A stretch of 64,000 nucleotides of DNA, taken from the NCBI RefSeq assembly GCF_039541115.1, contig NZ_BAABFP010000002.1, positions 372,001-436,000 of the forward strand, written 5' to 3'. Shown here in pieces: positions 1-64,000 of this stretch (the stretch's first letter is position 1; the number at the start of each line of letters is the position of its first letter). This DNA comes from Angustibacter luteus. GTDB lineage: Bacteria > Actinomycetota > Actinomycetes > Actinomycetales > Angustibacteraceae. The translations under genes were made by a program, and so were the position numbers. A model generated the notes under the pieces. It saw only the letters and a list, made by a program, of their open reading frames with translations. It ran no database searches and was not told where the DNA came from.

Positions 1-525
1 CGGCCCGGTGACGATGGTGAACGTGGTCAGCCAGGCGTCCGGGTCGTCGTCCGGCACGGCGTCGTTGCGCCAGAACTCGTACAGGCCGCCGAAGACCAGC
101 CGGTCACCGCCGGCGAGGTGGGTGAAGAACGGCTGCTTGCGCGGTTTGCCCTTCACGTCCAGCGCGGTCGGGCTGGTCTGCCACTCGTACCAGCCGTCCG
201 CGGGCACCAGGCAGCGCCGGGCTGCCGCCGCCCGCTTGAAGCCCGGCTTGTCGAACAGCGACTCGACCCGCGCGTTGATCATCCGGCTGCCGATCTTCGG
301 GTCCTTGGCCCAGGACGGCACCAGGCCCCAGGTCAGCAGCCGCAGCTGGCGCACCGGTGGCGCGGAGCGGTCCGACCGCGGCGGACGCTCGAGCACGACC
401 GGCACCTGGTGCGTCGGCGCCACGTTGTAGTCGGGCAGCACCGCTCCACCCGTCTCGTCGGACTCGATCTCGAGCTCCTCGACGAGGTCGTCCGGGTTGG
501 CGCTCGCCGCGTACCTGCCGCACAT
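1..525 (-). CDS. SOS response-associated peptidase (SRAP/HMCES/YedK family), 3' end truncated by window edge
   Basis: Own translation from ATG at 525: MCGRY...YNVAPT...WGLVPSWAKDPKIGSRMINARVES...RRCLVPADGWYEW; catalytic Cys2 and family motifs. Absent from the ORF track because the stop lies outside the window. Confidence 0.93.
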   Translation of the reverse strand, partial: MCGRYAASANPDDLVEELEIESDETGGAVLPDYNVAPTHQVPVVLERPPRSDRSAPPVRQLRLLTWGLVPSWAKDPKIGSRMINARVESLFDKPGFKRAAAARRCLVPADGWYEWQTSPTALDVKGKPRKQPFFTHLAGGDRLVFGGLYEFWRNDAVPDDDPDAWLTTFTIVTGP

Positions 526-619
526 GGGGCCAGCCTGCCACCACCCGCCGACACCCCCGGGTCGCGCCGACCGGCCCGGCTGGGCAGGATGGGACCCGTC
601 CGCGACCCGGGGAGGCCCC

Positions 620-1189
620 ATGTCCGTCGTTCGCCGCATCGCCCGCCCACTGCTGGCCCTGACGTTCGTCGACGGCGGCTGGGACAGCTTCCGGCACCCG
701 GCGGAGAAGGCCAAGAAGGCCGCCCCCGTGCTCGAGAAGGTCGCGCCGGTGCTCGGCCTGCCGAACGACCCGGAGATGCTGGTCCGGGCGAACGGGCTGG
801 CCATGATGGGCGCCGGCGTCCTGTTCGCCACCAACCGCGCCCCGCGCACGAGCGCGCTCGTGCTGGCGGCGACGCTGGTGCCGACGACCGTGGCCGGGCA
901 CCCGTTCTGGGAGGCCGACGACCCGGCCACCAAGCGGCAGCAGCGGCTGCACTTCTTCAAGAACCTCGGCATGCTCGGCGGTCTGCTCCTGGCGATCGTG
1001 GACACCGAGGGCAAGCCCGGCCTGAGCTGGCGCGCGCAGCGGGCCGCCAAGGATGCCAAGCGCGCCGCGGGAGCCGCGAAGAAGGACGCCCGACACGCCG
1101 CGCACGACGCCCGCCGGGAGGCCAAGCTCGCCAAGGCGCGGGCCAAGGCGCAGGTCGCCGATGTGCTGCCGGACCTGCCCGGCAGCTGA
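620..1189 (+). CDS. DoxX family membrane protein
   Basis: GGAGG at 611-615 before ATG 620; 'RRIARPLLA...GHPFWE...FFKNLGMLGGLLLA' typical of actinobacterial DoxX; Ala/Lys-rich tail. Confidence 0.85.
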   Translation: MSVVRRIARPLLALTFVDGGWDSFRHPAEKAKKAAPVLEKVAPVLGLPNDPEMLVRANGLAMMGAGVLFATNRAPRTSALVLAATLVPTTVAGHPFWEADDPATKRQQRLHFFKNLGMLGGLLLAIVDTEGKPGLSWRAQRAAKDAKRAAGAAKKDARHAAHDARREAKLAKARAKAQVADVLPDLPGS

Positions 1190-1278
1190 CCGCGGCACCT
1201 GACCCCGGCACTGACCCAGGCCCGACCTCGGCGGGACCGGGTTAGACGCGGTCCGCTCGACCCGCGAGACTGTCGGGC

Positions 1279-2580
1279 ATGAGCGCCGACGCCGTGACCA
1301 CGCCCGTGCGCGACTGGACGGCCCCCGCCGCCACGACCCCGGTGGACAGCGTCGTGGTGGTGCCCGGCAGCAAGTCCCTGACCAACCGGCTGCTCGTGCT
1401 CGCCGCCGTCGCGGAGGGCCCCAGCCGGCTGCGCCGTCCCCTGCGCTCGCGCGACACCCAGCTGATGGCCGACAGCCTGCGCGCGCTCGGTGCCGACGTC
1501 CAGGACGTGCCCGGGACGGACGGTCTCGACTGGCTGATCACGCCCGGGCCGCTGCGCGGCGGCATCCAGGTGGACGCCGGGCTGGCCGGCACCGTGATGC
1601 GCTTCCTGCCTGCGGTCGCGGCGCTCGCCGACGGACCGGTGACGATCGATGGCGACCCCCGGGCCCGCGAACGCCCCATGGCTCCGGTGCTGGATGCGCT
1701 GCGCGCGCTCGGGGTCGAGGTGGACGACGGTGGGCGCGGCGCGCTGCCCTTCACCGTGCGCGGCGCCGGGTCGGTGCCCGGCGGCTCGGTGACCCTGGAC
1801 GCCTCCGCGTCCAGCCAGTTCGTGTCCGGCCTGCTGCTGGCCGCGGCCCGCTTCGAGCGCGGCGTCGTCGTCCACCACGACGGCAAGCCGGTGCCCAGCC
1901 AGCCGCACATCTCGATGACCGTCGAGGTGCTGCGCGACCGGGGCGTCGTCGTGGACGACAGCGAGCCGAACACCTGGCGGGTCGAGCCCGGCACGGTGAG
2001 CGCGTTCGACCTGGACGTCGAGCCCGACCTGTCCACGGCGGCCCCGTTCCTGGCCGCCGCCCTCGTCACCCGCGGGCGGGTGCACGTGGCCGGCTGGCCC
2101 GACCCGACGACCCAGGCCGGCGACGGCCTGCGCGACATCCTGGACGCGATGGGCGCGGACGTCACGTTGGACCGCGACGGCCTGACCGTCGTCGGCAACG
2201 GCCCCATCGAGGGCATCGACGTCGACCTGCACGACGTCGGCGAGCTGACGCCCGTGGTCGCCGCGCTCGCGGCGCTCGCCCAGTCCCCGTCCTGGCTGCG
2301 CGGGGTGGCCCACCTGCGCGGCCACGAGTCCGACCGGCTGGCCGCGCTGGCGACCGAGATCAACGGCCTGGGCGGCGCGGTGACCGAGACGGAGGACGGG
2401 CTGCGGATCCGACCGGCCGCGCTGCACGGTGGGCGCTGGGCGACGTACCACGACCACCGGATGGCGATGGCCGGCGCCGTCGTGGGGCTGGCCGTGCCGG
2501 GGGTGGTCGTCGAGGACGTCGACACGACCGCGAAGACGCTGCCGGACTTCACCGAGCGCTGGGCGCAGCTGCTCGGATGA
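1279..2580 (+). CDS. aroA: 3-phosphoshikimate 1-carboxyvinyltransferase (EPSP synthase)
   Basis: [42 protein letters not shown] motifs. Confidence 0.98.
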
Positions 2581-2587
2581 GGCAGAC

Positions 2588-3643
2588 GTGAGCCGGCGCG
2601 GCGCCCGCGACTACGACGAGGACGACGTCCGCGTGCGGCCCTCGCGCAAGGGCACCCGTCCGCGGACGAAGGACCGGCCCAGCCACGAGGACGCCGAGTC
2701 CGGGCTGGTGGTCGGCGTCGACCGCGGTCGCTACACCCTGCTGGTCGGGTCGGGCGCGGACGAGCGCGCGGTGCTGTCGATGAAGGCCCGCGAGCTGGGT
2801 CGCAAGAGCATCGTGATCGGCGACGAGGTCGCGCTGGTCGGCGACACCAGCGGTGAGCCCGACTCGTTGGCCCGGATCGTGCGGGTCGAGGCGCGGCGCA
2901 CGGTGCTGCGGCGCACGGCCGACGACACCGACCCGTACGAGCGGATCATCGTGGCGAACGCGGACCAGCTCGCCGTGGTGACGGCGCTGGCCGAGCCCGA
3001 GCCGCGCCCGCGGATGGTCGACCGCTGCCTGGTCGCCGCCTACGACGCCGGGCTGCAGCCGTTGCTGGTGCTCACCAAGGCGGACCTCGCGGACCCGGCG
3101 CCGTTCCTGGGCAGCTACGCCCCGCTCGACGTGCCCTACGTCGTGACCCAGGTCGAGGCGGACGGCACGATCGTCGGTCTGGACGAGGTGCGGGACCGGC
3201 TGCGCGGGCGGCGCAGCGTGTTCGTCGGGCACTCGGGGGTCGGCAAGTCCACGCTGGTCAACTCGCTGGTGCCCGGCGCGTTCCGCTCGGTCGGCGTGGT
3301 GAACGAGGTCACCGGTCGCGGGCGGCACACGTCGACGTCCGCGGTGGCGCTGCGGCTGCCCGAGCGCGCCGGCTGGGTCATCGACACCCCCGGGGTGCGC
3401 TCGTTCGGGTTGGCGCACATCGACCTCGCGCGGATCATCAACGCGTTCCCGGACCTGGAACCCGGCACGGCGGACTGCCCGCGCGGGTGCACCCACGACG
3501 AGCCCGAGTGCGCGCTGGACGCCTGGGTCGAGGGCGGGCACGCCGGGCCGGCCGGTCGGTCCCGCCTGGACTCGCTGCGGCGGGTGCTGCGGGCGCGGAC
3601 CGGGACGACGTCCGGCTCCGGGCCCGACGACGACCTCGACTGA
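2588..3643 (+). CDS. rsgA: Ribosome small subunit-dependent GTPase A
   Basis: Circularly permuted G motifs TKAD, GHSGVGKS, GRHTST, DTPG; Zn knuckle CPRGCTHDEPEC; directly follows aroA; GTG start inferred. Confidence 0.96.
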   Translation: MSRRGARDYDEDDVRVRPSRKGTRPRTKDRPSHEDAESGLVVGVDRGRYTLLVGSGADERAVLSMKARELGRKSIVIGDEVALVGDTSGEPDSLARIVRVEARRTVLRRTADDTDPYERIIVANADQLAVVTALAEPEPRPRMVDRCLVAAYDAGLQPLLVLTKADLADPAPFLGSYAPLDVPYVVTQVEADGTIVGLDEVRDRLRGRRSVFVGHSGVGKSTLVNSLVPGAFRSVGVVNEVTGRGRHTSTSAVALRLPERAGWVIDTPGVRSFGLAHIDLARIINAFPDLEPGTADCPRGCTHDEPECALDAWVEGGHAGPAGRSRLDSLRRVLRARTGTTSGSGPDDDLD

Positions 3644-3750
3644 CGGCACCATCCGCGCTCCCCGCGCACATGTCGGGCTATCCGGGGTCATCTCGCGCCC
3701 TTGAGGCCGCATAGGCCGACATTCGGGGTGACGACGTCGGTGAGGTGGGG

Positions 3751-4206
3751 CTAGGGGGTCGTGTTGGTGACGATGTCGTGCCAGACCGCGTTCGAGCCGG
3801 CCTCGCCGGTCCGGATCACCCACCCCGTGGCCGCGACCGCACCGACGACCGCCAGGACGGCCACGACCGTCGGGACCGGCGCGTTGGCGTTGCGCGCCAG
3901 GGCCACCAGCACCGAGGCGAGCAGCAGGCCGAGGGCGAACCAGAGCATCTGGTCACCGAGCTTGAGGTGGTGCTCGATGGCCGGGGTGCTGCCGACCCGC
4001 TCGAGCAGCTTGTTGCCGCTCAGCTGGGCGACCTTGACCAGCACCACGATGCCGACGTTGCCCACCACCACCCACCACGCCGCCTTGGCTCGCCAGCGCG
4101 GGATCCAGGCCACCAGCACGGTCGCCACCGCCATCAGCGGGACGAGCACGACCACGGCGTGGATGACCAGGATGTGCACGGGCAGGCCGCGAAAGGTGTC
4201 GAACAC
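3751..4206 (-). CDS. DUF2231-like membrane protein
   Basis: GLPVHILVIHAVVVLVP, four TM segments, C-terminal GEAGSNAVW. Confidence 0.75.
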   Translation of the reverse strand: MFDTFRGLPVHILVIHAVVVLVPLMAVATVLVAWIPRWRAKAAWWVVVGNVGIVVLVKVAQLSGNKLLERVGSTPAIEHHLKLGDQMLWFALGLLLASVLVALARNANAPVPTVVAVLAVVGAVAATGWVIRTGEAGSNAVWHDIVTNTTP

Positions 4207-4290
4207 GTCGTCCTCCTCGTCGGGGGCAGCACCGACTGGGGACGATCATGCCGCCAGCCACCCTGGACACGGCGCGGACGCGCGGACGGT

Positions 4291-4635
4291 TCAGTCCGCG
4301 CCGCCCCGTGGCTCGTCCCCCAGCTCGTCCAGCAGGACGACGGTGCCGCCGCTGCGCCAGTAGATGCTGTCCGCGCGGGTCAGGAACTCCTCGTCGACCA
4401 GGTAGCGGCGCAGCGCGGCGACGTCCGGGTGGAACGCGCGCAGCAGCGCGTTGACGTCGCGCTCGGGATAGCGCACCCCGACGTCGAACACCTGGGAGAT
4501 CTGGTCCAGCAGCACGATCCGCTTGGACCGCCGCGCCGGGATGGACCGCAGCGACCCGTCCGCTCGCACGAACGCCCGCAGCACGGCCTCGCGCCGCGCG
4601 TCGTCGTCCGGTTCCTGGCGCGCCACGTCCAGCAC
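4291..4635 (-). CDS. DUF2087 domain protein
   Basis: 'IPARRSKR...YPERDVNALL...DVAALRRYLVDEEFLTR...YWR' pattern. Confidence 0.8.
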   Translation of the reverse strand: MLDVARQEPDDDARREAVLRAFVRADGSLRSIPARRSKRIVLLDQISQVFDVGVRYPERDVNALLRAFHPDVAALRRYLVDEEFLTRADSIYWRSGGTVVLLDELGDEPRGGAD

Positions 4636-4679
4636 GCTACGTCAGCCGCCGTGGCCCGGCCAGGCGGTAGGTTGCCAGC

Positions 4680-5489
4680 GTGCCGACCTACGACGACGAC
4701 CTCCGGCTGGCGCACGTCGTCGCCGACCAGGTCGACGCGCTGACGCTCGACCGCTTCCGCTCCGCCGACCTGCGGGTGGAGACCAAGCCCGACCTGACAC
4801 CGGTCTCGGACGCCGACCTGCGGGCCGAGGAGCTGGTGCGCAGCCAGCTGAAGCGCACCCGTCCGCGCGACGCGGTGCACGGCGAGGAGATGGAGACGAC
4901 GGGCCACGGTCCGCGGCGCTGGGTGATCGACCCCATCGACGGCACCAAGAACTTCGTCCGCGGCGTCCCGGTGTGGGCCACCCTGATCGCCCTGGTGGAC
5001 GACGACCAGCCGGTGCTCGGGCTGGTCTCGGCGCCGGCGCTGCAACGGCGGTGGTGGGCGGCGGTCGGCTCCGGCGCCTGGAGCGGGCGCAGCCTGTCGC
5101 AGGCGAGCCGGCTCGCCGTGTCGGCGGTGGGCGCGGTGGCGGACGCGTCGCTGTCGTACTCCAGCCTCGGTGGGTGGCGGGACGCTGGACGCGCGGAGGC
5201 GTTCGGTGCGCTCTGCGACCGGTGCTGGCGGACCCGCGCGTACGGCGACTTCTGGTCCTACATGCTGGTTGCCGAGGGCGCCGTCGACATCGCCTGCGAG
5301 CCCGAGCTCGCGCTCTACGACATGGCGGCCCTGGTGCCGATCGTCACCGAGGCGGGTGGCCGGTTCACCTCGCTGGACGGCGATCCCGGGCCGTGGGGCG
5401 GCAACGCGGTCGCCACCAACGGGCTGCTGCACGACGAGGTGCTCGCCGCGCTCGCTCAGCCGACCGGCACCGGCTCGCTCGACGGCTGA
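4680..5489 (+). CDS. hisN: Histidinol-phosphatase (inositol monophosphatase family)
   Basis: KPDLTPVSDAD, GEE, WVIDPIDGTKNFVRGVPVWATLI, RAYGDFWSY, YDMAA. Confidence 0.93.
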   Translation: MPTYDDDLRLAHVVADQVDALTLDRFRSADLRVETKPDLTPVSDADLRAEELVRSQLKRTRPRDAVHGEEMETTGHGPRRWVIDPIDGTKNFVRGVPVWATLIALVDDDQPVLGLVSAPALQRRWWAAVGSGAWSGRSLSQASRLAVSAVGAVADASLSYSSLGGWRDAGRAEAFGALCDRCWRTRAYGDFWSYMLVAEGAVDIACEPELALYDMAALVPIVTEAGGRFTSLDGDPGPWGGNAVATNGLLHDEVLAALAQPTGTGSLDG

Positions 5490-6703
5490 TCGATCCGGGT
5501 CAGCGTCCGGACGCTGCGACTGCACAGCGCGAACCCGGTGGCGGCGAGGATGAGCCCCGCGCAGCCCGCGAGGGTGACGGACACCCCGACGGCGTGCGCG
5601 ATCGGCCCGACCAGCACCTCCCCCAGCGGCATCGCGATGAACGAGCCGACGGCGTCGTAGGAGTACACCCGGGCCAGCTTCTGCGGCGGGATGTTCTGCT
5701 GCATCGAGACGTCCCAGGCCACCCCGAACTGCTCGAGCGCGACGCCGGTGAGGAACAGCGCCAGCGCGAGCGCGGGCAGCGTCGGCAGGTAGCCCAGGGC
5801 GAGCAGCGGCAGGGCGGTGACGGGGCTGAGCAGGACCCCCAACCGCAAGGCGCGCCGGGGCTGCCAGCGCAGGGCGACCAGGCCGCCGACGAGCATGCCG
5901 CAGGTCGACGCGGCCAGCGCGATACCCCAGGACCGGCGTCCGATGCTGTCGTCGGCGACCGCGGGGCCGAGCACCGCGATCCCGCCGGTGTACGCGGCGT
6001 TGATCAGCATGGCGGAGACGACGATCACCCAGACCCACGTGCGGCTGACGAACTCGCTCCAGCCCTCGCGCAGCTGCGACAGCGTGCTGGGTGGCGCGTC
6101 CGTCCCCCGCTCGAGGTCCGGCACCCGGATGCGGGAGTAGCAGGTGGCGGCCAGCGCGAACGTGATCGCGTCGGCGGCGATCCCCCAGCCCGGACCCACC
6201 GCGGCCACCAGGATGCCGCCCGCCGCCGTCCCGCCGATCATCGCGGTGTTGATGGCGATCCGCAGGACCGCGTTGGCCTGGCGCAGCAGGGTGACGGGCA
6301 CGGTCTGCGGGGTGAGCGCGGCGGCGGCCGGGAAGGACATGCCGGCCACTGCGCCGTTCACCACACTGAGCAGCATGAGCAGCGGGATGGTGGCGGTGTC
6401 GGTCAGCACCAGCGCGGCCACCACGGCCTGCGTGCCGGCCGCCGCGAACGACGAGCCGCGCAGCACGAGCGCGCGGGGCAACCGGTCGGCGAGGACACCG
6501 CCGAACAGCAGCAGCAGGACGTTCGCCAGTGATCGGGCGCCGACCACCAGGCCGAGGTCGGCGACCGAGCCGGTGAGGTCGAGGACGGCGAACGCGAGCG
6601 CCACCGGGGCGACCGCGTTGCCCAGGTAGCCGGTGAACCGTCCGCTCAGCAGCCAGCGGAAGTTCTTGTGCTGCAACGGCTCCAGGGCTGGGGCGCGGCT
6701 CAT
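5456..6703 (-). CDS. MFS transporter (H+ antiporter/DHA3-like)
   Basis: About 12 TM, GGVLADRLPR motif A; ATG 6703 overlaps the stop of the upstream HTH gene. Confidence 0.88.
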   Translation of the reverse strand: MSRAPALEPLQHKNFRWLLSGRFTGYLGNAVAPVALAFAVLDLTGSVADLGLVVGARSLANVLLLLFGGVLADRLPRALVLRGSSFAAAGTQAVVAALVLTDTATIPLLMLLSVVNGAVAGMSFPAAAALTPQTVPVTLLRQANAVLRIAINTAMIGGTAAGGILVAAVGPGWGIAADAITFALAATCYSRIRVPDLERGTDAPPSTLSQLREGWSEFVSRTWVWVIVVSAMLINAAYTGGIAVLGPAVADDSIGRRSWGIALAASTCGMLVGGLVALRWQPRRALRLGVLLSPVTALPLLALGYLPTLPALALALFLTGVALEQFGVAWDVSMQQNIPPQKLARVYSYDAVGSFIAMPLGEVLVGPIAHAVGVSVTLAGCAGLILAATGFALCSRSVRTLTRIDQPSSEPVPVG

Positions 6704-7239
6704 GCCGGATCCTGGCTCGACGGGTCGGGGCTCGGCACCATGGTGAACATGGACACGGTGGTGCTGGTGCGCACCGTCCCTGGCGTCCGCGGGGGGCGCG
6801 CCGCGTCGTGCAGCTCGGTCATCGCGAGGGTCACCCGGTCGCAGATGTCGCGCCACAGGTCGGGGTCGACCCACAGCTCGGCGTCCGTCATCGGCGCCGG
6901 GCGGCCGGCGTCGCGCAGCATGGTGCGTCGGCGGAGCTCCTCGCTCAGGGCGGCGGCCATCGCCAGCCGGTCGCTCGGCTCCGGGCCGGACAGCCGGTTG
7001 CCCGTCGAGGGGTTGTGCCGGTAGCGCTTGGCCCGCCCACCGCGGACCGAGACCTCCTCGGCCACGTCGAGCAGGCGCGCGTCGTACAGCTGGCGCAGGT
7101 GGTAGCTGGCGTTCGCCTGGGTGCCGCCGAGCTCGCGCGCGACCTCGGCCGCGCTCATGGGAGCCCCGGTCAGCAGCGACAGGATCTGCAGCCGCAGCGG
7201 GTGCGCGAAGGCGCGCAGCGGGATCTCGTGCTCGGGCAT
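6700..7239 (-). CDS. ArsR-like winged helix-turn-helix regulator
   Basis: LRAFAHPLRLQILSLL...SAAEVARELG...ASYHLRQL; probably leaderless ATG 7239. Confidence 0.85.
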   Translation of the reverse strand: MPEHEIPLRAFAHPLRLQILSLLTGAPMSAAEVARELGGTQANASYHLRQLYDARLLDVAEEVSVRGGRAKRYRHNPSTGNRLSGPEPSDRLAMAAALSEELRRRTMLRDAGRPAPMTDAELWVDPDLWRDICDRVTLAMTELHDAARPPRTPGTVRTSTTVSMFTMVPSPDPSSQDPA

Positions 7240-7245
7240 GAGAGC

Positions 7246-7274
7246 AGTCTGCAGAGGATGGGCTCGACTGTCAA
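7246..7274 (-). promoter_or_regulatory. Sigma70-type promoter of the HTH-MFS operon (TTGACA-17-CAGACT), likely leaderless
   Basis: Minus-strand TTGACA 7274-7269, 17 nt spacer, CAGACT 7251-7246, ATG 6 nt downstream. Confidence 0.6.
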
Positions 7275-7311
7275 ACACTTCTTTGGGGGTTGGCCTGGCA
7301 TCATCGTCGCC

Positions 7312-7518
7312 ATGGAAGACGTGGTGGTCGACGAGGGCGGCATCCGGCTGGGGCAGTTCCTGAAGCTCGCCGGACTGGCCGAGAGCGGAGCCGACGCTAA
7401 GGGCCTGCTCTCCGCCGGACTGGTCTCGGTGAACGACCAGGGCGAGTCCCGCCGCGGGCGCCAGCTCGAGCGCGGGGACGTCGTCCGCTGCGCGGGTCGC
7501 GCCGTCCGGGTCGCCTGA
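7312..7518 (+). CDS. RNA-binding S4 domain protein (YaaA/YbcJ-like)
   Basis: MEDVVVDEGGIRLGQFLKLAGLAESGADAK...VSVNDQGESRRGRQL, 68 aa. Confidence 0.9.
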   Translation: MEDVVVDEGGIRLGQFLKLAGLAESGADAKGLLSAGLVSVNDQGESRRGRQLERGDVVRCAGRAVRVA

Positions 7519-7586
7519 ACGAACGAAATCCTTCGAGTCCGGCCGTTCGGCTCACCCTCGGCGGGTGCGCGGCCGATGATGACAAC

Positions 7587-9230
7587 GTGACCCTGTCCGA
7601 GACCGCCGCGCGCGTCATGACCTTGGCCCAGGACGGCCAGATCGAGGCGGCGCGCACCCTCGCGGACGACGGGCTCGCCGGCTGTGCGGACGCCTCGCTC
7701 TCCGACCAGTCCGCGTTCTGGTACACGGTCGCCGTCCTCGAGCACGTCGACCAGCAGCCGACCGCGATGGTCGCCGCCGCCGACCGGTCCATCGAGCTCG
7801 CGGTCGCCGCCGGCTCCGACGGCTGGGCCGCGAACTCCCGCTCGCTGCGCGCGATGGCCTGGATCCGGCAGGGCCAGGTGGAGCGGGCCCTGCTCGACCT
7901 CGCCCGGTCCGAGGTCGAGCTGGCGGCCTGCGACGACGCGGGGCTGCGCTGCTGGGCGCACACCGGCCTGGGCTACTGCTACCTCGAGATCCGGCTGTAC
8001 GAGCTGGCCCAGCCGCACTTCGAGGCCGCGGCCCGCTTGGACGCCAGCCCGATCCCGCTCCCCTCAGCGCGCACCATCGACCTGATGAACCTGGCCGAGC
8101 TGCACCTGCGCTGGGCCGACGAGCTCGAGCGGGTCGTGGAGCGCGACCAGACCGGTTCCGACCCGGGCTTCGGCGACGACGAGACGGTGGACCGGCACCG
8201 CGCGATCGGCCACGCGCACGCCATCGACGCCGTCGCCTCGGCCCGTGGCGTCGGCGCCCCGTCGCTGCTCGCGGGCGCCCTGGCGATGGAGCTCTGCTCA
8301 CGACCGCTGCGGGACGCCCCGACCTGGTTGCCCCAGATGCGCGAGACGTTCGCCGACCCGGACCACCGCGACCACCAGGGCACCCGCGCGCAGATCGGCG
8401 GCCGGCTGGCCCGTGCCCTGTGGTCCGTCGGCGAGCACGAGCACGCGCTGACCACGGCCCGCGCGTCCGCGGACTACGCCCGCGCCGCCGGGGACTGGCA
8501 GGTGGCCGGCTCCGCGCAGTGGCTGCTCGTCGAGCTCGAGGCACTGGCCGGCGTCCCCGGCGCCGCCGCGGGACGCGAGTACGGCCGGCTGCTCTCCCGG
8601 GTGCTCTGGCAGCAGCGCCTGAGCACCCTGCAGGGCGCAAAGGCGGCGCTGGACGTCGAGCGGTTGCGGCGCGACACCCAGATCGCCCAGCGCGAGGCAG
8701 CGGAGGATCCGCTGACCGGGATCGGCAACCGCCGGGCACTGACCGAGGCGCTGCGCGCGGCCGCCGAACGGTTCGGCGAGGTCGCGCCGGACGTCGGGCA
8801 CCGGCCCTGGCACAGCCTGCTGGTGATCGACCTGGACGGCTTCAAGGCCATCAACGACCTGCACGGACACGTCCTGGGCGACGAGGTGCTGCGGGCCGTG
8901 GCCGCCGCGCTGCGCGGCGCGGCCCGGGCGGAGGACGTCGTCGTCCGGCTCGGTGGCGACGAGTTCGTCGTGCTGGCCCAGGACGCCGACGAGGCCGCCG
9001 GACTGGCGCTGGCGGACCGGATCGCCGAGTCGATCAGCGCCCTGTCCGTCCCCTCTCCCGCCGGTCCGATCACGCTGCGGGCCAGCGTCGGCGTCCGCAC
9101 CACGAGCGCGACCATCGGCCTCGCGGAGCTGCTGGACGAGGCGGACCGGGCCATGTACCGGGTCAAGGCCAGCCACGCCGGCGGGACCGTCCCCACCACG
9201 CGGGCGGACGACGGGCTGCGCGGCGCCTGA
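7587..9230 (+). CDS. Diguanylate cyclase with helical (TPR-like) N-terminal region
   Basis: DPLTGIGNRR, IDLDGFKAINDLHGH, I-site RAED five residues before an intact GGDEF, ADRAMY. Confidence 0.9.
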   Translation: MTLSETAARVMTLAQDGQIEAARTLADDGLAGCADASLSDQSAFWYTVAVLEHVDQQPTAMVAAADRSIELAVAAGSDGWAANSRSLRAMAWIRQGQVERALLDLARSEVELAACDDAGLRCWAHTGLGYCYLEIRLYELAQPHFEAAARLDASPIPLPSARTIDLMNLAELHLRWADELERVVERDQTGSDPGFGDDETVDRHRAIGHAHAIDAVASARGVGAPSLLAGALAMELCSRPLRDAPTWLPQMRETFADPDHRDHQGTRAQIGGRLARALWSVGEHEHALTTARASADYARAAGDWQVAGSAQWLLVELEALAGVPGAAAGREYGRLLSRVLWQQRLSTLQGAKAALDVERLRRDTQIAQREAAEDPLTGIGNRRALTEALRAAAERFGEVAPDVGHRPWHSLLVIDLDGFKAINDLHGHVLGDEVLRAVAAALRGAARAEDVVVRLGGDEFVVLAQDADEAAGLALADRIAESISALSVPSPAGPITLRASVGVRTTSATIGLAELLDEADRAMYRVKASHAGGTVPTTRADDGLRGA

Positions 9231-9317
9231 GCGCTGGACCGTGCCCGACCGCGGGCACGAGCGGTGCGCGGACGGCTGGTCCATCCCACTGTCGGTGGGT
9301 CCTGGCACGGTGGGGAC

Positions 9318-9360
9318 TTGACGATCTCCTCGACCCGCTCCTAATATTCCGCGTGGAATA
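9318..9360 (+). promoter_or_regulatory. Promoter (TTGACG-18-TAATAT) with overlapping palindromic operator TATTCC-N4-GGAATA
   Basis: -35 at 9318-9323, -10 at 9342-9347, inverted repeat 9345-9360 upstream of PadR; autoregulation inferred. Confidence 0.65.
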
Positions 9361-9402
9361 ATCGGCACGGTTCATTCCAGGCGGAGCAACGACGAGCGGG
9401 CG

Positions 9403-9984
9403 GTGGGATACGTGGCCAACGCACTGAACCCCCTCGCCGTCTCCGTACTCGGCCTGCTGCAGGAACGGCCGATGCACCCGTACGAGATGTACCAGTTGCT
9501 GCTCGAGCGGCACGAGGACGAGCTGGTCAAGATCCGCCCGGGCTCGCTGTACCACACGGTCGAGCGGATGGCCGGGCTCGGCCACGTCCGGGCGTGCGGC
9601 ACCGCTCGGTCCGGCAACCGCCCCGAGCGGACGACGTACGAGATCACCTCGACCGGGCGGGCGGCGCTGCGCTGGCGGCTGCTCGAGATGCTGAACGCCC
9701 CCGTCAACGAGTACCCGCAGTTCCCCGTCGCGCTCGGCGAGTCGCACAACCTCAGCAGCGACCAGGTGATCAACCAGCTGACCGAGCGCGCCTCGATGCT
9801 GGACGCCGAGATCACCAAGGCGCGCGAGCTGATCGGGCAGGCCCGCGACCGCGGCGTCCCCGAGCTGTACTGGTTCGCCGCCGACTACCTGCTGACGGTC
9901 AAGACCGCCGAGCGGGACTGGATCCTCAACCTCACCCACCGGATGGAACGCAGGGAGCTGGAATGGCCGAGCGACAGCAAGTAA
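9403..9984 (+). CDS. PadR family transcriptional regulator
   Basis: LGLLQERPMHPYEM...GSLYHTVERM...ERTTYEITSTGR; start may be GTG 9412. Confidence 0.9.
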   Translation: MGYVANALNPLAVSVLGLLQERPMHPYEMYQLLLERHEDELVKIRPGSLYHTVERMAGLGHVRACGTARSGNRPERTTYEITSTGRAALRWRLLEMLNAPVNEYPQFPVALGESHNLSSDQVINQLTERASMLDAEITKARELIGQARDRGVPELYWFAADYLLTVKTAERDWILNLTHRMERRELEWPSDSK

Positions 9985-11462
9985 CGAACCCGTGGCCGGC
10001 CCTGTGGGCCCTCGTCCTGGGGTTCTTCATGATCCTGGTGGACTCGACCATCGTCTCGGTGGCCACCCCCGCGATCCTGCGTGACCTCGACGCAGACGTG
10101 AACCAGGTGGTCTGGGTGACTAGCGCCTACCTGCTCGCGTACGCCGTGCCGCTGCTGATCACCGGCCGCCTCGGCGACCGGCTCGGCCCCAAGAACCTCT
10201 ACCTGGCCGGGCTGGCCCTGTTCACCCTCGCCTCCTTGTGGTGCGGGCTGACCGGCACCATCGAGCAGCTCATCATCGCCCGCGTCTTCCAGGGCTTCGG
10301 TGCCGCACTGATGACGCCGCAGACCATGGCGGTCATCACCCGCACCTTCCCGGCCACCCAGCGCGGCCGGGCGATGAGCCTGTGGGGCGCGGTGGCCGGC
10401 GTCGCGACGCTGGTCGGCCCGATCCTGGGCGGCGTGCTCGTCGACGGTCTCGGCTGGGAGTGGATCTTCTTCATCAACGTGCCGATCGGCGTCCTCGGGT
10501 TCGTGCTGGCCTGGCGACTGGTCCCGAAGCTGGAGACCCACTCGCACCAGTTCGACCTGCTGGGCGTGGCGCTCAGCGCGATCGGCATGTTCCTGCTGGT
10601 GTTCGGGATCCAGGAGGGCGAGACCTACGACTGGGGCACCATCAAGGGTCCGATCACGGTGTGGAGCCTGATCATCGCCGGGATCCTCGTGCTCGCCCTG
10701 TTCCTGTTCTGGCAGAGCCGCAACAAGAACGAGCCGCTGCTGCCGCTGACGCTGTTCAAGGACCGCAACTTCTCGCTGGCCAACGTGGGCATCAGCTCGG
10801 TCGGCTTCACCATCACCGCCATGGCCTTCCCGCTCATGCTGTGGGCGCAGGTGGCACGCGGGCTGAGCCCGACCCGCTCCGCGCTGCTGCTCGTGCCGAT
10901 GGCCGTGATCACCAGCGCGCTGGCCCCGTTCGTCGGCAAGCTGACCGACCGGGTGCACCCGCGGTACATCGCCGGGTTCGGGCTGTTCTGCCTGCCGGTG
11001 TCGCTGCTCTGGCTCTCGGCGGTGCTCAGCCCGACCGCGCCGATCTGGCACATGCTGCTGCCCATCGCCCTGCTCGGCGTGGCCAACGGCTTCATGTGGG
11101 CGCCACTGGGCACCACGGCGACCCGGAACCTGCCGATGAACCAGGCCGGCGCGGGCGCGGGCGTCTACAACACCACCCGGCAGGTCGGCGCCGTCCTCGG
11201 CAGCGCCGCCATCGCCGCGCTCATGCAGTCCCGGCTGGCGATCGAGCTGCCCGGCGCCGGCGCGGCGGCCACCGGCGCCGCGTTCGACGGCAAGCTGCCG
11301 ACCGTGGCCCTGCAGGGGTTCAGCGACGCGATGGCCCAGTCGCTGCTGCTGCCGGCCGCGGTCTCCGTGATCGGCCTGGTCGCCGTCCTGATGTTCGAGC
11401 GGCCGGCGCACATGGTCCGGGCCACGGCCCCAGCCACCGACCCGGTGCCGGCGCAGGCCTGA
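9963..11462 (+). CDS. DHA2 family (EmrB/QacA-type) MFS efflux transporter
   Basis: 14-TM pattern, DSTIVSVATP, GRLGDRLGPK, GPILGG, WIFFINVPIG; overlaps the end of PadR. Confidence 0.93.
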   Translation: MAERQQVTNPWPALWALVLGFFMILVDSTIVSVATPAILRDLDADVNQVVWVTSAYLLAYAVPLLITGRLGDRLGPKNLYLAGLALFTLASLWCGLTGTIEQLIIARVFQGFGAALMTPQTMAVITRTFPATQRGRAMSLWGAVAGVATLVGPILGGVLVDGLGWEWIFFINVPIGVLGFVLAWRLVPKLETHSHQFDLLGVALSAIGMFLLVFGIQEGETYDWGTIKGPITVWSLIIAGILVLALFLFWQSRNKNEPLLPLTLFKDRNFSLANVGISSVGFTITAMAFPLMLWAQVARGLSPTRSALLLVPMAVITSALAPFVGKLTDRVHPRYIAGFGLFCLPVSLLWLSAVLSPTAPIWHMLLPIALLGVANGFMWAPLGTTATRNLPMNQAGAGAGVYNTTRQVGAVLGSAAIAALMQSRLAIELPGAGAAATGAAFDGKLPTVALQGFSDAMAQSLLLPAAVSVIGLVAVLMFERPAHMVRATAPATDPVPAQA

Positions 11463-11469
11463 CCCGACC

Positions 11470-11557
11470 TCCGCCACTCAGGCCCGTTTCCGCCGCTCAA
11501 GCCGGTTTCCGACGTCCGGAACCGGCTTGAGTGGCGGAAACCGGCCTGGGTGGCGGA
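11470..11557. repeat. Long imperfect inverted repeat (~40-bp arms) built from tandem ~19-bp units; REP/BIME-like, possible bidirectional terminator
   Basis: TCCGCCACTCAGGCCCGTTTCCGCCGCTCAAGCCGGTT...AACCGGCTTGAGTGGCGGAAACCGGCCTGGGTGGCGGA between convergent genes. Confidence 0.8.
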
Positions 11558-11583
11558 CGCGGGGCGCGACGAGGGGCGCGGGC

Positions 11584-12150
11584 TCAGGGCCCGCCGAGCG
11601 GGAACCCCGCGACCACCTCGTGCACCGGGCGTCCACCCGGCCCCTCCCCCAGCCGGGACTCCACGAGCTCGATGCGCTGGGCCCACCACACCGCGCCCTG
11701 GAACGTCTCGAGCACGCGCACCCATCGCGTCAGGTCCTGCGACACGCGACTGCGGGCCAGTGTCAGGTGCGGACGGAAGCGCCCGCCGTCCGGAGCGGCG
11801 CCCGCGCGGCTGGCCGCGGCCCGCGTCCCGGTGGCCAGGCGGCTCAGCTCCTCGCCGTCCGGGACGTCCAGGCTGCCGTACAGCACCCGGGCGGCCGCGA
11901 CGTCCGGGAACGCACCGCCACCGGCGATCGCGAGCGCGAAGTCGTTGCGCCGCAACGCCGCTCGGGCCAGCCTGTCCTGCAGGTCGTCCAGGCAGCGCGC
12001 CGGCACGTCCGGCAGGAACGCCAGCGTCACGTGCCACTGCGCGCGGTCCACGAACCGCAGCGTGGGGTCGGCCGCCAGCCGCGGTGCCAGGAACTCGGCC
12101 AGCTCGTCGAGCGCCTCGTCGTCCGGCGTCAGGGCCACGAACATCCTCAT
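11584..12150 (-). CDS. thpR: RNA 2',3'-cyclic phosphodiesterase (2H phosphoesterase)
   Basis: MRMFVAL, two HxT motifs (WHVTLAF, FRPHLTLAR), LVESRL. Confidence 0.9.
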   Translation of the reverse strand: MRMFVALTPDDEALDELAEFLAPRLAADPTLRFVDRAQWHVTLAFLPDVPARCLDDLQDRLARAALRRNDFALAIAGGGAFPDVAAARVLYGSLDVPDGEELSRLATGTRAAASRAGAAPDGGRFRPHLTLARSRVSQDLTRWVRVLETFQGAVWWAQRIELVESRLGEGPGGRPVHEVVAGFPLGGP

Positions 12151-12228
12151 CGCCCGCCAGGATCGCACGCTGCCGGGCGCGGCGCGCTGATCTAGGCTTG
12201 CCGCGGCCGAGCAGATCGGAGGCAGGGG

Positions 12229-12867
12229 ATGCCGAGAGTCCTCGCAGTCGGGGCCCACCCTGACGACATCGAGATGGGCTGCGGCGGGACGCTCGCCATG
12301 CACGCTGCGTCCGGCGCCCAGGTCACCATGCTGGTGCTCACCACGGGGCAGGCCGGCCCGGGCGAGGTCAGCCGACGGACCAAGGAGGCGCAGGACGCCG
12401 CCGACAAGCTCGGGGCCCGGCTGATCATCGGCGGCCTGCCGGACGGCGGGGTCACCGCCGGGTACGAGACGGTGCAGCACATCGAGGCGGTCATCCGCGA
12501 GGTCGACCCGACGATCATCTACACCCACAGCGAGCACGACTCGCACCAGGACCACCGGGCCACCGCCGCCGCGACCATCGCGGCCGGGCGGCAGAGCCCG
12601 ACCATCATCCACTACCAGTCGCCGTCCAGCCGGGCGTTCGACCCGTGCCTGTTCATCGACATCGAGGACTTCCTGTCGACGAAGGTCGCCGCCCTCGCGT
12701 GCCACGTCAGCCAGGTCGTCGAGTCCAGCATGGTGGACCTCGACCAGCAGGGCATCAACGCCGAGTACTGGGGCCGGCTGGCGCGCTGCCGGTACGCCGA
12801 GCCGTTCGAGATCACCCGGGTGCGGCTGCGCCAAGGCGGCCGGAAAGAGCTCGGGGTGGAGATATGA
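12229..12867 (+). CDS. PIG-L/LmbE family de-N-acetylase
   Basis: AHPDDIEMGCGG, DSHQDH, K..ALACHVSQ, YAEPF. Confidence 0.9.
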   Translation: MPRVLAVGAHPDDIEMGCGGTLAMHAASGAQVTMLVLTTGQAGPGEVSRRTKEAQDAADKLGARLIIGGLPDGGVTAGYETVQHIEAVIREVDPTIIYTHSEHDSHQDHRATAAATIAAGRQSPTIIHYQSPSSRAFDPCLFIDIEDFLSTKVAALACHVSQVVESSMVDLDQQGINAEYWGRLARCRYAEPFEITRVRLRQGGRKELGVEI

Positions 12868-13856
12868 CCACAGCAGCCAGCACGACAGCCAGCACGGTCG
12901 CCGTCACCGGAGCGGGTGGCCCGGCGGGCGTGAACGTGGTGCTAGAGCTGACCCGCCTCGGTCACCGGGTGCTGGCACTGGACACGGACCCCTGGGCGAC
13001 CGGCCTGGCGCTGGCCGACGTCGGCGCGATCGTCCCGCGCGGCGACGCCCCGGGGTATGCGCAGGCAGTCGTGCAGGAATGCGCCCAGGCAGGCGCCACG
13101 ACGCTCATCTGCACCGTCGTCGAGGAGTACCCGGCGCTGCACGCTGCGGCGCCTGACCTGCAGGCCGCCGGGATCGCCTCGTGGATCCCGTCCCCGCAGA
13201 CCACGACTGCGTGCGCCGACAAGGGCGAGTTCGCCGCCAGCCTGCAAGCGGCCGGGGTGGCTCACCCGCACACCTCGACGGTCGTGGTCGGCGACGGGCC
13301 GTGGGTGGTGAAGCCGCGCACCGGCCGGGGCAGCCGGGACGTGACGATCACGGCCGACCGGGCGAGCGCCGAGCGAGCCCTCGAGGCGCTGGCCGGCAGC
13401 GGGATCGTCCAGCAGCAGGTCATCGGGCGGGAGTGGACGGCGGACTGCCTCACCGACCGCACGGGCCGCGTGCTGGCCGTGGTGCCGCGGTGGCGGGTGG
13501 AGACCAAGGCCGGCATCTCGACCAAGGGCGAGACCTTCCACGACCCGGCGGTGGTCGCGCTGGTGACCGCGACCTTGCACGCGGTCGGGCTGACCGGCGT
13601 GGCCAACGCGCAGGGTTTCGTCACGGACGACGTGCCGGTCGCCGTCGAGGTGAACCCGCGGTTCTCGGGTGGGCTGTCCCTCTCGCTCGCGGCCGGCGCC
13701 GACCTGGTCGGCGGGTACGTCGAGCTGATGCTCGACCCGGACGCGTCGATCGCACCTGACCGGCTCACCTGGCAGCCCGGGCGACGGATGCAGCGCTACT
13801 TCGAGGCCGTCTACAGCGGTGGCGAGGAGCCCGTCAGCACCGCCGAGGCCCGCTGA
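12864..13856 (+). CDS. ATP-grasp domain protein (amide ligase-like)
   Basis: N-terminal VTGAGGPAG, CADK, VVKPRTGRGSR, EVNPRFSGG; ATGA overlap with the deacetylase gene. Confidence 0.88.
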   Translation: MTTAASTTASTVAVTGAGGPAGVNVVLELTRLGHRVLALDTDPWATGLALADVGAIVPRGDAPGYAQAVVQECAQAGATTLICTVVEEYPALHAAAPDLQAAGIASWIPSPQTTTACADKGEFAASLQAAGVAHPHTSTVVVGDGPWVVKPRTGRGSRDVTITADRASAERALEALAGSGIVQQQVIGREWTADCLTDRTGRVLAVVPRWRVETKAGISTKGETFHDPAVVALVTATLHAVGLTGVANAQGFVTDDVPVAVEVNPRFSGGLSLSLAAGADLVGGYVELMLDPDASIAPDRLTWQPGRRMQRYFEAVYSGGEEPVSTAEAR

Positions 13857-14611
13857 TGCCGTTGCTGCCCGCAGGTTTCGTGACACGGGGTCGGGAGGAC
13901 TTCCACGTGCACACGAGCGGGTTCTCGGACGACGCGCACTCCCCCCTGGCCGACGTCCTGGCCGCCGCCGTGGCCGCCGAGCTGGACGTCGTGTGCCTGG
14001 CGGAGCACGTGCGTGCGTCCACGACGTGGCTGCCGGACTACCTGCAGGCGGTCCAGGAGGCGCGCCCGCAGCACCCCGGACTGCGGATCCTGCGCTCGGT
14101 CGAGACCAAGATCCTGGACACCACCGGCGCGCTCGACCTGCCGCCGGGAACCGAGGCGCTGGACGCCGTGCACCTGGCGGACCACCAGTTCCCGCTCGAT
14201 CACCCGACGCACCCGGACGACGTCCGCGAGCAGCTGCGGGACGGCCGGCTGAGCGTGGACGACGCGGTGACCGCGCTGCTGGATGCGACGTGCGCAGCCA
14301 TGGGTCGGGTGGCGCAACCCGTTCTGGCGCACCTGTTCTCGGTGCTGCCGAAGGTCGGGCTGTCCGAGCAGGACGTCCCGGGCGCCGCGCTGGGCGAGCT
14401 GGCCCACGTGGCGGCGCGCACCCACGCCGTGCTCGAGGTCAACCAGAAGTGGGCCTGCCCGTCCGCCCGGACCATCGCCGCGTTCGCGACGGCCGGGGTA
14501 CCCCTGGTCGCGTCCACCGATGCGCACGAGGCGGCCGAGGTCGGCCGGTGGTCGATGCTGGACCGGCTGCCGCACAACGGTTCCCCCGCTCCCGACAGCT
14601 CCGGGTGCTGA
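13856..14611 (+). CDS. PHP domain metal-dependent hydrolase (putative phosphatase)
   Basis: DFHVHT, LAEH, AHL, LEVN, STDAH; TGATG overlap. Confidence 0.87.
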   Translation: MPLLPAGFVTRGREDFHVHTSGFSDDAHSPLADVLAAAVAAELDVVCLAEHVRASTTWLPDYLQAVQEARPQHPGLRILRSVETKILDTTGALDLPPGTEALDAVHLADHQFPLDHPTHPDDVREQLRDGRLSVDDAVTALLDATCAAMGRVAQPVLAHLFSVLPKVGLSEQDVPGAALGELAHVAARTHAVLEVNQKWACPSARTIAAFATAGVPLVASTDAHEAAEVGRWSMLDRLPHNGSPAPDSSGC

Positions 14612-14612
14612 G

Positions 14613-16043
14613 ATGACCTGGGACTTCTCGGACGCCCTCTTCATCCTGCTCATCGCGCTCGGCTCGATCCCGGCGCTGGCGAGCGTCCTGCAGTACGTGC
14701 TGGCCGGCCCGCACGCGTTGCGCGACCACCTGGACCGCACTGCGGCGTACCTGCCCCGGGTCGCGATCCTGGTGCCCGCGTGGAACGAGGGCGCCGTCCT
14801 CGGCCCGGCCGTGCGGCGACTGCTGGACATGGACTACCCGGACGAGCGCATCCGCGTCGTCGTGATCGACGACGCGTCCACCGACAACACGCCAGAGCTG
14901 GTCGGGGCACTGGCCCGCGAGCACCCCGGCCGCGTCGTCCACCTGCGCCGCGAGCAGGGCGGTCAGGGCAAGGCGCACACCCTCAACGCCGGCCTGGAGC
15001 TGGTGCTCGGCGACGACTGGGCCCAGGCCGTGCTGATCATGGACGCGGACGTGGTGTTCGAGACCTCGGCCCTGCGCCGGATGACCCGGCACCTCGTCGA
15101 CCCCTCGGTCGGCGCGGTGACGGCGTACATCCGCGAGGGGTCCGTGCCGGGCAACTGGCTCAACCGGTTCATCGCCATCGAGTACGCCGCCGCCCAGGCC
15201 GTCGGCCGGCGCGCGCAGAACGTTCTGGGCGCCATGGCCTGCCTGGCCGGCGGCGCCCAGCTGCACGACCGGGCCTCGCTCGAGCGGATCGGGGGGCGGA
15301 TCGACACGAGCACGCTGGCCGAGGACACGGTGACCACGATGGAGACCCAGCTCGCCGGGGCCCGGGTGGTGTTCGACCCGCACGCCATCGTGCTCGCCGA
15401 GGAGCCGGCCGGGGTGAACGCGCTGTGGCGCCAGCGGCTGCGCTGGGCGCGCGGGAACCTGCAGGTGACCGGCCGCTACCGGCACAACTGGTTCCGGCGG
15501 CGCAGCGCCGGACCGCTCGGTGGCTGGATCTTCGGGATCATCTGGTTCGCGCTGCTGTTCGAGCCGGTGATCGCGCTGGTCTGCTCGGTCGGGCTGGTCA
15601 CGCTGCTGGTGACCGACGCGGACGTCGCGTGGCGCACGTTCCAGTCGTTGTGGCTGCTGTCGTTCGTGTCGGTGGCGCTGATCGTCGCGGTGACCTCGTT
15701 CGCCGACACCGACACCGCAAAGCGGGCCGGCGCCGAGGCCGTGCTGTTCCCCGGCATCGGCAACCTGTTCATCCTGGCCGTGGTGTTCTCGCCCTGGCTG
15801 GCCCAGCAGGTCGAGCCGGCCCGGCTGCTGTTCTACGCGTGGCCCGCGCTCGCGATGCTGGTGGTCTGGCTGGCGCGTCTGGTCGACCGGCCGCGCTGGC
15901 GGTGGCTGTCCGCGCTGCTCGTGCTGGTCGGCGGCTACGGCTCGCTGCTGTCCGCGGTGAACGTCAATGCCTACGTGGCCCAGGCCCGGCACCAGCCGAC
16001 CACCTGGGCCAAGACGGAGAAGAAGGGCATGGTGCAGGGATGA
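14613..16043 (+). CDS. Processive GT2 glycosyltransferase (IcaA/PgaC/cellulose-synthase-like)
   Basis: VPAWNE, IDDAS, GKAHTLN, MDAD, LAED, QRLRW; one N-terminal and several C-terminal TM helices. Confidence 0.92.
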   Translation: MTWDFSDALFILLIALGSIPALASVLQYVLAGPHALRDHLDRTAAYLPRVAILVPAWNEGAVLGPAVRRLLDMDYPDERIRVVVIDDASTDNTPELVGALAREHPGRVVHLRREQGGQGKAHTLNAGLELVLGDDWAQAVLIMDADVVFETSALRRMTRHLVDPSVGAVTAYIREGSVPGNWLNRFIAIEYAAAQAVGRRAQNVLGAMACLAGGAQLHDRASLERIGGRIDTSTLAEDTVTTMETQLAGARVVFDPHAIVLAEEPAGVNALWRQRLRWARGNLQVTGRYRHNWFRRRSAGPLGGWIFGIIWFALLFEPVIALVCSVGLVTLLVTDADVAWRTFQSLWLLSFVSVALIVAVTSFADTDTAKRAGAEAVLFPGIGNLFILAVVFSPWLAQQVEPARLLFYAWPALAMLVVWLARLVDRPRWRWLSALLVLVGGYGSLLSAVNVNAYVAQARHQPTTWAKTEKKGMVQG

Positions 16044-16174
16044 GCGAGCTCCCCCCGGACCCCTTCGCCGCCGCCGACCACCGGTTCGAGCGCCGCTTCG
16101 CCGCCCGGGTACTCGTGGGGGTGTTCCTCACGCTGCTGGTCGTCGGCCTGCGACTGTGGCTCTACGGGCTCTGA
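16040..16174 (+). CDS. Small single-TM membrane protein (44 aa)
   Basis: ATGA overlap with the GT2 stop; MSELPPDPFAAADHRFERRFAARVLVGVFLTLLVVGLRLWLYGL. Confidence 0.6.
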   Translation: MSELPPDPFAAADHRFERRFAARVLVGVFLTLLVVGLRLWLYGL

Positions 16175-17826
16175 CCCGGCCCGGCGTGCGCCCGGCGCAG
16201 CGCCTCGTCGACGCCGGCGAAGACGACGTCCCCGGCCGGCACGACGTTGTCCGGCCCGAGCCGCTCGAGCAGTCCGGTGGCGGCGAGCGAGTGCTGCAGC
16301 TCGTCATCCACACCGCACAGGATCAGCCGACCACCGCGCGACCGCAGCTGGTCCGCCCGCCGCGCCATCGACTTCAGGAACGTGGACGACGGCACGTCGG
16401 GCAGGATCCGCAGGCTCAGGATGATGACGACGCCGTCACCGTCCACCCGAGGCCACTGCTCCTCCATCCGGGACACCTCGGCGAACAGGCTGACGCCGAC
16501 GTAGTCGAGGACCACCACGTCGCCGTCACCCAGGCGCTGCGGCACGGGTACCAGTCGGTAGTGCCCGTCGCCGGTCGGCTCCAGCGCGCGCAGCCGGGCG
16601 TGCCGGGCCGCCTGCACGCAGAACAACAGCAGCGACAGAGCGGCGCCGATGATGATCGCGTCCTGCAGCGGGAGCTGCGTGGTGGCCAGGAACGTGACGA
16701 GCATCGCCAGCGCGGCCAACCACGACGTCTGCAGCACCATCCGGATGTCCGGCAGGCGGCCGACCACCAGGTCGATGCCGATGATGATGACCAGCCCGCC
16801 GATCACCGGCATCGGGATGAGCTCGGCCACGCTGCCGAACAGGACGACGACCAGCGCCAGCCACAGCCCGGCGAACACCCCGGCCCAACGGGTCCGGGCG
16901 CCCGCGCTGACCGCGACACCGGTGCGCGACAACGACCCGCCGGTGGGCAGGGCGCGGAAGAAGGCCCCGCCGAGGTTCGCCACGCCCTGGGCGACGAAGT
17001 CTCCTGACACGCTGCCGCGGGTGCCGTCCGGGTTGGGTACCGCGGATCCGATCCCGGCCGCCTGCGCGAGCGCCACCAGGGCCACCGCGCAGGCGCCGAA
17101 CGCCAGGTCCGGTGCCTGGGAGAACTCCGGCATCACCGGGGTGGGCAGGGAGTTCGGGATGCTGGAGATGCCGCGCACCAGGTCGACGTCCACGTCCAGC
17201 AGGGCGACTGCCGCGGTGACCACCGCGAGCGCGATCAGGGTGGCCAGCGACCGCAGCGGCCGGATCGCGTGCGCCACCGCCCAGACCGCGACGGTGGCCA
17301 GCGCCACCAGGGTGGGAGCCAGCTGCCAGTCGCCGACGTGCCACAGCCACTGCGCGATCTTGCCCAGGGTGTTGCTGGCCGTGGGGTGGTAGCCCGTGGC
17401 GTCACCCACCACACCGGCGATGATCTGCAGCGCGATCCCGGTGGTGAAGCCGGTCATCACGGCGTTGGACACGAAGCTCATCAGCGAACCCATGCGCAGG
17501 AGGCCGAAGACGGTCATCGCGAGACCCACCATCAGCGTGAGCATCTCGACGGTGGCGAGCTTCGAGGGGTCCAGCCCGGCCTCGGCGATGACCGAGTGGG
17601 ACGAGAGCGCGATCGCGCTGGTCAGCGTGGTGGTCATCAGCACCGTGCGAGCCAGCAGCGACCCGAGGACCGTCGGCACCATGCCGGAGTAGAGGCCCAG
17701 CACCGGGTTGAAGCCACCGATATTGGCATAGGCCATGCCCTCGGGGATGCTGAACAGGCCGGTCACGAGGCCGGACACCACGTCCTTGGGCGAGGGCTTC
17801 CCCCAGGGCTGCTTGGCGGTACTCAC
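16162..17826 (-). CDS. SulP family anion transporter with STAS domain
   Basis: DVVSGLVTGLFSIPEGMAYA, GLYS, GGSLSRT, C-terminal STAS-like region; GTG start inferred. Confidence 0.9.
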   Translation of the reverse strand: MSTAKQPWGKPSPKDVVSGLVTGLFSIPEGMAYANIGGFNPVLGLYSGMVPTVLGSLLARTVLMTTTLTSAIALSSHSVIAEAGLDPSKLATVEMLTLMVGLAMTVFGLLRMGSLMSFVSNAVMTGFTTGIALQIIAGVVGDATGYHPTASNTLGKIAQWLWHVGDWQLAPTLVALATVAVWAVAHAIRPLRSLATLIALAVVTAAVALLDVDVDLVRGISSIPNSLPTPVMPEFSQAPDLAFGACAVALVALAQAAGIGSAVPNPDGTRGSVSGDFVAQGVANLGGAFFRALPTGGSLSRTGVAVSAGARTRWAGVFAGLWLALVVVLFGSVAELIPMPVIGGLVIIIGIDLVVGRLPDIRMVLQTSWLAALAMLVTFLATTQLPLQDAIIIGAALSLLLFCVQAARHARLRALEPTGDGHYRLVPVPQRLGDGDVVVLDYVGVSLFAEVSRMEEQWPRVDGDGVVIILSLRILPDVPSSTFLKSMARRADQLRSRGGRLILCGVDDELQHSLAATGLLERLGPDNVVPAGDVVFAGVDEALRRAHAGPGQSP

Positions 17827-17833
17827 GGCGCGC

Positions 17834-18853
17834 TCACGGCGCTGCCTCGGCCGCTGCCGCCCGCCGGCGGGCCCGTGCAGCCGGCACCAGCAGGCCGAAC
17901 ACGAACGCCAGCGCCACCCCCAGCACGGTCTCCCCGACGCGCTCCCAGAAGCGATGGCTCGCGTCCTGCGGGTCGCCGACGAGCAGCATGAGGAACACCA
18001 GCAGGGTGTTGAACCCGCCGGCCAAGTACCAGCGGCTGCCGTTCGTCCCGGCGGAGGCGGCGAGGTCGACGAGGACGACGAGCCCGATGACCCACCCCGG
18101 CGCACCGGCCAGCACGAGGAAGCAGGCGACCACCGCACCCAAGGTCACCGAGACCACCCGGTCCACGCCACGCATCCGCAGCATCGTGGGGTTGGGTCGC
18201 ATCACCAGCGCGCATGCGCCGGCCGCCCAGCCGACGTGCTCGAGATCGAGGGCGAAGCCGATCGTCGCGGCGATCCCGACAGCCAGCCCGAGGCGGACGC
18301 CGTAGTCCAGCATCATCGCGCGGCTCGGCCTGGGTGGCGGCGCGACGGGTGCGGCCCCCGCGGCGGCCGGCACGGGCCAGAGCAGGGAGATGACGAACGC
18401 GTAGACCGAGCCGACCCCGATGAGGACGGCGAAGGAGGCCGCATCGCCGAGGTCCTCGTAGCTGAGCCCGATCGCCAGCACCGGCACGACGAGGCCGAGC
18501 AGGACATTGCCCGCCGGGCTGCGCGCCACCACCAGCGAGGCGCCGACCGCCACGGCGAAGAGGACGACCACGGCGGCGACCGGAAACGCCGCCAGCACCG
18601 CTCCGACGAACAGGGCGACACCGACCGTGAGGTCGAGCCCGAGGTTGCGGACCCGGGCGCGGCGGGTGTCGGCGAGGCCGGTCACCGCGGCCGCCAGCAC
18701 GCCGACGGCGAGGGCCGCACCCTTGCTCGGGTCGCCGACGCACACCACCGCGGCCGGCAGCGCCAGCACGACCCCGAGGAGCGCCTTTCGCGTCGTCCAG
18801 ACCACCGCGGGCGGAGGCGACGGCGGGTGGACGGCGGTCGCCGGGTCGCTCAC
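17834..18853 (-). CDS. FUSC family membrane protein
   Basis: Hydrophobic; 'YGVRLGLAVG...HVGWAA...LVMRP...RGVDR...ERVGETVLG' FUSC-like pattern. Confidence 0.75.
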   Translation of the reverse strand: MSDPATAVHPPSPPPAVVWTTRKALLGVVLALPAAVVCVGDPSKGAALAVGVLAAAVTGLADTRRARVRNLGLDLTVGVALFVGAVLAAFPVAAVVVLFAVAVGASLVVARSPAGNVLLGLVVPVLAIGLSYEDLGDAASFAVLIGVGSVYAFVISLLWPVPAAAGAAPVAPPPRPSRAMMLDYGVRLGLAVGIAATIGFALDLEHVGWAAGACALVMRPNPTMLRMRGVDRVVSVTLGAVVACFLVLAGAPGWVIGLVVLVDLAASAGTNGSRWYLAGGFNTLLVFLMLLVGDPQDASHRFWERVGETVLGVALAFVFGLLVPAARARRRAAAAEAAP

Positions 18854-18964
18854 GACGCAGCCCTCCCTTCGTGCGGCCGGATCAGCATGACCCCGGCCGC
18901 GAACGGGCCACGTCACCCGACTCGGGTGAGACCAGTTGGACGAGTCCGGCGCACAATCGCCCTC

Positions 18965-20674
18965 ATGCTGCCCACCCGCACCACGTACCAGCGCAGCTTC
19001 GTGCGCGCCGACGTGGTGGCCGGGTTGACGGTCTGGGCCGTGCTCATCCCCGAGTCGCTGGCCTACGCCACGATCGCGGGTGTCTCGCCCGTAGTCGGCC
19101 TGTACGCCGCGGTGCCTGCCCTCGTGCTCTACGGGCTGATCGGCTCGTCGCGACATCTGGTCGTGGCGACGATGTCCGCCACCGCGACGCTCTCAGCGAG
19201 CATCGTCGCCGACTACACGATCCACTCGCCGGACAAGTTCGTCGTGGTCACGGCGGCGCTGGCGATCACCACCGGCTTGCTCGGCCTGCTGGCCGGCGTC
19301 CTGCGGCTGGGCTTCCTCGCCTCGTTCATCTCCGAGCCCGTGCTCAAGGGCTTCATCGTGGGACTGGCGCTGACCATCCTGATCGGGCAGGTCCCGAAGC
19401 TGCTCGGGGTGCCGAAGGGTGAGGGCGACTTCTTCGAGCAGCTGTGGGACCTCGTCCGGCACCTCGGCGACGTCGACGGGCTCACGGTCCTCGTCGGCGG
19501 CCTCAGCCTGTTCGCCGTCCTGGCGCTGCGCCGCTGGCTGCCGCTCGTCCCGGGCTCACTGGTCGTCGTGCTGGCGGCCATCGCCGCGGTGGCGATCTGG
19601 AACCTGGACGCGGACGGCCTGGCCATCGTGGGACCGATCACCTCGGGTCTGCCCGAGGTCGGACTACCGTCGGGAGTATCCGCGAAGGAGTACCTGGACC
19701 TGGCAGCGAGCGCCGTCGGGGTGCTGCTGATCGGGTACGCCGAGGGACTGGGGGCGGCCAAGACGTACGCCGTGCGCGACGGGTACGACATCGACGCGAA
19801 CCGCGAGCTCCTCGGTCTGGGAGCGGCGAACCTCGGCGCCGGACTGGCGTCGGGCATGGTGGTCAACGGCAGCCTCTCCAAGACCGCGGTGAACGGCGGC
19901 GCCGGTGCCAGGTCGCAGCTGTCCGGGCTGACCGTGGCGGTCCTGACGGTCATCACGCTGCTGTTCCTGACCGGGTTGTTCGAGAACCTGCCGGAGGCGA
20001 CGCTGGCGGCCGTCGTCATCGCCGCCGTCATCGAGCTCGTCGACATCCCCGCGCTGCGCCGGCTGTACGGGGTCTGGTCGAGCAGCCTGGCCTCCGTCTA
20101 CGGCTGGGGCACCCGGGTCGACTTCATCGCCGCCATCGCGGCGATGCTCGGCGTCCTGGTCTTCGACACCCTCCCGGGCCTGTTCATCGGCATCGGGGTG
20201 TCGATCCTGCTGCTGCTGTACCGCAGCACCCAGCCGCACGTGGCGCGGCTGACCCGGTCGGCGTCCGACACGTGGGTCGACGTGGAGCGGCACCCCGACC
20301 TGCCCGTCGACCAGCGGGTCGTCGTGGTCCGGGTCGAGGCCTCCCTGCTGTTCGTGAACGCCGACCACATCCGCAGCCGGATCCGCGCGATGGCCACCGA
20401 CCAGGTGCGGCTGGTGGTGCTGGACGCCGAGACCACCCCGGCGATAGACGTGACGGCGACGGAGATGCTGGCGACGCTCGCCCGGGACCTGGAGCGCACC
20501 GACATCCGGTTCGCGCTCGCGCACGGCATCGGGCAGACCCGGGACGTGCTGCGCACCGCCGGCGCCGACGACGTCGCACTGACCGGCTACACCTCCGTGG
20601 ACGAGGCGATCGCCGCGCTCGAGCCACCGATTTCGACCGAACCCGAGCACCCCGACCAGCCACCTGCACCATGA
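18965..20674 (+). CDS. SulP family anion transporter with STAS domain
   Basis: ADVVAGLTVWAVLIPESLAYA, FISEPVLKGF, NRELLGLG, GSLSKTAVN, STAS (LLFVNA...IDVT). Confidence 0.93.
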   Translation: MLPTRTTYQRSFVRADVVAGLTVWAVLIPESLAYATIAGVSPVVGLYAAVPALVLYGLIGSSRHLVVATMSATATLSASIVADYTIHSPDKFVVVTAALAITTGLLGLLAGVLRLGFLASFISEPVLKGFIVGLALTILIGQVPKLLGVPKGEGDFFEQLWDLVRHLGDVDGLTVLVGGLSLFAVLALRRWLPLVPGSLVVVLAAIAAVAIWNLDADGLAIVGPITSGLPEVGLPSGVSAKEYLDLAASAVGVLLIGYAEGLGAAKTYAVRDGYDIDANRELLGLGAANLGAGLASGMVVNGSLSKTAVNGGAGARSQLSGLTVAVLTVITLLFLTGLFENLPEATLAAVVIAAVIELVDIPALRRLYGVWSSSLASVYGWGTRVDFIAAIAAMLGVLVFDTLPGLFIGIGVSILLLLYRSTQPHVARLTRSASDTWVDVERHPDLPVDQRVVVVRVEASLLFVNADHIRSRIRAMATDQVRLVVLDAETTPAIDVTATEMLATLARDLERTDIRFALAHGIGQTRDVLRTAGADDVALTGYTSVDEAIAALEPPISTEPEHPDQPPAP

Positions 20675-20730
20675 CCGGCTTCACCGACGACCGAGGGGCC
20701 GGACCTCGGCCCGAACAGGGGACATGACCG

Positions 20731-23082
20731 ATGGCACATAAGGACCGCAGCACCAGCCTCCCGCTCCCGGACCAGCCGTTCAGCGGGCCGATGTCCTACG
20801 ACGCCAAGCACATGGACACCAAGCTCCCGCCGATCACCGCCAAGCGGCCGCCGCAGGGCGCGCCGAACGTGCTGGTGATCCTGCTGGACGACGTCGGCTT
20901 CGGCGCCTCCAGCGCGTTCGGCGGGCCGGTGACGATGCCGACGGCGGAGCGGCTGGCCGGGGAGGGACTGCGGTACACCCGGTTCCACACGACCGCGATC
21001 TGCTCGCCGACCCGGGCCGCCCTGCTGTCGGGCCGCAACCACCACCAGGTCGGCATGGGGCACATCACCGAGACGGCGACGCCGTCGCCCGGCTACCGCA
21101 GCACCCGCCCGAACTCGACGACACCGCTGCCGGAGATCCTGCGGCAGAACGGGTACAACACCGCCCAGTTCGGCAAGTGCCACGAGGTGCCGGTGTGGGA
21201 GTCCGGCCCGACCGGCCCGTTCGACCACTGGCCGGCGTTCTCCGGCTTCGAGCGCTTCTACGGCTTCATCGGCGGCGAGACGAACCAGTGGACGCCAGCC
21301 CTGGTCGACGGCGTGACCGCCGTCGAGGCGCCGGACGTCGACGGCTACCACCTCATGCCCGACCTGGCGGACAAGGCGATCGAGTACATCCGGCAGCAGA
21401 AGAGCCTGACCCCGGACAAGCCGTTCTTCACCTACTTCGCGCCCGGCGCGACGCACACCCCGCACCACGTCCCGCAGGAGTGGATCGAGCGCTGGCGCGG
21501 CACGTTCGACCAGGGCTGGGACCAGCTGCGCGAGGAGACGTTCGCCCGGCAGAAGGAGCTCGGCGTCATCGCGGCGGACTGCGACCTGACCGAGCGGTCG
21601 GAGGGCATCAAGGCCTGGGCCGACGTCGACGACGACGTGAAGCCGATCCTGAGCCGGCAGATGGAGGTCTACGCCGCGTTCCTGGAGTACGCGGACCACC
21701 ACACCGGCCGGGTCATCGACGCCCTGGAGGACCTGGGCATCCTGGACGACACGCTCATCTACTACATCATCGGCGACAACGGCGCCTCGGCCGAGGGCGG
21801 CGCCGAGGGCACGTTCATGATCACCACGACCGCCAACGGCGGTGCGGACCTGCAGACCGTCGAGTTCTGGAACGAGCACCTGGACCAGCTGGGCGGCCCG
21901 CACGCCTACAACCACTACGCCTTCGGCTGGGCGCACGCGCTCTGCACGCCGTACCAGTGGACCAAGCAGGTCGCCTCGCACTACGGCGGCACCCGCAACG
22001 GGACGATCGTGCACTGGCCGGCGAAGATCACCGCCAAGGGCGAGGTCCGCCACCAGTGGCACCACGTGATCGACGTCGCGCCGACGATCCTCGAGCTGGC
22101 CGACATCGCCGAACCGCACACCGTCAACGGGGTCACCCAGATCCCGATCCAAGGTGTCTCGATGGCCTACTCGTTCAACGACTCCGACGCCGAGGACCGG
22201 CACGTCACGCAGTACTTCGAGATGATGGGCAACCGCGGGATCTACCACCAGGGCTGGTCGGCGTGCACCCTGCACCGCAGCCCCTTCGACCTGCTGGCCA
22301 CCGCGCACCCGTTCGACGCCGACAACTGGGAGCTGTACGACACGACCAAGGACTGGTCCCAGGCGCACGACCTGTCGAAGGAGATGCCGGAGAAGCTGGC
22401 CGAGCTGCAGCAGCTGTGGCTGATCGAAGCGGTGCGACACAACGTGCTGCCGATGGACGATCGCGGCGCCGAGCGGATGAACCCGGTGATCGCCGGCCGC
22501 CCGACCCTGGTCGAGGGGACCAGCCTGCGGCTGTACCCGGGCATGACCCGGCTGAACGAGAACGTCGCGCTGAGCGTGAAGAACCGGTCGTACTCGGTGA
22601 CCGCCGAGATCGACGTCCCGGAGTCCGGCGTGGACGGGGCGATCGTCGTCCAGGGTGGGCGCACCGGCGGGTGGGGACTGGTGGCGACCGAGGGCAGGCT
22701 CGCGTACCACTACAACTTCTGCGGGCTGATCGCGACGACCGTCGTCGCCGACGCGGCGCTGCCCACCGGCACCCACCAGGTGCGGGCGGAGTTCGCGTAC
22801 GACGGCGGCGGGATCGGCCGGGGCGGGGACGTGACGCTGTACGTCGACGGCGAGCCCGCGGGCGGCGGCCGGGTCGAGAAGACCCACCCGATGTACTTCT
22901 CGTTCGACGAGGGCATGGATCTCGGGCTGGACTCGGGGATGCCTGTGTTCGAGGGGTACACCACGCCGAAGGGCGCGTTCACCGGCACGATCGCCTGGGG
23001 TCAGGTCGACCTCGGCGACGACGACCACAGCCACCTCATCGACCCGGAGGCGCACCTCGCCGCCGCCATGCTGCACCAGTAG
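20731..23082 (+). CDS. Arylsulfatase (Cys-type, formylglycine-dependent)
   Basis: PNVLVILLDDVGFG, CSPTRAALLSGR, FGKCH, GDNG; AtsA/AtsD-like C-terminal domain. Confidence 0.95.
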   Translation: MAHKDRSTSLPLPDQPFSGPMSYDAKHMDTKLPPITAKRPPQGAPNVLVILLDDVGFGASSAFGGPVTMPTAERLAGEGLRYTRFHTTAICSPTRAALLSGRNHHQVGMGHITETATPSPGYRSTRPNSTTPLPEILRQNGYNTAQFGKCHEVPVWESGPTGPFDHWPAFSGFERFYGFIGGETNQWTPALVDGVTAVEAPDVDGYHLMPDLADKAIEYIRQQKSLTPDKPFFTYFAPGATHTPHHVPQEWIERWRGTFDQGWDQLREETFARQKELGVIAADCDLTERSEGIKAWADVDDDVKPILSRQMEVYAAFLEYADHHTGRVIDALEDLGILDDTLIYYIIGDNGASAEGGAEGTFMITTTANGGADLQTVEFWNEHLDQLGGPHAYNHYAFGWAHALCTPYQWTKQVASHYGGTRNGTIVHWPAKITAKGEVRHQWHHVIDVAPTILELADIAEPHTVNGVTQIPIQGVSMAYSFNDSDAEDRHVTQYFEMMGNRGIYHQGWSACTLHRSPFDLLATAHPFDADNWELYDTTKDWSQAHDLSKEMPEKLAELQQLWLIEAVRHNVLPMDDRGAERMNPVIAGRPTLVEGTSLRLYPGMTRLNENVALSVKNRSYSVTAEIDVPESGVDGAIVVQGGRTGGWGLVATEGRLAYHYNFCGLIATTVVADAALPTGTHQVRAEFAYDGGGIGRGGDVTLYVDGEPAGGGRVEKTHPMYFSFDEGMDLGLDSGMPVFEGYTTPKGAFTGTIAWGQVDLGDDDHSHLIDPEAHLAAAMLHQ

Positions 23083-23084
23083 CG

Positions 23085-24470
23085 CTATCGGGCGCCGTTC
23101 GCTCCGACGGCGCTGTCCCCCACCGCCGCGGCCTCGGTGCGGGCGTAGCGGCCGATCAGCGGCAGTGTCGCCGCGACCAGCAGCGCGGGCACGAGCGAGA
23201 AGCCGATCGCGATCCCGTTCAGGGCGGCCCCGCCCTGCCGCACCGGCTCGTCGAACGTCGACGAGGCGAAGCCGGTGAAGGCCAGGACGAGCGCGAAGAC
23301 CCCGGGCCCGACCGCGAAGGCCGCGGTCTCCAGTGCGGCGAAGGCACCGGAGAACACGCCCGCCTGCTGCTGCCCGGTGCGCTCGGCGTCGACCAGGATC
23401 GTGTCCGGCAGCAGCGCGAACGGGAGCATCTGCTGGCCACCGAAGGCCACGCCCATGAGCAGCACCAGGCCCAGGACCAGCGCGACGCCCCCCGACAGCA
23501 CCGCCGGCAGCAGCGCCAGGCACACCACGGCCAGCCCGGCGGTGCAGAGCCGGTAGCAGCGCACCTTGCCGATCCGGCCGGCCAGCCTGGCCCACAGGGG
23601 CACCGCGACGATCCCCGGCGCGACCAGTGCGACGAACAGCAGCGACGTCAGCCCGTAGTCGTCGAGCCGGTACGTCGCGACGTACGCGACCGCCGCCTGC
23701 ATCATCGCGATGCCGAGCACCTGCGGCACGTAGCAGGCCGCCAGCAGCACGAAGGCGCGGTTGCCGCGGGCCTGCGCGAGCGTTCCGCGCAGCCCCAGCT
23801 GCTGCTGGCCGCCCCGCGAGGGCACCCACCGGGTGGACCGGGTGGCCACGAGCAGCGCGACGAACGCCACCGCCCCCATCGCCACGCCCATCAGCAGGTG
23901 CCCCGGGTGCCCGCCCCCGCCGGCGGTGATGAGCAGCGGCGCCAGCCCGCCGCCGAGCAGGATGCCCAGGGTCAGCGCGACGATCCGCCAGCTCATCACC
24001 CGGGTGCGCTCCCCGGCGTCCGCGGACATCTCGGTGGGCAGCGACACGTACGGCACCTGGAAGAACGCGAACGCCGTCGCCGCCAGCAGGTACGCGCCGA
24101 GCACCCAGAGCAGCCCGGCCGTGCCGTCGGCCGGGCTGGCGAACATCACCGCGAACCCCACCGGCAGGGTGCAGGTGCCGACCAGCAGGAGCCGGGTCCG
24201 GTGGCCGGTGCGGCCGGCCTCGCGGTCGCTCCACAGGCCGACCACCGGGTTGAACAGCACGTCCCACGCCTTGGGCAGGACGACGACGACGCCGGCGGCA
24301 GCCGCTGGAACCCCCAGCGTGTCGGTGAGGTAGAACAGGAGGAGCAGCCCGGGCACCGTCGAGAACAGCGCCGTGCCCACGCTGCCCACGGCGAAGCCGG
24401 CCAGCCGGGTGCGCGGCACGGACGTCGCCACCGGGGTGGTCGACCGGCTGGTGGACTGGTCGCCGGCCAT
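23085..24470 (-). CDS. MFS transporter, glycoside-pentoside-hexuronide (MelB-like) family
   Basis: LLFYLTDTLG, WDVLFNPVVGLWSDR, FQVPYVSLPTEMS...ERT, LLPDTI. Confidence 0.87.
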   Translation of the reverse strand: MAGDQSTSRSTTPVATSVPRTRLAGFAVGSVGTALFSTVPGLLLLFYLTDTLGVPAAAAGVVVVLPKAWDVLFNPVVGLWSDREAGRTGHRTRLLLVGTCTLPVGFAVMFASPADGTAGLLWVLGAYLLAATAFAFFQVPYVSLPTEMSADAGERTRVMSWRIVALTLGILLGGGLAPLLITAGGGGHPGHLLMGVAMGAVAFVALLVATRSTRWVPSRGGQQQLGLRGTLAQARGNRAFVLLAACYVPQVLGIAMMQAAVAYVATYRLDDYGLTSLLFVALVAPGIVAVPLWARLAGRIGKVRCYRLCTAGLAVVCLALLPAVLSGGVALVLGLVLLMGVAFGGQQMLPFALLPDTILVDAERTGQQQAGVFSGAFAALETAAFAVGPGVFALVLAFTGFASSTFDEPVRQGGAALNGIAIGFSLVPALLVAATLPLIGRYARTEAAAVGDSAVGANGAR

Positions 24471-24538
24471 CGGCCTCCTGTCCGGCTCGTCGTGGAAGAG
24501 TGTCGGTGCAGCGGATCACACGTTAGGGGTAGTGCTCG

Positions 24539-25171
24539 ATGTCGGACGACGACCTGCCGGCCTTTCGCCGGCAGCCGGGTCAGCAGCGCAGCCGTGACCG
24601 CGTCGAGCACATCCTGGACGTCGCCGCCGAGCTCATCGTGCGTGACGGCATCGACGCGACGTCCATGAGCGCCCTGGCCAAGGCCGCGAAGGTGTCCCTC
24701 CCGTCGATCTACCGCTACTTCCCGAACAAGCAGGCGATCCTCCACACCCTGCTGGAACGCACGGCCCAGCGGGTGCGCGCGATGGTGCTGGCCTCGGTCG
24801 GTGACGTCGGGTCGACCCAGGACGCGCTGGCCGGGATGACCGTGGCCATGCGCGCCTACTGGCAGCTGTTCCGGGACGACCCGACGTTCGCCGGCATCTG
24901 GGCCGCGGCCGCCTCCGTGCCCGCGCTGGTGCAGCAGGACCTGGAGGACACCCGGCTGACCGGCGGGATGCTGGCCGAGGCGGTCCGGGACATCGTGCCC
25001 GCCGACCGCGCCGAGCACCTCGACGTCATCGGCTACATGTGCGTCTCGCTCGCGACGTCGAGCGTGCGGCTGGCCGCACAGCTGCCCGACGCGGACGCCG
25101 AGGTCGTCATCACGACCATGACGGACCGCATCCTGCCGGCCGCACTGGGGCTGCCGCCGCGCACCGACTAG
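24539..25171 (+). CDS. TetR/AcrR family regulator
   Basis: RRQPGQQRSRDRVEHILDVA...SIYRYFPNKQAI; divergent from the MFS gene. Confidence 0.92.
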   Translation: MSDDDLPAFRRQPGQQRSRDRVEHILDVAAELIVRDGIDATSMSALAKAAKVSLPSIYRYFPNKQAILHTLLERTAQRVRAMVLASVGDVGSTQDALAGMTVAMRAYWQLFRDDPTFAGIWAAAASVPALVQQDLEDTRLTGGMLAEAVRDIVPADRAEHLDVIGYMCVSLATSSVRLAAQLPDADAEVVITTMTDRILPAALGLPPRTD

Positions 25172-25189
25172 GACGGCTAGGGGCGCAGC

Positions 25190-25939
25190 TCACTCCTGGA
25201 AGCTGGGCACCGCCGCCCGGGTGGCGTCCGCGCGACCCTTGGGCTCCTCCCACTCCTCCTGACGACCGAGCGCCGTCATGTCCAAGAAGGCGTAGGCGCC
25301 ACCGAGCTGCTCGCTCCCGCGGGCGAACGTGGAGTAGGTGTGGAACACCTCGTCGCCCTCGCGCAGGAAGCAGCTCATGCCGGGCTGCTCGGCGGACTCC
25401 CCCGGCTTGACCAGGCCGTCCGGCCAGCCGTGCTCGCGCCAGTCGGCGTCGCTGCGGTAGTTGTACTCCGGCACCGCCTTGTCGGCGTCCATCGTGACGT
25501 GGAAGTCGTAGTTGAAGTCGCTGCCGTACGAGGAGTACCAGGGCACGTCCCAGCCCTTGCGGGCTGCGTAGTCCACGATCTTCGCCAGGGGTGCGCGGGA
25601 CACCAGCGCGAACGTGGTGTCCCGGGAGCTGACGTGCTCGAGCAGCCCCGGGGACAGCTCGTCGATCCCGGCGCTGCAGCTGGGGCAGGCGTCGTCCCAC
25701 GACGGGTCGAACATGACGTGCTGCACGATCAGCTGGCGCCGTCCCTCGAACAGGTCGGCCAGGCCGACCTCGCCGCCCGGCCCGGCGAACCGGTAGTCCT
25801 TCTCGACCCGGACCATGGGCAGGCGCCGGCGGTCGGCGTTCAGCGCGTCCAGGTCGCGGCGGTACTGCTTCTCCCGAGCGAGCAGCTCGACGCGGGCCGC
25901 GCGCCACTCCTCGGGCGAGACGATGTCGGGCAGGGTCAT
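25190..25939 (-). CDS. DUF899 family thioredoxin-like protein
   Basis: LLAREK...RRRLPMV, LFEGRRQL, CPSCS, SDFNYDF, HTYST, GRQEEWE. Confidence 0.9.
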   Translation of the reverse strand: MTLPDIVSPEEWRAARVELLAREKQYRRDLDALNADRRRLPMVRVEKDYRFAGPGGEVGLADLFEGRRQLIVQHVMFDPSWDDACPSCSAGIDELSPGLLEHVSSRDTTFALVSRAPLAKIVDYAARKGWDVPWYSSYGSDFNYDFHVTMDADKAVPEYNYRSDADWREHGWPDGLVKPGESAEQPGMSCFLREGDEVFHTYSTFARGSEQLGGAYAFLDMTALGRQEEWEEPKGRADATRAAVPSFQE

Positions 25940-25995
25940 CCGGGCCTCCTGGGATCAGGGTCGTCGCGGGGGTAGACCGGGGACGCCGTCCGGAC

Positions 25996-26535
25996 TCATC
26001 GCCGCCAGACGAACTGGCGCGTCGTCAGGCCGAACCACCGGTCGGTCGGGCCCTCGTCGACCATGTCGAGCCGGCCGCAGACGGCCTGCGACTTCACGTT
26101 GTCGAGGTCGGTGAGCGCCAGGACGCGACGGAGGCCGGCCGCGTGGCCGGCGTCGAGCAGCGCGCGGGCGGCCCGGGTCACCAGGCCGCGGCCCTCGAAG
26201 TCCGGGTGGAGGTGCCAGCCGACCTCGACCTCCGTGGTCGGGCCGTCCGCGTCCTCGAGCGGCAGCAGCAGGACCGTGCCGACCGGGTGGTCGAGGTCGT
26301 TCCCGTCGACGGTCGGCACCAGCGCCCACAGCCCGAGCGGTGCGGCGAACCTTTCCCCCACGGCCTGCCAGCGGTCCAGGCGGACCCGGGCCTCGTCGAC
26401 GTCCGTCACCGCCGCCCGGGGTTGCGCCCCCAGCCAGCGCATGACCTCCCAGCGGGAGTAGAGGTCGAAGTAGGCGTCCAGGTCGTCGCCCTGCCATGGA
26501 CGCAGCAGCAGGTCCGGGGTTCGCAGCAGCTCCAC
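25996..26535 (-). CDS. GNAT (RimJ/RimL-like) N-acetyltransferase
   Basis: LRTPDLLLRPW, EVGWHLHPDFEGRGLVT, NVKSQAVCGRL. Confidence 0.88.
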   Translation of the reverse strand: MELLRTPDLLLRPWQGDDLDAYFDLYSRWEVMRWLGAQPRAAVTDVDEARVRLDRWQAVGERFAAPLGLWALVPTVDGNDLDHPVGTVLLLPLEDADGPTTEVEVGWHLHPDFEGRGLVTRAARALLDAGHAAGLRRVLALTDLDNVKSQAVCGRLDMVDEGPTDRWFGLTTRQFVWRR

Positions 26536-26562
26536 GTCCTCGACCCTAGTGACCGGCCGGAA

Positions 26563-27312
26563 TCACCGTCGAGCCTCGATCAGGTGCCGGGTGGAGTGCG
26601 CGACGAACGGGCCGCGCTCACGGATTTCGAGGTCGAGCGACTGCAACCGGTCGCGGTAGCGCGCGACCGAGAAGTCGGGGACCCACCAGACGCACTTGCG
26701 CAGGATGAACACGACCGCGCCGATGTCGAGGAACTCCATCCGGCACCCGGCGGTCCGCAGGTCGACGACGGCCAGACCTGCCGCTTCGGCGTCGGCTGAC
26801 TCCTGGCGAGGGTCCCGGCCGGCCCGCTGCTCGGGCAGCGGCCCGAGCAGGTACTCGATCAGCTCGAAGGCGGACGCCGGACCGACGTGCTGGGCCAGGT
26901 AGCGGCCGCCTGGGGTGAGCACCCGCGCGATCTCGGCCCAGTCCGGCCGCACCGGGTGCCGGCTCGTCACCAGCTCGAAGCTCGCGTCCGGGAACGGCAG
27001 CGGGCTCTCGTCGTCCAACACGACCACGTCGACCCCGCGCGGCCCGAGCAGAGCGCGGGCCCGCTCCGCGTTCGGCGCCCAGCCCTCCGTCGCGCACATC
27101 CGCGCCGGCAGCTCGGGCATCTCGGCCAGCACCTCACCGCCGCCCGTGTCGAGGTCGAGAGCCGACCTGACCGTGCGCAGCCGGCCGGCCAGCAGACGCG
27201 CATAGCCCCAGGGCGGGCGCTCCTCGCTCGCCCGACCATCGAGCCAGTCGAAGCCCCAGCCCGTCACGTCGGCCCGATCGGCCTCCGAGACGAGCTCGTC
27301 GAAGGTGCGCAC
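26563..27312 (-). CDS. Class I SAM-dependent methyltransferase
   Basis: GWGFDWL, LDLDTGGGE, LPFPDASFELV, RVLTPGG; GTG start 27312 inferred. Confidence 0.88.
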   Translation of the reverse strand: MRTFDELVSEADRADVTGWGFDWLDGRASEERPPWGYARLLAGRLRTVRSALDLDTGGGEVLAEMPELPARMCATEGWAPNAERARALLGPRGVDVVVLDDESPLPFPDASFELVTSRHPVRPDWAEIARVLTPGGRYLAQHVGPASAFELIEYLLGPLPEQRAGRDPRQESADAEAAGLAVVDLRTAGCRMEFLDIGAVVFILRKCVWWVPDFSVARYRDRLQSLDLEIRERGPFVAHSTRHLIEARR

Positions 27313-27395
27313 CCAGCCATCCTCCGGCCGCGCCCGGCGCCGCGCCATCCGTTTGGGAGCGCCGTTCGGTGGATAGCGAGACCAGCGCCCTCAAG

Positions 27396-29291
27396 ATGGT
27401 CACGCGTCCCACCGACAGCACCGCAGTGACGACCAGCCCTGCGGTGGCGATGACCGCGACGATCAACGGACTGCGGGTGTTCACCGCCGCCGCCGACGGC
27501 CCCACCCGGGCCGCCCTGACGTTCCGGGTCGGCTGGGCCGACGAGACACTCGTGGAGCACGGGATCAGCCACCTGGTCGAGCACCTGGTGCTGGCCCCAC
27601 TCGGCCGCCCGCAGTTCACCTGGAACGGCACCACGTCGGCGGAGCGCGTCACGTTCTGGTGCGAGGGCACCGAGGAGCAGGTCGCCTGGTTCCTCACCGC
27701 GGTGGCCGCCAACATCCGTGAGCTTCCGCTGAGCCAGCTGGAGCTCGAGAAGAACCTCATCCGCGCCGAGGCCTGCCACCGCCAGGGCGGTGTGACCGGG
27801 ATCCACGACCTGTGGCGTTGGGGCACCGAGGGCCACGGGCTCGGCGTGTACGACGAGCTCGGTCTCGACCGGGTCGACCCGGCACCGGTGCAGGTCTGGG
27901 CGGCTCGGTACCTGACGGCCGAGAACGGCGTCCTCTGGACGACGAGCAGCCAGCCACCCTCGCTCGACCTGCCCCGCGGCCAGGCAGTTCCGGCGGCCGA
28001 TACCGGCCCGTGGCGGGCCACGACCCTGCCGTCGTCCTTCCCGCTCGACGGCACCCGGGTGACGCTGTCGGCCGAGCTGCCGTTCGGCCACTGGGCGGGG
28101 GTCGTCGGGCACCTGCTCGCCAAGCGGATGCTGGACCGGCTCCGGTACACCGAGGGCATCAGCTACAGCACCGACTACGACGTCACCTCCGTCGGCCGGG
28201 ACGTCCGCCGCCTGCTCGTCACCGTGGACGGCCTGCCAGATCGCATGCAGCAGGTAGCGGAGGGCGCCGTCGAGGTGCTGGACGAGCTCGCGCGCACCGG
28301 CCCGACGGCCGAGGAGCTCGCGGAGGTCCTCACCTCCTTCGACCGGCAGCAGGAGGGCGGCACGGCCGCCCTGGCCGAGCTCGCCCGCCTCAGCGACGAC
28401 TACCTGACCGGGCGCCCCAGCCGTCCGGCCATGGCCCTGCGCGACGAGCTGCGCGCGCTGACCCCGGCGCAGGTCGCCGGGTTCGTCGCGGCGATGCGCC
28501 CGACCATGCTGTGGAGCGCCCCACCCGGGGTGACCGTGCCGGGCTGCCCGCAGGCATCCGGTCAGAGCGAACGGCGGGTCACCGGCACCCGGTGGACGCC
28601 GCCCCGCGGGCAGCTGCAGACCTCCTACGTCGACGTGTCCGACCAGGGGATCACGTTCGTGGCCGAGCAGGCCGAGGTCTGCCTGACCGTGCCGTGGACC
28701 GAGTGCACGGCCATGGTGGCCTACGACGACGGCACCCGCCGGCTCATCGGCCGGGACGGCTTCGCCTTCACGCTGTTCCCGGAGCGCTGGGACCGCTGGG
28801 CGCAGCTGAGTGCCGAGCTCGACCGGCACGTGCCGGCCGGCCGCACCAGCCACCAGCGCACGGCGCCGAACCGGGAGGCGCCGCGGCCACCGGTGATCGA
28901 GGTGACCGGCACCAGCGACGGCGCCTGGATCACGCTCGGCGTGGTCGGGCTCCTGTTCGCCGTCCTGGTCGGTTTCGCGGCGGTCGCCGACGGTCTCGAC
29001 GTCGGCGTGCTGGCCGTGGCCGTCGTCCTCGCGGGTGTGAGCGCACTGCCGCTCTGGCACGTGCGCCGGCGCCGCGAGCGTCGGCGCAACGGGTACGAGC
29101 CGGTGAAGGTGCGGCGCTACCAGGGGGTCGCCGCCTGGCCGACCCGGTACGTGGTGGCCGGACTCGTGCTCTCGGCGGTCGGTGCGGTCGCCCTCCTGCT
29201 CGGACGCGCCGTCGTCCCCGGTGTCCTGCTCGGCGGCGTGGCCGTCCGGGCCGGCCGCGAGCTGTCCCGCCGCAGCAAGCGCGGCAGCTAG
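27396..29291 (+). CDS. M16 (insulinase) family metallopeptidase-like protein with C-terminal membrane domain
   Basis: FRVG..DE, inverted zincin HLVEH, NGTT, EKNLIRAE, LRYTEGISY; about 4 TM at the C-terminus; start uncertain (27369/27396/27450). Confidence 0.75.
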   Translation: MVTRPTDSTAVTTSPAVAMTATINGLRVFTAAADGPTRAALTFRVGWADETLVEHGISHLVEHLVLAPLGRPQFTWNGTTSAERVTFWCEGTEEQVAWFLTAVAANIRELPLSQLELEKNLIRAEACHRQGGVTGIHDLWRWGTEGHGLGVYDELGLDRVDPAPVQVWAARYLTAENGVLWTTSSQPPSLDLPRGQAVPAADTGPWRATTLPSSFPLDGTRVTLSAELPFGHWAGVVGHLLAKRMLDRLRYTEGISYSTDYDVTSVGRDVRRLLVTVDGLPDRMQQVAEGAVEVLDELARTGPTAEELAEVLTSFDRQQEGGTAALAELARLSDDYLTGRPSRPAMALRDELRALTPAQVAGFVAAMRPTMLWSAPPGVTVPGCPQASGQSERRVTGTRWTPPRGQLQTSYVDVSDQGITFVAEQAEVCLTVPWTECTAMVAYDDGTRRLIGRDGFAFTLFPERWDRWAQLSAELDRHVPAGRTSHQRTAPNREAPRPPVIEVTGTSDGAWITLGVVGLLFAVLVGFAAVADGLDVGVLAVAVVLAGVSALPLWHVRRRRERRRNGYEPVKVRRYQGVAAWPTRYVVAGLVLSAVGAVALLLGRAVVPGVLLGGVAVRAGRELSRRSKRGS

Positions 29292-30232
29292 GTCCCCGCC
29301 AGCCGCTCGACGACCGGACCCAGCTGGTCGAGGTCGGCGACCAGGAACGACGAGATGCCCAGCCGCTCGCGAAGCTCGGTGAACTTCTCGACGAGCCGGT
29401 CGTGGGAGCCGATGTGCACGTGCGGTGACTCGATGACCTCCGTCACGGTGAGCTCCACCCCGCCGCGCTGCCGCAGCTCGGCGACGACCTTCTCGGCCTC
29501 GCCCTGCAGGTCGTTCGTGACGGTGGCCGGCCAGAACGACGGGTAGACGTTGAAGGTCAGCTCGTCGAACCGGTCACCGGCCGCCTCGCGGACCCAGCCG
29601 ATCTTCTCCTCGGTCGCGGCCCAGGTGAACGACCGCGGGTCCGGGCGGCCGCCGCGCAGGATCCGCGGTGCCAGACCGACGGTCTGCGCCTCCCGGCCGG
29701 CCAGCTCGAGTGTCGTCCGGCCGCCGCCGCCGATGAAGAACGGGGGGTGCGGCTGCTGCACCGGCTTGGGCTGCGCGTCGTAGTCGGTGATCGTGTAGTG
29801 CTCGCCGGCGAAGGAGAACGCGCCGGTTCCGAAGCATCCCTTGACCACCGCGACCGACTCGGCCAGCCGCGCCTGCCGCACCCGGATCGGATCGAAGGGC
29901 AGGCCGATGGCGACGTACTCGGACTCGTTCCAGCCGGCCCCGATGGCGACGTCGAGGCGCCCCTCGGACAGCAGGTCGAGCGTGGCCAGCTCCTGCGCGA
30001 GCACCGCGGGGTGTCGCAGGTCGTTGTTGTGCACGAACGCGGCGATCCGGATCCGCTCGGTCAGCGCCGCGACGGTCGCCAGGTACGGCACCGGCGCCGG
30101 TTGGGCGAGCAGGTGGTCCGGCAGCGCGAACGTCGTGATGCCAAGGTCCTGCGCGGCGCGGGCCCGCTCGCCGAGCTCGCGGGCGCTGGACACGTCGAAC
30201 GCGTTGGACAGGAACGTGAAGGGCTTGCTCAT
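29288..30232 (-). CDS. LLM class (probably F420-dependent) oxidoreductase
   Basis: PDHL, NDLRHPAVLAQELATLDLLSEGRL, GAGW, PVQQPHPP, IGGGG. Confidence 0.9.
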   Translation of the reverse strand: MSKPFTFLSNAFDVSSARELGERARAAQDLGITTFALPDHLLAQPAPVPYLATVAALTERIRIAAFVHNNDLRHPAVLAQELATLDLLSEGRLDVAIGAGWNESEYVAIGLPFDPIRVRQARLAESVAVVKGCFGTGAFSFAGEHYTITDYDAQPKPVQQPHPPFFIGGGGRTTLELAGREAQTVGLAPRILRGGRPDPRSFTWAATEEKIGWVREAAGDRFDELTFNVYPSFWPATVTNDLQGEAEKVVAELRQRGGVELTVTEVIESPHVHIGSHDRLVEKFTELRERLGISSFLVADLDQLGPVVERLAGT

Positions 30233-30267
30233 GGCCCGATCATGCCGTGCGGGCAGTGCGCGACGGG

Positions 30268-31299
30268 TCAGCCCAGCGAGGCCTTGACCGCCCAGTGCTT
30301 GGTGATCTCGGTGTACGGCTCGACGTACCCGGTCGTCGCGTTCCCCGCGATGACGTGGCCCCGGACCCAGGCCTGGGTCGCGGTCTTGGCGTAGAACGGG
30401 GCGCCGGAGTCACCGGGCAGGGCGATGACGCCGCCCGTGTAGGCGATGACCGGGAACTTGCAGCCGGTCGCCGTGCAGAGCTGGGCAGTGGTGCTGGTCA
30501 CGGTGTGCCCGCACTGCTCCCCAGTCTTGTAGCCGCTGTGGCAGTAGCTGCTGTAGCCCACCACGGCGGAGCCCGCGCCCACCACCGGGATGCTGGCGGC
30601 GCTGTTCACCCCGCCGGTGAACAGGCGCCCGGCATAGGTCTTGCCAGCCAGGAACTCCGCGTCGACGGGAGCGACGGTGCGCCCGGTGACCGTGCCCACG
30701 GTGTTCGCGCCGGACGGGGTCATGACCACCGTGCCGTTGGGGTAGCAGTGCCCGGCGGTGATCATCCAGCGGGTGCCCGCAGCGCTCTGCACGGTGTAGC
30801 CCGTCGAGCAGACCGCCCCCGGGGCCGACAGCCCGCCGCCCCCGTAGAAGGGTGGCGTGTCGTCGCCACGGCCGAGCCGGTCCGTCGTCCGCTGCCTGGT
30901 GACCTTCACCGCGATGCCGGCCGTGGTCCTGTCACCGGTCAGGGTGATGAGCCTGCCGATGACGGCGGACGGAGCATCGGTGTCCACGACCACCGCGCCG
31001 GTGACCGGGTCGGAGTAGGTGCCGAACGAGTACCGGGTGCCGTGCGTGGCGACGTAGTCGGCGACGCGCGCCTGCACGGTCGCGACGGCCCGCCGGGAGG
31101 CAGGCGCCGACGCCGCAGCCTTGGCGGCCAGGTGGTCCGGCGAGGCGGAGTCGGGGATCGCCCTGGTCCTGGCGACGGGCACGCCCTTCGCCGACGCCGG
31201 GTCGGACGACGCGGCCTGGGCCGGTCCGGTGCCGACCGCCAGCGCGGCAGCGGCGGCGGCGGACAGGCAGACGGCGATGGTCTTGGTGGAGCGGCGCAT
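30268..31299 (-). CDS. Secreted S1 (chymotrypsin-like, streptogrisin/alpha-lytic type) serine protease
   Basis: Signal peptide MRRSTKTIAV...AQA, propeptide, CSTGY, TAGHC, D, CHSGYKTGEQCG, GDSGAP; GGAGG RBS. Confidence 0.9.
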   Translation of the reverse strand: MRRSTKTIAVCLSAAAAAALAVGTGPAQAASSDPASAKGVPVARTRAIPDSASPDHLAAKAAASAPASRRAVATVQARVADYVATHGTRYSFGTYSDPVTGAVVVDTDAPSAVIGRLITLTGDRTTAGIAVKVTRQRTTDRLGRGDDTPPFYGGGGLSAPGAVCSTGYTVQSAAGTRWMITAGHCYPNGTVVMTPSGANTVGTVTGRTVAPVDAEFLAGKTYAGRLFTGGVNSAASIPVVGAGSAVVGYSSYCHSGYKTGEQCGHTVTSTTAQLCTATGCKFPVIAYTGGVIALPGDSGAPFYAKTATQAWVRGHVIAGNATTGYVEPYTEITKHWAVKASLG

Positions 31300-31415
31300 G
31301 GCGGACCTCCCGGTCGGGCACGCGGCCCCCTGCCACGGTCCCTCGGGAGTGAAGAGCCCTGCGGGTGCCCGCGAGATACAGCCTCGGGTGCGGGCGCCGG
31401 AACCGACGGAGGAGG

Positions 31416-32561
31416 TCAGGCGACCCAGTAGTGCGCGGAGAAGGCCACGGACAGCGCGACCAGGGCGGGCACGCACACCACCGGGACCGCCCAGCGCAGC
31501 CACCGCCAGCCCTCGCGCTGGCTGACCTCCGCGAGCAGCAGGTACGCCGGGAACCACAGCAACCCGTAGCGCGCCGCGGACGTCAGCATCGTCGAGCAGA
31601 CCAGCACGGAGACGTTCAGCCCGATCAGCACCGCCTCGGCCCAGCGCCGCAACCACAGGAGCACCCCGAGCAGCAGCAGGCCGCCGACCACGACGACCAG
31701 GTCCGCCCACCGGCTGACGACCAGGTCGGTGGCCGGCGCCGTCCGGGCGGCCCGCCACCCCGCGGCCAGCCCCTGCCACGGCCAGGCCGTCCCGCGCACC
31801 CAGCCCTTGTCCTGCGCCTGCTGCCAGGCGTCGAGGTGGCCCGTGCGAGCGGCGAGGTACCCGACGTACCCGAGCACCGCGAGCGGGCCGAGCAGCAGTG
31901 CCGCCGCGTCCGGCCTGGGCCAGCGCCGCCCGTCCGCGCGCAGCTGCAGCAGGTAGGTCACCGCGAGCGCCGCGACCAGGAACAACCCGTTCACCCGCAC
32001 CAGGCTCGCCGCACCGGCGGCCGCACCGGCCCACCACCAGTGCCGGCGCACCGCGGCCAGCCAGGCGGCCAGGCTCAGGGCCAGGAAGAGCGACTCCGTG
32101 TACACCGACGACAGGAAGATGCCGAACGGCGCGACGGCCAGGAAGACCACGGCCCAGGTACCCGAGCCCGGTGCCCGCAGGTCACCGATGCGTTGCAGCA
32201 GCACGGCCGCAACGCCGCCGGACACGAGCGACACGACCAGTCCGGCCAGCACGACGCTGCCCGCCAGGACCGGCGCCAGCGCGGCCATCAGCAGCGGGTA
32301 CCCCGGGAAGAACGCCTGGTCGCAGCAGGGCAGCCCGGGCGGCAGGTAGCCGACCTCGGCGATCCGGACGAAGTGCCAGGAGTCCCACCAGGTCACCCGC
32401 TCGGTGAGCCAGCGGCTGAGGTCGCGGGCCCGCAGACCGTCGTCGACACCCTGCGCCCAGGACACGCCGATGACGAGCGCGACGAGCGCGACCCTCGACG
32501 CGCACCACCAGCCGGCCGTCCGGGCCCACGTCCGCTGACGGTGCTCGCGGGCGATCGGCAT
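31416..32561 (-). CDS. GT-C mannosyltransferase family (PIG-V-like) membrane protein
   Basis: WDSWHFVRIAEVGY, AFFPGYP, YTESLFLALS, RVNG, multiple TM. Confidence 0.85.
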   Translation of the reverse strand: MPIAREHRQRTWARTAGWWCASRVALVALVIGVSWAQGVDDGLRARDLSRWLTERVTWWDSWHFVRIAEVGYLPPGLPCCDQAFFPGYPLLMAALAPVLAGSVVLAGLVVSLVSGGVAAVLLQRIGDLRAPGSGTWAVVFLAVAPFGIFLSSVYTESLFLALSLAAWLAAVRRHWWWAGAAAGAASLVRVNGLFLVAALAVTYLLQLRADGRRWPRPDAAALLLGPLAVLGYVGYLAARTGHLDAWQQAQDKGWVRGTAWPWQGLAAGWRAARTAPATDLVVSRWADLVVVVGGLLLLGVLLWLRRWAEAVLIGLNVSVLVCSTMLTSAARYGLLWFPAYLLLAEVSQREGWRWLRWAVPVVCVPALVALSVAFSAHYWVA

Positions 32562-32586
32562 GAGCCAGAGCGTAAGGGTTCGAGCG

Positions 32587-32859
32587 TCAGGCCTTGGGGT
32601 GCGCGAGGTTCTCGATGGGCAGCGTCACCGCGATGCTCGAGATGCGGTCGCCGCGCAGGTACAGCGTCCCGGAGCGCTGCACCACACCGGGCTCGGGCGG
32701 GGTGAAGACCTCGAGCGGTGGGAAGGCCCCGCCGGCGAGGGCCTGGTCGACCTGGCGCGTCAGCTCCTCGTACGACACCCCGAAGGCGACGTAGCTGGCG
32801 CCGTCCACATGGATCATGACGTCCGCCAGGACGTCGTCCGTCGAACTCTGCTCTGTCAC
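32587..32859 (-). CDS. Hypothetical protein (90 aa) coupled to the AAA-LuxR gene
   Basis: GTGA overlap with the upstream stop, GAGG RBS within the upstream gene end; globular-looking sequence. Confidence 0.6.
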   Translation of the reverse strand: MTEQSSTDDVLADVMIHVDGASYVAFGVSYEELTRQVDQALAGGAFPPLEVFTPPEPGVVQRSGTLYLRGDRISSIAVTLPIENLAHPKA

Positions 32860-35831
32860 AGCACAACCTCCTCGTCGAGTCCGAGGCGATAGACCAGCGC
32901 CGTCGCCTCGGAACGGTTTCGCACGTGCAGCTTGGACAGGATGTTGGACACGTGCACGCTCGCGGTCTTCTCCGTGATGTGCAGCGCGGTGCCGATCTGC
33001 CGGTTCGTCTCGCCGCGGGCGATGCGCCCGAGCACCTGCCGTTCCCGGGAGGTCAGGTCGACCAGAACGCCGTCCGTGCGGTCCGGCTGCCGAGCGTCCA
33101 CGTGGCCCGGTGGGTCGTCCAGACGCACCCGGGCGACGTCCGCGAGCCGCCGGACCCAGGTCGCCAAGGTCCCCGGGCCGAGCGGGGCCAGCACGTCTGC
33201 GGCGCGGCGCAACGGTTCCGCCACGGCCGGGGCACCGTGCTCGGCGAGCGCCAGCTCGGCCCCGCGCAGCCACGCATAGCCCGCCAGCTGCGGTTGTCCG
33301 CCGTCCAGGCACGCCTGAGCGAGCGCCGTCCACTCCTGGGCCGTCGCGGTCCCTCCGCCCCGGGCCAGCTCCACGCGGCAGAGCGCGAGCAGCGTGCGGC
33401 ACGGCGGCAGCCAGGGCGCGGCCGCCGCCAGGGCGTCCGCCCGCGCCGCGAGGTCGTCGGCGGCGGACCTGAGGTCCCCCTCGGCAGGAGCGTCGGCGGC
33501 GCGCAACGCCGTCGGGCGCCCCAGCAGGTCTGCGGCGGCGCGCAGCCCTAGCGCGCACATGCGCAGCCCGGACGTCGGGTCGTCCGCCAGGAACTCCTGT
33601 CGACCGACCACCTGCGCCAGCGCGTCCTGCGGACTGCCCTCCTCCAGGGCGAGCGAACCGGAGACCAGGGCCACCTGGTTCGCGGTCAGCACGTCGCCCG
33701 GGTCGACGGGGCCGATCGCGTGCAGCGCCCCCCGGGCCTCGTCCAGGGCCCCCAGCTCGACCAGCGCCTCGCCGAGCACGGCGAGCAGGTACGGCCGGGT
33801 GGTCCGCGCCGTCGGCCCGGTGGCCGACTCGAGCACGGTCTCCAGGATCTGCCTGGCCTCCGCGAACCGACCGCAGGCGAGCAGCGCGGTGGCCTCGTTG
33901 GCGGTCAGCAAGGCGCCGTTGGTCAGCGCGAGACCGTGCCGTTCGGCCACCTGCAGCCCGGACCGTGCGGCCTGCGCGGCATCGGCCCACCGCCCGGCGC
34001 TCTCCAGCACGTACGTCAGGTTGATCCAGGCGCGCAGGGTGGCCTCGACGTCCCCGAGCCGCTCGGACAGCTCGAGCGCCTCGCGCATGCTGGGCACGGC
34101 CCGGTCCGGTCCGTCCAGGACCACCACGTTGACGCCGTCAACGGCCAGCACGTACGCCCTGGTGGCGAGGTCGTCCACGGCTCGGGCGAGCGCGAGCGCC
34201 TGCTCGCACTCCTCGTGCGAGGCCTCGTACTGGCCGCGGACCATCCGGATCGCGCCGAGGGTCGCGTGGCAGCGCGCCGCCAGCGACCGGCCGGGCTCCA
34301 GCGGTCTGGTCGGCGCCGTGGCGCAGGCCTCACGCGCGGCGGCCAGCGCGGCCTCGCCGTCGCCCGTGTCGTTCAGGTGCAGCGCCAACCGCTCCAGCAC
34401 CTCGGCCCGCCGCGCCGCGTCGTCCCGGCCCACCTCGTCCAGCGCGAGCCGCAGGCTCTCCACCCCGTCGGCGGCCTGCGGCCCGCGACGTAGCGACACG
34501 GCGAGCTCCATCCGGACGGCCGGGCGGTCCAGTCCCTCGACCGTGGCGGGCGCAGCGCCCGGCTGTGCGTCCGGCCACAGCCCCAGGGCCGTGCGCCACA
34601 GGCGCGCGGCGTCGGTCGGCGAGCGCCTCGCCGTCGCGGCGCGGGCCGCCCGGACCAGCGGGGCCACGGCGAGGTCCGGGCGCCCGGCCGCCTGCCAGTG
34701 CTCGGCGAGCACCGCCGCCGCCCGCTCCGGGCCCCCCACCAGCTCGGGGTCCGCGTCGACCCGCTCGGCGACCCGGGTGTGCCAGGCGACCCGTTCGCCG
34801 GGGAGCAGGTCGCCGTACACCGCCTCCTGCAGCAGGGCGTGCCGGACGACGAACGCGTCGCTGCCGTGCCGTTGCAGCAGCCCGTCCCGCAGCGCCACGC
34901 GCAGCGCGACGTTCAGGTCGGCCACGTCGGCGTCGATGACGCCGGTCAGCAGCTCGTGGCGCACCGGACCGGCGACCACGCAGACCACCTGGACGATCTG
35001 TCTGGCTGTCGGCGGCAGCTGCGCGTGCCGGACCAGCAGCACGTCGCGCAACGCCTCCGGCAGTGGCTGGTCCGGGTCGCTGGCGCGGGCCAGCTCCTCG
35101 GCGAAGAACGGGTTGCCCATCGCGCGGCGCACGAGGCGGCCCACGTCGTCGGCGCCCAGGGCGGGTTCGACGTCCGCGATGATCTGCGCCACCGCCGGGT
35201 CAGTGAGCGCCGCGAGGTCGATCCGCGAGCAGCGCGGCATCGAACCCAGCTGCGTCAGGGCCTCCCGCAGCCACTGCGGCTGGGACGGCTCGTCGGTGCG
35301 CAGCGTGCCGACGACCAGGAGCCGCTCGACGGACAGGTTGCCGGCGAGGAACAGCAGCAGGTCCGTGGTCGCCTGGTCGGCCCAGTGCAGGTCCTCCAGC
35401 ACCAGCACGACCGGGCGCTGGGCGGCGAGCTGGGCGAGCAGGGCGAGCGTGAGCTCCAGCACCTGCGCCCCGCGCCAGCGGTCGGCCTGCCCCGTCGGTG
35501 GCTCAGCGGCAGCCAGCACGGGCGAGACCGCAGCACGGGCCGCCGGGTGCCAGCCATCCAGCAACGGCCCCGCGGCCACCGGACGCAGGGCCTGCACGAC
35601 GGGCGCGTAGGGCAGGTGCGTGGTGGTCAGCCGCTGGCAGCCGCCGCGCAGCACCGTGACCTCCTGCAGGTCACGCGACCACTCGTCGAGCAGCCGGCTC
35701 TTGCCCGATCCGGCATCCCCACGGACCAGCACCAGACGCGGCTCGGCCCGCACGACGTCCGCCAAGGCTTGCCCCAGCAGTCCCCGCTCAGCATCCCGCC
35801 CGACGTACGCGGTCCGGAGCCCGGCTCCCAC
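32856..35831 (-). CDS. Large ATP-binding LuxR-family regulator (AAA/STAND NTPase, TPR-like region, LuxR HTH)
   Basis: YVGRDAE, Walker A GDAGSGKS, Walker B LEDLHWAD, GNPFFAEEL, LTSRERQVL...TASVHVSNILSKL. Confidence 0.93.
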   Translation of the reverse strand: MGAGLRTAYVGRDAERGLLGQALADVVRAEPRLVLVRGDAGSGKSRLLDEWSRDLQEVTVLRGGCQRLTTTHLPYAPVVQALRPVAAGPLLDGWHPAARAAVSPVLAAAEPPTGQADRWRGAQVLELTLALLAQLAAQRPVVLVLEDLHWADQATTDLLLFLAGNLSVERLLVVGTLRTDEPSQPQWLREALTQLGSMPRCSRIDLAALTDPAVAQIIADVEPALGADDVGRLVRRAMGNPFFAEELARASDPDQPLPEALRDVLLVRHAQLPPTARQIVQVVCVVAGPVRHELLTGVIDADVADLNVALRVALRDGLLQRHGSDAFVVRHALLQEAVYGDLLPGERVAWHTRVAERVDADPELVGGPERAAAVLAEHWQAAGRPDLAVAPLVRAARAATARRSPTDAARLWRTALGLWPDAQPGAAPATVEGLDRPAVRMELAVSLRRGPQAADGVESLRLALDEVGRDDAARRAEVLERLALHLNDTGDGEAALAAAREACATAPTRPLEPGRSLAARCHATLGAIRMVRGQYEASHEECEQALALARAVDDLATRAYVLAVDGVNVVVLDGPDRAVPSMREALELSERLGDVEATLRAWINLTYVLESAGRWADAAQAARSGLQVAERHGLALTNGALLTANEATALLACGRFAEARQILETVLESATGPTARTTRPYLLAVLGEALVELGALDEARGALHAIGPVDPGDVLTANQVALVSGSLALEEGSPQDALAQVVGRQEFLADDPTSGLRMCALGLRAAADLLGRPTALRAADAPAEGDLRSAADDLAARADALAAAAPWLPPCRTLLALCRVELARGGGTATAQEWTALAQACLDGGQPQLAGYAWLRGAELALAEHGAPAVAEPLRRAADVLAPLGPGTLATWVRRLADVARVRLDDPPGHVDARQPDRTDGVLVDLTSRERQVLGRIARGETNRQIGTALHITEKTASVHVSNILSKLHVRNRSEATALVYRLGLDEEVVL

Positions 35832-35865
35832 GACATCCCAGTATGCCCGCGGGGCCCGCTCGCTC

Positions 35866-35933
35866 CTAAGGGTTCTCAGTGCGGGGACTAAGGATTACTG
35901 CCGATCCGGCCGCGGGGCCTGCGCGGGCACGCT
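35866..35933 (+). promoter_or_regulatory. Putative LuxR-activated promoter of the CHAP gene
   Basis: CTAAGG direct repeat at 35866 and 35888 (22-bp period); box CTAAGGATTACTGCCGAT 35888-35905; CACGCT 22 nt later. Confidence 0.4.
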
Positions 35934-35980
35934 GACGGTGGTCGGCAACGGGCCGACCACCCGGTCCCGAGGGGGGAACG

Positions 35981-36787
35981 ATGTCATCACCTCACCAGCT
36001 GCTCGCCATCGCCCGAGCCGAGCTCGGCGCGCACGAGCTACCGCCAGGGTCCAACGTGACCAAGTACGGCAAGGCGTACGGCCTCTCACCCGCGCCGTGG
36101 TGCGCGCAGTTCGCCTGCGCGTGGGTCTGGAAGCGCGCCGACCTGCCGATCCCGAGGGACGCGGACTCCCCCAGCCACGGCTGGGCGAGCGTGCAGCACT
36201 TCCTGAACTCCGGGCACCGCCACGGGTGGGTGCTGCCCGGTGGCCGGACGGCGCACGCCCGGCCCGGCGACTACGTGTGCTTCGAGTGGGACAAGGACGT
36301 CTGGGCGGACCACGTGGGGATCGTGGTCGCCGTCTCGCCCGCCGGCCGGCTCACCACCATCGAGGGCAACTCCGCCGGTCCGCGCGGCTACGACGCCGTC
36401 GCGTACCACCACCGTTCGCGCCGGAGCGTCGCCGCGTTCGTCCGGCCGCCGTACACCCAGCACGGCACCAGCCCGGCCTCGGACACCCCGAAGCACATGG
36501 CGCACTCCAGCAGCGGCAAGCGCAGGACGGCCGCCCACCCGGTGCTGCCTCGCGGCGTGGTGCTGATGGACGGCTCGCCGCACCACGACCTCGTCGCCGT
36601 CTACCAGCACCGCATGCTCCAGCGCGGGTGGACCCCGATCGGACGCGTGGACGGCGTGTTCGGCCGCCGCACCGAGGCCGTCACCCGCGCCTTCCAGAAG
36701 CGGATGCGCCTCGACGTCGACGGTCAGGTCGGCACCGAGACCTGGACCGCTGCGTTCGCCACCAAACCCGCCAGCAAGGCCGCGTAG
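35981..36787 (+). CDS. CHAP-domain amidase with C-terminal peptidoglycan-binding domain (endolysin-like, no signal peptide)
   Basis: GSNVTKYG, WCAQF (Cys), PGDYVCFEW, DHVGIV (His), TIEGN; PG-binding DGVFGRRTEAVTRAFQ...DGQVGTETW. Confidence 0.88.
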   Translation: MSSPHQLLAIARAELGAHELPPGSNVTKYGKAYGLSPAPWCAQFACAWVWKRADLPIPRDADSPSHGWASVQHFLNSGHRHGWVLPGGRTAHARPGDYVCFEWDKDVWADHVGIVVAVSPAGRLTTIEGNSAGPRGYDAVAYHHRSRRSVAAFVRPPYTQHGTSPASDTPKHMAHSSSGKRRTAAHPVLPRGVVLMDGSPHHDLVAVYQHRMLQRGWTPIGRVDGVFGRRTEAVTRAFQKRMRLDVDGQVGTETWTAAFATKPASKAA

Positions 36788-36836
36788 GCCCACACATCCA
36801 CTGCCACCACGCATTGCCACTACCGAGGGGGACACC

Positions 36837-37388
36837 ATGTCTGCACAGCCGAACCAACCCGACTGGGCGCCGAGCCCGGCCGACCCCATGCCCTACGCGC
36901 GGACCCTCGCGCCGGCGCCGTCCACCGACCCGGCGTCCGAGGACGACTTCAGCGACCTGGACGACCTCGACTCGTTCGACCCGGACTTCCCGGCGGCCGA
37001 TCCGCGACCGACGTCGGCGGACGACGTGCTGGACGACGAGGACGCGGGGCCCGACGACGTGACGGCCGACCAGGCGACGGCCGACCAGGCGACGGCCGAC
37101 CAGTCAGCAGCACCGCAGCCGGCCGCACCCGTTGCGGTCGTTGCGGCACCGGCGAAGAAGGGCCTGCGGACCAGCGAGTTCTGGCAGACCCTGTTCACCC
37201 AGCTGCTGGCGCTCGCGGTCTCCGTCGTCGCCCTGTTCGGCGGCCGGCTGGACTCCACCGCGGTGCAGGCCCTGGTGCCGGCCGCGGCGCTGTTCGCCTC
37301 AGCGGCGTCGAGCGCCTGGTACAGCCAGTCCCGCAGCAAGGTGAAGTCCGCGCACCCGTCGACGCTCGTGCCGCCCGACGGGGTCTGA
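36837..37388 (+). CDS. Holin-like two-TM protein with acidic, low-complexity N-terminus
   Basis: KKGLRTSEFW followed by two hydrophobic helices and a basic tail SRSKVK; immediately downstream of the amidase. Holin role is inferred. Confidence 0.55.
   Translation: MSAQPNQPDWAPSPADPMPYARTLAPAPSTDPASEDDFSDLDDLDSFDPDFPAADPRPTSADDVLDDEDAGPDDVTADQATADQATADQSAAPQPAAPVAVVAAPAKKGLRTSEFWQTLFTQLLALAVSVVALFGGRLDSTAVQALVPAAALFASAASSAWYSQSRSKVKSAHPSTLVPPDGV
37061..37103 (+). repeat. In-frame 15-bp tandem repeat (~2.9 copies) encoding TADQA
   Basis: GACGGCCGACCAGGC x2 plus GACGGCCGACCAG. Confidence 0.9.
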
Positions 37389-37406
37389 CGCGCCGGCCGA
37401 GCCGGT

Positions 37407-38504
37407 TCAGGCAGCCGCCTGGGCCGGCTCGGCCGCGCGGCGTTCGTCCAGCACCGGGCGGTACCGGTCGTACCAGGTCACGATGAGGCTCAGCAGCAGC
37501 GCGAAGAACAGCGCGTGGTCGACCTGGAAGCGGTTGCTCAGCAGGTGCAGCACCTCGGTGGTCGCCAGGTTGACCGCGGCGAGGCCGACGAAGAGCAGCA
37601 CCGACGTCATCATCGACCGGTGGCGCAGTCCGACCAGCAGGCTGAAGGCCGAGTCGATGACGACGTAGATCGAGGCCGCCACGACGATCTGGCTCGGCCG
37701 GGGAGTGGCCCCGGGGAGGATCTGCATGAAGATGACGATGATCAGGCCGATGAGGGCGATCTTCTCCAGCAGCGGCCAGCTGAACAGGCGGCCGGCCGGG
37801 CTGGTGACCGGCCGCAGCCGGTCGGCCAGGACGTGCAGGTTCCAGTCCTTGGCCGGGAGCACCGAGTGCAGCAGCCACCAGGTCACCGGAACCGCCGCCA
37901 CGAGCAGCACCACCAGCGTCGGGTAGACCCAGCCGTGCTCGTCCGCGAAGTCGGTGAAGTCCAGCTCGGCCACGTGGATCCACCACTCCTGCGGGAGCTT
38001 GATGAAGATCCAGATGAACGCCGCCATACCGATCACGAACCGCTTGCTCATCCGGCGCGGGTCCCAGCGCAGCCGGACGGTCTCGTAGGCGATGAAGAAG
38101 TACTCGAACGTGTTCGGGAAGACGAGCAGCAGCCAGCGCCACGAGCTGGGGTCCGCACTGTCGTGCAGCGTCTCGAAGATGGTCACGCCGACCAGCCGGT
38201 AGTACCAGAGGAACTGCGACACGGACACCGCGACCAGGTTCGTCCAGTTGCGCATCGTGGCCATGTAGGCCATGGCCAGGTAGTAGATGTCCAGCGACTT
38301 GTCGTAGCCCTGGTAGCTGTTCTCGACCGCGCTCCAGGTCGCCGGCGTGAGGTGGTTCTGGAAGATCGTCTGGTCCGCCGCGTCGATCACCAGGCAGGCG
38401 ATGATCGCGGGCAGGGGGATCAACGGCAGCAGCAGGGGGACGAGCAGGCGCAGGGCGACGATCACCGTGATGAGCGTGATGTCGCCGGCGGTGGCCGTAT
38501 CCAT
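37407..38504 (-). CDS. Hypothetical polytopic membrane protein
   Basis: 365 aa, about 9-10 TM, GGAGG RBS; DAAD...YQGYDKSLD, FPNTFEYFF, KLPQEWWIH. Confidence 0.8.
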   Translation of the reverse strand: MDTATAGDITLITVIVALRLLVPLLLPLIPLPAIIACLVIDAADQTIFQNHLTPATWSAVENSYQGYDKSLDIYYLAMAYMATMRNWTNLVAVSVSQFLWYYRLVGVTIFETLHDSADPSSWRWLLLVFPNTFEYFFIAYETVRLRWDPRRMSKRFVIGMAAFIWIFIKLPQEWWIHVAELDFTDFADEHGWVYPTLVVLLVAAVPVTWWLLHSVLPAKDWNLHVLADRLRPVTSPAGRLFSWPLLEKIALIGLIIVIFMQILPGATPRPSQIVVAASIYVVIDSAFSLLVGLRHRSMMTSVLLFVGLAAVNLATTEVLHLLSNRFQVDHALFFALLLSLIVTWYDRYRPVLDERRAAEPAQAAA

Positions 38505-38566
38505 GCTGGTTCCTCCTCGGGGGCTAGCCGAAGCATGGCAGCCAGCCCCCGCGGAGGACGAGCACC

Positions 38567-38818
38567 TCAGGTGATGTCGACGGAAACCTCGTAGACCTCA
38601 CCCGTGGGGTGGCCGGCCTGCTCGTGGATCCGCATCACGCTCTCCTTCGACGGCCCCGTGGACAGGCAGAACACCTTGCCCGACTCCGGGTCCAGCCAGG
38701 CCCGCTCGAAGCTGACCCCTTCGGTGTCCTGGATCGCCAGGTCCCGCTCGTGCGCCTCGCGCAGCTGGTCCTCGGTGACTCCCACGAAACCGCTGTGCAC
38801 ATCCATGAACCTCGCCAT
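38567..38818 (-). CDS. SCO4226-like / DUF4242 nickel-binding protein
   Basis: FMDVH, AHERDL, W.DPESGKVFCL, HEQAGHP; AGGAG RBS. Confidence 0.88.
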   Translation of the reverse strand: MARFMDVHSGFVGVTEDQLREAHERDLAIQDTEGVSFERAWLDPESGKVFCLSTGPSKESVMRIHEQAGHPTGEVYEVSVDIT

Positions 38819-38880
38819 GACCCGCTCCTGGTGCTCGGTGGACTATGCGTCGAGCATCGCCCCGGAGCCGTCGTCCCGTC

Positions 38881-38898
38881 ATCGGTCAGATGACCGAT
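38881..38898. promoter_or_regulatory. Perfect 8-2-8 palindrome, putative LuxR operator
   Basis: ATCGGTCA-GA-TGACCGAT between the divergent DUF4242 and AAA-LuxR genes. Confidence 0.6.
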
Positions 38899-38919
38899 CC
38901 TGGCGGCCGCAGAGAGCAG

Positions 38920-38963
38920 ATCGTGGCAACCGCGCATCGCCCGTGATGCGAGGTTGCCACGAT
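38920..38963. repeat. Stem-loop with 19-bp arms (one mismatch), REP-like
   Basis: ATCGTGGCAACCGCGCATC-GCCCGT-GATGCGAGGTTGCCACGAT. Confidence 0.75.
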
Positions 38964-39011
38964 GTGGTGGGGACGCGAGCAGGGTGGCTACGGTGACGGC
39001 GAGGAGGTGAC

Positions 39012-41900
39012 GTGTCCGGACGTGACGTGGTGGCCTCGCCCGTCCTGGTCGGTCGCGACGAGCTGCTCGCCCTCGCCGGGCGACGGCTCGAGCAGGCTGC
39101 CGCCGGCCACGGGCACCTGCTCTTCGTGGCCGGCGAGGCCGGCATCGGGAAGAGCCGGCTGCTGGGTTCGGTCTCCCGCAGCGCCGAGCGGCTCGGCTTC
39201 TCGGTACTGCGCGCCACGGCGTTCCCGGGCGACCAGCAGGACTCCGGCGGGGTGCTGCTCGACCTGGCGGGCGACCTGCGCCGGGCCGGCGACGACGCCG
39301 CCCGGTCCGCCGGAGCCGTGCTGGCGGAGCGGCTGCGCGAACCCCAGCGCCGGGAGGGCGACCGGCACCGCCGGCGACGGCTGCTGGTGCAGGACCTGTC
39401 CGACGCGCTGACCGACCTGGACGACGTCCCCCGGCTCATCGTGCTGGAGGACCTGCACTGGGCGGACCAGCTCAGCCTGGAGGTGGTCGCCCATCTCGCG
39501 ACGCGGCTGCCGGGCCGGGCGTGCCTCATGCTGGGGGCCTACCGCAGCGACGAGCTGTACCCGCGGACGGCGATGCGCGACTGGCGGTCCCGGTTGCTGT
39601 CCGGGCGGCTGGCCGAGGAGGTCCGGCTGCCCCGGATGACGGCCGCCCAGACGGCGACGCTGGCGAGCGCCGTCCTGGGTCGACCGGCGCCGGCCCAGGT
39701 CGTCGCGGCCATCCACGACCGCAGCGACGGCATCCCGCTGCACATCGAGGAGCTGCTCGCTGCGGCCACCGACGAGGCGACGGGAGTGGTCCGGGAGCCG
39801 GACCTGCGGCACGTCCCCGACACGCTCGCCGACGCCGTCCTGGCGCGGGCCGCGGCGCTGCCCGACGACGTCCGGGCGATGGCGTCGGCGGCCGCGGTCA
39901 TCGGCCGGTCGTTCGACGTCGACCTGCTCGCCGACGTGACGGCGGCGGACGCCGAGACCGTGGACCGCTGCCTGCGCGAGCTGCGCTCGGTGTACCTGGT
40001 CCGGACGGGTGCCGGCCCGGCCGGGTTCGACTTCCGGCACGCCCTGATCCGGGACGCCCTCTACGACGACGTGCCGCTCCCCCGGCGCCGGTTGCTGCAC
40101 GAGCGGGTGGCCGAGGCCGCCGTCCGCCGCGGGTACCCGGATGCGTTCGTGTCCGCGCACTACGACCAGGCCGGGATGTCGGAACCGGCCTACCGGCACG
40201 CGCGGGCTGCGGCCCGCGCCGCCGCGACCATCTCGGCGCACCGCGAGGCGCTCGAGCTGGACCGACGGGCCCTGCGGAACGCGCCCGCCGACGTCGCACC
40301 GGCCGAGCTGGCGGACCTGCTCGCCGCGCTGGCGGGTGAGGCCGCCGCGGTGGACGACAACGACAGCGCGTGCGAGGCGTTCGAGCGGGCGCACGACCTG
40401 CGCCGCGCGGACGGTGACCTGGTCGGCGCGGCGGCCCTGGTCGCGCCGCTGGTCTCGGTGACCCACCTGCTCGGCGAGAGCCTGCCGCTGCGGGTGCGCC
40501 GGCTGCAGTCGGCGCTGGACAGCATCGAGGGGCTGCCGGACGCCGAACCGGTCCGGGCCGGGCTGCTGAGCGGCCTGGCCGCCGCGTACATGCTGGATCG
40601 CCGGCTCGAGGAGTCGATCCGGTACGGCGAGCTCAGCCGCGCGCTGGTCCAGGGAAGCAGCCACGGGAGCGGCGGCGAGCGGGCCGCCGACCTGAACACC
40701 GCCGCCACCCTCGGCTCCGTGCTGCTGTTCACCGGTCAGCTGGACGCCGGTCACGCGCTGCTCGAGGAGTCGATCACCCGGGCGGTCCAGGGGCACGAGG
40801 AGGCCGAGGCCGGGCGCGGCTACCGCATGCTCGGCACCTCGGCGTCAGTGCTGGTCGAGTACGAGCGGGCGGCCGGCTGGCTGCGGCGGGGCATCGACTA
40901 CGCGGACGCGGTGGAGCTGTGGAACCACCGCAGCTACATGAGCGCGCACCTGGCGCACGTGCACTGGGCGCGCGGCGAGTGGGCCGAGGCCGAGCAGACG
41001 GCCGAGCACGCCCTGGCGGACGGGCGGGGCGGGATCACCACCCGGATCACCGCGCTCTACGTGCTGGGGTACGTCCAGCTCGGTCGGGGCGAGCTGGACG
41101 CCGCCGACGACCTGCTGGCCCAGGCCCTGCAGCTGGGCGAGTCGATGGCCGAGCTGCAACGGATCTCGCCGCCGCTGTGGGGACTGGCGCAGAGCGCGGC
41201 GCTGCGCGGGGACCACGCCCGCGCCGTCGAGCTGTGCGAGCGCGGCTACGCGCTGTCCCGGGAGGTGGCGGACGCGGCGTACCTGTTCCCGTTCCTGGTG
41301 ACCGGCGTGCGGGCGCACCTGAGCTCCGACGGGAGTGGCGGGCTCGCGCGCGACTGGTTCGGCCAGGTGCGGGACGCGTTGGTGGCCCGGTCGATTCCCG
41401 GCACCCTGCCGGCCGTGGACCACGCGCGGGGACTGCTCGAGCTCGACTCCGGTGACCTCACGGCCGCCGACGCGAGCCTGACGGACGCCGCCGCGGCCTG
41501 GGGCGCACTGGGTCGGTTCTGGGAGGGTTCCTGGGCGGTCCTGGACCAGGCCACCGCTGCGGTTCTCGGACGTCGTCCGGCGCAGGCCGTGGCCCTGGCC
41601 GAGCAGGTCCGCGCGAGTGCCGGACCGGTCGCGGCGCGGCCCCTGCTCGACGCGGCCGGCGCGGTGCTGGAGCAGGCCCGACCGAAAGCGGCGACCACCC
41701 GCTGGCACCCGTTGAGCGAGCGCGAGTTCGAGGTCGCCGCCCTGGTCGCCGAGGGGCTGACGAACCGGCAGATCGCCGAACGGCTGTTCCTGTCGCCGCG
41801 GACCGTGTCCGCCCACGTCGAGCACATCCTCAGCAAGCTGGGCGCCGCCCGACGCGCCGAGATCGCCGCCTGGGCGAGCCGGCGGCCCGCGGAGGGCTAG
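39012..41900 (+). CDS. Large ATP-binding LuxR-family regulator (AAA/STAND, TPR-like, LuxR HTH)
   Basis: LVGRDELL, GEAGIGKS, LEDLHWAD, FRHALIRD, LSEREFEVA...TVSAHVEHILSKL; GAGGAGG RBS. Confidence 0.93.
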   Translation: MSGRDVVASPVLVGRDELLALAGRRLEQAAAGHGHLLFVAGEAGIGKSRLLGSVSRSAERLGFSVLRATAFPGDQQDSGGVLLDLAGDLRRAGDDAARSAGAVLAERLREPQRREGDRHRRRRLLVQDLSDALTDLDDVPRLIVLEDLHWADQLSLEVVAHLATRLPGRACLMLGAYRSDELYPRTAMRDWRSRLLSGRLAEEVRLPRMTAAQTATLASAVLGRPAPAQVVAAIHDRSDGIPLHIEELLAAATDEATGVVREPDLRHVPDTLADAVLARAAALPDDVRAMASAAAVIGRSFDVDLLADVTAADAETVDRCLRELRSVYLVRTGAGPAGFDFRHALIRDALYDDVPLPRRRLLHERVAEAAVRRGYPDAFVSAHYDQAGMSEPAYRHARAAARAAATISAHREALELDRRALRNAPADVAPAELADLLAALAGEAAAVDDNDSACEAFERAHDLRRADGDLVGAAALVAPLVSVTHLLGESLPLRVRRLQSALDSIEGLPDAEPVRAGLLSGLAAAYMLDRRLEESIRYGELSRALVQGSSHGSGGERAADLNTAATLGSVLLFTGQLDAGHALLEESITRAVQGHEEAEAGRGYRMLGTSASVLVEYERAAGWLRRGIDYADAVELWNHRSYMSAHLAHVHWARGEWAEAEQTAEHALADGRGGITTRITALYVLGYVQLGRGELDAADDLLAQALQLGESMAELQRISPPLWGLAQSAALRGDHARAVELCERGYALSREVADAAYLFPFLVTGVRAHLSSDGSGGLARDWFGQVRDALVARSIPGTLPAVDHARGLLELDSGDLTAADASLTDAAAAWGALGRFWEGSWAVLDQATAAVLGRRPAQAVALAEQVRASAGPVAARPLLDAAGAVLEQARPKAATTRWHPLSEREFEVAALVAEGLTNRQIAERLFLSPRTVSAHVEHILSKLGAARRAEIAAWASRRPAEG

Positions 41901-42259
41901 CGGACGGCTGACCGCCAGAGCCGGTGCGTCACCAGGGCCAGCGAGAGGGCGCCGACGCCGACCGCGACCAGCCGGGAGCCACGAAGCGGACCGGCGGCCT
42001 CGGCCTGCATCACCCCGCCCTGGGACTGCCAGGACAGGACGCCGGACCCGGACTGCCCGGACATCAGTGAACCGTTGCTCTGCCAGGACAGGGCGGACAC
42101 CATCGACTGCGCGGACCCGATCGACAGCAGGGACATCGCCGACCCCACGGACCCGATGGACAGCACCGACCCGATGGAGCCGATGGACAGCACCGACCCG
42201 GTCGACCCGATGGACAGCACCGAGCCCTCGGACCACAACGACCAGCGGGAACCGTCCAC
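41897..42259 (-). CDS. Small protein with Ser-x-x (9-residue SVLSIGSxG) repeats and C-terminal TM anchor
   Basis: SVLSIGSTG SVLSIGSIG SVLSIGSVG...; TAGCGT -10-like hexamer 6 nt before the GTG. Confidence 0.7.
   Translation of the reverse strand: MDGSRWSLWSEGSVLSIGSTGSVLSIGSIGSVLSIGSVGSAMSLLSIGSAQSMVSALSWQSNGSLMSGQSGSGVLSWQSQGGVMQAEAAGPLRGSRLVAVGVGALSLALVTHRLWRSAVR
42008..42250 (-). repeat. 27-bp-period coding repeat (about 9 degenerate units)
   Basis: CCGATGGACAGCACCGA recurs every 27 bp on the + strand. Confidence 0.8.
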
Positions 42260-42290
42260 GTGCGAACGCTACCGAACGCGCCGCTGCGCG

Positions 42291-42650
42291 TCAGGCCGCG
42301 GCGAGCGCTTCCGGCCGGGCGGCGTCGTCCAGCACCAGCCGGTCGAGCTCGTCGAGGTCGAGGACGTCCTGCGCCACCGCCGCCGCTGCCGCCGCCGTCC
42401 GCTGCTCGCGCCAGGCCCACACGCCCAGCACGACGCTGACCGGGAAGGTCACGTAGCCCGGGGCGCCGATCTCCGGCGTCGAGGTGACCCAGCCGTAGGA
42501 CAACCACAGCGCCGCCGTCGCCGCGCCGAGCGCCCAGCCGTACGGCGACCCGCTCGGTCGTCGCTCCCGGATCGCCTGGACCAGGTGCGGCAGGATCGCC
42601 ACGGTTGCCAGGAGGTTGCCGATGAGGGCGATGAGGCCGGGGGCGGACAC
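42291..42650 (-). CDS. PQ-loop/SemiSWEET-like three-TM protein
   Basis: IGNLLATVAILPHLVQAIRERRPSGS...LWLSYG; PH in place of PQ; GTG start inferred. Confidence 0.5.
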   Translation of the reverse strand: MSAPGLIALIGNLLATVAILPHLVQAIRERRPSGSPYGWALGAATAALWLSYGWVTSTPEIGAPGYVTFPVSVVLGVWAWREQRTAAAAAAVAQDVLDLDELDRLVLDDAARPEALAAA

Positions 42651-42823
42651 AGCAGTCAACTTTCGGGAGCAGGCGTGGCGACGGCGCCCCCGCAACGTGC
42701 GGGCGCGCCGAAGGGCTGGCGCGAGGACCGCGCCGAACAGGGGGACTTCTTCCCTGTCGGCAGGCCTCGCGCCAGCCTGAACCCGGCCCGCGGCGGTGGT
42801 GCTGTGAGCCCGGCCACACGGCC

Positions 42824-43723
42824 CTACGCGTGCGGGCAGGTGTCCCGGTACTCGAGGATCAGCGTGGACGGCGCCGGCGCCGGGCAGAGGAACTGGTCGT
42901 AGCGGGTGTCGTCGTCCACGAACCGCTTGAGCCACGCGATCGTGTACTTCGCCGTCGTGGTGTCGGCGCTCGTCGGGAAACCGTGGCTCGCGCCGCGCCG
43001 CTCCAGGTACGCCTTGTCGGGCGCGTTGGTCATCGACGCGTAGAACCGCTCGGCGTGGCTGGCGACCGGCGCCGTGGTGTCCCGCTCACCGCCGAAGATG
43101 AGCGTCGGCACCCGGACGCTGCTCCAGGTCTTGGTGGTGTCCCACGGTGTCAGCGGCACCGACGCCTGCAGCGTGGGTCGCTTCGCCGTGGCCTCGATCG
43201 CGCCGCCGCCGCCCATCGAGTGGCCGCCGACCGCGAGTCGGGTTGGGTCGATCCGGGTGCGCACGGAGCTGCTCTTGGTCAGGTAGTCCAGGGCGGCGAG
43301 CAGCTGGGTGCCTCGGGATGCGGGCTGGTCGTATACGGACAGCGTGTCGATGACGATCACGACGAAGCCCTGCGAGGCCAGCCGCGGGCCGAGCCAGCTG
43401 AGCGCGGACTGGCTGGAGGTGAAGCCGGGCGAGAGCGCGACGGCGCCGAAGGTGCCCTGGGCGGTGCTGGTCGGGTAGGTGATCGTCCCGCCGCCGAACC
43501 CGCTGACGGCGGACCGCGCCACGGTGGTCTGGGCGACGGCGAACGAGCCGCGGGTGGCCTCGATGCTCGCGGTGGTCGGCGCCGGTCCGCGTTCGTAGGG
43601 GTTGGCCGCTGCGCGCGGGACCTCGCGGTCCACGGTGGCGGCGCCGGTAGTCGCGGTGGTGACGACGAGTCCGACGGCGGCGGCGGTGGCGAGAGCGGTC
43701 AGGACGTTCCGATGTCTGCGCAC
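42824..43723 (-). CDS. Secreted cutinase/lipase, PET-hydrolase-like (dienelactone hydrolase family)
   Basis: Signal peptide, ANPYERGPAPT, GFGGGTITYP, SPGFT, GHSMGGGG, LTPW, ERDTTAP, GASH, WLKRFVDDDTRYDQFLC...TCP. Confidence 0.93.
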   Translation of the reverse strand: MRRHRNVLTALATAAAVGLVVTTATTGAATVDREVPRAAANPYERGPAPTTASIEATRGSFAVAQTTVARSAVSGFGGGTITYPTSTAQGTFGAVALSPGFTSSQSALSWLGPRLASQGFVVIVIDTLSVYDQPASRGTQLLAALDYLTKSSSVRTRIDPTRLAVGGHSMGGGGAIEATAKRPTLQASVPLTPWDTTKTWSSVRVPTLIFGGERDTTAPVASHAERFYASMTNAPDKAYLERRGASHGFPTSADTTTAKYTIAWLKRFVDDDTRYDQFLCPAPAPSTLILEYRDTCPHA

Positions 43724-43785
43724 GGTCCTCTTGCTCCTTCGGGTGGGGGTGGGATCACAGTGCCTGCGGCGGACGTGGTTCCGGT

Positions 43786-43803
43786 ATCGGCGAAATCACC
43801 GGT
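43786..43803. promoter_or_regulatory. Imperfect palindrome, putative LuxR operator for the cutinase gene
   Basis: ATCGGCGAAATCACCGGT; 13 of 18 positions identical to the 38881-38898 palindrome. Confidence 0.5.
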
Positions 43804-43891
43804 TTGTGGCGAAACCTTGTGCGTGCCCGCTGCCGTCGTGTTTCATCGACCCGAACCCCTCGCCCGCGCGCCGCCCACCGCTGGAGGTCCG

Positions 43892-45397
43892 ATGTCGACG
43901 CGGGACGCGAGGTCGACGTCCGAGCGGGACGTCGACGGCGAGAAGGCCTTGCGACGCGGCGAGGGCGAGCTGCGGGACGGTGAGCCGGGGGTGGCGGCCC
44001 GCCAGCTGGCGGTGGCCGCGCAGCGGCTGACCGGCGAGCGGCGCGGGGTCGCGGTGATGCTGGCCGCCGAGGCGCACCGGATGGCCGGGGACGTCACGGA
44101 CTACGCGGACCTCGCCCGGCTGACCGCGGGTGAGGACGTGCCGCCGGTGGTGCGCTCGTACGTCGCCGGCGTGGTCGCCGTCTCGGCCGGAGACCACTCC
44201 GCCGCCGTCCGCGCGTTGCGCACCGTGCTGGACGCCGGGCGCGCGGACAGCAACGTCCGAGAGTCGTTGTGGCTCACCGAGACCGCGCTGCTGCTGGGCG
44301 AGGCCGACCGGTGCTTCGAGCACGCAACGGCGGCGGTCAGCCGGGCCCGGCTGACGGGTGACGCGGAGCTTCTGCCGACCGCGCTGGCCCAGTACGGCGC
44401 GGCGGCTCTGGTCCTGGACAGGAACCGGGCCGCCGTCGCCGCCTGCTCGGCCGGAGTGGTTGCGGCACAGGCAGTCGGGCAGCGCAACAGCCTGGCCGAG
44501 AACCTCGTGATGCAGGCCGTTGCGGCCATCGCCCGCGGTGAGCGCGACGTGGCCCTGGACCTCGTGACGGCCGCCCTGCCGGGCATCGGGCAGCGCGGCC
44601 TGGGCAAGCAGGCCGCCTGGGCGACGTGGACGCTCGCGTGCGTGGACCTGCTGGACGAGCGACCCGACGAAGCGCTGGGTCGGTTGCGCACGATGGCCAC
44701 CGGGCTGGGCCGGGCCCACCCGGCGATGCGGGTGATCATCGCGCCGCAGCTCGTCGAGGCCGCCGTGCGCTGCGACCGCGCGACCGAGGCGGCGGCGGCG
44801 CTGGCCGCGTTCGAGCACTGGGTGGGCTGGTCCGCGAACCCCAGCTGGCTGGCGCAGGTCCATCGCTGTCACGCCCTGCTCACCGACGACGACGCCGTGG
44901 CGGCCGAGCACTTCGAGACCTCGATCGCGCTGCACTGCCAGGCCGGGTCGACCCTCGAGCTCGGGCGCACGAAGCTGCACTACGCCCGGCGGCTGCGTCG
45001 CGAGCGCCTGCCGTCGGCGGCCCGCGAGCACCTGCGGGATGCGTTGCGGCTGTTCCAGACCGAGGACGCCGGGTACTGGGCCGAGCAGGTCCGGGCCGAG
45101 CTGCGAGCCACGGGCGCTCCCGACGTCGACGGCGGCAGCGCCGGGTCGGGCGCGGCCGCGCTCGCGCTGAGCCCGCAGCAGGCGCAGGTGGCCCGGCTGG
45201 TCGCCGACGGCCTCACGAACCGGGAGATCGCCCGCTCGATGAGCATCAGCTCGCGGACCGTCGACCACCACCTGCGCAACATCTTCGCCCGGCTCGGCGC
45301 GCGCTCTCGGGTGGAGGTCGCGACGGCCTGGCTCAGGTTCTCGGTGGCGCGCCCGACCACGCCCGGGCCAGCAGGTCCACCAGATCCAGCCGGCTGA
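43892..45397 (+). CDS. LuxR-family regulator (helical sensor plus C-terminal HTH, no AAA domain)
   Basis: GGAGG before ATG 43892; LSPQQAQVARLVADGLTNREIA...TVDHHLRNIFARL. Confidence 0.88.
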   Translation: MSTRDARSTSERDVDGEKALRRGEGELRDGEPGVAARQLAVAAQRLTGERRGVAVMLAAEAHRMAGDVTDYADLARLTAGEDVPPVVRSYVAGVVAVSAGDHSAAVRALRTVLDAGRADSNVRESLWLTETALLLGEADRCFEHATAAVSRARLTGDAELLPTALAQYGAAALVLDRNRAAVAACSAGVVAAQAVGQRNSLAENLVMQAVAAIARGERDVALDLVTAALPGIGQRGLGKQAAWATWTLACVDLLDERPDEALGRLRTMATGLGRAHPAMRVIIAPQLVEAAVRCDRATEAAAALAAFEHWVGWSANPSWLAQVHRCHALLTDDDAVAAEHFETSIALHCQAGSTLELGRTKLHYARRLRRERLPSAAREHLRDALRLFQTEDAGYWAEQVRAELRATGAPDVDGGSAGSGAAALALSPQQAQVARLVADGLTNREIARSMSISSRTVDHHLRNIFARLGARSRVEVATAWLRFSVARPTTPGPAGPPDPAG

Positions 45398-46412
45398 CCG
45401 GCCGAGGGTTCGCGTAGGGCGCGGACAGCACCTGGTCGACGACCGTGGTCAGGTCGGTCTCGGGCATGCCGAGCGAGCGCAGCGACGACGGCGCCCCCAG
45501 CAGCGCAGCGAGCTCGTACAGCTGCGCGCCCGCCGACCCCGGACCGCCCAGCGCCTGCTCCAGCCGGCTGGCGACGTCCGGTACGGCGGGCAGGTTGAGC
45601 GCCAGCACGTGCGGCAGGACGACGGTGTGGGTGGCGGCGTGCGGCAGCGAGGACACGCCCCCCAGGGCGTGGCACAGCCGGTGGTGCAGCGACATCGTGG
45701 TGGCGCCCAGGCAGGCGCCGCACAGCCAGGCGCCGTAGAGCGCGCTCGTGCGGGCGCCCAGATCCGTTGGCGCAGAGACGATCCTCGGCAGGGCGCGGAC
45801 GAGCCGGCGGATGCCGTCGTCGGCCATCAGCGAGACCACCGGGCTGCGGTCGGGCGCGTAGAGCGCCTCGGCGGCGTGCGCGAGGGCGTTCATCCCGCTG
45901 GTCACGGACACCTCGACGGGCAGCGACAGGGTCAGCGCCGGGTCGTAGAGCACGCTGACCGGCAGCACCCGCCGGTCGCGTCCGGTGCGTTTCGTCGTCC
46001 CGTCGCTGATCCCCCAGATGGACGTCATCTCGGACCCGGCGTACGTCGTCGGGACGGCGACGACGGGCAGCCCGGTCGTCAGGGCCACCGCCTTGGCGAG
46101 ACCGATCGCCGACCCGCCACCCACGGCCAGCAGACCGTCGGCGCCCAGTCGCTGCGCCTCGGCTCGGGCCCGGTCGGCGTCCTCCTGCGGGACGTGCATC
46201 CGCGCCCCATCGAGCAGCCCAGCACGCCTGTGCCGCAACGGTTCCGACAGGCGCTCGGCGAGCTCGCGGTGCCCAGGCGTGCACACGACGAGCAGTGAAC
46301 CGAGCGTGAGGTCGTCGACCTCCGCCACGAGGTCGCCGGCCACGCCCGGTCCGAACCGGACGCGCATCGGCAGCGCCTCGTAGCGGAACGGTTCCGGCGG
46401 GTCACTGCTCAC
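45333..46412 (-). CDS. Maleylacetate reductase (iron-containing alcohol dehydrogenase family)
   Basis: RVRFGPG, ARMHVP, GGGSAIGLAKA, PTTYAGSEMT, NALAHAAEALY, LHHRLCHALGG, PHAATH. Confidence 0.92.
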   Translation of the reverse strand: MSSDPPEPFRYEALPMRVRFGPGVAGDLVAEVDDLTLGSLLVVCTPGHRELAERLSEPLRHRRAGLLDGARMHVPQEDADRARAEAQRLGADGLLAVGGGSAIGLAKAVALTTGLPVVAVPTTYAGSEMTSIWGISDGTTKRTGRDRRVLPVSVLYDPALTLSLPVEVSVTSGMNALAHAAEALYAPDRSPVVSLMADDGIRRLVRALPRIVSAPTDLGARTSALYGAWLCGACLGATTMSLHHRLCHALGGVSSLPHAATHTVVLPHVLALNLPAVPDVASRLEQALGGPGSAGAQLYELAALLGAPSSLRSLGMPETDLTTVVDQVLSAPYANPRPVSRLDLVDLLARAWSGAPPRT

Positions 46413-46550
46413 GTGAGGAGTGGATCGCACGGGCGCGGCCCGGGTCAACGGGCGCATCAGGATTTTCTTGCGCTGACAACTACCACCCCGGGCGCGCCGG
46501 AGTTACGATGCGCAGGTCGGCGCGAGGACGCGCCCCCGAGGAGGTCGCAG

Positions 46551-47063
46551 ATGCCCACGGACGACGAGCTGGTCACCCTCGAGGCCCGACGCGGCGAGCT
46601 GCGCGAGCAGTACCTCACGCCGGCAGCGGACCGGCCGGCCACCATCGGGCGCGGTATCCACCACGCGGCCCTGATCTGCTCGGACGTCGAGCAGACGATC
46701 CGGTTCTACCAGGACCTGCTTGGCTTCCCGCTGATCGAGCTGGTCGAGAACCGCGACTACCCGGGCTCGTCGCACTTCTTCTTCGACCTGGGCAACCAGA
46801 CCCTGCTGGGCTTCTTCGACTTCCCCGGGCTCGGTCTCGAGCCGGGCATCGAGGCCATCGGCGGGGTGCAGCACATCGCGATCTCCGTACCCCGGGACCA
46901 GTGGGAGCTGGCCCAGCAGCGGTTGGACGCGGCCGGCGTCCCCTACGGAGGCCCCGACCAGGGGATCGAGGAGTCGATGTACCTCAAGGACCCCGACGGC
47001 ATCCAGATCGAGCTGCTCAGCGACCCGCTCATGTACTTCGGCGGACGCCAGCTCGACGAGTAG
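46551..47063 (+). CDS. VOC/glyoxalase family protein
   Basis: GIHHAALICSD...FYQDLLGF, HIAI, YLKDPDGIQIEL; GAGGAGG RBS. Confidence 0.88.
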   Translation: MPTDDELVTLEARRGELREQYLTPAADRPATIGRGIHHAALICSDVEQTIRFYQDLLGFPLIELVENRDYPGSSHFFFDLGNQTLLGFFDFPGLGLEPGIEAIGGVQHIAISVPRDQWELAQQRLDAAGVPYGGPDQGIEESMYLKDPDGIQIELLSDPLMYFGGRQLDE

Positions 47064-47077
47064 AGAGGCGCCAAGTC

Positions 47078-47896
47078 ATGAGCACGTGGAACGCGATGTC
47101 GTACGAGGGCAAGGACACCATCCTGCGGGTGGTGCGCACGGAGGCCGAGCACTTCTTCGCCCTGGCGGAGGCACCCGGCGCCTGGGAGCGGACCACCCCG
47201 TGCGACGGCTGGACGTCGCGGGACCTGGTGGCGCACATCATCGACACCACCGAGGGCTACTTCAAGGCGTTCGACGCGGCCCGCGGCACCGGCGACGCGG
47301 TGCCCGCACCGCACGGGCTGCCCGCGATGGCGGGGAAGGTCAACGAGGCGGCGACCGCCTTCCGCGGCACCCCGCAGACCGAGATGATGGACCGGTTGCG
47401 CGCGGACTTCGAGAAGATGCAGGGCATCCTCGAGGCGGTCGGCGAGGACGACTGGACGGGTTTCCTGGTCACCCACCCCTACATGGGCCCGGTGCCGGCG
47501 TTCTTCTACGCGGCCGGTCAGCTGATGGACTACGGCGTGCACTCGTGGGACATCCGGCAGGGCAGCGGCGCGGCGCACGGCCTGCACGGCGACGCGGCGG
47601 ACCTGCTGGTGCCGTTCATGTTCGAGATCTGGCGCGGCACGGTGAAGTCGGACCAGGTCAGCGAGCCGTTCACCATCGGGATCCGGGTCACCGGGCGCAA
47701 CGCCGGCGACTACCGGGTGACCGTCGGGCCGGACGGGCTGAGCTACGAGACGGGCGAGCTGGAGAGCCTGCCCGCGTACCTCGAGTTCGATGCGGGCAGC
47801 CTGGTGCTGACCGCGTTCGGGCGCAGCAACTCCGGGACGGTGCGCGGCGACCTGGCGCTGGCCGAGCAGTACCTCAACCTGTTCTTCCGGATCTAG
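47078..47896 (+). CDS. Mycothiol-dependent maleylpyruvate isomerase-like (MDMPI/DinB) protein
   Basis: WERTTPCDGWTSRDLVAH, DYGVHSWDIR, C-terminal SCP2-like region. Confidence 0.85.
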   Translation: MSTWNAMSYEGKDTILRVVRTEAEHFFALAEAPGAWERTTPCDGWTSRDLVAHIIDTTEGYFKAFDAARGTGDAVPAPHGLPAMAGKVNEAATAFRGTPQTEMMDRLRADFEKMQGILEAVGEDDWTGFLVTHPYMGPVPAFFYAAGQLMDYGVHSWDIRQGSGAAHGLHGDAADLLVPFMFEIWRGTVKSDQVSEPFTIGIRVTGRNAGDYRVTVGPDGLSYETGELESLPAYLEFDAGSLVLTAFGRSNSGTVRGDLALAEQYLNLFFRI

Positions 47897-47918
47897 CGGG
47901 TAGGGGCTCGGGTGCGGG

Positions 47919-49298
47919 TCAGTGACCCGGACCGGTGATGATCTGCTGGCGCTCCGACTCGTGCGCGCCGCCCTTCGCCTCCAGCGTCTTGCAGGCCTCC
48001 TCGATGTCGCGGGCAAGCGTGTCCACGTGCTCGCGACTCATCGTCTCCTTCACCAGCGCCCGCATGATCGTCACGTCCTGCGCGTCGGGCGGCAGGGTGT
48101 AGGCCGGCACCATCCAGCCGCGCTCCGCCGATAGCTGCCAGGCGATGTCGAACTCGTCGTAGCTGTGCTTCTCGGCCAGCTGGAACGCGACCAGCGGCAG
48201 CTGCTCGTCGCCGTCCCCGATGAGCTCGAACTGGCCCATGGCCTGCAGCTTCTCGGCCAGCAGCTGGGCGTTCGCCTGCATGTTCTGCATGATGTACGTG
48301 TAGCCGGCGCGGCCGTACCGCACGAGGTTGTAGTACTGCGCGAGGACCATCGCCGAGCCCGTTGAGAAGTTCAGCGTGAACGTCGCGTCGGTCTTGCCGA
48401 GGTAGTTCTCCTCGAACACCAGGTCGTGGTTGAGGTCGGCCGTCTCGCGGAAGACCAGCCAGCCGATGCCCGGGTACACCAGGCCGAACTTGTGCCCGGA
48501 GACGTTGATCGAGCGCACCTGCTCGAGCCGGAAGTCCCACGCGGTGTCCGGGTACAGGAACGGCCAGACGAACCCGCCGCTCGCGCCGTCCACGTGCAGC
48601 GGGACGTCGATCCCGCGCTCGCTCTTGATCCGCAGCAGCAGGTCGTTGATCCCGCCGATGTCGTCCTTGTGCCCGGTGAAGGTCGTGCCCAGCACCGCGG
48701 CCACGCCGATGGTGTTCTCGTCGACGTGCGGCTCGACGTCCTCCGGCCCGATGGTGTACTTGCCCGGCTGCAGCGGCACGATCCGCGGCTCGACGTCGAA
48801 GTACCGGCAGAACTTCTCCCACACCACGTGCACGTCCCCGCCGAAGACCAGGTTCGGACTCTCCGTGGATCCGCCCTCGGCCTTGCGGCGCTTGCGCCAG
48901 TTCCACTTCAGGGACAGGCCGCCGAGCATGATCGCCTCGGACGACCCCTGGGTGCGCGCGCCGGTCGTCTCCCCCGGGGCGTGGAACAGGTCGGCGAGCA
49001 TCCGGATGCAGCGCTGCTCGATCTCGGCCGTGCGCGGGTACTCCGCGTGGTCGATGAAGTTGCGGTGCAGGTTCTCCGCGATGATCCGCTGCGCCTCCGG
49101 CTCCATCCACGTGGTGACGAAGGTGGCGAGGTTGCGGGCGGGGTCCCCCTCCAGGGCGATGTCCTCACCGACGAGGCGCATCGCCTCGACGGCGGACATC
49201 CCGGACTCCGGGAAGGTCTTGGTCGGCACCTCGGCGGTGAGGAACCGGTTGCCGAACAGGGCCCGGTCGGCGTCCGTGAACTGGCGCGAGCTGGTCAT
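47919..49298 (-). CDS. gadB: Glutamate decarboxylase (PLP-dependent)
   Basis: NLATFVTTWMEP, EYPRTAEIE, GSSEAIMLGG, WEKFCRYFDVE, HVDGASGGF, SGHKFGLVYPG. Confidence 0.95.
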   Translation of the reverse strand: MTSSRQFTDADRALFGNRFLTAEVPTKTFPESGMSAVEAMRLVGEDIALEGDPARNLATFVTTWMEPEAQRIIAENLHRNFIDHAEYPRTAEIEQRCIRMLADLFHAPGETTGARTQGSSEAIMLGGLSLKWNWRKRRKAEGGSTESPNLVFGGDVHVVWEKFCRYFDVEPRIVPLQPGKYTIGPEDVEPHVDENTIGVAAVLGTTFTGHKDDIGGINDLLLRIKSERGIDVPLHVDGASGGFVWPFLYPDTAWDFRLEQVRSINVSGHKFGLVYPGIGWLVFRETADLNHDLVFEENYLGKTDATFTLNFSTGSAMVLAQYYNLVRYGRAGYTYIMQNMQANAQLLAEKLQAMGQFELIGDGDEQLPLVAFQLAEKHSYDEFDIAWQLSAERGWMVPAYTLPPDAQDVTIMRALVKETMSREHVDTLARDIEEACKTLEAKGGAHESERQQIITGPGH

Positions 49299-49350
49299 CG
49301 CGACTCCTTAGGTTGCCCCCGACGCTAGGGCCGCCGCCGCGGCGTCCGCC

Positions 49351-50019
49351 TCACCCGGTGAGGGTGGTCTGTCGCCAGGCGGGGAGCATGAGCGCGGCAC
49401 CGACGAGGAAGCAGACCGCACCCAGCAGGGTGCCGATGATCGAGACCTGGACGTCGATCAGGTCGCCCGTGCCGGGCACGACGTAGCTGGCGATCGCCGA
49501 GAACATGAACAGGACCGAGCCGAGCATGTTCACCCAGGCGATCCACCAGACGACGAGGCCGCGTCGCACCGCCAGACCGATGCCGAGGCTCGCGATCGCG
49601 AAGCCGCTGGCCACCAGGAACAGCGTCGACCCGAAGAAGTCCGGTCGCCAGACGTGCTGGTCCTCCTGCTCGACGGTCGCGTTGTGCACCAGGGCCAGCA
49701 ACGTGCTCACGTTGAAGAACAGCGTGCCGGGGAACTGCGTCGCCGCAGCCAGCCAGCCGCGGTCGTGCGGCAGCCAGCCCCAGAACCGGACCGGTCCGCG
49801 GCTCCCTCGCTGGGCGACGTCCGTCATGGCGGGGCTCTGCGCCTGCACGAGCTGGGCGTAGGAGGCGGACGTGAAGAACAGCGAGCCCACGAAGTAGGTG
49901 ATCGCGTCCGGCGTCCCACCCACCGCGTTGGCGTACGCCGGCACCGAGCCGAGCACGAAGCACGCCGAGCCGACCATGAACAGCCACGCGATGGTCGCGT
50001 TCAGCCGGGCCGGCCTCAT
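49351..50019 (-). CDS. YrhK-like membrane protein
   Basis: Repeated F.VGS..F motifs (LFMVGSACF, YFVGSLFF, FFGSTLF, NMLGSVLF, TLLGAVCF); ATGA overlap. Confidence 0.75.
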   Translation of the reverse strand: MRPARLNATIAWLFMVGSACFVLGSVPAYANAVGGTPDAITYFVGSLFFTSASYAQLVQAQSPAMTDVAQRGSRGPVRFWGWLPHDRGWLAAATQFPGTLFFNVSTLLALVHNATVEQEDQHVWRPDFFGSTLFLVASGFAIASLGIGLAVRRGLVVWWIAWVNMLGSVLFMFSAIASYVVPGTGDLIDVQVSIIGTLLGAVCFLVGAALMLPAWRQTTLTG

Positions 50020-50948
50020 GCGGCCGGCGCGGGCGGAGCAGGCGGAGCAGGCGGAGCGGGCAGGACGACGGTCGTCTCGACGACGTGGTGCCCGGTGCCG
50101 GAGGGCACCTCGACCCGGATGCTGTGGCTGCCCGCCCCGGCATCCGGCGGCGCGACGAACACGACCTCGGTGGCCGAGGAGCGGACCAGCTCGACGGCGT
50201 GGTCGTCGAAGCGCACCTGCGCCTGGGCCGCCCCCAGGCTGAGCCCGCGCACCGTGACCTGTCGGGTGGCGGGGTCGAACGCCGCGGAGGTGATGGCCGG
50301 GGTGGCTCCGGCGACCGCCTTGTTGGCGGTGTAGGTCAGGGCCGAGACGCTGGTGAGGCCGGCGAAGGCCGTCGGCAGGTCCGGCAGGCCGTCGTGCGGG
50401 TGCAGGCTGAACCGCAGCAGCACGTAGGCCAGCGCGATGGCGTTGAACATCAGGAACTGGAAGTCCACCAGGTCCGTCTGCCCGGCGTCGTTGCTGGCCA
50501 GGTCCTTGATGGAGATGCTCGGGTTGGTGGCCTTCGGCTTGGCCAGCGACCCGTTGTTGATGCGGGTGACCGTGATCCCCTTGGCGAGCACCAGGGCCGC
50601 GAACGGGCCGCCGAGCAGCAGCAGGTAGCTGTCCGCCAGCTGGTCCATCATGTCGCCGAACGGCCGGTTCTCGACGATGACCACGGCGCACATGGTGGAC
50701 AGGGCGTAGACGATCGCGATCGTCCAGGAGAAGGCCGTCACCTTGCTGGTGGACAGCCGCCCGTCCGTACCCATCACCATCGCCCGGATCGGCGCGTCCT
50801 TGGCCCGTCGGGCGACCCCGTCGTGCGGCGGTCCGGCGCGGCCGAGCTTCCAGGGGTCGTCGCCGGCCAGCATGCCGAACACCAGCAGGATCAGGACGGT
50901 GAAGGCTGCGCCGATCAGGTCTGCGGGCAGCGTGGCGAGGTGGTGCAC
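50016..50948 (-). CDS. Membrane protein with C-terminal IPT/TIG-like domain
   Basis: DGRLSTSK, DFQFLMFN, GLPDLP, S.LTYTANK, then PAITS...VTVRG...VRFD; Pro/Ala tail; start GTG 50948 or 50957. Confidence 0.65.
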   Translation of the reverse strand: MHHLATLPADLIGAAFTVLILLVFGMLAGDDPWKLGRAGPPHDGVARRAKDAPIRAMVMGTDGRLSTSKVTAFSWTIAIVYALSTMCAVVIVENRPFGDMMDQLADSYLLLLGGPFAALVLAKGITVTRINNGSLAKPKATNPSISIKDLASNDAGQTDLVDFQFLMFNAIALAYVLLRFSLHPHDGLPDLPTAFAGLTSVSALTYTANKAVAGATPAITSAAFDPATRQVTVRGLSLGAAQAQVRFDDHAVELVRSSATEVVFVAPPDAGAGSHSIRVEVPSGTGHHVVETTVVLPAPPAPPAPPAPAA

Positions 50949-51033
50949 GCCCGTCACCTCCCACGCTCGGTCAGGTTCTCGGCCTACTCTCTCGCTGTTC
51001 CCATCGCGCCGTCGACGATTCCAGGAGATCCGT

Positions 51034-52278
51034 TTGAGCCCCGACCCGACCGCCACGAGCCGCTGGGGCATCATCGCCGCGTTCTCGTTGGTCGGCGCCG
51101 CCACCCAGATGGTGTGGCTGACCTTCGCGCCGGTGACCACGGTGGCCGCCGAGCGGTACGGCGTGTCGGAGACCGCGATCGGCTGGCTGGCCAACGTGTT
51201 CGTGCTGGCGTTCGTGCTGCTGGCCATCCCCGCCGGGCTGCTGCTGGACCGCAACCTGCGCGGCGCCCTGGTGCTCGGCGGCGCGCTGACCGCCGTCGGG
51301 GCGTGCATCCGGGTCGGCGGCGACTCGTTCGGCTGGATGCTGGCCGGGGGGTGCGTGGCGGCCCTGGGGCAGCCCATCATGCTGACCGGCATCACCGGCC
51401 TGACCCGCGGCTACCTGCGCCCGGAGCACCGCCCGGTCGGTATCGCCGTCGCCACCGCGAGCACCTGGGCCGGGTTCGTCGCGGCCTTCGCGCTCAGCGC
51501 CGTGTTCTCGACGACGGACACCCTGCCGACGCTGGTCGCCGTGCACGCCGGGTACGCGGTAGTCGCGGCCGTGCTGCTGGCGGTGGCGATCCGCGGTCCC
51601 GTCCCGTTCGGCGAGACCCGCCGGCCGGCCGGGGTGCGCGCCAGCTGGACGGCCGTGCGCGGAGCGTGGAACGACCCGCTGATCCGCAAGCTGTGCCTGT
51701 TCGGCTTCCTACCCTTCGGCACCTTCATCACGCTCAGCACCTGGACCCAGGCGCTGCTGGAGCCCGCCGGGGTCACCGTGGACCAGGTCGGGGTCATGCT
51801 GATCTCCTGCGTGCTCGCCGGGGTCATCGGGACCGCCGTGCTGCCCGTGTGGGCAGCGGGCCACCGGACCGAGGTGCTGACCGGCATGGTCGGCATCGCG
51901 ACCACCGCCGCCGTCTGCGTGCTGCTCGCGGTCGCACCCGGGTTCGGCACCGGCCTGGTCAGCCTCTCGATCGCCGGCCTCATGCTGCTGCCGATGCTGG
52001 CGATCGTCCTCGAGCTCGTCGAGCGGCACTCCGGTGACGCCGAGGGCGTGTCGTCCGGGCTGGTCTGGACGATGGGCAACCTCGGCGGGCTCGTGGTCAG
52101 CGCGATCATCGGGGCCACGCTGGACAGCCCGACGGCGTCGTTCCTGATCCTCGCCGTCATCACCCTGCTCGCCCTGCCCATCCTGGCCGCCCTGCGCGCG
52201 CCCGTCGCGGCGATGGCGTCGCCGTCCGAGCTGGCCGACGCAGCCGACCCGACCTCACCGGGGCCCGCCGTCGGCTGA
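51034..52278 (+). CDS. MFS transporter (FLVCR/CynX-like)
   Basis: WLTFAPVT, IPAGLLLDR, ALGQP, 12 TM; TTG start after AGGAG. Confidence 0.85.
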   Translation: MSPDPTATSRWGIIAAFSLVGAATQMVWLTFAPVTTVAAERYGVSETAIGWLANVFVLAFVLLAIPAGLLLDRNLRGALVLGGALTAVGACIRVGGDSFGWMLAGGCVAALGQPIMLTGITGLTRGYLRPEHRPVGIAVATASTWAGFVAAFALSAVFSTTDTLPTLVAVHAGYAVVAAVLLAVAIRGPVPFGETRRPAGVRASWTAVRGAWNDPLIRKLCLFGFLPFGTFITLSTWTQALLEPAGVTVDQVGVMLISCVLAGVIGTAVLPVWAAGHRTEVLTGMVGIATTAAVCVLLAVAPGFGTGLVSLSIAGLMLLPMLAIVLELVERHSGDAEGVSSGLVWTMGNLGGLVVSAIIGATLDSPTASFLILAVITLLALPILAALRAPVAAMASPSELADAADPTSPGPAVG

Positions 52279-52281
52279 GCT

Positions 52282-52367
52282 GTTGATCACGTTCAGTGGG
52301 TGAACACCCGCTTCTCCAGGGTCGTTCACCTCGAGAAGCGGGCGTAGACCCACTGAACGTGATCAAC
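52282..52367. repeat. Long inverted repeat (35-bp arms, GTTGATCAC...GTGATCAAC), REP/MITE-like or terminator
   Basis: GTTGATCACGTTCAGTGGGTGAACACCCGCTTCTC / GAGAAGCGGGCGTAGACCCACTGAACGTGATCAAC; outer 20 bp perfectly paired. Confidence 0.85.
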
Positions 52368-52447
52368 GACGGGGGACGCGGGCGGCGTCGACACGGGGTG
52401 CGGCCGGTGCCAGTCTGGACGGCGCACCCGATGTCGGGAGGGTCATC

Positions 52448-53746
52448 GTGCGGCAGACCGGGACTGGGGACTACCTCAAGGGCGCGCTGTGGGTGTACCC
52501 GACGGCGGCGGTGCTGCTGGCCCTGGTGACCGGCTCGGTGCTCAGCTCGATCACCATCCCGGACGGCTCACCGCTGGAACCCCTGGTGTTCAAGGGGACG
52601 GCAGCCGACGCGCGGGTGATGCTGATCGGCATCTCCGGCACGATGATGACGGTCATCGCCCTGGTGCTCGGCCTGACGCTGGTGGCCCTGCAGCTGTCGT
52701 CCACCCAGTTCTCGCCGCGGATCCTGCGCACCTTCCTGCGCGACCGGGTCAACCAGGTCGTGCTCAGCGTCTTCGTGGCGACCTTCGTCTACAGCACCGC
52801 TGGCCTCTACACCGTCGGCGTCGGCCGCGGCGCCACGACCGACGACTACCCGCGGCTGGCGGTCACCCTGGCCATCGCCCTGCTGGTGGCCAGCATGGTC
52901 GTGCTCGTCTACTTCGTGCACCACATCTCGCACGCCATCCAGATCGACCAGGTGATGGTCGGGGTGGAGACCAAGACGATGCGGGTCATCGAGCACGACC
53001 TGCCGACCGAGGGCGTCCGCGACCACGACCTGCCCGAGCCGCCGCCGTGGGCGGTGCCGGTGCCTGCGTACCGGTCGGGGTACGTCCAGACCTTGCAGCC
53101 GGCGCCGCTGCTGCGCGCCGCCCGCCTGCACGACCTCACCGCGTCGGTGGTGCCGATGGTCGGCGAGCACGTCCTCGCGGGCGAGCCGATGGTCTGGCTG
53201 TGGCGGGTCACCGCCGGCGACGCCGCGCCGGACGTCGCCGCGGTGCAGGACGCGGTGCACGAGTGCGTCCGGATCGGCTTCGAGCGCACGACCGAGCAGG
53301 ACGTCGCCTTCGGCATGCGCCAGCTCGCGGACATCTCGGTCAAGGCGCTCTCGCCGGCGATCAACGACCCGTACACCGCGATCCAGTCGCTCGAGCACAT
53401 CTCGGTGGTGCTCGCCACGCTGGCCGCGCGACCGTTGGGCAGCCAGGTGCTGGGCGACGACGGCCGGGACCGGGTCGTCCTGCACGGGCGGGACCTGGAG
53501 TACTACGTGGAGCTCGCCACCGGCCAGATCCGCCGCTACGGGCGGGACGAGCCGCGCGTCCTGCAGGCGTTGCTGCGCACCCTGCACCGGGCGGGGTACT
53601 TCTGCCGGGACGACGCCGGCCGCGACGTGGTGGCCCGGCACGTGCGGCTGGTGATCGAGGCGGCCCGGGACGGCGTCGTCCAGGCCACCGACCTGGCGCC
53701 CGTCGTCGCGCACGGCGAGGCCGTGCTGCGCGAGGTCACCCGCTGA
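52448..53746 (+). CDS. DUF2254 family membrane protein
   Basis: VALQLSSTQFSPRIL, FVHHISHAIQ, SGYVQ, RTTEQDVAFG, KALSPAINDPYTA. Confidence 0.9.
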   Translation: MRQTGTGDYLKGALWVYPTAAVLLALVTGSVLSSITIPDGSPLEPLVFKGTAADARVMLIGISGTMMTVIALVLGLTLVALQLSSTQFSPRILRTFLRDRVNQVVLSVFVATFVYSTAGLYTVGVGRGATTDDYPRLAVTLAIALLVASMVVLVYFVHHISHAIQIDQVMVGVETKTMRVIEHDLPTEGVRDHDLPEPPPWAVPVPAYRSGYVQTLQPAPLLRAARLHDLTASVVPMVGEHVLAGEPMVWLWRVTAGDAAPDVAAVQDAVHECVRIGFERTTEQDVAFGMRQLADISVKALSPAINDPYTAIQSLEHISVVLATLAARPLGSQVLGDDGRDRVVLHGRDLEYYVELATGQIRRYGRDEPRVLQALLRTLHRAGYFCRDDAGRDVVARHVRLVIEAARDGVVQATDLAPVVAHGEAVLREVTR

Positions 53747-55652
53747 GCGGCTGGCGCAGCCCGCTCGCCCGCCGGACCGGCCGGTCGACCGCGGCCCGGA
53801 CGGCGGCCTCCGTGCCGACCACCCGAACCCGTTCTCTCGCACGCGTCACCGCGGTGTAGAACAGCTCGCGGGTCAGCAGCGGCGAGCTCACCGGCGGCAG
53901 CACCAGCGAGACGTGCTGGAACTGGCTGCCCTGACCGCGGTGCACCGTCATCGCGTAGACGGTCTCGACGCTGGGCAGCCGGTGCGGCCGGACGAGCAGC
54001 GGCTGGCTGGGGTCGCCGAACGCCGCGAGCACTCCCCCCTCGCCGTCCGCGACGACCACCCCGGTGTCGCCGTTGTAGAGGCCGCTGTCCCGGTCGTTGG
54101 CCGTGACGAGCAGCGGGCGGCCCGGGTACCAGACGCTGCCGGCCCAGGAGGCGTCCGGCCCAGGAGCCGCCCCCACCGCCTCGGCGACCCACTCCTCGAC
54201 CTGGGCCGCCCAGAACGCGACACCGGCCCGACCCCGACGGTGCGCCAGCAGCAACCGGTGCTCGTCGAGCGCGTGCAACGCGCCCGCGACGTCACCGGCG
54301 CGGGCCGCCGCGACCAGTTCCACCCCAGCGGACTCCGCGTCCTGGCGGACCGCCGCGACCTCGGTCTGGTTCGGCCCCTCGCCCGCGGTCTCGACGAACG
54401 ACACGGCCGCCGACCCGGACCGCAGCACCTCCAGGACCTGGTCGCCGTCGCCGGCCCGGACCGCAGCGGCGAGCCGACCGATGTCCGCGCCGTGCCGGTG
54501 CACCGTCTCCAGCCGGACGACGCCGCTGCGCAGCCGGGTCAGCGCGCCGGGGTCGGTCGGCAGGTCGGCCGGGACGACGGCCGCCAGGGTCGCCGGCAGC
54601 CCGTCCGCGACCGGGGGCCGGGCCACCAGGTCGCCGAGCACGGCCCCGGCCTCGACCGACGCGAGCTGGTCCGGGTCGCCGACCAGGACCAGCCGGGCCT
54701 GCGGCCGCAGCGCCTCCAGCAGCCGGGCCATCAGCGGCAGCGACACCATCGAGGTCTCGTCGACGATGACTACGTCGTGCGGCAGGTGGTGGTCGCGGTC
54801 GTGCTGGAAGCGGGTCGAGCTGCCGGGCCGCCAGCCGAGCAGCCGGTGGATCGTGGTGGCCTCGGGCTCGCCGACCCGGCGCCGGTCCTGCTCGTCCTCG
54901 AACCCCGCGACCTGGGCGCGTACGGCCTCCTGCAACCGGGCGGCGGCCTTGCCGGTCGGGGCGGCCAGCGCGATCCGCAGGTCCGGGCCGGCCACCGACT
55001 GCAGCACGGCCAGCAGCCGCGCCACCGTGGTCGTCTTGCCGGTGCCCGGGCCACCGGTCAGCACGGTGAGCCGGCTCGTCGCTGCCGCGGCCGCCCCCAG
55101 CCGCTGCCGGGCGTCGCCAGGCGAGGGGAAGAACCGGTGCGTCTCGTCGGCCAGCAGCCGGGAGCCGACGGTCAGCGGTCCGCTGCGCAGCCGCTCGTCC
55201 ACCAGGGTGCGGACCGTCTGCTCGTGCCGCCAGTAGCGATCCAGGTAGAGCCGGCCGTCGACCCAGCGCACCGGTCGGTCCGCCGGCCCGTCCACCCCGC
55301 TCGCGACGAGCGGGCTGGCCGCGAGCGCCGTCCGCCACTGCGCGGGGTCGGGCCAGGGCAGGTCGTCGGTGAGCGTCGGCACGGTCGCGGTGTCGTCCTC
55401 GGCGGCCTCGTCGTCCTCGGCCTGCACGAGGGTCCGGACGTCGTCCAGGCTCACGCAGACCGATCCGGCGCGGACCTCCCGGACGGCGAGCGCCACGGCC
55501 AGCAGCACCTGCTCGTCGCTCTCGTGCGCCAGCACCCCGAGCCGACGGGCGACCTGCACGTCGGCGGCGGAGATCATCGAGGCAGCGTTGAAGGCGGCCA
55601 GCAAGGGGTCGGCCCGCAGCGCGGTGCGCGGTCCGAACGGGTCGCGGCTCAC
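53736..55652 (-). CDS. recD: Exodeoxyribonuclease V alpha subunit
   Basis: GSVC, LYLDRYW, GGPGTGKTT, APTGKAAARL, TIHRLLG, VDETSMV, GDPDQLASVEAG, YTAVTRA. Confidence 0.95.
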   Translation of the reverse strand: MSRDPFGPRTALRADPLLAAFNAASMISAADVQVARRLGVLAHESDEQVLLAVALAVREVRAGSVCVSLDDVRTLVQAEDDEAAEDDTATVPTLTDDLPWPDPAQWRTALAASPLVASGVDGPADRPVRWVDGRLYLDRYWRHEQTVRTLVDERLRSGPLTVGSRLLADETHRFFPSPGDARQRLGAAAAATSRLTVLTGGPGTGKTTTVARLLAVLQSVAGPDLRIALAAPTGKAAARLQEAVRAQVAGFEDEQDRRRVGEPEATTIHRLLGWRPGSSTRFQHDRDHHLPHDVVIVDETSMVSLPLMARLLEALRPQARLVLVGDPDQLASVEAGAVLGDLVARPPVADGLPATLAAVVPADLPTDPGALTRLRSGVVRLETVHRHGADIGRLAAAVRAGDGDQVLEVLRSGSAAVSFVETAGEGPNQTEVAAVRQDAESAGVELVAAARAGDVAGALHALDEHRLLLAHRRGRAGVAFWAAQVEEWVAEAVGAAPGPDASWAGSVWYPGRPLLVTANDRDSGLYNGDTGVVVADGEGGVLAAFGDPSQPLLVRPHRLPSVETVYAMTVHRGQGSQFQHVSLVLPPVSSPLLTRELFYTAVTRARERVRVVGTEAAVRAAVDRPVRRASGLRQPLSG

Positions 55653-58600
55653 GACGTCCTCCCGTCGAGCAGGTCGGACAGGTCGAGCACCAGCGCGCTC
55701 GGCGGCCGCCAGGACAGGACCCCGGTTGGCGTCCCGTCGACGACCGGGGTGTTCGGCCCGCACATGCCGCGCACGAACAGGTACAACGCGCCGCCGAGGT
55801 ACTCGTCCGGGTCGTAGCCTGGTTGGCGCCAGCGCAGGAAACGGTGCAGCGCAACGGAGTACAGCAGCAGCTGCAGCGGGTAGTGCGCAGCCATCATCGC
55901 CTCGGCCATGGCGTCCGGCCGGTAGTGCCAGGTGGTCAGCGGCTCGTCGACGGCGGCCAGCCGGTTGGTCTTGTAGTCCACGACGACGTAGCGCGGGCGC
56001 CCGTGCTCGTCCCGGATCCGCAGCACGGCGTCGATGCTGCCGGCCAGGTACCCGCGCAGCCGTCCGGTGCCGAGCCCGGCCGCGGCCAGTCGCCGTCCGT
56101 AGTCGGCGAAGGGGTCGTCCGGCGGCAGGTGGCGGTCGAGCAGGGTCGTCACGTCGGCCAGCGTCCCGCCGGTCGAGGCGGCGGAGCTGCTGGTGTCGCC
56201 GCCGGCCAGCGGGAGCTCGAAGTCCAGCTCGGCCAACCGGTCCGTGACCTCGAGGTCGCCGAGCGTCCGCCCGGGCGCCAGCGGACCCAGCGGGGTGTCG
56301 AGGACCAGCTCGAGCGCATCGGCCAGGGTCTGGGTGGACGCGTCGTCCAGCCGGGCGCTGCGCGCCTGCCGGATCCCGGCCACGATCGCGTCCGGGAGGT
56401 CACCGCGCGCCCGCGACGTGACCGGGTCGAGGTGCTCGAGCACCTCGTGCACGAGCGTGCCGAACGTGGCACCGCCCACCAGGTCCGCCATCGGGGAGGG
56501 CAGGTGCGCCCCGGCCGGCGAGTCGGACGACGAGTCGGACGCGGGACCGGTCGGCGGTACGTCGCTCTCGTCCTGGACGCCGGTGGCTTCCGGCTCGCTC
56601 GCGACACCAGGGCCGGCGTCGTGCGCTGCCGCAGTCAGGCCCGAGTACGACGTCCGCCGCCAGGTGAGGTCGAGGTGCCGGCGCAGCGAGCCGACGGACA
56701 GGGCGGCGTCCTCGACGGCCGGTGCTCGCCAGCGCACCAGCCGGGGCGCCGCGTCGACCTGCTCCACCTCGATCGTGCCCTGCGAGCCCTCGGCCAGGTC
56801 GGCGAGCTTCGCGACCACCTTCGGGTCGGCGGCCACCGTCACCCGGTCCGGTGGCTGCTGGCCGGATCCCCACTCCCCCAGCACCATCCGGCTCAGCGGC
56901 CCGCTGCCGGAGTTGCGGGAGGCCGCCCACCAGGCGACGACCTGCGAGCTCGCCCGGGTCAGCGCGACGTACAGAAGGCGCAGGTCCTCGCCGCGCTCCT
57001 CGGCCAGGTGCCGGTCGCGCGCGGCGGCGTAGTGCTGGTCCTCGGCGCCACCGATGTGCAGGACGCGGTGGCCGGCGCCGTCGTGGAAGCGCAGGACCGA
57101 CGGGGTGGTCGCCTCGTACCGGTCCCAGCCGAACGGGACGTAGACCACCGGGAACTCCAGCCCCTTGCTGGCGTGCACGGTGACGACCTGCACGGCGGCC
57201 GCGTCCGTCTCGAGGCGGCGGCTGCGTTCCTCGGCGTAGTCCCCGGCCGCCTCGTCCACCCGCCGGCGCAGCCAGTCCGTGAGCGCGGCACCGCCCAGCC
57301 GGTCCTGCACCGCGGCGACGTGCATCGACTGGGCGACGTGCCGCAGGTCGGTGAGCGTCCGCTCCCCCGTCGTCGTGCGCATCAGGCGCTCCGCGAGGCC
57401 GTCCGCGGTGGTGGCCTCGAGCAGGGCGGCCACTCCGCGGTCGGTGAGCACCTGCGCCCACGACCGCACCCGGTCGGACAGCTCGTCGCGCTCCGCGTCG
57501 GACGCGTTCGCCAGCCGCGACGCGTCCCAGCCGATGAACGGGCTGAGCGCCAGCGCGGCGGTCCGCCCGGCGTGCCCCGGCTGCTCGACGGCGCGCAGCA
57601 GCGTGAGCCAGTCCCGCGCCGCCCGCGTGCCGAACACGCTGGACAGCCCCGACACCACCGCCGGTACGCCGACGGCGACCAGGGCCTGCTGGACGAGGGC
57701 GGCGTCGGCGTTGCGCTGGGTCAGCACCGCGACGTCCGCCGGCCGCAGCGGCCGCCAGCCGTCGCCGTCCGCCAACCGGGTCTGCTCGAGCTGGCGGACG
57801 ACGTCCGCCGCCACGTCCTGCGCGATCAGCGCGCGCACCCGGTCGACCGGTGGGGTCTTCGTGCCGCTGAACCCGAACGCGGTGCGGGTGACGTGCCGCA
57901 GCCGCAGCGGGGCACCGCCGGCCAGCCGCCGCTCGACGTGGGCGGCCGTGACCGGCCGGACCAGGATCGCCTCGTCGCCGAGGGCGGCGCCGCCCATGAC
58001 GTGCTCGAGCGCGCCCAGCAGTGGCGCGTCGCTGCGCCAGCTGCGGCCCAGCGTCGCCGCGTGGTCGGCGCTCGCCCGGGCCGCCAGGTACGCGACGACG
58101 TCGCCGCCGCGGAACGCGTAGATGGCCTGCTTCGGGTCGCCGATCAGGACGAGCGTGCGGTGCCCGTGGAACGCGGTGTGCAGGATCTGCCACTGCACGG
58201 GGTCGGTGTCCTGGAACTCGTCGACCAGCACCACCCGGTAGCGCGAGCGAACCCGCCCGGCCGCAGCCGGTCCGGTCTGCTCGTCGGCGAGCGCGTCGCG
58301 GAGCAGGACGAGCAGGTCGTCGTAGTCGATCAACCGCCGGGCCCGCTTGCGCTGGCGCACCTCCTGGACGACGTCCCGGGCGAACGCGTACCGGTGACCG
58401 GCGAGCGTGTCGGGCGGGGCGTAGCCGGGCTCGAGCCTGGCCTGCGGGTCACTGACGGCGGCGCGTGCGACGAGCCGGGCGTCGGCCACCGACAGGGCCG
58501 GCGCCGGGTTGGCGGCGAAGCGCTGCAGGTACCGGTCGTCGACCACCTCGTCCACCAGGTCGGCCAGGTCCGGCACCAGCACCGCGTCGGCGTCGACGTC

Positions 58601-59059
58601 ACTGCTGACGCCCAGGGACGTGAGCATCTGCTGGCAGAACCCGTGCGTCGTGGCGATGGTGGCGGCGTCGAAGTCGGCCAGCGCGGCGGCCAGCCGGCGG
58701 CGGCGCACCGCCAGCTCGTCGTCGTCCACGTCGGCCAGGTGCCGCACCAGGTCGTCGTCGCTGCGTCGGGCGTCCGGGTCGCGCAGCGCGCGCTCGGCCG
58801 ACACCAGGCGCTCGCGGACCCGGTCGCGCAGCTCCGACGTCGCGGCCCGGCCGAACGTGACCAGCAGCAGCTCGGGGAGCTCGGCGACCCCTTCGGCCAC
58901 GTAGCGGGCCGCCAGGGCGGCGATGGTGAACGTCTTACCGGTGCCGGCGCTGGCCTCCAGAACTGTGGTGCCCGTGGGGAGATCGCCGCAGACGTCGAAC
59001 ACCGCGACCGGTTGGATCGGCCGGCCGGCGCGCTCGCCGGCGGGCTGGTCGGAGCTCAC
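55649..59059 (-). CDS. recB: Exodeoxyribonuclease V beta subunit (helicase-nuclease)
   Basis: EASAGTGKT, VDEFQDTD, GDPKQAIYAFRG, HASKGLEF, LYVALTRA, TSYSGL, GSID...VDYKTN, YPLQ. Confidence 0.96.
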   Translation of the reverse strand: MSSDQPAGERAGRPIQPVAVFDVCGDLPTGTTVLEASAGTGKTFTIAALAARYVAEGVAELPELLLVTFGRAATSELRDRVRERLVSAERALRDPDARRSDDDLVRHLADVDDDELAVRRRRLAAALADFDAATIATTHGFCQQMLTSLGVSSDVDADAVLVPDLADLVDEVVDDRYLQRFAANPAPALSVADARLVARAAVSDPQARLEPGYAPPDTLAGHRYAFARDVVQEVRQRKRARRLIDYDDLLVLLRDALADEQTGPAAAGRVRSRYRVVLVDEFQDTDPVQWQILHTAFHGHRTLVLIGDPKQAIYAFRGGDVVAYLAARASADHAATLGRSWRSDAPLLGALEHVMGGAALGDEAILVRPVTAAHVERRLAGGAPLRLRHVTRTAFGFSGTKTPPVDRVRALIAQDVAADVVRQLEQTRLADGDGWRPLRPADVAVLTQRNADAALVQQALVAVGVPAVVSGLSSVFGTRAARDWLTLLRAVEQPGHAGRTAALALSPFIGWDASRLANASDAERDELSDRVRSWAQVLTDRGVAALLEATTADGLAERLMRTTTGERTLTDLRHVAQSMHVAAVQDRLGGAALTDWLRRRVDEAAGDYAEERSRRLETDAAAVQVVTVHASKGLEFPVVYVPFGWDRYEATTPSVLRFHDGAGHRVLHIGGAEDQHYAAARDRHLAEERGEDLRLLYVALTRASSQVVAWWAASRNSGSGPLSRMVLGEWGSGQQPPDRVTVAADPKVVAKLADLAEGSQGTIEVEQVDAAPRLVRWRAPAVEDAALSVGSLRRHLDLTWRRTSYSGLTAAAHDAGPGVASEPEATGVQDESDVPPTGPASDSSSDSPAGAHLPSPMADLVGGATFGTLVHEVLEHLDPVTSRARGDLPDAIVAGIRQARSARLDDASTQTLADALELVLDTPLGPLAPGRTLGDLEVTDRLAELDFELPLAGGDTSSSAASTGGTLADVTTLLDRHLPPDDPFADYGRRLAAAGLGTGRLRGYLAGSIDAVLRIRDEHGRPRYVVVDYKTNRLAAVDEPLTTWHYRPDAMAEAMMAAHYPLQLLLYSVALHRFLRWRQPGYDPDEYLGGALYLFVRGMCGPNTPVVDGTPTGVLSWRPPSALVLDLSDLLDGRTS

Positions 59060-62000
59060 GGCTGGCTCGTCTCGTGGTCGAGCAGCGGCTGCCAGACCCG
59101 GCGGGCCAGGACCCCCAGCCGGCTGGAGTCCTGCGGCCACCACTTCTGCTCGGTCGGGTCCGGCGTCCCCAGCAGGTCGTCCAGCGCCGCACCCGGCCCC
59201 CAGCCGAGCTCGTGGTACTCGTCGCTCGCCTCGAACCCGCTCTTCCAGACGCGCCGGGCGTCCTCCAGCGCCTGCACCTCGGCGTCACCGGCGAACCGGC
59301 TCTGGGCGTACGCGAGCGCGGTGTCGACCGGCATCGGCAGGAGCTCGCGGGTGGCTCGCTCGCGCAGCCGCACCAGCTCCTCCAGCCGTTGCGCTGCCCA
59401 CGCCGGGTCGGGAGTGCGCAGCCCCATCGCCGTCGAGCTGGCCGACCGACCGGCCGACCGGCCCACCGTGACCGCCCGCCACGCGCGATCTGGCTCCGAG
59501 GCGACCAGGGCGAGCAGCTGGACCCACGCGCGCAGCCGGTGCTTGCCGGACACCCGCGAGTAGACGCTGCGCAGCAGCACGTCGCCGTGCACGCCGGGCA
59601 CCGACCCGCTGACCACGAAGCCGCCCGGCAGGTCGGCCCGGACGTCGACCACGCGCGCCTGCCCCGCCGCGTACCGGGCGGCCGCGTCGACGATCGGCTC
59701 GACCCGCTCGGCGACCTCCGCCAACGTGGCCCGCCCGAGCTCGCGCGGCGGGACGTGGCCTCGCCGCCACTCGGCCGCCACCGCGCGCCCCGGGTCGACG
59801 TCGGCCAGCCGGGCTCCCAGCAGCCGGTCCCCGACCGCCCACTTCTGCAGGCCGTCGAGCTCCAGCGGCAGCCGGTCCTCGACGTCCTCGTCGTCACCAC
59901 TGAGCGACACCCTCAGCCGACGCCGCAGGAACCACTTCACCGGGTGCTCGAGCGCACGCACCAGGTCGTCCAGGTCGACCTGGTCCGGGCGCGGCTCGAC
60001 CGGCAGGGGCCGCGACAGGAACGGCGCGGGGCCGACCCGCTCGCCACGCCCCGCCCGGGCGGCCTCGAACGCCACCGCGTCGAAGCTGAACGGCCCGGGG
60101 CGGTGCAGGGCGCCAGCGACGAAGTTGCGCTCGTCCACGACCTGCAGCGGGTGCCGGACGACGACGTGCTCGCGCACCGGGCGCCCGTCCGTGGCGGTGG
60201 CGGCGCCGTCCAGCGCGTCGAGCAGCTCGCTGACCGGGACCGCCGGCGGACGGGCCGCCCCCGTGCGCTGGTCGGCACCGGTGTAGAGGACCACGAGGTG
60301 GTCGGACGCGGCCGTCACCGCATCCAGGAACAGCTGACGGTCCTCGCTGCGGCGCTCCCGCTCGCCCAGGCACGGGTCGCGCAGCAGGACGTCGTCCCCG
60401 TCCGCCGACGTTCGCCGCGGGAACGCACCGTCGTCCAGACCCAGCAGGCAGACCACCCGGTGCGGCACGGCCCGCATGGGTTCGAGCGAGCACATGGTCA
60501 GGCCGCCGGTCCGGAACCCGGCACGGGTCGGCCGTCCCGCGAGCCGCCCGGCCAGCAGCGCGCGCACGTCGGGCAGCCGCAGCACGGTCTCACCGCGCTC
60601 GGTGGTGAGATCGGGCGACCACTGAGCGTCCGCCAGCACCTGGCGGGCCTGTACGAGCTGCCAGGCGTCCGCGGCAGCGACGTCCGCGAGCTGGTCGAGC
60701 GCGCCGTCCAGCAGGTCCAGCCACGTGCCGAGCGGATGGGTGCCGTCGAGGCTGGCGAGGACGCCGGTGAGCCGCTCGAGCAGCTCGGCCAGCCGTCCGG
60801 CCAGCTCGATGTCGTTGCTGTCCACGTCGTCCAGCGGCAACGCGGACCCGACGAAACGCTGGTCCTCGTCGGCCATCGCCGCGCCCAGCAGGATGCGGTC
60901 CAGCGCGGTGCCCCAGGTGCCCTGCCGCAGGTCCGGCAGGCCGAACCGGGCCCGGCGGTCCAGGTCCTCACCCCAGTGCACCCCCGCGTCGACGGCCCAG
61001 CCGGAGATGCGGTCCAGGTCGTCGTCGTCGAACCCGAACCGCCGCCGCACCGGCTCGCTGGCGGCCAGGTCCAGCACCTGCGACGCGGTGACCCGGTCGT
61101 CGGCCAGACCCAGCAGAGCGGCGAGCAGCGCGAGGACCGGGTTGGTCTGGCGCAGCGAGCGGTCGGCCAGCCGGACCCGCAACATCTGCCCGGGGTGCAC
61201 GGCGGACCGCCCGTCCACCGGCTCGACCTCGGCCCCGAGCCCGAACGTGGCCGTGACCAGCGGGGCGAACGCCTCGATGTCCGGGCACATCACGACGACC
61301 TCACGCGGCTCCAGGGTGGCGTCGTCGGCGAACATCCCCACCAGCATCTCGCGCAGCACCTCGACCTGGCGGGCCCGGCCGTGGCAGGCCAGCACCTGGA
61401 CGCTGCGGTCGCCGTCCGCGAGCGGGTGCGGCGCGGCGTCCGGGTCGTCGTCGCGCAGCCGCTGCTGCAGGGCCCCGAGCAGCGTGGGCCCGGTGGGAGG
61501 GGACGGGTGGTAGTGGTCGACGGTGGCGCCGGCGCGCAGCCGGGTCTGCAGCTCGCTCGCGTCGCGAGCCATGGACGCGAGCATCGGGTGGGCCGCGACG
61601 ACCGGCTGGTCGCGACGCCGCCGGGCCGGGCCGTCGAGCCCGGACACGTTGCGCCACAACGCCGGTGACGGGTGCGGCAACCACAGGTGGACGTCGCGGT
61701 GCCGGCTGAGCGCGTCCAGCACCATCAGCTGGTCCTGCGGCAGCCGGGTGGCGCCGAACACCGAGAGCCGGGGCGCGAACGGCACCCGGTCCGGCGCGTC
61801 GGCGAGCAGCTGCACGGCCTCGGCGAGCCGCTCGGGCGGGCTCGCGACGTCGAGCCGGTCGCGCAGGCGGCGCCACAGCCGGGGCTGCCAGGCGAGGTCG
61901 GCCGGCACCGGTTGGCCGGTGCCGTCCTCGTCGGCCCCTGCCGCCCAGGCCAGGACGAGCTCGGGGCGCTGCGCGCCGTAGCTGGTGAACAGCGAAGCCA

Positions 62001-62436
62001 GGTGCTGGGCCAGGGCGAGCCGGCGGCCCCGGCGCACGTCGTCGTCGTCGGTGGTGGACGGGCCGAGCCCGAGGTGTCGGGCCAGCACGGCCGCCCACGG
62101 TTCCTCGGCGACCGCGTCGACGACCTCGAGCAGCGCCCAGGTGAGGCTGTCGTACCGCCAGGGGTCGTCGTCCGGTTCCAGCCCCAGGGTCGCGGACAGC
62201 GCGCCCGCCACCAGCCGGGACGGCGACCCGAACCCGATGTTGGCGCACACGCCGTCCTGCTCGCCGGGTGCGGCGCCGAGGCGGTGGGAGAGCCGTTGGG
62301 CGAGCCAGCGCTCCACGCCGCGGGTGGGGACGGCGACGACGTCCGGCGCGAACGGGTCGTCGAGGGGGGTGGCGAGCACACCGGCCAGCGGTTCGACGAG
62401 CGCGTCGGCGCGCTCCGAGCGGTGCACGTGCAGCAC
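59056..62436 (-). CDS. recC: Exodeoxyribonuclease V gamma subunit
   Basis: LHVHRSER, VPTRGVERWL, CHGRARQVEVL, MCPDIEAFAP, PMRAVPHRVVCLLG; GTGA-coupled to recB. Confidence 0.95.
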   Translation of the reverse strand: MLHVHRSERADALVEPLAGVLATPLDDPFAPDVVAVPTRGVERWLAQRLSHRLGAAPGEQDGVCANIGFGSPSRLVAGALSATLGLEPDDDPWRYDSLTWALLEVVDAVAEEPWAAVLARHLGLGPSTTDDDDVRRGRRLALAQHLASLFTSYGAQRPELVLAWAAGADEDGTGQPVPADLAWQPRLWRRLRDRLDVASPPERLAEAVQLLADAPDRVPFAPRLSVFGATRLPQDQLMVLDALSRHRDVHLWLPHPSPALWRNVSGLDGPARRRRDQPVVAAHPMLASMARDASELQTRLRAGATVDHYHPSPPTGPTLLGALQQRLRDDDPDAAPHPLADGDRSVQVLACHGRARQVEVLREMLVGMFADDATLEPREVVVMCPDIEAFAPLVTATFGLGAEVEPVDGRSAVHPGQMLRVRLADRSLRQTNPVLALLAALLGLADDRVTASQVLDLAASEPVRRRFGFDDDDLDRISGWAVDAGVHWGEDLDRRARFGLPDLRQGTWGTALDRILLGAAMADEDQRFVGSALPLDDVDSNDIELAGRLAELLERLTGVLASLDGTHPLGTWLDLLDGALDQLADVAAADAWQLVQARQVLADAQWSPDLTTERGETVLRLPDVRALLAGRLAGRPTRAGFRTGGLTMCSLEPMRAVPHRVVCLLGLDDGAFPRRTSADGDDVLLRDPCLGERERRSEDRQLFLDAVTAASDHLVVLYTGADQRTGAARPPAVPVSELLDALDGAATATDGRPVREHVVVRHPLQVVDERNFVAGALHRPGPFSFDAVAFEAARAGRGERVGPAPFLSRPLPVEPRPDQVDLDDLVRALEHPVKWFLRRRLRVSLSGDDEDVEDRLPLELDGLQKWAVGDRLLGARLADVDPGRAVAAEWRRGHVPPRELGRATLAEVAERVEPIVDAAARYAAGQARVVDVRADLPGGFVVSGSVPGVHGDVLLRSVYSRVSGKHRLRAWVQLLALVASEPDRAWRAVTVGRSAGRSASSTAMGLRTPDPAWAAQRLEELVRLRERATRELLPMPVDTALAYAQSRFAGDAEVQALEDARRVWKSGFEASDEYHELGWGPGAALDDLLGTPDPTEQKWWPQDSSRLGVLARRVWQPLLDHETSQP

Positions 62437-62525
62437 GCAACCCCTCCGTCCTCGCGGTTCGCCACGCATCGTCCAGCCAGAACCCTATGCCGGGGCAGCG
62501 ACATCCCGGCCGGCCGCGCGGCTCG

Positions 62526-64000
62526 CTAGCGGTACGCGGACAGGAACCGGTCGCGGAAGGTGTCCATCGGCCAGACCGGTGCGGACGGGCTCGGCCGCAG
62601 GCCCGGCTGCCACCCCCAGGACGCGACCCGGTCCAGCACGGCGGGGTCACGGGCGATGATCGAGACCGGGACGTCGTGCCCGGCCCGCGCGCCGGACACG
62701 ATGGATGCCGGCTGGTGGTCGCCCAGCACCACGAGCACCAGGTCGTCGTCGCCCGAGCCGGCCACGAACGAGGTGAGCGCGTCCAGCGAGTAGGCGATCG
62801 ACGTCGCGTAGGCCGCCCGGACCTTGGCGACGTCGGGCCACACGTCCCCCGGAGCCTGACCCTGGGCGGGCATGCCGTCGTACACCGACCCGTCACCCAC
62901 GGCGTCCGGGTCGACCATCCGTGGCACCGGCGCCCACGGCGTGTGGCTGGACACGAGGTCGATCTCGGCCATCACCGGCGGCCGCGGCCGCCCGGTCAGC
63001 TCGAGGTGCCGGAAGGCCGCGAGCGTGTACTGGTCAGGCATCGAGGCGTAGCTGAACGACGGGCCCCGGTACCCCACGTTGCGGGCGTCGTACAGCTGGT
63101 CGTAGCGGTAGAAGGACCGGCCCGGCGGCCAGTCCTGCCGGTTGGAGGGGACGTCGCTGACCGTCCGCCAGCCGGCCCGGCCGAACGCCTGGCTCAGCGT
63201 GAAGCGGTCGCCCGCGACGAGGTCGTCGTACCTTCGCTGGCTGTCCACCCAGGTCCCCGACTGCAGGGTGGAGTGCGCGAGCCAGCTGATCCCGCCGAAG
63301 GTCGGCGAGGTCAGGAACGCGCTCGCCGAGGCGTACCCGGATGCCTGCAGTCGCTGTGTGCCGGCGTCCAGCGCCCCGACCACCCCGGACGTCGGTCCCG
63401 GACCTTCCAGCGCCGCACGGCCGTAGCTCTCCACGAAGACGAGCAGGACGTCCTTGCCGCGCAGTCCGGTCAGCAGCCGGTCGGCCGGGGTGTCCCGGAA
63501 GGCGTCGACCCTGGCCTCCCGGGCGAACTGCTCGCGGTCGCGCCGGTCGGCGCGGACCAGGCGGACCTGGTCCACGGCCAGCCCGGCCGCGCCGGTCGAA
63601 GCCACCGGGACGCCAGGGGCCGCCTGCAACCCGAGGGCGGCCGCCAGCGTCCAGCCCACGCCGAGCACCGACACGACGGCCGCCGTGCCGGCCCGGCGGC
63701 GCGCGGCCAGGGTGGTGAGACGCAGCACCGACAGCGGCATCAGGACGAGGACCCCGCCGGCCAGGACGAGCGCGGCCACCGCGACGGCGACGCCCTGCGC
63801 GGCGCCGAGCGAGTCGCGCAGCAGGCCCGTCGCCGAGCCCAGGTAGCGCCAGTCCGTCAGCGGGTCGAACGGCCGGCCGACGGCGGTGGTCGAGCCCAGG
63901 TCGAGCAGCTTGAGCACGGTGAGCAGCCCGAGCAGGCCGCCGACGCCCACGGCCATCGCCGCCCGGAGCCGGTCCGGCAGCGCCACGGCGAGCCCGGCGA
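62526..64000 (-). CDS. Membrane-anchored sulfatase-like/alkaline-phosphatase superfamily protein, 5' end outside the window
   Basis: TM N-terminal part, then VFVESYG, SPTFGGISWLAH, SSHTPW, GDHQP. Confidence 0.75.
   Translation of the reverse strand, partial: AGLAVALPDRLRAAMAVGVGGLLGLLTVLKLLDLGSTTAVGRPFDPLTDWRYLGSATGLLRDSLGAAQGVAVAVAALVLAGGVLVLMPLSVLRLTTLAARRRAGTAAVVSVLGVGWTLAAALGLQAAPGVPVASTGAAGLAVDQVRLVRADRRDREQFAREARVDAFRDTPADRLLTGLRGKDVLLVFVESYGRAALEGPGPTSGVVGALDAGTQRLQASGYASASAFLTSPTFGGISWLAHSTLQSGTWVDSQRRYDDLVAGDRFTLSQAFGRAGWRTVSDVPSNRQDWPPGRSFYRYDQLYDARNVGYRGPSFSYASMPDQYTLAAFRHLELTGRPRPPVMAEIDLVSSHTPWAPVPRMVDPDAVGDGSVYDGMPAQGQAPGDVWPDVAKVRAAYATSIAYSLDALTSFVAGSGDDDLVLVVLGDHQPASIVSGARAGHDVPVSIIARDPAVLDRVASWGWQPGLRPSPSAPVWPMDTFRDRFLSAYR

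Follow-up and report, generated by a model that had tools for sequence, protein, structure and literature searches.

The window analysed here, a stretch of 64,000 nucleotides from Angustibacter luteus, contains a four-gene block in which the gene for a 991-aa LAL regulator, together with an overlapping 90-aa ORF, is divergent from a CHAP hydrolase gene that is followed by the gene for a 183-aa membrane protein. The starts of the LAL and CHAP genes are separated by a 149-bp spacer, and all coordinates of the four genes hold on verification. The features of the locus are as follows.

32587..32859, minus strand: 90-aa ORF encoding a small beta/alpha protein; its GTG start overlaps the TGA of the regulator gene (GTGA overlap)
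32856..35831, minus strand: LAL / MalT-like STAND regulator, 991 aa, with AAA_16 at residues 10-174, TPR at about 520-740 and LuxR HTH at 926-978
35866..35896, plus strand: direct repeat CTAAGG-N-TT, two copies (at 35866 and 35888) with a 22-bp period
35981..36787, plus strand: signal-less CHAP peptidoglycan hydrolase with C-terminal PG_binding_1; endolysin-type, basic, pI 10
36837..37388, plus strand: 183-aa membrane protein with an acidic N-terminal part of ~100 aa, a two-helix hairpin and a basic tail
36942..37028, plus strand: acidic motif of 29 residues (36-64 of the membrane protein)
37389..37440, plus strand: strong hairpin directly 3′ of the membrane-protein stop (-53.8 kcal/mol, z -6.8, 0/200 shuffles)
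37407..38504, minus strand: 365-aa multi-pass membrane protein of no known family, convergent to the CHAP/membrane-protein pair

The 48 other ORFs of the window have no PHROG match at E 1e-5 to head, tail, integrase or phage-replication genes, and the nuclease/helicase PHROG matches at 53.7-59 kb resemble host recBCD. The location within a prophage that marks a phage lysis cassette was not found here, and the corresponding site in a sister genome (G003) is also free of phage genes as judged by reading its ORFs. Freedom from phage genes, as the sequence-only reading had claimed, is therefore true of the window, and of the window only, as a prophage-like region lies elsewhere in the genome on contig C7. 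The hairpin at 37389..37440 is a candidate end of the two-gene transcript; it has no U-tract and is not kept in the sister locus, and no Rfam match, sigma-70 consensus or U-tract terminator was found at the locus. Because this hairpin and the convergent gene come after the membrane-protein gene, the operon has no third (cargo) gene. An unlinked cargo for the pair is possible.

The block is kept at the same chromosomal site in the sister genome and is absent from four other genomes of the genus, so that its presence is patchy (two of six). The flanking genes on both sides differ between the two species, and the block itself is whole; the 365-aa membrane protein accompanies it (70% identical, dN/dS 0.43). 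For the main parts of the block, dN/dS is 0.06-0.35, the pair being compared at dS 0.6-1.0. This purifying selection between two species supports the view that the CHAP/membrane-protein pair is maintained by the host rather than decaying and, together with the phage relatives of both genes, agrees with the earlier proposal of a domesticated module. The combination of LAL, CHAP and hairpin genes was found in two genomes only, and neither the LAL NTPase nor the hairpin family occurred in any of 40 other CHAP regions; a widespread LAL-CHAP-holin system is not supported.

The regulator has the features of LAL or MalT-like proteins: a STAND-type NTPase (AAA_16, E 1e-25, whose Walker A and B motifs lie at residues 38 and 141), a TPR-like middle (TPR_MalT at E 7e-10, below the cut-off of that model, and TPR_19 at cut-off), a C-terminal GerE/LuxR HTH (E 1e-17) and a length of about 900-1000 aa. 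The AAA_16 and GerE matches, the coordinates and the GTGA overlap bear out the earlier description of a divergent NTPase-TPR-LuxR gene coupled to a 90-aa ORF. MalT-like STAND proteins act as switches. As in other regulators of this type, AAA_16, TPR and a C-terminal LuxR HTH are combined in a gene divergent from a small target unit; unlike typical LALs, whose targets are biosynthetic or catabolic clusters, this protein has a lysin pair as its putative target and is coupled to a fast-evolving ORF. The output domain is the LuxR HTH, and the combination of a model match with an effector domain that characterizes Avs and bacterial NLR defence proteins was not found. The orthologue in the sister genome is 71% identical (dN/dS 0.35 overall, 0.12 for the HTH and 0.40 for the TPR region). 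The 90-aa ORF, which likely modulates the regulator, evolves rapidly: its orthologue, at the same position in the sister locus, is 36% identical, with dN/dS about 0.9. It has no Pfam or NCBIfam match, and its fold shows a weak likeness to Rv3208A/DUF3107 (Atlas TM 0.58; VIA Z 4.3, below significance, with rmsd 3.1 over 60 residues for a pLDDT-68 model). A search for homologues in 251 genomes of the class yielded seven weak matches, one of them in G519; none of the seven loci has a LAL match, and six of the seven, when translated, were unrelated frames.

Control of the pair by the divergent regulator, which had been proposed from the gene arrangement, gains indirect support from the spacer, because its 22-bp-period repeat is conserved and unique in the genome. 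The CTAAGG pair, which lies nearer the middle of the spacer, is kept in the sister locus, is the only pair with this spacing that the genome's 45 CTAAGG sites form, and as a pattern is present in two of 251 genomes, each time at the LAL-CHAP locus. It is likely to be the operator of the LAL regulator, as a candidate judged from sequence. The same genome encodes two other full-length LALs that have an N-terminal NTPase and a clear upstream region, and each of them likewise diverges from a small cargo gene; in G075 a LAL gene is divergent from an operon that includes a signal-less CHAP gene.

The hydrolase contains a CHAP domain (E 3e-10) and PG_binding_1 (E 1e-11), and C41, H111 and E128 are conserved in comparison with its relatives, so that an intact Cys/His/Glu triad is accompanied by a wall-binding domain. 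Its best PHROGs and its viral relatives are endolysins. Read upstream from the CHAP start, the frame reaches a stop after 15 codons and offers no other start codon, and the N-terminus lacks hydrophobic character; the hydrolase therefore has no hidden signal peptide for Sec or Tat, an assignment made from hydropathy and reading frame. The description of a signal-less CHAP amidase with intact Cys/His and a PG-binding domain is thus confirmed, and export from an upstream start, named beforehand as grounds for rejecting the lysis module, is excluded by the reading frame. The orthologue in the sister genome is 83% identical, with dN/dS 0.09 for the CHAP domain. In a tree of 76 rows, from which about 70% of the low-GC viral rows had been dropped at random, the two orthologues form a long branch with no supported sister, and the phage donor of the gene therefore cannot be named. 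A small hydrophobic ORF adjoins 53 of 62 distinct viral CHAP relatives, by a loose criterion with no background control. Signal-less CHAP genes are also present in many actinobacterial chromosomes with no holin-like neighbour.

The membrane protein is predicted to form a helical hairpin (model pLDDT 71) followed by a basic C-terminal tail. The two-TM protein with a basic tail of the sequence-only reading is recovered in this respect, but helix two is weakly hydrophobic (19-residue mean up to about 1.4 vs 1.7 for helix one) and the acidic N-terminus had been overlooked. Two TM helices with both ends inside are known from class II holin-like proteins of actinophages, according to the available text of two reports (PMC6116114; PMC13056207); the hairpin model and the hydropathy of the family fit this topology, with the weak helix two and the 100-aa acidic extension as departures. 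The hairpin, at dN/dS 0.18 between the two species, belongs to a large, unnamed family of 1,889 clusters that is common in phages, with an estimated 660 or so stretches in viral contigs; its top Atlas clusters are 64-95% viral (scores 0.89-0.91). No holin model matched the protein or its family above cut-off, the best named holin match of the protein being Phage_holin_10 (E 0.048, 14 bits vs a cut-off of 27). Among the first 25 PHROG families listed as weak matches of 101 hairpin members, holins account for seven of the nine annotated ones, each matched by single members at E 0.001-0.02. A fold search with the hairpin model returned nothing at E<=0.001, no solved structural relative was found, annotated phage records gave no match, and a single-sequence search found no shorter homologues; four weak matches occurred among 401 genomes of the phylum (E 1e-4 to 4e-4). 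Of 76 viral loci with a hairpin gene, where most neighbours have no family, three have a recognisable wall hydrolase beside it (and one more a DUF5675), whereas 15 lie in T7-like head modules and six next to tubulin-like genes; two Cys/His-type neighbours of no family had no PDB match. For the closest bacterial relatives, none of 33 metagenome loci, which represent 16 clusters and extend 800 nt on both sides in only 10 cases, has a wall hydrolase beside the hairpin gene. With no model above cut-off and a family that rarely lies beside a lysin, the protein is at most a putative holin, and the chance that it acts as one is judged to be about even.

The N-terminal part of the membrane protein (~100 aa) contains 24 D+E vs 2 K+R. 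Such a long acidic N-terminus occurs, among 178 family proteins, only in the window protein and P0003, and additionally in the L031 orthologue; the 29-residue motif is the conserved block common to all three known long forms. This lineage-specific motif is more conserved than the hairpin (dN/dS 0.06, over 29 codons, vs 0.18) and may be the point at which the basic hydrolase binds. Of 26 other signal-less CHAP genes, 12 have an acidic peptide translationally coupled upstream, as against none of 16 N-terminally extended ones. The motif is not a member of this peptide family, since 491-625 of 1000 shuffles scored as well, whereas 12 of 13 true upstream peptides passed a leave-one-out control (0-2 of 1000 shuffles); judged by sequence, the relationship is one of analogy, not homology.

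Taken as a whole, the locus is a rare lysin/hairpin operon that the host maintains and that the LAL protein probably controls. Our leading model, held tentatively at a little below an even chance, is that the LAL protein likely switches on this operon and that the hairpin lets the hydrolase cut the cell's own peptidoglycan. The model starts from what is observed, namely the domains, the intact catalytic and Walker residues, the synteny and the purifying selection in two species. Family knowledge and the repeat together suggest that a ligand sensed by the TPR region quite probably activates the regulator, and that two LuxR heads would then occupy the two CTAAGG copies, which are spaced by two helical turns. 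The hydrolase would be made in the cytoplasm and might perhaps be held or positioned there by the membrane protein through its acidic N-terminal motif. Hairpins would then oligomerise and release the hydrolase in the manner of a holin, a step as open to doubt as to belief. The most likely outcome proposed is lysis or a local wall breach in a subpopulation of cells, for which abortive infection, eDNA release and developmental autolysis, as suggested from the sequence alone, are each a possible purpose.

The strongest competitor, although rather unlikely, retains the control by the regulator and makes the membrane protein a tether, chaperone or inhibitor of the hydrolase that acts through the acidic motif and forms no pore, the enzyme leaving the cell otherwise or acting after membrane failure of other cause. 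It accords with the infrequent linkage of the hairpin family to lysins, with its frequent occurrence as a stand-alone protein or joined in one reading frame to a GH76 domain, with the stronger conservation of the motif and with the acidic peptides coupled to signal-less CHAP genes; for actinobacteria, Ms6 Gp1 exemplifies lysin export that is aided by a chaperone and independent of a holin, as far as the available text describes it (PMC6116114). However, the hairpin is small, frequent in phages, holin-like in topology and weakly matched to holins, and the motif does not belong to the upstream-peptide family.

Anti-phage suicide, in which detection of a phage protein by the STAND regulator would lead, by way of the pair, to premature lysis and the 90-aa ORF would serve as decoy, co-sensor or brake, is improbable. 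The TPR sensor does evolve faster than the HTH, the coupled ORF changes rapidly, the block is patchy and a prophage-like region is present in the genome; in Caulobacter, cell lysis for GTA release depends on an NLR-like system, according to the accessible part of that report (PMC13236601). However, the TPR value is similar to that of other accessory genes in the comparison (0.43-0.46), PADLOC yielded generic HTH and TPR matches only, with no defence-system model covering the genes of the locus, the neighbours are metabolic and regulatory genes and form no defence island, and LALs in the literature located, as available, are metabolic activators. Equally improbable is a chance juxtaposition, in which a prophage-derived lysis remnant lies by an unrelated LAL protein whose targets are confined to its own gene, the 90-aa ORF or distant genes. 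Genes of the region have been shuffled into a mosaic, three LAL-like regulators lie within 13 kb, LAL and CHAP genes are not generally linked, and two related genomes count as one event; against this stand the purifying selection on both genes, the short spacer with its conserved unique repeat, and the persistence of the whole block while both flanks changed. Least probable is non-suicidal export of a little hydrolase through the hairpin for wall remodelling, type 10-like cargo secretion or attack on neighbouring Gram-positive cells, since, although non-lytic holin/endolysin export is established (PMC9527704, available text) and signal-less CHAP relatives in other actinobacteria (G075, G008, G076, G036, G525) share operons with large uncharacterised proteins, the operon has no cargo gene and no evident immunity gene, and type 10 secretion is described there for Gram-negative cells.

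The preferred model of a LAL-controlled lysin/hairpin operon resembles two host-kept lysis cassettes with dedicated regulators, ALC/RoeA of Yersinia entomophaga (PMC10101115) and alpBCDE/AlpA of Pseudomonas aeruginosa (PMC7969949), in that phage-like lysis genes lie outside a prophage beside a regulator. According to the available text of these reports, both cassettes lyse a subpopulation, which is a proposal for the Angustibacter locus, and both belong to Gram-negative hosts, the regulator being a PhoB-like activator or an SOS-linked antiterminator and the holins having been tested; the present host is actinobacterial, the regulator is a STAND NTPase-TPR-LuxR protein, and the putative holin comes from an unnamed family and bears an acidic extension. 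Type 10 secretion, as described in the text at hand (PMC9527704), likewise combines a signal-less wall hydrolase with a small membrane protein of prophage origin, but the present host is monoderm, no linked cargo gene was found and the holin role is putative. The adjoining signal-less CHAP + PG-binding lysin and 2-TM genes recall actinophage CHAP cassettes and the Ms6 Gp1-LysA-Gp4/Gp5 set, including an accessory element that, like Gp1, could handle the lysin; unlike Ms6, as far as its available description goes (PMC6116114), there is no phage body, and the acidic element forms part of the downstream hairpin protein, with no separate upstream gene for it. A STAND-class ATPase tied to host lysis, proposed here, has a counterpart in Caulobacter LypABC, which acts through peptidases at the protein level according to the accessible text (PMC13236601), whereas the Angustibacter protein is a transcription factor facing lysis genes.

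Known from two genomes only, the locus is itself of limited reach. If the model is true, a STAND sensor-regulator, of a class mostly studied as activators of metabolite clusters, would be tied directly to programmed wall breakdown in an actinobacterium, and a two-gene, host-kept system would be available for testing the holin activity of a large unannotated family of phage membrane proteins. A bolder extension, which we consider unlikely, is that a STAND (NLR-like) transcription factor triggers a domesticated monoderm lysis device, that the hairpin represents a new holin family of which one member gained an acidic 'leash' on its endolysin, and that the family (about 1,900 clusters) is a missing holin class of uncultured phages. 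That acidic peptides are coupled to signal-less but not to exported CHAP lysins points to a lysin-handling accessory of general use in actinophages.

The four open reading frames described in the sequence-only reading were confirmed.

32587-32859, reverse strand: 90-aa ORF, overlapping the stop of the regulator
32856-35831, reverse strand: 991-aa large ATP-binding LuxR (LAL) regulator
35981-36787, forward strand: 268-aa hydrolase
36837-37388, forward strand: 183-aa membrane protein

The proposed NTPase-TPR-LuxR identity of the regulator is borne out by AAA_16, TPR and GerE/LuxR matches and intact Walker motifs, and that of the hydrolase, a CHAP amidase with intact Cys/His and a PG-binding domain, by CHAP and PG_binding_1 matches with C41, H111 and E128 conserved; its top PHROG matches are endolysins. 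Because an in-frame stop lies 15 codons upstream and the N-terminus is hydrophilic, there is no room for a signal peptide on this basic protein (pI 10), and Sec/Tat export from an upstream start is ruled out. The membrane protein, which matched no family, consists of an acidic arm of about 100 aa (24 D+E), a two-helix hairpin and a basic tail; of the two-TM assignment, hairpin and tail stand, but the second helix is weakly hydrophobic.

In the species-level genome collection the hydrolase has a single close relative, L031, which is the same locus as in the congener G003 and was counted once. Regulator, hydrolase, membrane protein and a convergent 365-aa gene make up a block (32832-38492) with 74% identity to its G003 counterpart, which lies in the same chromosomal neighbourhood with different flanking genes on either side; the block was not found in the other four genomes of the genus, three of which are at least 97% complete, and the locus is narrow in range. 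Pairwise dN/dS between window and G003 (Nei-Gojobori) was 0.09 for the CHAP domain (full-length hydrolase, 0.22), 0.18 for the hairpin, 0.06 for the 29-codon acidic motif of the membrane protein and 0.35 for the regulator (HTH 0.12, TPR 0.40), compared with 0.18-0.20 for five flanking conserved genes and 0.43-0.46 for two accessory genes. At the level of sequence, the low values of hydrolase and hairpin indicate a pair under maintenance rather than decay. The 90-aa ORF has a positional orthologue in G003, also overlapping the regulator's stop (36% identical; dN/dS 0.91 on an uncertain alignment). The top fold match of its model is a 57-aa phage SPO1 capsid chain (Z 5.5, rmsd 2.8, 56 aligned), below significance; it would matter only if the ORF turned out to be a decoy.

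Iterated search recovered a hairpin family of 35 proteins, later 1,889 clusters (E ≤ 0.001). Among 178 family proteins, the long acidic arm is confined to the window protein and a third long-form relative, P0003; L031 also has it. The clade nearest the window hairpin comprises 33 metagenome loci (16 clusters), near which no recognisable wall hydrolase was found (43 neighbour ORFs; 10 loci with 800 nt on both sides); the neighbours include SCO4226-like proteins, patatins and, at one locus, a divergent AAA_16 gene, and a GH76 glycoside hydrolase domain shares the hairpin's open frame in two soil-metagenome lineages (L043-L050, L057). A motif scan of viral contigs, using the form commonest in the family, which differs from that of the window protein and contributes to the profile score, gave 120 stretches of about 660 estimated, 110 distinct after filtering and 76 with flanks; most neighbouring ORFs (143 + 94 scanned in Pfam, 118 in PHROGs) were without family. 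A wall hydrolase adjoins the hairpin gene in 3/76 of these loci, and DUF5675, presumably lysin-like, in one. T7-like portal, scaffold or capsid genes lie beside it in 15 and tubulin-like genes in six. Within L225-L304, its position in the 15 T7-like contigs is between the scaffold gene and that of the major capsid protein, and in the six others it closely follows a tubulin/FtsZ-like gene (with a Clp-type protease in two). In the Atlas, the protein's neighbours are hypothetical proteins of viruses together with, by structure, a Pam3-gp28-type putative holin (TM 0.57 over 58 residues). The gene is thus judged phage-type and holin-shaped; holin models match it only weakly, and the chances that the protein acts as a holin, as had been proposed, are about even. 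It is possible, though rather less probable, that it serves as a tether or chaperone without a pore; Ms6 Gp1 is a precedent for a lysin-handling accessory (PMC6116114). Mycobacteriophage 2-TM holin-like proteins may need a partner (PMC13056207).

The CHAP profile matched in 52 of 401 genomes of the class. In 40 CHAP regions taken from the best matches, with about 8 kb per side where the contig allowed, neither a LAL NTPase nor the hairpin family was found, so that the suggested synteny of LAL, CHAP and holin did not recur there. Among three other CHAP loci, one (G075) has a LAL divergent from the CHAP-bearing operon, and in another (G008) two STAND-type cyclase genes are convergent with the CHAP gene. 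Viral relatives of the hydrolase look like ordinary endolysins; a small hydrophobic ORF adjoins 53 of 62 distinct ones under a loose rule. The CHAP start coincides with the end of an acidic ORF in 12/26 chromosomal genes with an N-terminal CHAP domain, 0/16 N-terminally extended ones and 9/62 viral ones, the chromosomal grouping having been made by reading, with kin not independent and the unpublished G525 a negative among the 26. These peptides (about 40-55 aa, T-D-N-x-P...D-G-[DE]-Q-D-V-x-Q-D-P-like) form an unnamed family of actinobacterial chromosomes and high-GC phages, translationally coupled to signal-less CHAP starts, and are candidate lysin chaperones or inhibitors.

Chromosomal acidic peptides: L021:8354-8512, L104, L105, L106, L110, L112, L119:7559-7672, L122, L127
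Viral acidic peptides: L171, L172, L211

When 13 were aligned, 12 passed leave-one-out tests; the window's acidic motif (residues 36-64) fails this test and is therefore an analogue at most. Elsewhere, a signal-less CHAP is followed by a conserved protein of about 515-525 aa (L020:11959-14319 in G075; L100:8398-10761 in G525), of no known family and with a Gly/Ser-rich beta-type C-terminal part. In L022, L101 and L102 (G008, G076, G036), the gene immediately before a signal-less CHAP, and coupled to it, encodes a multi-TM protein of about 480 aa whose C-terminal tail is acidic, a second arrangement of membrane protein, acidic segment and CHAP besides that of the window.

The 149-bp spacer between regulator and hydrolase carries two CTAAGG-N-TT copies with a 22-bp period, kept in both species while the intervening bases change. 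CTAAGG has 45 sites in the source genome (4.16 Mb, GC 72%), the spaced pair occurring only here; the paired pattern was found in 2/251 genomes of the order, both at this locus, and a reversed control gave scattered matches, a scan that measures rarity and not independent support, because both loci had served to define the pattern. Among seven large NTPase ORFs examined in the genome, the two other full-length ones with N-terminal NTPase and HTH are likewise divergent from a small gene. Directly 3′ of the membrane-protein stop lies a strong hairpin. On this evidence, the regulator probably controls the pair. It is unlikely that regulator and pair are chance neighbours. Two further LuxR-tailed large regulators, each with a small divergent cargo gene, occupy 38567-45397.

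39012-41900: AAA_16-TPR-LuxR regulator, opposite a SCO4226-like nickel-binding gene; palindrome in the spacer
About 43823-45397: TPR-LuxR regulator, opposite a PETase-like hydrolase (42824-43723)
41897-42259, reverse strand: small ORF of SxLSIGS-type repeats with a hydrophobic helix at its end; its G003 orthologue directly adjoins the conserved block

The reported lack of phage genes in the window held: none of its 48 other ORFs matched head, tail, integrase or phage-replication PHROGs. A prophage-like region of about 33 kb lies near tRNA-Lys on another contig (C7, 329000-362200), with a capsid by match and tail, integrase-like, lysin-like and holin-like ORFs by eye; Terminase_6N was not found on looking for a prophage in the genome, and the C7 genes did not match the CHAP domain or the hairpin. 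An anti-phage suicide device is also an unlikely reading; no PADLOC model fits. STAND-type transcription factors are described as NLR-like switches (bioRxiv 10.64898/2026.09.02.748808), and lysis has been linked to a STAND protein (PMC13236601). A non-lytic export system or weapon is the least probable.

Most likely, a signal would reach the TPR region and activate the STAND regulator, which would bind the CTAAGG repeats, and hydrolase and hairpin would then be transcribed; the basic hydrolase would be retained at the cytoplasmic face by the acidic motif until it is released and cleaves the wall. Of this course, only anatomy, synteny and selection are observed. The earlier interpretation as a regulated, domesticated lysis or secretion module is partly supported. 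The locus belongs to the LAL and CHAP families and could not be assigned to any named family of holins, to type 10 secretion or to a known defence system; a search of titles in a library with few subscription papers found none on a LAL-controlled lysis pair. The pair would act like non-lytic holin export (PMC9527704) or like the host-kept lysis cassettes with their own regulators, Yersinia ALC/RoeA (PMC10101115) and Pseudomonas alp (PMC7969949).
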